From Prochlorococcus marinus str. NATL2A (lineage in GTDB: Bacteria; Cyanobacteriota; Cyanobacteriia; PCC-6307; Cyanobiaceae), in assembly GCF_000012465.1 (NCBI RefSeq), contig NC_007335.2:1320001-1352000 (forward strand): DNA of 32,000 nucleotides, read 5' to 3'. The translations under genes and the position numbers were made by a program. The notes under the pieces are model-generated. The model was given only the letters and a program-made list of their open reading frames with translations. It searched no databases and was not told where the DNA came from. Shown piece by piece: positions 1 to 32,000 of the stretch; the first letter of the stretch is position 1; each line of letters starts with the position of its first letter.

Positions 1-1598
1 CATTTGATTGTTATGTAAAAGTAACTAAAATTGATCCAAAATTTCCTAATATTTACGAGACCATAACAAGTTTTCTAGGAAACTCAAATTCATCTCTACT
101 AAATCACACTAAACTTATAGATATTTTAAATCTTCTATTAGAAAGAAATGACATCACACATAACGAATTATTTGCAGCATTTAACTTTTTATATAATGAT
201 AAAATAATCTCTCATTTAGAAAAACTTGATTCAGATTTATTTAAAGAGGAATCATTTAAATTATTTATTAATGATAAACTTATAATGAAAGCACTTAAAA
301 AAATAACTTTTAAGGATCTTAGATTGGAGAAAATACTAACTAGGATAAGAAAATATATATGCGAAGTGATTAGCAATAACACAGAAGAAATAGATTACTC
401 TGAATTACAATTTATTATTGCTTTAGGAGAACAATGCTTCCTAAATGAATATATTTACTCACTATCAGAAGAGGAAGATTCATTTCTTAGTACAATAATG
501 AATAGATGTATTAATGGCGAAATAAGTGAAACAAATATTTCAATTCTATCTTGTTATTTTCCCTTATATAAACTTCTTGATAAGTTGCCATCATTAAATT
601 CTTTTAATTCCTCTAATCAAAGCTTAAAAGAACTTATCAAATTACAAATATTAGAGCCCTTAGAAGAAATAGAATTGTCTAAAAGTATAAAAAAAATAGG
701 TTTTATTTATGATGATATTTCTCAAAAGGTGAAATCTCAATACGAAGAAAATCCATTTCCCAGATGGAGATATGGAAGCAACTTAGGAAGTCATAAAGTC
801 TCTATTAGTCAAGCAATTAACAATGAAATTAAACCTAACTTTATAAGTCAAAATTTAAGTGATAGTAATTTAAAGGTTCTCATTGCTGGATGTGGAACTG
901 GTAATCAAATCTTACAAGCACAGAGATATAAAAATGCTCAGATAACATGTATCGACTTAAGTATATCTAGTCTTTCTTACGCTCAAAGAAAAATAAATGA
1001 ACTTAAAATTAATAATGTTGAATTAATTCAAATGGATATTTTAGAGGTTTCTTTATTAAAGACTAAATTCGATATTATTGAATGTGGTGGTGTTTTACAT
1101 CACATGAAAGAACCTAATTTAGGGTTAGATTGTTTATTGGATTGTATTGATAAAAATGGTTTTCTCAAGCTAGCTTTGTATAGCAGAATTGCGATCAAAG
1201 ATGTAATTGCTGCCGCCCAACATATTGCCTCAAGGAATTTGGAACCTACTTTAGAAAATATTCATTTATTCAGAGAGGAAGTTTTTTCAGGCAAGTATCC
1301 TGGAAATAAAGATTTTGTCAACTTCAGGGATTTCTACTCTTCATCCGAGTTTCGTGATTTTTTCTTTCATTATCAAGCACATTATATTTATCTAAGTCAA
1401 CTCCAAGAAGTATTGAAGACAAGATCCTTGAAATTCTTAGGCTTTTTGCTATCTCAATCGACTAAATCTCTCTACAAAAACTATTTCCCTGAAGATAAAA
1501 AACAAACCAACTTAGATAACTGGGCAAAGTTTGAAGAGAAGCATCCAAATACTTTCAGAGGAATGTATCAATTCTGGGTTTGTAAAACTAAAAACTGA
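1..1598 (+). CDS. Class I SAM-dependent methyltransferase, 5-prime partial (gene starts left of the window)
   Basis: The frame of the listed Met at 285 stays open back to base 3 (FDCYVKVTKIDPKFPNIYETI...), so the ORF enters from outside the window. The C-terminal half has SAM-binding motif I, VLIAGCGTGNQ. This is followed by ITCIDLS and FDIIECGGVLHHM, the usual class I methyltransferase order. The first residues look like the tail of a TPR-type helix pair (tentative). Confidence 0.8.
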   Translation, partial: FDCYVKVTKIDPKFPNIYETITSFLGNSNSSLLNHTKLIDILNLLLERNDITHNELFAAFNFLYNDKIISHLEKLDSDLFKEESFKLFINDKLIMKALKKITFKDLRLEKILTRIRKYICEVISNNTEEIDYSELQFIIALGEQCFLNEYIYSLSEEEDSFLSTIMNRCINGEISETNISILSCYFPLYKLLDKLPSLNSFNSSNQSLKELIKLQILEPLEEIELSKSIKKIGFIYDDISQKVKSQYEENPFPRWRYGSNLGSHKVSISQAINNEIKPNFISQNLSDSNLKVLIAGCGTGNQILQAQRYKNAQITCIDLSISSLSYAQRKINELKINNVELIQMDILEVSLLKTKFDIIECGGVLHHMKEPNLGLDCLLDCIDKNGFLKLALYSRIAIKDVIAAAQHIASRNLEPTLENIHLFREEVFSGKYPGNKDFVNFRDFYSSSEFRDFFFHYQAHYIYLSQLQEVLKTRSLKFLGFLLSQSTKSLYKNYFPEDKKQTNLDNWAKFEEKHPNTFRGMYQFWVCKTKN

Positions 1599-1605
1599 GT
1601 GCATC

Positions 1606-1971
1606 CTAGATTTTTCTAACTCGATTGTTATACGAGGAATCAGCAGCTAATCCAGCCAGGGAAATTATTTGTTTCGAGCAGGCAGCAACACCACTGGATT
1701 GGTTATTGATAAGTCTAAGTCCTTTCTGCATCCCCTGTTCAAGATTTACGAGTAGTTTTGCAACCATTTGCGGCCGCTCAATATTGATCTCTTCAAAGTC
1801 TTGAACAATCAAGTCCATTGCCTTGGCTGTGATCCTTCGATCTTGCCCTCTGCTTAATTCGTACTCTTGGGTCACTCGGCTCGTTACGACAATGCAGCTG
1901 TAGCCTTGAGCAAGCAAGTCAGCAGGAAAACCTGCCCTTAATTCCATCTCTTGTTTATTAGCTTTTTTCAT
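1606..1971 (-). CDS. 121 aa small protein with a degenerate helix-turn-helix-like segment; intact copy (A) of a repeated island module
   Basis: ATG-initiated ORF, convergent with the methyltransferase. A decayed paralog at 12370-12719 reads GHS*TVTTTEIAEKYGLSRR*ARRVTAKAMDLI, a resolvase/transposase-style HTH pattern. The copy A equivalent is GYSCIVVTSRVTQEYELSRGQDRRITAKAMDLI. I recognise no named family. Confidence 0.6.
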   Translation of the reverse strand: MKKANKQEMELRAGFPADLLAQGYSCIVVTSRVTQEYELSRGQDRRITAKAMDLIVQDFEEINIERPQMVAKLLVNLEQGMQKGLRLINNQSSGVAACSKQIISLAGLAADSSYNNRVRKI

Positions 1972-2345
1972 ATTCCAGCTCGATGCAATGTAGATTCAAT
2001 TCCCTCTGGAGCATGTGAATACAAAGTGCCAACTCAGGAACCAAAGAAGGCATTAGATACCAAGATTGACTCTTTTCTATTATTGAGAAGGCGGAAGTCA
2101 TTGCGTATGCGACAGTTAAAAAATCAGAGTGAATGACTTTAGTCATTTGAGATTTTCTACGTTGCTATTTGGCGTGAGCTTATAAATTTGATCAATCATA
2201 TAAACAGTCAAAGTAATAATTAAAGTAGCTGAATAACCCAATAATTACAATTCAATTAGATTTCTTATCTGGTTTCAATTTGCGATATAGGCACTGCATT
2301 TGTGGCTCTTATTTATGTATAAACAAATAACAAATAAAACGCTAG
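1611..2345. repeat. Copy A of a ~0.73 kb dispersed direct repeat (partner at 12365-13085)
   Basis: The two stretches align by eye over the whole length, from ...ctcgattgttat... to ...ataaacaaataa.aaataaaa. A 70-nt core (1763-1832 vs 12511-12580) matches at 66 of 70 positions and contains GCGGCCGC. Confidence 0.9.
2132..2147. promoter_or_regulatory. Perfect palindrome AATGACT-TT-AGTCATT (candidate operator or RNA hairpin), conserved in both repeat copies
   Basis: The 7-bp arms are exact reverse complements. An identical copy sits at 12879-12894. It spans the ATGA stop/start overlap between the small TM ORF and the 62 aa ORF on the minus strand. Confidence 0.35.
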
Positions 2346-2471
2346 AATGAAGTCAAATAACGAATAGTCTTAATAAATATTGCTAGGGATATCCTGCGAA
2401 CTATCCTGAGAGTTGCTTTACAATACTTAGCTCTAAACCCAGTCATGCCAATGCTTTGCGAGAGAACATTA

Positions 2472-2518
2472 ACTGCCTTCTAAGCAGTGGGCCGCTGGTT
2501 CGAATCCAGCAGGGAGCG
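2472..2518 (+). pseudogene. Orphan 3-prime half of tRNA-Arg(UCU): anticodon arm to discriminator, no 5-prime half (att-like scar)
   Basis: Anticodon stem actgc/gcagt with loop cTTCTAa (anticodon TCT). Variable loop gggcc. T arm gctgg-ttcgaat-ccagc. Acceptor 3-prime strand agggagc plus g. The expected complementary 5-prime acceptor strand gctccct is absent upstream. Confidence 0.75.
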
Positions 2519-2755
2519 TTAAAATAATCCGAAGACACCAAGTTTTCTAAAGTTAAGAGTGATGATCGACGAAGTTCATTAAAGCGTAGAAGAGATAATT
2601 TACGGCCAAGAAAGTATATTTGCCCTCTAATCAAGCGCCATAACTAGTTAAAGTGACTGTTTTCTAAGCAAGTGTAGAAAAACTAATATTTTGAATTGGG
2701 GCTAATCAATTCAAGAAAATAGATCTATAGAAAAAGCTTAATAAGTTCAATCCAC

Positions 2756-3238
2756 TCAAGCCAATCCCACGCCTCTTGCCATAAGTGTTGCTAAAAAAGG
2801 AATTGAAGCAAAGCCAACTAGTTCAATATTAATTATTAATCTTAATCTTGAAACCAGATTCTCCGTAACTTTAGGAAGAGTCCCCTTGCTGAGAGGGATT
2901 GCCCATAAAACATATGTAATTGTCGGATAAAGAGATAGAGATCCAACTAAAGCAAAGACTATTATTTTAATCCAAAAAATAGGATTTTCTGTATAAAATT
3001 CAGAGCCCTGCCCAAACTTTATAACTCTATAAATGCCGCTTACCAACAGAGCAATCCCAGCAATTCCATAGATAATATCTGCAATGACCATAGATATTGC
3101 TTCTTGCCTATTTGGATCAACCTTCAATGAGATACGTTCAAACAACAAAGCTCCAAAACAGAGCATAAAGCTCAAATAATGAATGTAAGCAACGGAAGCA
3201 GATTGCAATAAATCAGGGGGGAAAACTATTCCTAGCAC
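2756..3238 (-). CDS. Conserved integral membrane protein, about 4 TM segments (possibly DUF2214-like; family name from memory, tentative)
   Basis: 160 aa ORF with four long hydrophobic stretches (e.g. YIHYLSFMLCFGALLF, IIYGIAGIALLVSGI, IFWIKIIVFALVGSLSLY, ELVGFASIPFLATLMA). Confidence 0.6.
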   Translation of the reverse strand: MLGIVFPPDLLQSASVAYIHYLSFMLCFGALLFERISLKVDPNRQEAISMVIADIIYGIAGIALLVSGIYRVIKFGQGSEFYTENPIFWIKIIVFALVGSLSLYPTITYVLWAIPLSKGTLPKVTENLVSRLRLIINIELVGFASIPFLATLMARGVGLA

Positions 3239-3510
3239 AATGACCTTTCCTAATCAACTTATACATTAGAGAGAATCATAAATCACAGTGCGTGATTAGA
3301 GAAGCTAATTGCCAAATAAACAAATTTTGAATTCACATGAACAAAAGATTCCGAAATATAACCTGGTCCCAATCTGTTTTAAAAAAGCTAGTCTTGCTAG
3401 TCTTCCTTAGATAATTGTGTTCAAATATTATAAGGGTCTACTACAAATATTATAAAATCTATTAGTCAATGTATTTTAGTAGATCATTTTACTATTTTTC
3501 CTAATAGATT

Positions 3511-3909
3511 ATGAAAACTTTGTTCAAAAAAATAAATTTGAGGCTATTTGCCTTTATTATTTTAATAATTTCAACATTGTTTATTTTTCATACAGATGAA
3601 TTATATGCATCAGAAAGTGTTGACTCTACTTTAATAAAAAAAGCATCTCGATCATATACCAAAAAATTCTGCAACTCCATTGGATTTGGACTATCCAAGG
3701 AAAGCTCTATGAACTTTTCCCTAAAAGAAAATAATCAAGTATTTAACAAAAGAAAAAATTTTAAAAATATAAACAAAGAAGCTCTTGCTGAAGAAATAGC
3801 AATAGGAGTTATTGAAAAATGTGGGTACCCAATCAAACTATCAGGAGAGAAGGGTATTATGGAATTCAAAAATTACTATCTATCAAAAGACAAGGAATCT
3901 ACAGAATAA
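3511..3909 (+). CDS. Hypothetical exported or membrane-anchored protein
   Basis: 132 aa ORF with an N-terminal basic stretch plus hydrophobic segment (KKINLRLFAFIILIISTLFIF) and a Lys-rich, AT-rich body. No recognisable motif. Confidence 0.45.
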   Translation: MKTLFKKINLRLFAFIILIISTLFIFHTDELYASESVDSTLIKKASRSYTKKFCNSIGFGLSKESSMNFSLKENNQVFNKRKNFKNINKEALAEEIAIGVIEKCGYPIKLSGEKGIMEFKNYYLSKDKESTE

Positions 3910-4113
3910 AATAAAATGTTAAATACGGATTATAAAAAAATAAAATTAGTCAATGGGCTATATTAAGCCTTTAAAATAAATATTTTTACTTACAATATAT
4001 TTAAAAAATTTTTATACATCTCAAAAAAAGATGGTAGAAATAAAGATTTATTTAATTAAATAAATCAATTAAATAGCAGCCAATACCGCAGGTGGTGGAT
4101 ATCAGAATACATT

Positions 4114-4690
4114 TTAACTAGTAATACATTTAGATTTCAAAAACATGCTCACCTCTACAATTAAATCCCTTTCAAGTTTATTAATATGTCCTCCTAGTTG
4201 CCATGGAGTTTCCTCATAATTAATTTTGATTGATTTTTGCCTAATCAGATCTCCCATATCAACTTTTTCGGAGACATAGTGAACTGAGCATCCACCATAA
4301 ATTTCTTTAGCTGCCATAACAGCTTCTTGAACCTTTACTCCATACATTCCTATCCCCCCATAACGTGGCAATAAGGAAGGATGTGTATTTATAAGCTTAC
4401 CTTTCCATTTCGCACAAATTTTACTACTAATAATCGGCATATAACCTGCAAGTACAATCAGATTTGTATCTAAAGGCAATAACTTATCAAGTTGATCTGA
4501 CTTCACACTATTGGAGACCTCAGATTCAACATAACCTATAGGTATTTTATATTTTTTTTGCTTTATCTATTGCACCGCATTCTCTATCAACGACTAATTT
4601 AGTAACTTGATAGCCTTTATAATTCTGATTCTTGACAATAGATTCGAAGATTGCCCCATCTGAAGAAGAGCAGGCTACAACTTTATACAT
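4114..4690 (-). pseudogene. PurN-like formyltransferase interrupted by a frameshift in a T8/A8 homopolymer
   Basis: The ATG at 4690 gives MYKVVACSSSDGAIFESIVKNQNYKGYQVTKLVVDRECGAIDKAKKI, then a stop. Shifting one base inside the run at 4552-4559 continues as KYKIPIGYVESEVSNSVKSDQLDKLLPLDTNLIVLAGYM..., which is the listed 4114-4506 ORF. That ORF carries the formyltransferase motifs NTHPSLLP and SVHYVSEKVDMGD. Confidence 0.75.
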
Positions 4691-4745
4691 AAAGCATAGA
4701 AATACTCAAAAGAAATTATTTTTTACTAGTAGATATATACATTAT

Positions 4746-4780
4746 AGTAAATATAGATAAATATACTATCTATATTTACT
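4746..4780. repeat. Perfect 14-bp inverted repeat with a 7-nt loop (AGTAAATATAGATA-aatatac-TATCTATATTTACT)
   Basis: The arms 4746-4759 and 4767-4780 are exact reverse complements. It lies between tRNA-Ala and the formyltransferase start, directly after a 37-nt motif that recurs at 14021-14057. Confidence 0.7.
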
Positions 4781-4923
4781 ATTGGCTAGAAATCCATCAC
4801 TAATTGCTATCGCAAGTTTATATATCTAAATGCACTAACTTTTGCACTAAATTTACTTGAGACGGGCTTTAAGACCTTTGAGGATGAAGCTCTAATTCCT
4901 TTAATGTCAACACTTTTGAAGAA

Positions 4924-4996
4924 TGGAGCCAAGCGGACTCGAACCGCTGACCCCCTGCATGCCATGCAGGTGCTCTACCAGCTGAGCTATGGCCCC
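4924..4996 (-). tRNA. tRNA-Ala(GGC), intact, no encoded CCA
   Basis: The reverse complement folds as GGGGCCA-TA-GCTC-AGCTGGTA-GAGC-A-CCTGC-ATGGCAT-GCAGG-GGGTC-AGCGG-TTCGAGT-CCGCT-TGGCTCC-A. All four stems pair. The G3:U70 alanine identity pair is present. The anticodon is GGC. Confidence 0.95.
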
Positions 4997-5341
4997 ATGT
5001 GTGGTTTTTACTAGTTATACCAAGCAATTGGAGAGATTCTGGTAAATCGGTGATCTTGCTTGATACCGCTTGATATTGTGCATAATATAGCAAGATCCCG
5101 CCACTAATCCCGCCAAAGCGGCCTAGTAATGACAATGGCTTTACGGCAGAACTGAAGCAAATTGATGCGTCAGACCTACTTCTCGATAAAAAGTGTTATT
5201 GGTTCTCTGTTACTTTCTATCCAAAAAATAGTAGAAGCTCTTGTAAATGGATCTTTTAGGGGTTGCTCTTGCTAAAGCTTTGTTGTATTCCTCAGAATCA
5301 ATATATTTTGCATCTAGCGTGAATATTCCCACAGACAACCT

Positions 5342-5776
5342 CTAAAGCTTTTTTGTGTAAAAATTTTCAATGAGGTTAAATCCGTTTTTCCTATAAAATT
5401 GATCAACCTCGCTTGATCTCGATTCGGCTTCTAGCTTTATATTCGTGATATTGTGGTCACGGGAAAATTCCTCAATTCGCGATATTAATAGTGATCCCAA
5501 TCTTTTTCGGCGATACGTCTTGACTACAGCAATGGAAGAAACAAATAAGCTCGAATCACGATAATTCAGATAAAAAGCAGAGTGGCCGACGTCAGATACA
5601 TTCCTTACTGCAAATAGATTATATGCGAGAGTTGCAAGTTTGATTGAATAATTTTCTAGATTTAACCTTAGTCTTAAAGGAGTCTCAAAATCATCGCTTA
5701 AATTATATAAAAATTTTTTAATTCTCAAGGCCTTGGCTTGACCTGGTCTATTTATTTCAATCTTCATCAAATACAT
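5342..5776 (-). CDS. GNAT-family N-acetyltransferase
   Basis: 144 aa. Acetyl-CoA binding motif A is VVKTYRRKRLGSLLISRIEEF, and the C-terminal FYRKNGF is typical of GNAT folds. Confidence 0.8.
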   Translation of the reverse strand: MYLMKIEINRPGQAKALRIKKFLYNLSDDFETPLRLRLNLENYSIKLATLAYNLFAVRNVSDVGHSAFYLNYRDSSLFVSSIAVVKTYRRKRLGSLLISRIEEFSRDHNITNIKLEAESRSSEVDQFYRKNGFNLIENFYTKKL

Positions 5777-5834
5777 GAATGAATTGATTGCAAATGGATG
5801 AACTGAAGCATTTGAGGTAATTCTAATGTCTACT

Positions 5835-6527
5835 TTAAATAATATTATTTTTCACTTCATCAAAAGTGCATGACATACAGATATCTAAAATCGACATATA
5901 CGGTTGAAATTGGCAGGATAGTTGTGGATATTCTTCTATCCTTGGTTTCAAAAAACGTAGATTTATGCCCAACTTCTGGAAATCATCCCTTTCATATAAA
6001 TGCTCTCCTCCCACTGGATTTATATAGCTTTCTGCACCAAGTTCAGTGCATATAGCCTTTACACGTTCTGCCGAATTCAGCGAGTGATCACACGCAATTG
6101 AGGATGACACAACCAACTGAGCCCTTAAACCTAATACGTCCTTAAAAATAGCCACTGAGTTGTATATAAATTCAAAAAGGTTATTTTCATTTGCGTTAAA
6201 ACATCTTTCAATTAAATTGAAGCACGGATGGAAGTTTTTTGATACGGCGTACGCATCCTTGATTTTTCTTAATGTTTTTGCCGATTCTAATTTATATGTC
6301 TCGGCCAAATAACGATCTTTAATTTGCAGCGAATTCGAGGCTTTCATTAAAGGAATAGAAAATAATTTAATTTTACCGTTGCTTAGGTATCTGTTCCTGT
6401 TTACCCATCCTTTCTTTGTGTATTTAATGTTGTCATAAACTACAAAAATGTCAGACGCTTTCATTAGCTGCCAATATCCAATATATGGCAAAAAATAAGG
6501 CTGCATTATTGCTATTGTTTTACCCAT
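5835..6527 (-). CDS. WbqC-like family protein (glycan/O-antigen cluster associated, function unknown)
   Basis: The N-terminus IAIMQPYFLPYIGYWQLM matches the characteristic WbqC-family start. It overlaps the upstream pyruvyl transferase by 8 nt, suggesting an operon. Confidence 0.7.
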   Translation of the reverse strand: MGKTIAIMQPYFLPYIGYWQLMKASDIFVVYDNIKYTKKGWVNRNRYLSNGKIKLFSIPLMKASNSLQIKDRYLAETYKLESAKTLRKIKDAYAVSKNFHPCFNLIERCFNANENNLFEFIYNSVAIFKDVLGLRAQLVVSSSIACDHSLNSAERVKAICTELGAESYINPVGGEHLYERDDFQKLGINLRFLKPRIEEYPQLSCQFQPYMSILDICMSCTFDEVKNNII

Positions 6528-7833
6528 AAATTAGCTGTTTTAGGAGATCAAAGTTTTGATTTGCCATTGCTTTTATTTTTGGAATTTGGATTTCAAGGTG
6601 TTTTTTATATTCTAATTTATTAGCAAAACAGGTATTGGTTTTTTGCTTTAAATCTTCGTATGAGTCTGGGTTGGCAAGATATTGTTGTATTTCTAGATTT
6701 TCAACTAGACCTTGTAATTTATGTGCTTTAGGCTCGTGGCCATAATCTATTATTACAGTTGGGATGCATTCAGCTAAAGCTGCAATCGCTCCGTGCATTC
6801 TACCACTGATTAACATATCAAAATTGCTGATAATCGACTTAGTTTCTCGCGCATCATAGACATCATTGATTGTATGAACGTCTTGAATAGAGCCACGTTT
6901 CACAAGAAGTTGTTCAAGTTGTTTAATAATGAAGTAGTCTCGTCCATGCTCTAATTTGAATGGTATTTTTGGATCAATATTAAAACCATTCGAGTGTGAC
7001 ATTAATACAACATTAGCATTCAATTTAGAAGTAATATGTTCGATAGTTTTTGCGAAAACTATAAAATCTTCGTCAGGCCTCACTTTTTTATCAAAAGGTC
7101 CTGAAACGAAATTCCATCCACATAATATGAAACCAACAACAGGCTTATTTTGATTTAATTTTTTACTACTTTTGAAGCTTTCATTAAGGATGTTAATTCT
7201 ATTATTATTGCTGAACAAAAAAGATGGGCATGAGAGGCTTTGGGTTTTAGATGTATCAAAGTTATTATTTTTTAAGATTCTTGTACTTATTGAGTCGCGA
7301 TTAGTGACTAAATCGAAAGATTTGTATACCTCTTGTGCAAAGATCAGTGTCTCTTTATTTGAAAATGGACCTGGAGATCCTGCTATCATTGCGACATTTT
7401 TTCCTAAAAGTTGTGCAACGCGATCTTTAATTAAACCAATAAGAAATCTATTTTCCCCTAAAAAATTAGAATTATCACCCCAAATATCACCACTAAAATC
7501 AATAACTAATTCAGATTTGAAAACTTCTTTTATAAAAGGTGTCATCTCTTTTATGAAACTATTCTTCGAATATTCCCGCGCTATATTGAGTTCATGCTTG
7601 GCTGTAGTTAAATCGCATTCCGACCACCCGTAATAATACTCCATTGGTAATATAGTTATATTCTCTCTTTTGCAAAATTCCCTAGACAGCTGAAATGTTG
7701 TCGTTAGAGTAGCTGTAGGAAAAACTCTTCTAACTCCTTGTATTAACGACTCAATAATATAATAATTACCTATATTTCCATATTCCATTCTTCCCCAGTG
7801 AAGAGTACATTGTCCTATCAGTAGAATATTCAA
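6520..7833 (-). CDS. Polysaccharide pyruvyl transferase family protein (CsaB/WcaK-like)
   Basis: 437 aa. The N-terminus is NILLIGQ...GNIGNYYI. The C-terminal MLISGRMHGAIAALAECIPTVII is the conserved R-x-H-G/A core of the family. TTG start in the ORF track. Confidence 0.75.
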   Translation of the reverse strand: MNILLIGQCTLHWGRMEYGNIGNYYIIESLIQGVRRVFPTATLTTTFQLSREFCKRENITILPMEYYYGWSECDLTTAKHELNIAREYSKNSFIKEMTPFIKEVFKSELVIDFSGDIWGDNSNFLGENRFLIGLIKDRVAQLLGKNVAMIAGSPGPFSNKETLIFAQEVYKSFDLVTNRDSISTRILKNNNFDTSKTQSLSCPSFLFSNNNRINILNESFKSSKKLNQNKPVVGFILCGWNFVSGPFDKKVRPDEDFIVFAKTIEHITSKLNANVVLMSHSNGFNIDPKIPFKLEHGRDYFIIKQLEQLLVKRGSIQDVHTINDVYDARETKSIISNFDMLISGRMHGAIAALAECIPTVIIDYGHEPKAHKLQGLVENLEIQQYLANPDSYEDLKQKTNTCFANKLEYKKHLEIQIPKIKAMANQNFDLLKQLIYG

Positions 7834-8164
7834 TTTAGTGCGGCTTTAGTGTATTTCTATTTTACACATTACTCCTGATAAATATCACTTATTTTTTAAT
7901 ATTTATATAGCTTGCTTGGGTTTATTTTCGTCTAGTTTTTCTCTTGAGTGTTTATAGTATCTAGAGATTTTGCCATAGCATTAATCTTTATAATCAGCTC
8001 ACAATTCAAGGGCTGCTCGGAGGTCGTCAGAGCCAAAACCCACACGGAAACACATTCAGCCGCAAAGCAGTTTTCGCACCAAAATCACACCAAACAACGG
8101 AACACGCACTCTAAGTACTAAATCCAGATAGTCTAAAAACCAGGCTGTACAAGGGATCTCTAAA

Positions 8165-8184
8165 TGGAGCCAAGCGGATTCGAA
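8165..8184 (-). pseudogene. 3-prime terminal fragment of tRNA-Ala(GGC) (att-like direct repeat of 4924-4943)
   Basis: tggagccaagcggattcgaa vs tggagccaagcggactcgaa in the intact gene, 19 of 20 identical and in the same orientation. No remainder of the tRNA follows. Confidence 0.8.
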
Positions 8185-8304
8185 GATTTCTGTTTCTTGG
8201 AGATCGAGTACTACTTAGATTGAAAAGGATCAATTTATTTTGAAAGTTAACCCCTCAATGCAAGGTATAATTCTCACTAATAGATCCTTTGCAAAATAAA
8301 TAAT

Positions 8305-10524
8305 TTGACCGAAGAAAGAAAGAATCAAAAGCAAGAAGGCTCTAAAGTAAAAACATTCCCAGTCTCTTTTGCTTTAGGTGAAATTAAAGAAAACATCACT
8401 ATTACGACTAATAGCGCTTCTAATACTTCAAAGGAACAAAAAAGATTTGGAGACCAGAGTAAAACTATAAAGAAAAAAGATACCAATACAATTACTAAAC
8501 CTTCCAAAGATCAAATCATTAATCAAGCATTTAAATTTCATTCACAAGGCAATATAAAAGAAGCAGCAAAAAATTATCAATATTTCATTAATCAAGGTTT
8601 CTCTGACCACATGGTTTTTTCTAATTATGGAGCAATATTAAGAGATCTTGGTAATTTACAAGATGCAGAATTATATACTCGCAAAGCAATTAAAATTAAT
8701 CCTAATTACGCATTGGCTTACTCTAATCTGGGAAATGTATTAAAAGATCTTGGTAAGTCACAAGATGCAGAATTGTCATACCGCAAAGCAATTCAAATTA
8801 ATCCTAATTACGCAGATGCACATTACAATCTGGGAATAATATTGAAAGAACTTGGTAATTTACAAGACGCAGAATTGTCATATCGCAAAGCAATTCAAAT
8901 TAATCCTAATTACGCAGATGCATATTCCAATCTGGGAAATGTATTAAAAGATCTTGATAATTTACAAGACGCAGAATTGTCATACCGCAAAGCAATTCAA
9001 ATTAATCCTGATCATGCAGACGCATATTCAAATCTGGGAAATGTATTAAAAGATCTTGGTAATTTACAAGACGCAGAGTTGTCATACCGCAAAGCAATTC
9101 AAATTAATCCTGATCATGCAGAGGCGCATTTCAATCTAGGAAATCTATTAAAAGATCTTGGTAAATTACAAGAAGCAAAGAAAGTATTAAAAAAAAGTAT
9201 AGAGATTGAACCTAATAATCTAGACTATCTTTCAACATTCCTGTTTGTATTATTAATACTTTGTGACTGGGATGAGATAGAAAAATATTCAGCTGATTTA
9301 AATCTTATTGAAACAGATCTTAAAACTATTATTAACCCATTTCACTTAATGCACTTAGAGGATAATCCAGAAAATGAATTAAAGCTAGCGATTAAATATA
9401 GTCAGATAAATAAAAGTGACACATTGCCCAATCTAACTTCTTATAGTCATAGTAAAATAAATATAGGTTACTTTTCATCTGACTTTAGAAATCACGCAGT
9501 ATCATTTTTTTTAGCAAGGATATTTGAATTACATGATAGTTCTAGATTTAATATATATGCCTATAGTCTTAGAAAAGAAAGTGATGGTTATACAGAAAGA
9601 ATAAAGAATGCTGTTTTTTGTTTTCGAGAAGTAAGTGATCTAAATGATATTGAAATAGTTAATATAGCCCGAGATGATCAAATAGATATAGCTATAGATT
9701 TAAATGGTATTACAAAGTCACGTAGAAAGTATATTTTCGAATATCGTGTCGCTCCAATACAAATAAATTATTTTGGCTACCCAGGAACAATGGGGTCAGA
9801 ATCATATGATTTTAGAATTACTAAAAAAATAATAGTTCCTGAAGAAGATAAGAAATTTTATACTGAAAAGATCTTATATCTACCGGATAATATAATTCCT
9901 ATTGATGATACTCAACACATATCAACTGAAAAATTTAGCAGAGAAGAGCTAGGACTTCCCTTAGATAGTTTTGTCTTTACTTGTTTTAATAGAACTGAAA
10001 AGATTACTAGAAAAGAATTTGATATTTGGATGCGTTTATTAAAGAAAATTGATAACAGTGTTTTATGGTTAATAAAACCACATAAAGCCGCAATAGAGAA
10101 TTTATATTCAGAATTAAATAAACAATCTATGAACAAAGAAAGAATAGTATTTGCAGAATTTATGAATTTGAATGATCATTTATCCAGGCATGAATATGGT
10201 GATTTATTTCTAGACACTTTTAATTACAATGCTGGCACTACTGGTGCTCTCTCTTTATGGGCAGGATTACCCATTATAACTCTAGCTGGGAAAACAAATT
10301 CTTCCAGAGCATCAGCTGGTTTTCTAAATGCGTTGGATCTAAATGGTTTAATCACATATAATGAATACGATTATGAATCATTAGCATATGAACTTGCAAC
10401 AAACAAAAAAAAGCTAGAGCACATACGCAATAAATTAAAAAACAAACAATCTTCCTGTTTTGATCCCTATAAATATACTATCGAATTGGAAAAACTTTAT
10501 ACTGATATTAATTCAAAACTATAA
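8305..10524 (+). CDS. TPR-repeat protein fused to a GT41-type (SPINDLY/O-GlcNAc-transferase-like) glycosyltransferase domain
   Basis: 739 aa. It has six or more 34-aa TPR units (AELSYRKAIQINPNYADAYSNLGNVLKDLGNLQD). The C-terminal half has the GT41-like pattern IGYFSSDFRNHAV...QINYFGYPGTMG...DLFLDTFNYNAGTTGALSLWAGLPIITLAG. TTG start, so the exact start is uncertain. Confidence 0.85.
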   Translation: MTEERKNQKQEGSKVKTFPVSFALGEIKENITITTNSASNTSKEQKRFGDQSKTIKKKDTNTITKPSKDQIINQAFKFHSQGNIKEAAKNYQYFINQGFSDHMVFSNYGAILRDLGNLQDAELYTRKAIKINPNYALAYSNLGNVLKDLGKSQDAELSYRKAIQINPNYADAHYNLGIILKELGNLQDAELSYRKAIQINPNYADAYSNLGNVLKDLDNLQDAELSYRKAIQINPDHADAYSNLGNVLKDLGNLQDAELSYRKAIQINPDHAEAHFNLGNLLKDLGKLQEAKKVLKKSIEIEPNNLDYLSTFLFVLLILCDWDEIEKYSADLNLIETDLKTIINPFHLMHLEDNPENELKLAIKYSQINKSDTLPNLTSYSHSKINIGYFSSDFRNHAVSFFLARIFELHDSSRFNIYAYSLRKESDGYTERIKNAVFCFREVSDLNDIEIVNIARDDQIDIAIDLNGITKSRRKYIFEYRVAPIQINYFGYPGTMGSESYDFRITKKIIVPEEDKKFYTEKILYLPDNIIPIDDTQHISTEKFSREELGLPLDSFVFTCFNRTEKITRKEFDIWMRLLKKIDNSVLWLIKPHKAAIENLYSELNKQSMNKERIVFAEFMNLNDHLSRHEYGDLFLDTFNYNAGTTGALSLWAGLPIITLAGKTNSSRASAGFLNALDLNGLITYNEYDYESLAYELATNKKKLEHIRNKLKNKQSSCFDPYKYTIELEKLYTDINSKL
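8650..9159 (+). repeat. Five tandem 102-bp units (one TPR each) with high nucleotide identity, plus a diverged sixth unit from 9160
   Basis: Unit starts are at 8650, 8752, 8854, 8956, 9058 and 9160, exactly 102 bp apart (ggtaatttacaaga.gcaga.ttgtcata.cgcaaagcaattcaaattaatcct...). Confidence 0.9.
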
Positions 10525-10586
10525 AAATTTTACCTTCAAATTAGATTTATAAGTTCTTACTTTTATATGACTTTTATTAAAGGTGA

Positions 10587-10852
10587 AAAAATACAAAATT
10601 AATCTTAAAGGGAACTATAATTAATCCTCGTGTTCTATTTGATAGCTATATGGCAATTGTAAAAAATATAGATGTCATAATTTATCTTTTTTTTTTAGCA
10701 TGGGTAATACATTCTATCAAGCAATTCATTTAGGTATTCCAGTTGCAAGAATGCTCGAGAATCAACCTTGGGGAAGCGTAGTTTTTGCAGGCTATAAACA
10801 AAAGGATAATAAAAATCCTCCCAAAGCCAACTCGCCAGAGGAATACATATAA
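10587..10852 (+). pseudogene. Remnant of the C-terminus of a second GT41-like glycosyltransferase, broken at a T10 tract
   Basis: One frame reads ...INPRVLFDSYMAIVKNIDVIIYLFF up to the T10 run at 10687-10696. The shifted frame continues MGNTFYQAIHLGIPVARMLENQPWGSVVFAGYKQ...SPEEYI. This parallels DLFLDTFNYNAGTTGALSLWAGLPIITLAGKTNSSRASAGFL...NEYDY of the intact gene just upstream. Confidence 0.4.
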
Positions 10853-11134
10853 ATATATAAGAAATTGGCATTCATTCATACAAAGAAGATATCTCTCATC
10901 AAATAAGAACCAAATCAAAAGAGAAATTAATTAATTTACAAAAATATAACTAATCACTTTGAATCTAAGGCATAAATACTAGAGCAAAAATCATGGTATT
11001 TATCTCCTAACTTTTAATATCCATCTAAATATTATTTAGTTACTATTTTTAGATTAATCACATTATCCCATTAGAAAATAGAAAGTGTCTTAAAACATAT
11101 AAAATCAATCTTCTAAAGTTTGATAAGATTCTAT

Positions 11135-12229
11135 TTAATTAGATTTACAAATAAGGTCTGATATATATACAGCATCTTCTGTACTTACATTATTGTGAGA
11201 AGGAAGACAGATTATCCTCTCAGAAATAGAATCTGAGACAGGACATTTTTCATTTGAGAATATATTTCCTATTTTATTTAATGAAGGATAAAAATATCTT
11301 TTTGGTAATATATTATGACTAGTTAATAATTTGATAATCTTAATACAAGTGGATTCACTATCAAGGATTATTGGGAAGTATGAACAATTAGAACCTTCAT
11401 TTATTTCTTGAAGAGAAATATTTCTATTCTTAAGCAATTGATTTCTATATACATCATTAATCTTCCGCCTATGATTTATTGTTTTTACAAAATGCTTAAG
11501 GTTAGCCAAACCTAATGCCGCATGTATTTCACTCATTTTTGCATTAATCCCAGCCCGTACTAAATTTTTATTTTCATCAAAGCCAAAGAACCTAAGTGAT
11601 TTAATCTTTTCATTAATGATTTTTGAAGTTGAAATAACACCTCCTCCTTCTGCTGTATTAAAAATTTTTGTTGCATGTGTACTCACACAACTTATATCAC
11701 CATAAGATAAGATTGATCTACCATTTAATGTTGTACCAAAAGCATGAGCAGCATCATATATCAACTTTAGATTATATTTTTTTGCAATAATATTTAAAGC
11801 CGAGATATTACAAGGATTACCGAATACATGAACTGGCATAATTGCCTCTACTGTTGAATCAATATTTTTTTCAATTGAATTAGTACAAATATTCAATGTT
11901 TTTTCATCAATGTCACAATATTTTATTTTACATTTTTGCCAACCTGCAGCAGCCGCACTAGCTATCCATGAAAAGGCAGGAACTAGAATAGTTCCTTTTA
12001 TTTCCAATGCTTCTATTGCTAATTGCAATGCGACCGTGCCATTGCTTACAGCTATATAATGTTCAATAGTCAATGATTTACAAATTTCTTTTTCTAACTT
12101 TTGTAGCAAAGGTCCATTATTAGTGAGAACTTCTGAGGCCCAAGCTTCTTTCAATAAATTAGAAAATTCTTCTAATTCACATAAAGAAGGTAATCCCACA
12201 CAATTTTTCTTTTTATAAATCTTCTTCAC
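11135..12229 (-). CDS. DegT/DnrJ/EryC1/StrS-family PLP-dependent sugar aminotransferase
   Basis: 364 aa. Motifs are VSNGTVALQLAI, IYDAAHAFG and the PLP-lysine motif STHATKIFNTAEGGGV. Confidence 0.85.
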   Translation of the reverse strand: MKKIYKKKNCVGLPSLCELEEFSNLLKEAWASEVLTNNGPLLQKLEKEICKSLTIEHYIAVSNGTVALQLAIEALEIKGTILVPAFSWIASAAAAGWQKCKIKYCDIDEKTLNICTNSIEKNIDSTVEAIMPVHVFGNPCNISALNIIAKKYNLKLIYDAAHAFGTTLNGRSILSYGDISCVSTHATKIFNTAEGGGVISTSKIINEKIKSLRFFGFDENKNLVRAGINAKMSEIHAALGLANLKHFVKTINHRRKINDVYRNQLLKNRNISLQEINEGSNCSYFPIILDSESTCIKIIKLLTSHNILPKRYFYPSLNKIGNIFSNEKCPVSDSISERIICLPSHNNVSTEDAVYISDLICKSN

Positions 12230-12364
12230 TAATTTAGATTCGATAAAATTTTAGTTTTTGCTTTGTCATCTAAATTTCTTCTGATCAGTTAATAATAAAA
12301 GAACAACGCCTTATTTTTACCATCTTATATTAAAACAATTTTTATAACCAATATTCATTACCAG

Positions 12365-13085
12365 ACTTTTCTTCCTCGATTGTTATGCAAATACTTATCA
12401 GCCAATCCAGCCAGTGAAATTATTTGCTTTGCACAGGCAGCAACGCCACTTGATTGGTTATTGAATAATCCTTTTGCATACCTTGTTCGACATTTACAAG
12501 TATTTTTTCCACCATTTGCGGCCGCTCAATATTGATTTCTTCAAAGTCTTGAACAATCAAATCCATTGCCTTCGCAGTGACTCGCCTCGCTTACCGTCTA
12601 CTTAAGCCGTATTTCTCGGCTATTTCGGTAGTTGTAACGGTTCAACTATGACCTTTAGCAAGCATCGAAGCAGCTTCACCCGTCCTTAATTCCATCATTT
12701 GTTTATTAGCTTTTTTAATATTCCAGCTCTATGCAATATAGATTGAATTCTATCTGGAGCATTTACAAACACAGTGCCAACTTAGGCACCAAAGAAGGCA
12801 TTAGATACCAAGATTGATTCTTTTCTATTTTTGAAAAGGCGGAAGTCATTTTTTCTGCGACAGTAAAAAATTAGAGTGAATGACTTTAGTCATTTGAGAT
12901 TTTCCAGGCGTTTCTATTTTGCGTGAGCTTATAAATCTGACTAACTATATAAGCGACTAAAGTAATAACAAAAGTAGCTAAAAGCATTATAATATCAAAT
13001 AAACTAGACTTATACCTGGTTTAGATTTTACGATATGGGCTGCCTTTGGCGGCTCATTTTCATATAAACAAATAAGAAATAAAAG
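12365..13085. repeat. Copy B of the ~0.73 kb dispersed direct repeat (partner at 1611-2345), decayed
   Basis: Collinear with copy A, including the palindrome at 12879-12894 and the 66/70 core at 12511-12580. Confidence 0.9.
12370..12719 (-). pseudogene. Decayed paralog of the 121 aa HTH-like gene
   Basis: The start codon is changed (ATG to ATT at 12717-12719). There are two in-frame stops (GHS*TVTT, SRR*ARR) and a frame change near the 3-prime end. The translation otherwise parallels copy A (VTAKAMDLIVQDFEEINIERPQMV is identical). Confidence 0.8.
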
Positions 13086-13200
13086 GGCTATTAATTCAGT
13101 TATATTAATCGAAGACATTAAAAAAGCGGGTTTATCAAAATCCCGCCACGGCTCCCGCCATTAACATTCTGTTGAGCGTTTATATCTCAGTGACTTCAGT

Positions 13201-13263
13201 GCTTCCCAAGGATTCGAAGTGCTTCATGCCATGCATTTGATCTACCAGCTGAGCTATGGCCCC
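13201..13263 (-). pseudogene. Decayed copy of tRNA-Ala(GGC)
   Basis: The 5-prime 23 nt (13241-13263) are identical to 4974-4996 of the intact gene, and the anticodon-loop core catgccatgca is retained. The anticodon stem, T arm and acceptor 3-prime strand are mutated or deleted, so it cannot fold. Confidence 0.8.
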
Positions 13264-14240
13264 AAATACTTGATATGAAATTGATTGCAGTCAATTTCAA
13301 GCAACACAGCCATTATATTTCACCATTCAAGTATACCCAATTTACGTCAGACTCTACTGAATTACGCTCTATCAATTTTCTATGGAGGGGTATTTATTAT
13401 CTATTTCATCACAAAAACTAGCCAAAGCAGCTTGTGAAAAAATTTCGCGAATCTTCCAATTAATTTCAAAGGATCGTTTTGTTTTTCTTGTTTTCAAGGG
13501 CTTCGTCATTAACTGAGAAAAAATGGCAATTAGATAAAGAATTTAATGGCTTTTTATAGGCTTGTGTACAAAAAATTATTCATAACAAAAATTAAACAAG
13601 AAAAACATCGCCATACGTTAATAAAAAAGTAAAAATCAATCGATTTCTAACGTAAAAAGTCCTCTTTCGAGAGATAGTTGTACACTATGATACTTTTCCA
13701 CATTTTCTCTTTTCCTCATATTACAAAAAGTTTTGTCCGAGAATTTTGACAAGAACTTTTCAATGTATCAAGAGATACAAATCCCTTGAGAACTACTGCA
13801 GCATCTGTGATTGAGGTGGTTGATTGTTTTTTGTAATTTATCCACTTATTCAATTGACATGACCCCCCATTGAATTTTTTTTATTTTGTGTGTTTTGTGG
13901 AAAAGTGGAAAACCCGCATTAAATGCCTCCAGATTTCAATTTTTTCTAATTGACCATCAAAAATGATTTTTATTCTAGATATAGTTTTTTTTAAGGCCAA
14001 AAGATAAACAATTCGGCCCAAGAAAGTACTTTTTACTAGAAGATATATACATTATAGGCAAAAAAAATTGCCTTCTTCTATGTCTTTAGTTGACAATTCT
14101 ACTGCCTTTCAAGATTATCTCTAATTTAAAAATGAACAATTTCAATAGTTCAATTACCTAGAGAATTTCAAAAAAAATTAGGACCTGATTTCAATTGTTT
14201 ATGTTGAAAGATTGGAATAAGCCCCCCCTTAATTAATAAA

Positions 14241-14435
14241 TTAATTTATTTTACTGACTTTGAAACCATCCGTAGACAATTTAGAGTCATAGTGAGCGTA
14301 TGCATAATCCTTTCTCCATTTATTGGAATAAAAATTGGACCTTTCAAATAGTTCATATGGAAGGTGGGATTTACATAGAAGCAAAAGGACTGGGGGTTCT
14401 AATAAGAAAACCTTTATTAGCAACCGAAAGCCCAT
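14241..14435 (-). CDS. Hypothetical small protein (very uncertain; competes with an overlapping plus-strand ORF at 14300-14536)
   Basis: 64 aa ORF with a hydrophobic N-terminus and a polar, aromatic-rich C-terminus (FYSNKWRKDYAYAHYDSKLSTDGFKV). No motif. It is the only candidate between the ORF-free tract and lexA. Confidence 0.2.
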   Translation of the reverse strand: MGFRLLIKVFLLEPPVLLLLCKSHLPYELFERSNFYSNKWRKDYAYAHYDSKLSTDGFKVSKIN

Positions 14436-14504
14436 TCACTGCAGCAGATAATTTAGTTCATAGTGAAGACAAAAATAGAAAATTTTTATTCAACTCCTGG
14501 AAGT

Positions 14505-14524
14505 CAAAAAGAACTAAGAGTTCT
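14505..14524 (-). terminator. Candidate intrinsic terminator downstream of lexA
   Basis: On the minus strand the sequence is AGAACT-ctt-AGTTCT followed by TTTTG. The 6-bp stem is weak, but it lies 20 nt after the lexA stop. Confidence 0.3.
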
Positions 14525-14544
14525 AATTGGTTTTAGAAATAGCT

Positions 14545-15153
14545 TTAAGTTTTCCTCCATACAGCTGCTAACTTTCCCTGAATATGAACTTGTTCAGCAT
14601 CAATTTCTATAGGGTCATAAGATGTATTGGCGGCTTCTAAACGAACTAAACTTCCATCACGAAAAAAATGTTTCAAAGTAGTTCCTAATCCTGGAACCAT
14701 TGCGCTAACAATCGTGCCGTTTCTCAGTCGAGCGGGCTCATTAACAGGTTCCATTAGAACCATATCTCCGTCTGCAATAAAAGAATCAATCATTGAATCT
14801 CCATTTACCGTCAAAGCAAAAAGTCCCTTTAATTGAAGAACTGAATTTAAGTCTAGAGTTTCCTGTACATCATCAAAAGTTTCAACCAACCCACCTGCAG
14901 CTATTGCTCCCAAAACAGGAACCCCCGAAATACTCTCTTCTATTAATTGCAGCGTTCTTGCCTGACCTTCTTGCCATTTTATCCACCCTTTTTGTTGTAA
15001 ATGTCTTAGACGACTTTGGATTGGTGCTGGAGATCTTAGACCCATAGCTTGCATCATTTGCCTGATCGAAGGGCTATGATGATGATCTCCAATAAAATCT
15101 ACAAGCCAGTCATAGAGTTCTTGCTGTGCAGTAGTTAGAGTTTCTTCTGGCAT
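14545..15153 (-). CDS. lexA: LexA repressor (S24 autopeptidase)
   Basis: 202 aa. There is an N-terminal winged-helix region (PSIRQMMQAMGLRSPAPIQSRLRHLQQKGWI) and the Ala-Gly cleavage site in VLGAIAAGG. The catalytic Ser is in GDSM and the catalytic Lys in TLKHF. Confidence 0.95.
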   Translation of the reverse strand: MPEETLTTAQQELYDWLVDFIGDHHHSPSIRQMMQAMGLRSPAPIQSRLRHLQQKGWIKWQEGQARTLQLIEESISGVPVLGAIAAGGLVETFDDVQETLDLNSVLQLKGLFALTVNGDSMIDSFIADGDMVLMEPVNEPARLRNGTIVSAMVPGLGTTLKHFFRDGSLVRLEAANTSYDPIEIDAEQVHIQGKLAAVWRKT

Positions 15154-15181
15154 TCGAATCGATTAAGTACATTCGTCCTTC

Positions 15182-15195
15182 AATACATATGTACC
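15182..15195 (-). promoter_or_regulatory. Candidate LexA box upstream of lexA
   Basis: The minus strand reads GGTACATATGTATT. It matches the cyanobacterial LexA-box consensus RGTAC-NNN-DGTWCB at all but one specified position. It lies about 28 nt upstream of the lexA ATG. A weaker site, AGTACATTCGTCCT, sits at 15166-15179. Confidence 0.45.
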
Positions 15196-15218
15196 TAAAA
15201 TATCTAAAAATCGCAACC

Positions 15219-16175
15219 CTAAATGCCTCCAAGTTGGACGGCGAGCAAGGCTTGCTGAACATGCAGTCTGTTCTCAGCCTGATCAAAGACATGACTACTT
15301 TTGCTCTCTAAAGCCTCTTCAGTTATTTCTTCTCCTCTATGAGCAGGCAAGCAATGCATAATGATTGCTCCCTCATCTGCAAGTTCTATTAATTTTTGAT
15401 CAACTTTATAGTTTTCAAAAATTTTTTTCCTCTTCAAATGTTCTTCTTCTTGCCCCATAGAAGCCCAGACATCTGTGTAAAGCACTTGAGCGTGCTTCAT
15501 AGCCTTCAAAGGATCATTACAAATAGATATTTTCGAACCAAATTCCGAGAGCGATTTTGCCTTTTCTACAATTTTAGAATCCGCTTCAAAACCTTTTGGA
15601 GAGCAAATTTTCACATTAACTCCCAGCATTGCGCCGCATATCATCAAAGAGTTGGCAACATTATTGCCATCTCCGATGTAAGAAAGATTTATCCCTTTAA
15701 GCTCCCCAAACTTTTCTTGAATTGTTAAATAATCAGCAAGCGACTGACAAGGATGTTCGAGGTCAGTTAAAGCATTAATGACAGGAATAGTGGACCATTC
15801 TGCATATTCTTCAAGTTCTTGTTGAGAAAAAGTCCTAATTGCTAGTGCGTCACAATAACGACTCAAAACCCTGGCTGTGTCTTTAATAGGTTCACCCCTA
15901 CCAAGTTGTGTGATTTGAGGATTTAAATCAACAGTCTGACCTCCCAGTCTTGCCATAGCGACTTGAAAACTCACTCTTGTCCTAGTAGAGGCTTTTTTGA
16001 ATATCAATCCAAGAACTCTATTACCTAGATCAATTCTTCTGTTACCTGTTTTTAGCTGTTTAGCTAATTCAAATAAAGATAAAATTTGATCGCTATTTAA
16101 ATCAGAGGAAGAAAGGAAGTTGCTTTTACTTAAAGGAGTTAATTTAGAAGCTAAGCTTGAAGATGCTGAAGCCAT
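15219..16175 (-). CDS. argF: Ornithine carbamoyltransferase
   Basis: 318 aa with the carbamoyl-phosphate motif STRTRVSF, then HPCQ and HCLPAHRGEE. Confidence 0.95.
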   Translation of the reverse strand: MASASSSLASKLTPLSKSNFLSSSDLNSDQILSLFELAKQLKTGNRRIDLGNRVLGLIFKKASTRTRVSFQVAMARLGGQTVDLNPQITQLGRGEPIKDTARVLSRYCDALAIRTFSQQELEEYAEWSTIPVINALTDLEHPCQSLADYLTIQEKFGELKGINLSYIGDGNNVANSLMICGAMLGVNVKICSPKGFEADSKIVEKAKSLSEFGSKISICNDPLKAMKHAQVLYTDVWASMGQEEEHLKRKKIFENYKVDQKLIELADEGAIIMHCLPAHRGEEITEEALESKSSHVFDQAENRLHVQQALLAVQLGGI

Positions 16176-16188
16176 AAATAAGCCTCAA

Positions 16189-16215
16189 ATATCCTTTATC
16201 GTGGATAAAGGATAT
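16189..16215 (-). terminator. Perfect 12-bp stem hairpin between ftsH and argF (attenuator, processing site or weak terminator)
   Basis: ATATCCTTTATC-gtg-GATAAAGGATAT has exact reverse-complement arms. On the minus strand it is followed only by TTTGAGG, so the U-tract is short. Confidence 0.35.
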
Positions 16216-16228
16216 AAAGTCAAGTGAT

Positions 16229-18103
16229 TTAATTAGAAACTTTTTCAGGCATTACGCTGCTTGATAGCATCTTAATTAGATCATCTCCTTCTATAACTTC
16301 TTTCTCAAGAATTTTTTGAGAAATATCTTCAAGTAATGAAAGATTATTTTTTAGGATATTTAGGGCTTTTTCATGTGCATCATCTACCAAGCTTCTGACT
16401 TCTTTATCAATTGCTTGAGCAGTAGCATCACTTAATTCTCTTCTAGGATTATTGTTCCCTCCAAGGAATTGACCTCCTCCTTGTTTGTCATATGCTAATG
16501 GACCTAGGATATCGCTCATTCCATATGTACCTACCATTTGCTCAGCAATATCTGTTGCTCTTTGTAAATCGTTTGAAGCACCTGTAGTAACTTTTCCAAA
16601 AATTATCTCCTCTGCAGATCTTCCCCCAAGGAGAGTAGCGATTTGACCTTGAAGTTCTTCTTTGGAATTTAGGAATCTTTCCTCTGTTGGGAGTTGGAGA
16701 GTATAGCCTAAAGCGCTCATACCTCTTGGTACTATTGAAATTTTTGCCACTTTGCTTCCACCAGGCATTAAGTGTCCCACTATTGCGTGGCCAACCTCGT
16801 GATAAGCCACAATCTTTTTCTCATCGTCTTGTAAAACTCTGCTTTTTTTCTCAAGCCCAGCAACAACTCTTTCAATGGCTTCATTTAAATCTTGCTGCTC
16901 AACTTCTGAGCGGTAAGATCTTGCCGCTAAAAGAGCCGCTTCATTTACCATGTTTGCTAAATCGGCGCCTGCGAATCCACTTGTAGCTTGAGCAATTCTA
17001 TCAAGATCTATTTTTGCCGAGAGTTTTACTTTCTTTGTGTAAATTTCTAAAATAGTTTTCCTACCAGATAAATCAGGTCTATCCACAAGAACTTGTCTAT
17101 CGAATCTACCTGGACGTAATAGAGCTGCATCCAACACCTCAGGTTGGTTTGTCGCTGCAAGGACAATTACAGGTTTATCAGTTGAAGCAAATCCATCCAT
17201 TTCTGTAAGTAATTGATTAAGAGTTTGCTCTCTTTCATCATTACCTCCAACTACTCCCATTGATCCAGATCTACTTTTACCAATAGCATCTAATTCATCG
17301 ATAAATATTATGCACGGAGCTTTTTTCTTAGCTTGTTCAAATAAATCTCTAACTCTCGCCGCACCAGCACCAACAAATAACTCAACAAATTCAGAACCAG
17401 AAATGATAAAGAAAGGAACTTCCGCTTCACCTGCTACAGCCTTAGATAAGAGAGTTTTACCAGTTCCTGGTGGTCCTACTAATAAAACACCTTTTGGAAT
17501 TCTTGCACCAATATCTGTATATCTTTGTGGCTTCTTGAGGAAATCAACTATTTCTGTTAATTCGTCTTTTGCTTCATCAACTCCTGCAACATCCGCGAAA
17601 GTAACCTTCGATTCATCGTCAGGAACATAAACTTTAGCTTTACTTTTTGTGAAACTTAGGGCTCCTTGAGCTCCACCACCACCCATGCTTCTTCGAGCAA
17701 AAAACTGTAAAACAAGAATAAATATTAGTGGTGGTACTACCCAGCTAAGAATAGTAGTGAATATATTGGGTTTTTTGGGAGGTGCCGCTGCGAACTCGAC
17801 GCCTTTTTTCTCGAGCCTTTGAGGTAACTCCATATCAAAAATTGGAGTCGTTGCCAAAACAGAAGGGGCACCTTCTTCAGCTGTAGAAAGTTCATATCTA
17901 ATTTGATCTTGTGTTATGTATGCACGTTTAACTTCTCCATCATCAACTTGATTTATGAAAAGTGAATAAGGAACTCTTGGGACTTGTGTATTTTGGCTTG
18001 GGAAAAAACTACTAAAGAGAAGAAGCGCTCCAAAACCAATTAAAACTAAATTAATTATTCCAAAGCGTTTATTTGGTTGATTTTCGTCCTGTCGTATTGG
18101 CAT
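16229..18103 (-). CDS. ftsH: ATP-dependent zinc metalloprotease FtsH
   Basis: Walker A is GPPGTGKT, Walker B is IIFIDELD, the second region of homology is [18 protein letters not shown] and the zinc motif is HEVGHA. I prefer the ATG at 18103 (MPIRQDENQ...). The ORF track extends to a TTG at 18148. Confidence 0.95.
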
Positions 18104-18208
18104 TAGCAAAAACTTAATTCTTACCAAGTTAAACAATTTTCTTCCCAAATCGACTTGTTTAACTGGAGGGAGATCCGAACGAATATCTAATTCTAAAAAA
18201 TTAACCCC

Positions 18209-19303
18209 CTAAAAAATCAGTCTCCAACAGATATCTTCTCCTTTTCGATCTAAAAAAGAATGTTGCAATTTATAGGAAGAACTTATTGATTCAAACCCAA
18301 AATTGTTCAAAGGACTCATCGAAGACATCCCTCCTAAGAGTTTTGGTGCTACAAAAACTACTAATTCCTGAACACAATTTGCTTCGATTGCACTTGTAGC
18401 AAGTTGAGGACCGCATTCCCAAAGAATTTTATTGCAGCCTTTTTTCGCAAGTGAGGAGAGTAATTCGGATGGATTATTCGAATTCAATCTCAATTTCTCT
18501 GGACCATTTGGCAAATCAGAAAAGAAAGATTCATCACCCTCTGGCCCATAAGCAATAATTGTTCTAGCGATTTTTGTATCCCAAAGTTTTGCAGATTGAG
18601 GCAAGTTCAAAGTTTTTGAAAAAACAACCCTTAATGGCTCAAAATCTAACTTTTCCCTTGAAGTTAAAAGTGGATTATCGGCCCGAACTGTTCCTCCTCC
18701 AACTATTACTGCATCGCACTTAGATCTAATTCTATGAACCGAATGCCTTGCAGGAATATCTGTAATCCACTTACTACAACCATTTGGCAAGCCAATTTTT
18801 CCATCTAAGCTCATTGCCCATTTTAGAATTCCCCAAGGACGTCCATGACGAACTCGAAAACTAAATTCGCGATTAATTGATTCACATTCTTGACTCAAAA
18901 CCCCCTCGATTACTTCAAGTCCAGAGTCTTTCAATCTTGAGATTCCATTACCTGAGACTCTTGGATCAGGATCGACCATCCCAACAACAACTTTTTTTAG
19001 ACCTGCTCTTATTATTGCTTCTGTACAGGGAGGTGTTAAGCCTTGATGGCAACAGGGTTCTAAAGTTACAACGATTGTTCCATCAAGCGCCTTCTTTCCC
19101 GCCTGAGCAAGTGCTTCTATTTCAGCATGAGGATTCCCTGCGCCTGAATGAAATCCCTCTCCAACAAGTCTTCCATTCGAATCCAACACAATAGATCCAA
19201 CTAGGGGGTTTGGGCTTGTCCTGCCTTCTGCTAATAAAGCCAGTTGGATTGAGCGTCTCATCCATGGCACCCATATTTTTTGATCCTCAGCCAAATTAAT
19301 CAT
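18209..19303 (-). CDS. ribD: Bifunctional riboflavin biosynthesis protein RibD (pyrimidine deaminase / uracil reductase)
   Basis: Deaminase zinc motifs HAEIEAL and PCCHQGLTPPC, followed by a reductase domain (KWAMSLDGKI...VGGGTVRADNP). Confidence 0.9.
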   Translation of the reverse strand: MINLAEDQKIWVPWMRRSIQLALLAEGRTSPNPLVGSIVLDSNGRLVGEGFHSGAGNPHAEIEALAQAGKKALDGTIVVTLEPCCHQGLTPPCTEAIIRAGLKKVVVGMVDPDPRVSGNGISRLKDSGLEVIEGVLSQECESINREFSFRVRHGRPWGILKWAMSLDGKIGLPNGCSKWITDIPARHSVHRIRSKCDAVIVGGGTVRADNPLLTSREKLDFEPLRVVFSKTLNLPQSAKLWDTKIARTIIAYGPEGDESFFSDLPNGPEKLRLNSNNPSELLSSLAKKGCNKILWECGPQLATSAIEANCVQELVVFVAPKLLGGMSSMSPLNNFGFESISSSYKLQHSFLDRKGEDICWRLIF

Positions 19304-19305
19304 TT

Positions 19306-19800
19306 TTATTCAGCCAATGATCTCCATTCACTTACTAAGTAAGGCGGGATTGGTAAATCATTTATCAATCCTGGCAAACTTAATCTCAAAGGTCTATTTT
19401 TATCCAACTCAGCAATCAAAGTGCTTAGGTCAAATTCGACAGCAGAGTCATTCAAAGCTTCAACATTGATTTTACTGTTTATTGTTATGTCTTTTAAATC
19501 CCAAGTCTTTCTACCTGAATTAACCATCAAACTAGTTGGATGATCAATCCTTAATGAGCCTGGATAACCCACAATTCTCAAAATTAAATTCTTAGACTCT
19601 TTCGAACTTGGATAGACGATAATTTGCCAAGTTTGGTAATCCAAGTCTTTGAGGCTCTCTAAGCTTCTTTTAATCTCCTTTTTCTGATCATTTAAAGTGA
19701 CTTTTGAATCTGCATAACTTTTATTGGCGCTAGTAAAAAAACAACAACAAATCAAAAGAATAGAAATTATTACACGAAATGAATTACGAAATCCTTCCAT
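19306..19800 (-). CDS. Conserved hypothetical exported protein
   Basis: The ATG at 19800 gives MEGFRNSFRVIISILLICCCFFTSANKSYA, which is signal-peptide-like. An upstream ATG at 19836 would overlap the preceding gene by 53 nt. The stop abuts the ribD start. Confidence 0.6.
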   Translation of the reverse strand: MEGFRNSFRVIISILLICCCFFTSANKSYADSKVTLNDQKKEIKRSLESLKDLDYQTWQIIVYPSSKESKNLILRIVGYPGSLRIDHPTSLMVNSGRKTWDLKDITINSKINVEALNDSAVEFDLSTLIAELDKNRPLRLSLPGLINDLPIPPYLVSEWRSLAE

Positions 19801-20071
19801 CACTAATGTTGTAATCTTCAGATTCAAGTAGGGCATCTAATGCTATTGCTGAGCGAACGAGTGACTGATATTTCTTAATGATACGTTGATTACGTTCAAC
19901 TATTTTGGAAGGGTCATGTTTTTCTGAATTATTAATAGGATTTTCAAAGATTTGGACATTATCGTCCATTAATTCTAAATCCTTTTGTTGCTTAATCAGA
20001 GCTATCAAAATTTCATGCAGGCGGGATCTTCTGGGTAAGGGTTTCTCAGCTTCATTTTTTTTAAGATTCAC
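19784..20071 (-). CDS. Hypothetical small soluble protein
   Basis: 95 aa charged ORF at the head of the ribD-containing minus-strand gene string, divergent from cobL. No motif recognised. Confidence 0.45.
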   Translation of the reverse strand: MNLKKNEAEKPLPRRSRLHEILIALIKQQKDLELMDDNVQIFENPINNSEKHDPSKIVERNQRIIKKYQSLVRSAIALDALLESEDYNISDGRIS

Positions 20072-20169
20072 AAAACTTTCAAACTTACTATTGAAGTTTT
20101 AGTTGATTTTCATCAAAAAAATAGTAAAGCTATAAAAAAGAAATTTTTCTAAGCCCATTCATTTAAACC

Positions 20170-21456
20170 ATGCCTGATGAGTCAAAACAGATACACGTAA
20201 TCGGAATTGATACTTCAAGTGTTGAAAGTTTTTTTGAAGCTAAAAAAAAACCAATTTTTAAAGCTGAAAGAATCACTGGTCCTCAAAGAATTTTAGATTC
20301 ATTCAAAACTTGGTTAAAGGATAAAAATATAAAAAACAATAAGTTCGAGTTCTTTTCAACTGACAAACTAAATGACTTTATAGATCTATTAAAAAAGGAC
20401 AAGAAAAAAACAATTGTGTTTTCTGGTGGTGATCCTCTTTGGTTTGGGATTGGTAGATTATTAATTCAAAACTTTCCTTTATCAAATCTTTATTTTGAGC
20501 CAGCCGCGACCTCTTTCCAACTCGCTTTTTCCAAACTTGGCAAACCTTGGCAAGATACACAATGGATCAGTCTTCATGGAAGAGACCCGCTTCAATTAGA
20601 AAAAGCAATTAAAAAGCTTCCTTCTTCACTTGTGGTTTTAACTGACTCAAATAGAGGAGGAGCTAAGGAGGTTTATCAATTAATGGATTCCTTGGAACTT
20701 CAGAAAAAATATGAATTTTGGACTTTCGAAAGGCTTGGATATATCAATGAAAGAATTCTAAAAATATCTTCTGTTGATGATTTCCCAATTGATCTTGATC
20801 CATTGCATCTTGTGATTCTTTTAAAAAAAGAAGAGCCTCTAATACAATCAATAGATTTACCTTTATTTGGAATTGTTGATTCAGTTTTTCTTCAAAATGC
20901 AGACTGCCCTGGGTTAATGACAAAAAAAGAAGTTAGGGTTCAAATTCTTGCCGAACTTAATCTCCCAAAGCAAGGAATAATTTGGGACATAGGAAGTGGA
21001 GTTGGGAGTATTGGTTTAGAAGCATTAAGGATATCTCCAAATCTAAAATTAGTATCCATTGATAAAAGAGTTGGAAGTACAAATATAATCAAGGAAAACG
21101 CCAGAAGGCTTGGTGTTAAGCCATCATTGATAATTGAGGATGAAGCATTAAATATATTTAAACAAAATAAAATTACATCTAGTCTTTCAAAACCAGAAAG
21201 AGTTATTATCGGAGGCGGTGGCTCAAACTCACATTTAATTCTTGAAGAAGTTTTGAAGCTGATAAATAGTACTTGTATAATAGTTATACCACTAATATCA
21301 TTAAAATCTATATCAAAATTAGAGTCGATTTTAAAGCCTAAAGCCCACAAGTTATCTATTAGTCAACATCAATCGTATAGAGGTGTAAGTATTGGAGAAG
21401 ATATAAGATTATCTCCTTTAAATCCTGTTTTTATTTTGAAGGGTGAAATTAAATAA
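20170..21456 (+). CDS. cobL: Precorrin-6Y C5,15-methyltransferase (decarboxylating), CbiE/CbiT fusion type
   Basis: The N-terminal tetrapyrrole methylase region has FSGGDPLWFGIG. The C-terminal CbiT-like region has MTKKEVR and the SAM motif WDIGSGVGSIGLEA. Confidence 0.85.
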   Translation: MPDESKQIHVIGIDTSSVESFFEAKKKPIFKAERITGPQRILDSFKTWLKDKNIKNNKFEFFSTDKLNDFIDLLKKDKKKTIVFSGGDPLWFGIGRLLIQNFPLSNLYFEPAATSFQLAFSKLGKPWQDTQWISLHGRDPLQLEKAIKKLPSSLVVLTDSNRGGAKEVYQLMDSLELQKKYEFWTFERLGYINERILKISSVDDFPIDLDPLHLVILLKKEEPLIQSIDLPLFGIVDSVFLQNADCPGLMTKKEVRVQILAELNLPKQGIIWDIGSGVGSIGLEALRISPNLKLVSIDKRVGSTNIIKENARRLGVKPSLIIEDEALNIFKQNKITSSLSKPERVIIGGGGSNSHLILEEVLKLINSTCIIVIPLISLKSISKLESILKPKAHKLSISQHQSYRGVSIGEDIRLSPLNPVFILKGEIK

Positions 21457-21459
21457 TTT

Positions 21460-22368
21460 TTATGTTTTATCAGGTTTCGCAACGTGGGGGAGTCCCCAAC
21501 CTAATTTATTTCTTAGAACTTGAAAGAACTCATGATCAGAAAGTCTAATGAACTTAACTGGATGATCACTTTTTCTAATTAAAACTCTATCCTCTGGCCA
21601 TACATAACAGCCTGCACTACCATCAACTACCATCATTAATCTTTCAGGTGTGGCAGGAAAAACCGTTACTGGCTCTTCGTTGCTAAAGACAAGAGCTCTA
21701 GATGCTAATGAATGAGGAGATACAGGCGTAAGCTGTAAAACTGGACAATCAGGAGTAATCACAGGTCCCCCGGCACTGAGTGAATAAGCAGTTGAACCAG
21801 TAGGAGTAGAGAGAATTACACCATCTGCAGAAATATCGACGGGCGCATGCCGACCAACAGAAATTTCAAAATGACACATACTTGTCATAGGTTCTCTATG
21901 CAATGCCATTTCATTGAGGCAAAGAGCTTCCCATCTACATTGATCACCTCTCATAACACTCACTACTAGGCTTGTTCTTTTCTCAATACTCCATTGCCTT
22001 GCAACTAAATGTTTGAAAATTTTATCTATATCTGAAAGATACGCCTCAGCCAAAAAGCCTAAATGTCCAGTATTTACAGTGAGTATGGGGATACCCAATG
22101 GTGCAGTTTGTCTTGCTGCAGACAAGACAGTCCCATCACCTCCCAATACAACGGCAAATAAAATTGAAGAATCAAAACCTTCTGGAATACATGAGTTGTA
22201 TCCTTGTGAACTCATATATTGATCAGGATTAGTAAAACCTAATAAACCGCCTGCGCTACTTACTCTTACGACCTCAAAACCAGAATCTTCTAGTTTCTTT
22301 TGAAAAGTTTTTGCTGTCTTAACAGCAAGCTCTTTCCCGTCATTAACGATCAGTCCTACTCGGGGCAC
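21460..22368 (-). CDS. nadK: NAD(+) kinase
   Basis: GGDGT motif ([10 protein letters not shown]), NEMALHR and [21 protein letters not shown]. Confidence 0.9.
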
Positions 22369-22460
22369 CGATCATACTTCACAAACTATCGCACAATATT
22401 AGCAATTAAATGTCAATATTATTTATTTATAAATTAAAATTTAATTCAAAAAATCCAACT

Positions 22461-23468
22461 CTAAAATTGTTCTAAAAATCTGAGATCACTTGTATATAAC
22501 TTTCTTATATCATCTAGGCCATGACGAACCATGCAAAATCTTTCAACCCCTAGTCCAGCAGCAAATCCACTATATTTTTCTGGATCAATCCCTAATTCCT
22601 CTAAAACAGCAGGATCGACCATCCCGCAACCCATAACTTCTAACCACTTTCCTCTCCATTGGACATCAACTTCTGCTGATGGCTCCGTAAATGGGAAATA
22701 GCTAGCCCTAAATCGAATAGGAAGATCTCCAAAAAATGCTTTTAAAAAGGCCATTACTGTTCCTCTTAAATGACTAAAGTCAAGCTTTTCATCAATTGCT
22801 AAGACCTCAACCTGGTGGAACACAGGCGAATGAGTTGCATCAACTGCATCTCTTCGATAAACCCGACCGGGTGAAACAATTCTTACAGGTGGCTTTTTGC
22901 TTTCAAGGCAACGAATCTGAACAGGCGATGTATGAGTTCTCAAAAGGTATTCACCTCCCAGATAAAAAGTATCTTGCATATCTCTTGCAGGATGATCAGG
23001 TGGAATATTCAGTGCCTCGAAATTGTAGTAATCATTCTCTATCTCAGGACCTTCAGAAACTTGGTATCCAAGACCCAAGAAAAGATCGATTATTTGCTCA
23101 GTAGTTGTTATTAAGGGGTGGCGATGTCCTTGAGTAATACCTGTTGGAGGCGCTGTAACATCTATAGTTTCCTTTATTAATATCTGACTTAAAGCTTGAG
23201 TTTTTAAAATTTCAAGCTTTTCCTTGATTAGTTCTTGCAATTGAGTTTTTAAAACGTTCGCTCTTTGACCAATTAAAGGTCTTTCTTCATTAGAAAGATT
23301 TTTCATCCCTCCCAATAGGAGTGAGAGTTTTCCTTTCTTTCCAAGGAAACTCAACCTTAATTTCTCTATTGATTCAGAATTTTCAGCAGAAGCAATTTCT
23401 TTTGCCGCCTCGCTTTCTAGAATCTCAAGCTCACCGATGAGCTGTTTTAGGGATAATGTTGAACTCAA
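22461..23468 (-). CDS. pheS: Phenylalanine--tRNA ligase alpha subunit
   Basis: 335 aa. N-terminal coiled region, class II motifs [21 protein letters not shown] and GRVYRRD, and C-terminal FGLGVERF-like [10 protein letters not shown]. Confidence 0.95.
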
Positions 23469-23536
23469 TGAATTGCCATCTCGAGTACTAGTTTAATCGG
23501 CAACCTGTCCCAGTTCTAAAAACTAATAGCAAAAAA

Positions 23537-24325
23537 ATGAAACCATTGAAAATTTTAATCAGTAATGATGATGGTGTTTTTGCAGAAGGGATAAGAACAC
23601 TTGCCACATCTGCAGCGAGCAGAGGACATAAAGTTACTGTTGTTTGTCCAGATCAAGAAAGATCCGCAACTGGTCATGGATTAACTTTACATTCGCCCAT
23701 ACGCGCTGAAAAGGCAGACGAATTATTTGGGGGAGGTATTAAAGCTTGGGGATGTAGTGGAACCCCTGCTGATTGCGTAAAACTCGCACTTAATGAACTT
23801 CTTGATCAAAAGCCAGACTTAATTCTTTCTGGAATTAATCATGGGCCTAATCTTGGTACGGATATTTTTTGCTCAGGGACTGTTGCTGCTGCACTTGAGG
23901 GGACCTTAGATGGGATTCCATCTATTGCGGTGAGCGTTGCAAGTTTTCAATGGAAAAATTTTAGTTTCGCTGGGAAACTTTCCTTAGATATTGCAGAGAA
24001 AGCAATTCAACAAAATTGGCCCAAGAACTTACTCCTAAATTTAAATATTCCCCCTTGTGAAGAAAAAGAAATGGGTGATTTGGTTTGGACAAGACTTTCA
24101 ATCAGACAATACGAAGAACAATTCATTCGAAGAGTCGATCCAAGAGGTAATACCTATTTTTGGATGGCTGGGGAAGCAGTAAAAGATCTTCAATCTGCAG
24201 GAGAAGGGCCTAAGGGATGGCCAAGTGATGTCTCTCAAATAGCTTTATGCTCTCCCTCACTAACTCCAATTCAACCTGATCTTTTTTGGAGAGGAAATTT
24301 AGATGATTTGCCAAACTTAATATAA
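23537..24325 (+). CDS. surE: 5-prime/3-prime-nucleotidase SurE
   Basis: [15 protein letters not shown]-terminal motif, then SATGHGLT and GINHGPNLG. Confidence 0.95.
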
Positions 24326-24328
24326 AAA

Positions 24329-24892
24329 TTAGTTTTTCCTGAAAATCCTTTGCAATAACCATAAAGAAAAAATCAGCCCAATCAAATGGGCAAACAAAAC
24401 CTGGGTATTACTCAAGACAGAAAGCATTTCTAGAGAAGTAATTGGATAGTTTTCCATTGCTCTCATACCTGTTCCAATGGAAATTCCAGGAGCTTGCATT
24501 GAAGCCTGCACGAACAAAGCTCCTGCTAAAGATTGATATCCGACTGACGAAAAAACCAATCCTACTAAATCGACAATCAAGCCTCTCTTTAGTAAGCGAC
24601 TTGTTTCACCTCTACTTGGGCGCGCCTCGCTGCCTAAAGCTCTACCAGTCTTTACTATCAACCAGCCTTGCCAAAGGCTAAATAGCAATAAAATAAATGC
24701 CAATGTCGTGAGAGACAAACCTGGCCCTAAGCCCAATGCTCTCTCTGAGTTTCTAGCTAAACTACTTCCAACATTGTTGAACAACAAAACACCCACTACC
24801 ACTACACCTAAAATTGTTTGAATCCAAAATCGAAGCCAACCAATTCTTCTCATCCCTAGAGAAAGCAATTGAAAGTCGCGTTGATCTGCCAT
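24329..24892 (-). CDS. Conserved integral membrane protein (about 4 TM; possibly DUF3611-like, tentative)
   Basis: Hydrophobic segments include WIQTILGVVVVGVLLF and LSLTTLAFILLLFSLWQGW. I prefer the ATG at 24892 (MADQRDFQ...). The GTG at 24934 in the ORF track would overlap the divergent ribF start. Confidence 0.6.
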   Translation of the reverse strand: MADQRDFQLLSLGMRRIGWLRFWIQTILGVVVVGVLLFNNVGSSLARNSERALGLGPGLSLTTLAFILLLFSLWQGWLIVKTGRALGSEARPSRGETSRLLKRGLIVDLVGLVFSSVGYQSLAGALFVQASMQAPGISIGTGMRAMENYPITSLEMLSVLSNTQVLFAHLIGLIFSLWLLQRIFRKN

Positions 24893-24919
24893 CACGATGA
24901 ATAAGGCGATAAACCAAAC

Positions 24920-25873
24920 TTGCCATCTAAGCACAAAAATTGCACGTTTATCTTGATCCCTCTCTGTGCTCCTGAAAACGCAAAACTGCCTACAGCACTA
25001 GCCTTAGGTAGTTTTGACGGTCTTCACTTAGGTCATAAAAAAGTAATAAAAGCCATATTAAAAGAGCCAATTGGTGTTCCTACAGTTGTCAGTTTTTGGC
25101 CTCACCCACGTGAGGTTCTCTTTGGAGAATCAAGATTAAGATTGGATTTACCAAATGAAAAAACATTCTTACTTGAGCCTCTAGGAATAGAACAACTAGT
25201 TTTGGTTCCATTTAATAAAAATCTTGCTTCAAAAAGTGCTGAAACATTTGTAGAAGAAGTTCTAGTAAAAACCCTTCATGCTAAACACATAGCGGTTGGA
25301 GAGAATTTTAGATTTGGTCGCAATCGAGAAGGTGACACTTCTACTTTAAAAAAGATTGGTACCTCTCTAGGGATAAAAATTTCTATTGTTCCTATCGTTG
25401 AAGACAATCATGGTCGACTTAGTAGTAGCAGAGTACGAAAAGCGCTCAATGACGGTGACTTGAAGCATGCAAAATACCTATTGAAGCGTCCTTACACCTT
25501 TAGGGGGACGGTGGAGAAAGGAAGAGGTTTAGGGAAAAAAATTGGATGGCCAACTGCAAATTTAAAAATAGACGGGCGAAAATTCCTTCCATCATTGGGG
25601 GTTTATGCAGCTTGGGCTTCCATAGCAAGCAAAAAAGAACGTTTCTTAGCAGTGATGAATATGGGCCCTCAGCCAACTATTGATCCAAACTCCTTATCAG
25701 CAGTAGAAGTTCACCTTTTAGACAAAGAAATCAATCTATTAGGACATGAATTAATTATTGAACCTGTTCAAAGAATTAGACTACAAAAAAAGTTTGATAA
25801 TATCGAGGCACTGAGCAAACAAATAAGTTCAGATGCAAAATTGGCAAAAGAAATACTGACACAAAAGCTTTAA
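24920..25873 (+). CDS. ribF: Bifunctional riboflavin kinase / FMN adenylyltransferase
   Basis: ALGSFDGLHLGHKKVI (nucleotidyltransferase HxGH-type motif), FRFGRNREGD, and the kinase region GRGLGKKIGWPTANL. No in-frame ATG lies near the 5-prime end. A TTG at 24920 or 24953 could be the start. Confidence 0.9.
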   Translation: MPSKHKNCTFILIPLCAPENAKLPTALALGSFDGLHLGHKKVIKAILKEPIGVPTVVSFWPHPREVLFGESRLRLDLPNEKTFLLEPLGIEQLVLVPFNKNLASKSAETFVEEVLVKTLHAKHIAVGENFRFGRNREGDTSTLKKIGTSLGIKISIVPIVEDNHGRLSSSRVRKALNDGDLKHAKYLLKRPYTFRGTVEKGRGLGKKIGWPTANLKIDGRKFLPSLGVYAAWASIASKKERFLAVMNMGPQPTIDPNSLSAVEVHLLDKEINLLGHELIIEPVQRIRLQKKFDNIEALSKQISSDAKLAKEILTQKL

Positions 25874-25874
25874 A

Positions 25875-25967
25875 CTAATTAATTGTGGGATAAGCGTTGG
25901 ATAATCCCCAAACTACAAATAAACCTATGCCTCCTAACAAAAACACCCCCCAAAGAAGCACAGTCAT
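25875..25967 (-). CDS. Candidate 30 aa single-TM small protein (below the ORF-track cutoff)
   Basis: The ATG at 25967 gives MTVLLWGVFLLGGIGLFVVWGLSNAYPTIN, then a stop. It has one clean hydrophobic helix, and the tract appears by eye more GC-rich than its flanks in the ribF-thiE spacer. An upstream in-frame GTG lies at 25991. Confidence 0.35.
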   Translation of the reverse strand: MTVLLWGVFLLGGIGLFVVWGLSNAYPTIN

Positions 25968-26029
25968 ATTGTTCTCAGAATCATTTTCCACAATAAAATT
26001 TAAATACAAATCATCAAATAAAGGATGAC

Positions 26030-27082
26030 ATGAAATCAATACCTGTCACCCCTCCTTCTGATAATCGTATTGCTCAATTAATTGACGCGAACCTTGATCG
26101 CGCTAGAGAGGGGCTTAGAGTTATGGAGGATTGGTGCAGATTTGGTTTAAAGAGGAGTGATTTTTCGATTCAAATCAAAGATTGGAGGCAACAATTAGGA
26201 GTACATCACCACAATATTTATCGAAAAGAAAGGCTTACATCCATCGATCCAGCTATGGGCATTTCACATCCGTTACAAACAGTCAGATCAACCCCAGAGG
26301 ATGTATTTATTGCGAACTCATCCAGAGTTCAAGAAGCCCTAAGAGTAATAGAGGAATTCACTCGAACAACAGATCCGCATCTTTGTGAAATAGCTAGCAA
26401 AATTAGATACGAAACTTATGATATCGAGATAAAGGTACTTAATTCGACAGAAGGCGTAAATAAAAGAGAAATCTTAAAAGATTGTTCCTTATACTTAATA
26501 ACCTCAAACAGTAGAGATCTAGAAGAGGTTGTTCTTTATGCTCTAAAAGCTGGTGTAAAAATAGTTCAATATAGAGAGAAATTTTTAAACGATAATGAAA
26601 AAATTTCACAAGCTAAATGTTTAGCCTCTCTTTGTAAAAAATTCAATTCACTTTTTATAGTCAATGACCGTATTGATATCGCACTCGCCGTTGACGCCGA
26701 TGGAATTCATTTGGGACAAGAAGATATGCCAACAAAAATCGCGCGACAGCTACTAGGGGCTGAAAAAATCATTGGCAGAAGCACGCACTGTCTTGAAGAC
26801 ATCAAAAATGCCGAAGCAGAAGGCTGTGATTATATTGGTATAGGACCAATATTTCCCTCTGAAACAAAAAAGCAACTAAATCCAATTGGAATTGACTACC
26901 TAAAAAAAGGATTAAGTGAAACTCTCCTACCTGCTTTTGCTATTGGGGGAATGAATAAATCAAATATCACAAAATTAAACCAAATCAATAACCTTCGCAT
27001 AGCTGTGTGCAATGCAATCATTAATTCAAATAATCCCTTTTCAACAACTGATGAACTTATCAAACTTCTAAAATGCAATTAA
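26030..27082 (+). CDS. thiE: Thiamine-phosphate synthase with a ~130 aa N-terminal extension
   Basis: The C-terminal ~210 aa carry ThiE motifs (LYLITS, VQYREK, FIVNDRIDIALAVDADGIHLGQED, GRSTH, DYIGIGPIFPSETK, AIGG). The N-terminal region IAQLIDANLDRAREGLRVMEDWCRF matches my recollection of long cyanobacterial ThiE proteins (not verified). Confidence 0.9.
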   Translation: MKSIPVTPPSDNRIAQLIDANLDRAREGLRVMEDWCRFGLKRSDFSIQIKDWRQQLGVHHHNIYRKERLTSIDPAMGISHPLQTVRSTPEDVFIANSSRVQEALRVIEEFTRTTDPHLCEIASKIRYETYDIEIKVLNSTEGVNKREILKDCSLYLITSNSRDLEEVVLYALKAGVKIVQYREKFLNDNEKISQAKCLASLCKKFNSLFIVNDRIDIALAVDADGIHLGQEDMPTKIARQLLGAEKIIGRSTHCLEDIKNAEAEGCDYIGIGPIFPSETKKQLNPIGIDYLKKGLSETLLPAFAIGGMNKSNITKLNQINNLRIAVCNAIINSNNPFSTTDELIKLLKCN

Positions 27083-27291
27083 AAATTAACGGCGAAATTA
27101 AAACCATTAACAACTCGAATGAAGAATTACTAATGGAAGCTTTGCTTGAAAACTTAGGTTACAAACCTCAGTTAGTTGTAGTTGAATTAAATGGTGAAAT
27201 TATTAGCCCAAAAGTTTGGACAAATACAAAAATCAAACATGGAGATTGCTTAGAGGTTGTGACAATTGTTGGTGGAGGTTCCTACAGTTAG
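27073..27291 (+). CDS. thiS: Sulfur carrier protein ThiS (with 3 residues after the Gly-Gly)
   Basis: 72 aa. MQLKINGE start, beta-grasp-like length, ...VTIVGGGSYS end. Its ATG overlaps the thiE stop region. Confidence 0.8.
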   Translation: MQLKINGEIKTINNSNEELLMEALLENLGYKPQLVVVELNGEIISPKVWTNTKIKHGDCLEVVTIVGGGSYS

Positions 27292-27309
27292 TCAATCCTG
27301 AATAAATAA

Positions 27310-28275
27310 GTGTTCAAAACTATTCGCTTTAGTTGGATTAAAAGAAAACAGATTTTTTCTTTTCTGGTTGTTTCAACAATCATCTTTTTTTCTTTATTTA
27401 CCAATCCCAACACTGCATCAGCAGCTAGTGGAGGAAGAATAGGTGGAGGAAGTTTTCAGGCGCCTTCATCGCCACAAAGACAAAATTACGGAGGCTATGG
27501 AGGCAATAACTTTCGAGGTTATGGAGGTGGGTACAGAGGAGGAGGTATTGGTTTTCCTTTCTTATTGCCAATATTTGGCTTTGGTGGAGGTGGGATTTTT
27601 GGTTTTTTAATACTTATGTCAATTGTTGGTGTAATTGTTAATTCATTTAAAAGCTCTTCAAATTTTTCCAACGCAAGCAATAACTCAATAGTTTCTCAAT
27701 CAACGAACCCATCCAAGGTTTCTTTAATTCAGTTTCAAATTGGCTTACTGGCAAGTGCAAAAGAAATTCAAGTGAACCTAAGGGGGCTTGCTGCCTCTTC
27801 AAACACATCAACGTCATCTGGCCTTCAAAGAGTTCTTCAAGACACAACACTGTCCTTACTTAGGAAGCCTGAATTATGGGTCTATTCAAATATAGAAACA
27901 GGTTCTGTTCCATATACCTCAGCAGAATCAACATTTAATCGGATATCAATAACTGAAAGAAGCAAACTAAAAGCAGAGCTCACATCAAACTATTCCGGTC
28001 AAATATCTAGCTCAACAAATAAGCAATCCAATCCTGGGGATTCGGATTCAACAAATGAATACATCGCAATAACGATTCTCGTAGCAACAAAAAAAGATCT
28101 AAGTCTTCAAAACTCCGCAAACACCGAAGTCATCACAGAAGCTTTGAGAATCTTAGGGTCAATATCATCTAATGACTTAATTGCCTTAGAAGTTATCTGG
28201 CAACCTGACGGAGAAGGAGAGACCCTGAGAGAAGAAGAACTAATAATTCAATACCCAAATCTTAAACATTTATAA
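27310..28275 (+). CDS. Glycine-rich membrane protein (DUF1517-like; family name from memory)
   Basis: GTG start and a signal/TM segment. It has the GGRIGGGSF motif, a Gly-rich GYGG repeat region, a second TM (GGIFGFLILMSIVGVIV), then a soluble C-terminal domain. Confidence 0.7.
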   Translation: MFKTIRFSWIKRKQIFSFLVVSTIIFFSLFTNPNTASAASGGRIGGGSFQAPSSPQRQNYGGYGGNNFRGYGGGYRGGGIGFPFLLPIFGFGGGGIFGFLILMSIVGVIVNSFKSSSNFSNASNNSIVSQSTNPSKVSLIQFQIGLLASAKEIQVNLRGLAASSNTSTSSGLQRVLQDTTLSLLRKPELWVYSNIETGSVPYTSAESTFNRISITERSKLKAELTSNYSGQISSSTNKQSNPGDSDSTNEYIAITILVATKKDLSLQNSANTEVITEALRILGSISSNDLIALEVIWQPDGEGETLREEELIIQYPNLKHL

Positions 28276-28401
28276 AGTCAGTGTCCAAAATAACCAAAAA
28301 ACGGATTTCTTTATATTTTTTTCATCTTATTTACGTAAACAACAGTCAATTTTTACGTAAATAGCAGTTAGGATTCGCTCACATATTTATCAACTACGGA
28401 A

Positions 28402-28569
28402 GTGTCGGCTTCTTCGCAACCAGAACCTCGCTCAATGAAATGGGAAAGCTCGGGAGAGTTAGCTCAAAGAGATCTATCAGAATTAGTCACTCGTCTTCTA
28501 GATGTTGAATCGAGCAACAATAGTGATGAGCTAACAAGACTTAGTAGCAAATATGACGGAGAATCTTAA
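28402..28569 (+). CDS. Candidate small acidic protein (55 aa from GTG 28402, or 44 aa from ATG 28435)
   Basis: Open frame VSASSQPEPRSMKWESSGELAQRDLSELVTRLLDVESSNNSDELTRLSSKYDGES. The tract appears by eye more GC-rich than the flanking spacer. It is below the ORF-track length cutoff. Confidence 0.3.
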   Translation: MSASSQPEPRSMKWESSGELAQRDLSELVTRLLDVESSNNSDELTRLSSKYDGES

Positions 28570-28635
28570 GACTACAAATAACCCCTTGCGCTCCTCAATT
28601 TATTAGTTCAACTTAGGGGGAAAGAAGTGAGTTTA

Positions 28636-28794
28636 ATGAGAAGAAAGACTATTCAATGGATAAATACTCCTGTTATTTCTGAAGCAATATTCCGTTATGA
28701 GAAAGGTCTGCTCCCTAATTCAATGAAACTATGGTTAGAGCAGGTTCTAGAAATAAAATCCGAAAAATCTATCCAAAAATCCTTGACAAAATAA
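28636..28794 (+). CDS. Candidate 52 aa small protein
   Basis: An ATG at 28636, preceded by GGGGGAAAGAAG (Shine-Dalgarno-like), gives MRRKTIQWINTPVISEAIFRYEKGLLPNSMKLWLEQVLEIKSEKSIQKSLTK. Confidence 0.3.
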   Translation: MRRKTIQWINTPVISEAIFRYEKGLLPNSMKLWLEQVLEIKSEKSIQKSLTK

Positions 28795-28802
28795 AATCAA
28801 AA

Positions 28803-29450
28803 TTAGGTTGATAAAATTCTCATAGCAGCCATTGCGGCTCCATAACCATTATCAATATTCACTACTACTAACCCTGGCGCACAACTTGCAAGCATTCCCT
28901 CCAAAGCAGTTTTACCGCCACCACTAATCCCATATCCAACTGAGATAGGAAGTCCAATAATTGGCTGAGGGATTAACCCAGCGAGCACCGTAGGTAAAGC
29001 TCCCTCCATTCCGGCACATGCAATAACCACTTTTGATAATTTTATTTCTTCAATCCTGTCTAGCAATCTGTGAAGTCCTGCTACGCCAACATCAATCAAC
29101 AATTTAGTTTTTATGCCATGAAAATTCAAAGCTATTTCTGCTTCTGATGCCACTCCAACATCACTGGTTCCTCCAGTCAAAATAATTACTTCTTCCTTAG
29201 AAGAAGTACATTCCTTAAATTCCCCCAAAGTTAGGCAACCAGATATTTCATGAAATTCTGCAGAAGGAAATTCAACTAGAAGTTTTTGACCCTTTTCTTT
29301 AGTTAGTCTTGTCACTAAAGCAGTTTCACACTCAAGCTGATATTTTTTCAATATTTCAGATATTTGTTCAATTGTTTTATGCTCCCCCCATATTGCCTCA
29401 ACTACGCCGATTCGAGTTCGCCTCTGAAAATCAATAATTGATTCATTCAT
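28803..29450 (-). CDS. PurE/AIR-carboxylase-like protein of the LarB type (COG1691-like)
   Basis: 215 aa. ILTGGTSDVGVASEAEIAL, ACAGMEGALPTVLAGL and IGLPISVGYG resemble the LarB/NCAIR-mutase-related fold. Confidence 0.7.
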   Translation of the reverse strand: MNESIIDFQRRTRIGVVEAIWGEHKTIEQISEILKKYQLECETALVTRLTKEKGQKLLVEFPSAEFHEISGCLTLGEFKECTSSKEEVIILTGGTSDVGVASEAEIALNFHGIKTKLLIDVGVAGLHRLLDRIEEIKLSKVVIACAGMEGALPTVLAGLIPQPIIGLPISVGYGISGGGKTALEGMLASCAPGLVVVNIDNGYGAAMAAMRILST

Positions 29451-29452
29451 TT

Positions 29453-29908
29453 TTACTCTGGATTTAATTCCCCCTCAAAGATCAATGGAAAAGGATTTCC
29501 ACTTTGTTCACCTGTTTCATTTCTGGCAATCTTTTCAAAGTCATGCTGGACAAGATTTATTTCTGTCTGCGAGATGCTTTTCCAAACGGCTCTTGACTCC
29601 CATCCAATTAATAAGGTTGCTTCCTCTTCTTTAGGATCCCAAAAAAGTTGGCGTCCTAAAAAACCATCTTGTTTTAATAACCATGGCTCCCAACTTCCTT
29701 CTTCAGCTTTTAACCAAGCATTTTTAAATTTTTTCGGAACATCAAGCTTAAGGTGCTCGACAATAGATTCCTTTGGAAAATTCATTTTCAATAAAGACTC
29801 AGCTTGAATATTTTTCACGTTTCCAAAAACAGTTGAAATAAAAATCACACATAATAAAAGGAAACTAAATATTTTTTCGATAAAATATTTAGTTCTAAGA
29901 GTTTTCAT
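29453..29908 (-). CDS. Conserved hypothetical protein with an N-terminal signal/TM and an ABM/Dabb-like small domain (tentative)
   Basis: 151 aa. A hydrophobic N-terminus, then [40 protein letters not shown]...[14 protein letters not shown]. Its start overlaps the trmD-ispF ORF stop by 14 nt. Confidence 0.5.
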
Positions 29909-31121
29909 TCCTTTTGATTAAAACAACTGCATGACAACATATACCCTCTTCTCTTCCCTCCGCACCTAATTTCTCATTTGTAGTAGCTTTAACTCCTACA
30001 TCATCAATGTTCAATCCTATTGTCTTAGATATCTTCTCCTTCATTAAGTCAATATAAGGTTTTAGTTTTGGCCTTTCAGCGACAATAACTGAATCAATAT
30101 TTTGAATTTGCCAACCTTTATTCTCAATTAATTCCATGACATGTCCAAGCAGAATTAAACTGTCTGCATTTTTCCACTTAGGGTCATCTGGAGGGAAATA
30201 CTTTCCAATATCTCCCAATGATAACGCACCTAATATTGCGTCCATAATTGCATGAGTAAGAACATCTGCATCACTATGCCCATCAAGGCCTAAACCCTCT
30301 GGATGGTTTAACTCAACCCCTCCAAGAATTAAAGGTCGTCCAGAAACCAATCGGTGCATGTCATAACCGTTGCCTATTCGTAAGTTCACTTCAGTTTTCA
30401 ATAATGAACTTCTTTTAATAAATGATAATTGGTCGAGCTTCCAAAGTTCGAACAAATCGGGTCTACGTGACTTCGTCCTGATTTCTCTTTGCTTCTGCCT
30501 CCATTCTCTAATTAATTTATGATTACCACTTAAAAGGACATCAGGAACTTTCATACCTCTAAATTCTGCGGGTCGGGTGTATTGGGGATGTTCTAAAAGA
30601 AACTCATTATGACTTTCTTCTTTTAATGATTCGGCACTGCCTAAAGTTCCCGGTAATAGACGTACAACTCCATTAATAAGAGTTATTGCAGGAATTTCTC
30701 CACCTGTAAGAACAAAGTCTCCAATTGAAATTTCTTCATCAGCTAAAGACCTAATCCTTTCATCAAATCCCTCATAGCTACCACATATCAATATGAGTTG
30801 ATCTTCTTTTGACCATCTAGAAAAATCAGGTTGAGATATTTTTCTACCTTGTGGAGTCATCAAAAGTATTCTTTTTTTATTGAGCTTTGGAATTTGATCA
30901 AAAACCGAAAAATAGGGTTCTGGCTTTAAGACCATTCCTGCGCCTCCGCCATATGGCTCATCATCAACTTTTCGATAATTATCCATAGCGTGGTCACGAG
31001 GATTATGTATATGAATTGATGCAATCTTCTCTTCAAATGCTTTTTTTATTAGTCCATGATTAAAAAAATTTTTAAAAGCTTCTGGAAAAAGGCTTACGAC
31101 ATCGAATCTTAATTTACTCAT
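29895..31121 (-). CDS. trmD-ispF: Single 408 aa ORF: TrmD (tRNA m1G37 methyltransferase, ~aa 1-225) joined in frame to IspF (MEcPP synthase, ~aa 245-408)
   Basis: The TrmD part has [37 protein letters not shown] and [11 protein letters not shown]. The IspF part has [30 protein letters not shown] and ATTNEKLG. No stop codon separates them. An in-frame GTG at 30389-30387 ([10 protein letters not shown]) could also start IspF separately. Confidence 0.85.
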
Positions 31122-31126
31122 ATAAA

Positions 31127-32000
31127 TTAGCTACCTTCATAACCAAACTCATTAAGCCGAGAAGATTTACTTCTCCAGTCAGGCACAACTTTAACAAACA
31201 GTTCTAGATAGACATTTCCATTAATTAAAGTTTGAATTTGCATTCTTGACTCCTGGCCAATTTTTTTCAACATGCTTCCCCCTTTACCTATTAAAATTCC
31301 TTTCTGACTTTTTTTCTCAACACAAATAGTTGCAAGAATTCCAGTTCTTGATTTCTGTTCAGATTTTTTTTTCGATGTTATGTCTTCAATTTTATCAATA
31401 GAGACTGCCACACTATGAGGTACTTCTTCGCGTGTATTTATTAAAACTTGTTCTCTTATAAATTCAGCTATCAAAAACTTCTCAGGATGGTCACAATTCA
31501 TATCACTTGGATATAGCTGAGGTCCAAAAGGTAGTGTTTCTTCTATTTCACTAATTAATTCATTACATCCCTGACCTGTAAGAGCGCTACAACAAAAGAC
31601 TGGCCAATTAGTACCCTCTAAAAATTCGAAATATTCTTTCTTTCTTTCTTTAAATTGACTCAACGCTAAAAGATCCCATTTATTCAAGGCAACAATGACA
31701 GGGATTTTTAAATTTCTGATCAAATTCAAAATAAATGCGTCCCCCCTCCCTGGAGAATGGCTGGCTTCAAAAATAACTAAGACTGCATCAACATCTCCAA
31801 TAGATCTCTTGGCACTCTGAACAAGTCTTTCACCCAATAAATGATGTGGTTTATGAATACCAGGAGTATCTACAAAAATAATCTGAGACTTTTCATTCGT
31901 GAGTATTACTTTCAATCGATTTCTAGTGGTTTGAGCAATTGGAGAAGTAATTGCTATTTTCTCACCGATAAATTTGTTGATGAAAGTTGATTTGCCTACA
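31127..32000 (-). CDS. era: GTPase Era, 5-prime partial (continues past the right edge)
   Basis: The frame is open from the window edge: [34 protein letters not shown]... (G1 GKS, G2 T). Then come DTPG (G3), NKWD (G4) and the C-terminal KH domain ([14 protein letters not shown]). Confidence 0.9.

Follow-up and report, generated by a model that had tools for sequence, protein, structure and literature searches.

A two-gene cassette beside a tRNA scar in Prochlorococcus marinus NATL2A is probably the degenerate end of a tycheposon-type element

Background

Tycheposons, described by Hackl et al. (bioRxiv 10.1101/2020.12.28.424599), are integrative elements in the genomic islands of Prochlorococcus, where full or partial copies of island tRNA genes (Arg-TCT, Ala-GGC, Thr-GGT and Pro-TGG) flank them; in all, seven target tRNAs are listed. 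They carry lineage-specific tyrosine integrases, usually at one end and pointing inward, together with DUF3854, D5, DnaB-like and Prim-Pol genes, the DUF3854/AAA_25, D5 and Prim-Pol replication domains being hallmark profiles, and many degenerate remnants as well as tandem elements split by partial tRNAs have been described. They are regarded as builders of the genomic islands through which the most abundant phototroph of the ocean adapts to its niches, and most of their small backbone genes are without known function. In MIT0604, tycheposon genes are induced by mitomycin C. Among other mobile systems, phage-inducible chromosomal islands (SaPI/PICI) are small elements with an integrase at one end, a primase-helicase module and small regulators or small-terminase-type DNA-binding proteins, while toxin-first type II toxin-antitoxin pairs of the HigBA/MqsRA order, with an HTH antitoxin, combine a small first gene with an overlapping HTH-like second gene on mobile DNA.

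Here we analyse a cassette of two small overlapping genes, coding for 62 and 121 aa, in a 32,000-nt stretch of the P. marinus str. NATL2A genome (NC_007335.2, positions 1,320,001 to 1,352,000; referred to as the window). The cassette and its relatives share with tycheposons the host genus, the island location, the flanking full or partial tRNAs, the nearby integrase and replication genes, and the abundance of degenerate and tandem copies separated by partial tRNAs. The copies in the window differ in having neither integrase nor replication genes and are therefore remnants, not elements. The pair is not named in the text of Hackl et al. and may match some of their context-defined profiles (rep_IRVE-1 to 10, reg_IRVE, unk_IRVE-1). 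The resemblance to SaPI/PICI is one of organisation, whereas neither in sequence nor, to a significant degree, in fold does the pair resemble Stl, Str, Rpr or TerS, the neighbourhood of the cassette is free of capsid and packaging genes, and no link to a helper phage was seen. Unlike HigBA/MqsRA-order pairs, the cassette shows no toxin or antitoxin homology, its first protein is a predicted helical hairpin, its genes decay independently and the second gene also occurs alone. The two protein families are uncharacterised, whereas the element class is already described, and to call the locus the best candidate in the window for an undescribed system, as in the initial annotation, was an overstatement.

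Results

Two genes under selection and a chance ORF in their leader

The initial annotation proposed a three-gene minus-strand unit of a transmembrane peptide, a 62-aa ORF and an HTH-like protein. The three ORFs, with their ATGA and 14-nt overlaps, and the palindrome at the first junction are indeed present, and the region comprises the following features.

1606 to 1971, minus strand: 121-aa gene (ORF) with a predicted HTH-like N-terminus, of a picocyanobacterial family without annotation
1958 to 2146, minus strand: 62-aa gene (ORF), overlapping the 121-aa gene by 14 nt
2132 to 2147, no strand assigned: perfect 7-2-7 palindrome AATGACT-TT-AGTCATT (AATGACTTTAGTCATT), spanning the 62-aa start codon
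2143 to 2241, minus strand: 32-aa ORF with a TTG start, not a conserved gene
2147 to 2276, minus strand: leader 5' of the 62-aa gene, moderately conserved as DNA and containing the 32-aa ORF
2390 to 2408, minus strand: direct repeat pair CAGGATA (2408-2402 and 2396-2390) with a 12-nt spacing, located between leader and tRNA scar
2472 to 2519, plus strand: 3' part (positions 27-74) of tRNA-Arg(TCT), 48 nt, an attachment-site scar

Purifying selection acts on both the 62-aa and the 121-aa ORF, as their substitution patterns show, and both are genes. For the 121-aa gene dN/dS is 0.12, with nucleotide diversities of 0.116, 0.070 and 0.291 at codon positions 1, 2 and 3, respectively. Comparison of the 62-aa gene with the divergent copy in L027 (L numbers denote loci in other genomes and metagenomes) gave pN 0.286 and pS 0.935 in frame, the ratio being above 1 in the other frames, and Met1 is invariant among 175 homologues of the protein. 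The conserved block starts approximately 100 nt upstream of the 62-aa gene and ends exactly with the stop codon of the 121-aa gene. Nucleotide diversity is 0.07 in the genes, 0.28-0.43 in the leader and approximately 0.6 further out. Within the close lineage, synonymous divergence is unusually low in the 62-aa gene (dS 0.14 vs 0.65 in the 121-aa gene), which could reflect an overlapping function at the DNA or RNA level. In a scan for consensus promoters and terminators, none was found for the operon on the minus strand.

The 32-aa ORF behaves differently. Its frame has a dN/dS of 1.30, is joined to the 62-aa ORF by a 1-nt deletion in L001, L008, L020, L028, L029 and L034 and is cut by stops in other copies, while in the tRNA-Thr and divergent lineages unrelated ORFs take its place upstream of an otherwise intact pair. 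The ATGA overlap itself stems from a 2-nt deletion seen in no copy but this one. The proposed transmembrane character is not borne out either, the best 19-residue Kyte-Doolittle mean being 1.18 and thus below the customary membrane-helix cut-off of 1.6, and searches of Pfam, NCBIfam, PHROGs and PADLOC with this ORF gave nothing usable. On these sequence data it is a chance ORF in the leader, and the unit has two genes, not three. Hence, of the trio for which a check of purifying selection had been suggested, the 62-aa and 121-aa genes are under such selection and the peptide frame is not.

Other roles were considered for the leader. The idea of a riboswitch or leader RNA was dropped because RNAalifold predicted a weak structure without covariation, and descent of the leader from the 117-aa gene that lies upstream in a divergent lineage is unsupported since tblastn gave no match.

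Predicted structures and family relationships of the two proteins

The 121-aa protein is 100% identical to a NATL2A protein and has 316 homologues, and a profile search with its family recovered 226 representative clusters. In the AlphaFold2 model (pLDDT 76) helices are predicted at residues 6-11, 14-21, 26-37 and 41-109; the first three and the start of the fourth form an HTH-like domain, which is followed by a long helix and a basic tail. Neither Pfam, NCBIfam nor PADLOC gave a match at E <= 1 with the protein, and phrog_34910 (function unknown) is the sole family-level match (14 of 27 family members, best E 1.2e-10). Among the same 27 members, sub-threshold matches were obtained to HTH_23 (five members) and HTH_28 (four; best E 0.012), to HTH_11 (four, best E 0.02) and to HTH_17 (two, best E 0.11), and the family profile matched PDB sequences best at a TetR HTH (E 0.27). 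Foldseek searches with the model returned nothing significant (best E 0.37 in PDB and 0.04 in BFVD), homeodomain and Mu I-beta folds appearing at E >= 0.75. The HTH-like label given earlier relies on the model and on matches that all stay below threshold, and we consider a helix-turn-helix protein to be weakly supported by these predictions. No relative was detected in GenBank phages (tblastn with the window protein and a distant relative) or in an IMG/VR scan. The family occurs without the 62-aa gene in approximately four copies, e.g. in L014, L033 and L006.

For the 62-aa protein the AlphaFold2 model (pLDDT 80) has helices at residues 2-26 and 29-61, and the protein is predicted to be a soluble helical hairpin. 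It had no match in Foldseek (PDB), Pfam, NCBIfam, PHROG or PADLOC.

The palindrome over the 62-aa start codon

The palindrome at 2132-2147 is part of the coding sequence (codons MTKVI of the 62-aa gene) and is enclosed by an outer, weaker inverted repeat, GAAAATC...GATTTTT (approximately 2118-2156). Counting arms of at least 7 nt with spacers of at most 4 nt, the window has 27 perfect palindromes compared with 20 +/- 6 in first-order Markov simulations, so that their frequency is at chance level. Among 32 copies the palindrome is perfect in 18 and has a single uncompensated mismatch in six, and it has 3-4 mismatches in the divergent lineage despite an intact ORF. RNAalifold over the region gave -7 kcal/mol and no compensatory pairs. 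Even so, no part of the cassette is more conserved than the palindrome with the surrounding 30 nt (nucleotide diversity 0.068), and in the locus L067 a similar 7-2-7 palindrome, CGTAACT-AG-AGTTACG, lies just after a 125-aa gene. Apart from the homologous sites, a search for a shared operator motif, TRACTNNAGTYA, gave a single hit in L067 and two isolated hits elsewhere, with approximately 2-4 chance matches of this degenerate pattern expected in the 497 kb searched; because matches beyond the homologous sites are too few, an operator reading is unsupported.

A decayed second copy and tRNA scars in the window

The unit had been reported as duplicated within the window. A second copy (copy B) exists, and it is a pseudogene. 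The features that accompany it are listed below.

4923 to 4997, minus strand: full tRNA-Ala(GGC) gene
8164 to 8184, minus strand: 21-nt scrap of a tRNA-Ala 3' end within the island, a further integration scar
12363 to 13085, minus strand: copy B, a pseudogenised cassette of leader, 62-aa and 121-aa genes, 77-82% identical to the first copy, with all ORFs fragmented
13141 to 13160, minus strand: direct repeat pair of copy B, TGGCGGGA twice with a 12-nt period, also present in L002 and L028
13222 to 13264, minus strand: 43-nt 5' half of tRNA-Ala(GGC), an attachment-site scar 331 nt upstream of the copy B 62-aa start

In copy B the 121-aa ATG has changed to ATT, in-frame stops have appeared and the 62-aa ORF is frameshifted, and 98% identity to the first copy is kept over 41 nt around the palindrome. 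The tRNA scars noticed earlier are confirmed beside both copies, as a tRNA-Arg(TCT) 3' part and a tRNA-Ala(GGC) 5' half. The former lies 325 nt upstream of the 62-aa start codon and shows 100% identity with complete tRNA-Arg(TCT) genes from other genomes, the full NATL2A gene being outside the window; it scored 27 bits with the Rfam tRNA model, below threshold, and ARAGORN made no gene call. At copy B the tycheposon signature of a full tRNA gene and a partial copy of approximately 40 nt is found within the window (4923-4997 and 13222-13264). The assignment to a mobile element, with tycheposons as the lead, thus receives support both from the scars and from the identity of the tRNAs, which are tycheposon targets.

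The CAGGATA pair is, as we infer from its arrangement, a probable set of arm-type recombinase binding sites. In 19 of 23 copies a repeat of 6-9 nt with a 12-nt period lies at a constant distance to the tRNA scar, its sequence differing by lineage, and the second TGGCGGGA repeat of copy B runs into a GC stem and T-run (GCGGGA...CCCGCTTTTTT). Searches of the window by tblastn with the L033 integrase and other element proteins gave no match and revealed no hallmark replication genes (primase, helicase); neighbouring genes carry Pfam domains such as methyltransferase, DUF2214 and DegT.

Cassette copies in other genomes and metagenomes

We collected approximately 70 copies of the cassette. The spacing between the cassette and the scars, which stem from several different tRNAs, is fixed: in 25 copies a full or partial tRNA (Ala 5' half, Ala 3' part, Arg 3' part, full Thr or full Gly) lies 321-387 nt upstream of the 62-aa start codon. 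The neighbouring tRNAs are Arg-TCT, Ala-GGC, Thr-GGT and Gly-GCC, and a full tRNA-Pro stands beside the homologue lacking the 62-aa gene in L014; five of these tRNAs belong to the seven tycheposon targets listed by Hackl et al., whereas tRNA-Gly(GCC) is not on that list. Roughly half of the copies have become pseudogenes, which is to be expected of degenerate element remnants such as those described by Hackl et al. (bioRxiv 10.1101/2020.12.28.424599), and approximately 15 of the 70 are intact orphans. The genes decay separately, with the 62-aa gene intact and the 121-aa gene broken in approximately eight copies and the reverse in approximately five; some genomes with a half-broken pair hold other copies, making action in trans possible. 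Both genes are intact in L053, of the divergent lineage lacking the palindrome.

Islands with relatives of the cassette contain integrases and primase-helicases as well. An integrase (phrog_1, E 9.5e-13) is found across the partial tRNA in L003 and L008 and also in L032 and L033, and replication genes with DUF3854/AAA_25, D5 (D5_N) and Prim-Pol domains are present in L004, L014 and L033. In L033 a 112-aa paralogue (hhalign probability 98%) is encoded directly downstream of the primase-helicase. Among these loci, cut at 6-10 kb, none showed a complete element bounded by a NATL2A-type cassette and, at the opposite end, an integrase. A 140-aa homologue at the left of L033 was considered as the far end of an intact element and rejected, as it has no attachment repeat or partial tRNA beside it and carries a replaced N-terminus; an older insertion may be its source.

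As a separate observation, the primase or integrase of L004, L014 and L033 is accompanied by a separate small gene resembling an excisionase; these genes have no Pfam or PHROG match and match one another. With regard to an excisionase or recombination directionality factor (AlpA, Xis or MerR type), the 121-aa family itself showed the HTH_17 matches given above (two of 27 members, best E 0.11).

A distant relative of the pair in a small circular element

L067 is a 7.7-kb circle, its ends overlapping by 30 nt and a contig from another sample crossing the junction with 0 mismatches. Its genes are, in order, XRE-HTH, DUF3854 primase-helicase, genes of 63, 134, 117, 54 and 125 aa, and ParA, with the integrase divergent. 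The 54-aa gene is the positional homologue of the 62-aa gene (31% identity, E 2e-5), and the 117- and 134-aa genes are homologous to genes that precede the 62-aa gene in the divergent marine lineage; the homologues of the pair come last in a block of four genes that follows the primase-helicase directly. This small plasmid-like integrative circle of picocyanobacteria has the pair in the same order as NATL2A and with a start/stop overlap; the proteins are only about 25-30% identical. The setting differs: in L067 the pair closes the operon behind the primase-helicase and precedes parA, while in the NATL2A lineage it stands alone and adjoins an attachment site.

Discussion

These data argue that the unit is probably a degenerate end-cassette of a tycheposon-type element, in which the pair would be an accessory for replication, maintenance or regulation. 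Positions 1606-2519 would be the surviving end of an element that entered at tRNA-Arg(TCT), with, from the scar inward, the half tRNA, an element arm of approximately 200 nt, a leader of approximately 100-130 nt and the two-gene operon. The arm would carry the two direct repeats with 12-nt spacing as probable recombinase arm sites, and the operon, 62-aa gene first, would be translationally coupled. The stretch 12363-13264 would be the equivalent end-piece of another element, which entered at tRNA-Ala(GGC) and has since decayed. The long helix of the 121-aa protein probably drives oligomerisation, and the protein would bind DNA in oligomeric form, partnered by the 62-aa protein. Judging from the gene neighbourhood, the pair most likely serves element replication, maintenance or regulation, e.g. 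recognition of an origin or end or control of element genes; in NATL2A it presumably has no cellular role beyond being part of a remnant.

Other functions have to be weighed against this one. The predicted HTH-like head and long helix would also suit a repressor or immunity module, in which dimers of the 121-aa protein, formed through the long helix, would bind the palindrome at the start of the operon that encodes it, thereby regulating the operon and silencing element genes or incoming related elements, with orphan copies retained for immunity. The conservation of the palindrome region, even in decayed copy B, the similar palindrome in L067 and the commonness of intact orphans are in line with this. 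On the other hand, the palindrome is coding sequence at a frequency expected by chance, six copies carry uncompensated single mismatches, L053 keeps both genes intact without it, and the match in L067 occurs just once and may be due to chance; moreover, with about half of the copies decayed there is no strong retention. We therefore regard a repressor or immunity function as doubtful. Less probable still is a small-terminase-like packaging protein, whose HTH and helical oligomerisation core would recognise element DNA and divert phage capsids, in the manner of phage-inducible chromosomal islands, with the 62-aa protein as helper. The size and architecture of the 121-aa protein are compatible with such a role, Foldseek gave weak matches (4xvn, E 2; Caudovirales TerS, E 0.34), and PICI-like tycheposons with terS are described, a regulator profile having first been labelled 'terS-1-pro' (bioRxiv 10.1101/2020.12.28.424599). 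Yet those matches are far from significant, no terminase family in Pfam or PHROGs matched, capsid or packaging genes were seen in no cassette locus and relatives in no viral contigs, and in L067 and L033 the gene lies within a replication operon.

A toxin-antitoxin or addiction module, the reading favoured by the tight overlaps, the small genes, the HTH-like second gene and the location on a mobile element, would have the membrane peptide or the 62-aa protein as toxin and the HTH protein as antitoxin and regulator. We consider this highly improbable: the peptide ORF lacks conservation and its hydrophobicity is marginal, the 62-aa protein is predicted to be a soluble helical hairpin, neither protein matched a toxin, antitoxin or defence family in Pfam, NCBIfam or PADLOC, and the 121-aa family occurs without the 62-aa gene. 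The separate decay of the two genes also counts against it, as it does against the toxin/regulator pair suggested at the outset, although other copies in some genomes could act in trans. A false lead, that of a membrane-peptide toxin system, is thereby removed.

Returning to the tycheposon end, two hypothetical NATL2A genes are now placed among the backbone genes of this element class, and the pair is conserved together across large evolutionary distances. A more ambitious proposal is that the pair is a portable and ancient cassette, found from freshwater picocyanobacterial mini-plasmids to marine tycheposons and with at least five tRNA targets, that recognises a site at the element end or origin and controls replication, excision, transfer or immunity against related incoming elements; we hold this to be unlikely. 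If the pair does control elements through a site, a cis-acting site overlapping the 62-aa gene would be indicated by the low dS of this gene and by the palindrome at its start. Unless it turns out that the pair controls element replication or immunity, the wider impact stays modest. In one lineage the pair marks the integrase-distal end of the element, its spacing to the attachment scar being fixed, so that old island integrations could be delimited simply by means of the cassette.

Gene layout and coding potential

The initial annotation described three minus-strand ORFs, and their coordinates and overlaps, as well as the position of a palindrome, were reproduced exactly:

1606-1971, minus strand, 121-aa ORF
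1958-2146, minus strand, 62-aa ORF
2132-2147, palindrome AATGACTTTAGTCATT
2143-2241, minus strand, 32-aa ORF, TTG start
12363-13085, second cassette copy (copy B), 77-82% identical to the first (copy A)

A stop/start ATGA overlap joins the 32-aa and 62-aa ORFs and a 14-nt overlap joins the 62-aa and 121-aa ORFs. The unit had been described as duplicated as a whole; a second copy is indeed present, but not as an intact unit, and with ATT in place of the 121-aa start codon, in-frame stops and a frameshifted 62-aa ORF it is a pseudogene. Nucleotide diversity among copies is 0.07-0.2 across the 62-aa and 121-aa genes, 0.28-0.43 in the 100 nt upstream and ~0.6 (random level) farther upstream and directly past the 121-aa stop codon. 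Because the profile rises to random outside these limits, the conserved unit consists of a leader and two genes.

The 121-aa product matches a NATL2A "conserved hypothetical protein" at 100% identity, and its ORF has 316 homologues, every one of Prochlorococcus or marine-metagenome origin. When 1.8 billion representatives were searched by profile, 226 clusters were recovered, among them relatives of about 110-125 aa in P. marinus SS120 and Synechococcus lacustris, annotated as hypothetical throughout. Its dN/dS is 0.12 among intact copies, variation is greatest at third codon positions, and the ORF is a gene under purifying selection. For the 62-aa ORF there are 175 homologues in which the first Met is invariant; dN/dS is as high as 0.51 within the close lineage because dS is very low (0.14), and in comparison with the divergent locus L027 (53% identical) the in-frame pN and pS are 0.29 and 0.94, with out-of-frame ratios >1. 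The 62-aa ORF is likewise a gene under purifying selection. In the close lineage dS of the 62-aa gene is 4-5 times lower than that of the adjacent 121-aa gene (0.65; 8 and 7 intact copies, respectively, largely the same set), and the cause could be either that the element end was homogenised recently or that an overlapping constraint acts at the nucleotide level, such as a cis-acting site.

Selection thus extends to two of the three ORFs, and the proposed three-gene unit with a small membrane peptide was not borne out. The 32-aa frame has a dN/dS of 1.30 and a short hydrophobic stretch (19-residue Kyte-Doolittle mean 1.18). In six otherwise intact copies a 1-nt deletion fuses it to the 62-aa frame, which is why gene callers give 76-89-aa products, and in further copies its hydrophobic N-terminus is lost to stop codons. 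Its position is taken by an unrelated hydrophilic ORF in the tRNA-Thr lineage and by a 117-aa gene in the divergent lineage, while the ATGA overlap arose by a 2-nt deletion unique to copy A. The 32-aa ORF is not a conserved gene.

Occurrence of the pair and its genomic context

Loci were gathered from genomes (28) and metagenomes (32), with several more by exact-protein look-up, giving about 70 copies. Both genes are intact in about 15, only the 62-aa gene in about 8 and only the 121-aa gene in about 5; in about 4 an intact 121-aa homologue occurs with no 62-aa gene. The rest of the assessable copies, some 26, are broken, and a further dozen are truncated at contig ends.

In two loci (L003 and L008) an integrase gene lies on the far side of a partial tRNA, and this order of integrase, partial tRNA and cassette fits the tandem arrays parted by partial tRNAs expected of tycheposons, a class of tRNA-targeting integrative elements (Hackl et al., bioRxiv 10.1101/2020.12.28.424599). 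L004 has, in order, tRNA-Thr, cassette, cargo, a DUF3854/D5 primase-helicase and a small excisionase-like gene, and L014 has tRNA-Pro, a 123-aa homologue, an AAA_25 helicase, a Prim-Pol and a small excisionase-like gene; the same domains make up the tycheposon hallmark set (Hackl et al.). In a further locus, L033, a 112-aa paralogue is located directly 3' of a primase-helicase (hhalign probability 98%). No integrase or replication genes were found near the cassette in NATL2A and other LLI strains, where the neighbours are cell-surface glycosylation genes, and this absence agrees with the model of Hackl et al. that degenerate tycheposons and their cargo pile up in islands.

In a divergent marine lineage (L053, L056, L062, L046, L030 and L005) a 134-aa gene and a 117-aa gene, neither with a match in Pfam or PHROG, precede the pair, the 117-aa stop being 2 nt ahead of the 63-aa start codon. 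L067 was reached with a freshwater relative as the search seed and was considered together with L068 and L069. L067 (7,743 nt, freshwater-type metagenome runs) is a 7,713-bp circle with a 30-nt terminal overlap, and its junction is crossed without mismatch by a contig of a different sample. It carries parA, three small ORFs, a divergent tyrosine integrase, an XRE-type HTH gene and a 999-aa DUF3854 primase-helicase, followed by ORFs of 63, 134, 117, 54 and 125 aa, of which the last two overlap. The 125-aa protein is a member of the 121-aa family, the 62-aa protein has a homologue in the 54-aa one (31% identity, E 2e-5), and the 117-aa and 134-aa proteins share homology with the genes that stand ahead of the pair in that marine lineage (E 3e-15 and 1e-22, respectively). 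The pair thus forms the conserved end of a block of four genes in the replication/maintenance backbone of small integrative elements. L067 carries this block, and the NATL2A lineage has kept only its last two genes, beside the attachment site.

tRNA scars and the arm

The tRNA scars reported beside the unit are real, and the arm between scar and leader contains a repeat pair in both copies:

2390-2408, arm direct repeat pair, copy A
2472-2519, tRNA-Arg(TCT) 3' part, 48 nt
4923-4997, tRNA-Ala(GGC), full gene
8164-8184, minus strand, tRNA-Ala 3' scrap, 21 nt
13141-13160, arm direct repeat pair, copy B
13222-13264, tRNA-Ala(GGC) 5' half, repeated

In 25 copies the 62-aa start codon has a tRNA or tRNA fragment 321-387 nt upstream of it: an Ala 5' half in 12 (counting one shorter internal piece), an Arg 3' part in 7, full Gly in 3, full Thr in 2 and an Ala 3' part in 1. 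The L014 homologue, without a 62-aa gene, is 137 nt from a full tRNA-Pro. Tycheposons integrate at seven tRNAs, among them Pro-TGG, Ala-GGC, Thr-GGT and Arg-TCT (Hackl et al.); tRNA-Gly(GCC), 354-355 nt downstream of which the cassette is found as a full gene's neighbour in L012, L043 and L044, is absent from these targets.

Compared at the same position in the L001-L065 copies, the arm has a 6-9-nt direct repeat pair with a spacing of exactly 12 nt, 57-86 nt from the scar, in 19/23 copies. The repeats differ by lineage (CAGGATA, TGGCGGGA, TGGCGCA, TTACCGCA, TGCGCA, AGGGCAT, TAGAGC), and among the same copies the 121-aa protein keeps a near-invariant recognition-helix motif. Because the repeats vary while this motif hardly does, they are more likely to be putative arm-type sites of varying integrases, with co-evolving specificity.

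GC-rich stems followed by T-runs (e.g. GCGGGATTTTGATAAACCCGCTTTTTT) are present between tRNA or scar and cassette in the window (13120-13146, minus strand), L002 and L028, and similar ones follow tRNA-Thr in L004 and L031 and tRNA-Gly in L012 and L043. They look like terminators, which would stop read-through into the element.

Palindrome, protein features and possible roles

Perfect palindromes of this size number 27 in the AT-rich window vs 20 +/- 6 in simulations, and are expected by chance. The palindrome at the 62-aa start is intact in 18/32 copies; six carry single third-position or neighbouring changes, none compensated, and all five divergent-lineage copies have 3-4 mismatches of 7 with the ORF open in each (full-length in L027 and L053; in three it is still open where the contig stops). 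RNAalifold on 19 leaders (-7 kcal/mol) found no compensatory pair. An outer inverted repeat, GAAAATC...GATTTTT (2118-2156, minus strand), encloses the palindrome, and in a transcript the 62-aa start codon would be buried within the two stems; covariation of these nested stems cannot be judged, since every position is invariant in the close lineage.

Profile and structure searches placed neither protein in a characterised family: Pfam, NCBIfam and PADLOC gave no match, and the 121-aa family has only sub-threshold matches to HTH families. Fourteen of its 27 members match phrog_34910 (function unknown). The AlphaFold2 model of the 121-aa protein (pLDDT 76) has three short helices, followed by one that spans residues 41-109, with the conserved motif LSRRQARRI at the would-be start of the recognition helix. 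For the 62-aa protein the prediction is a hairpin of two helices (pLDDT 80), and the structure search gave no match.

Established are a co-oriented overlapping gene pair under purifying selection, its fixed element-end position in one lineage and its association with primase-helicase operons in others. The unit is real as sequence and an ordinary outcome of how tycheposons integrate and decay, a process already described; it is very probably a tycheposon-type end cassette, present in NATL2A as remnants. That it is a replication/maintenance accessory in particular is a more tentative proposal, with somewhat less than an even chance. The 121-aa protein would bind DNA through its N-terminal helices and oligomerise by its long helix, the 62-aa hairpin would be its partner, and the two would together help to replicate, maintain or regulate the element.

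An autoregulating repressor or immunity factor acting via the palindrome is an unlikely alternative: the palindrome lies within the codons for MTKVI, and the 32 copies, the leader RNA and the chance frequency give no evidence of selection for palindromy at 2132-2147. Its region is nevertheless the most conserved stretch of the cassette. A small-terminase-like packaging protein is less probable still; Foldseek searches of the 121-aa model against PDB and BFVD gave nothing significant, the weak matches being to homeodomain-like, Mu I-beta and small-terminase folds. The toxin/regulator or addiction module first suggested is disfavoured, and a toxin-antitoxin pair is highly improbable, as neither protein matches any such family, the two genes decay independently and the 32-aa peptide is not conserved. 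The uncharacterised 62-aa and 121-aa families may already be among the context-defined profiles of Hackl et al.

Other features of the island

The 8164-8184 scrap, inside the island between a pyruvyl-transferase gene and a TPR/GT41 gene, is a third integration scar, so that the 8-kb segment comprises at least two insertions. Six tandem 102-nt repeats (8517-9279, plus strand) within the 739-aa TPR/GT41 glycosyltransferase gene correspond to its 34-residue TPR units. Beside tRNA-Ala, a 130-aa ORF (4114-4506, minus strand) matches only positions 69-180 of a formyl-transferase N-terminal domain and looks like a truncated gene. Finally, a 49-nt direct repeat (84% identical) has one unit at 4710-4758, close to the full tRNA-Ala on its 3' side, and the other at 14020-14068, in the interval from the tRNA-Ala scar to lexA; it may be a chance match or a piece of another old junction.
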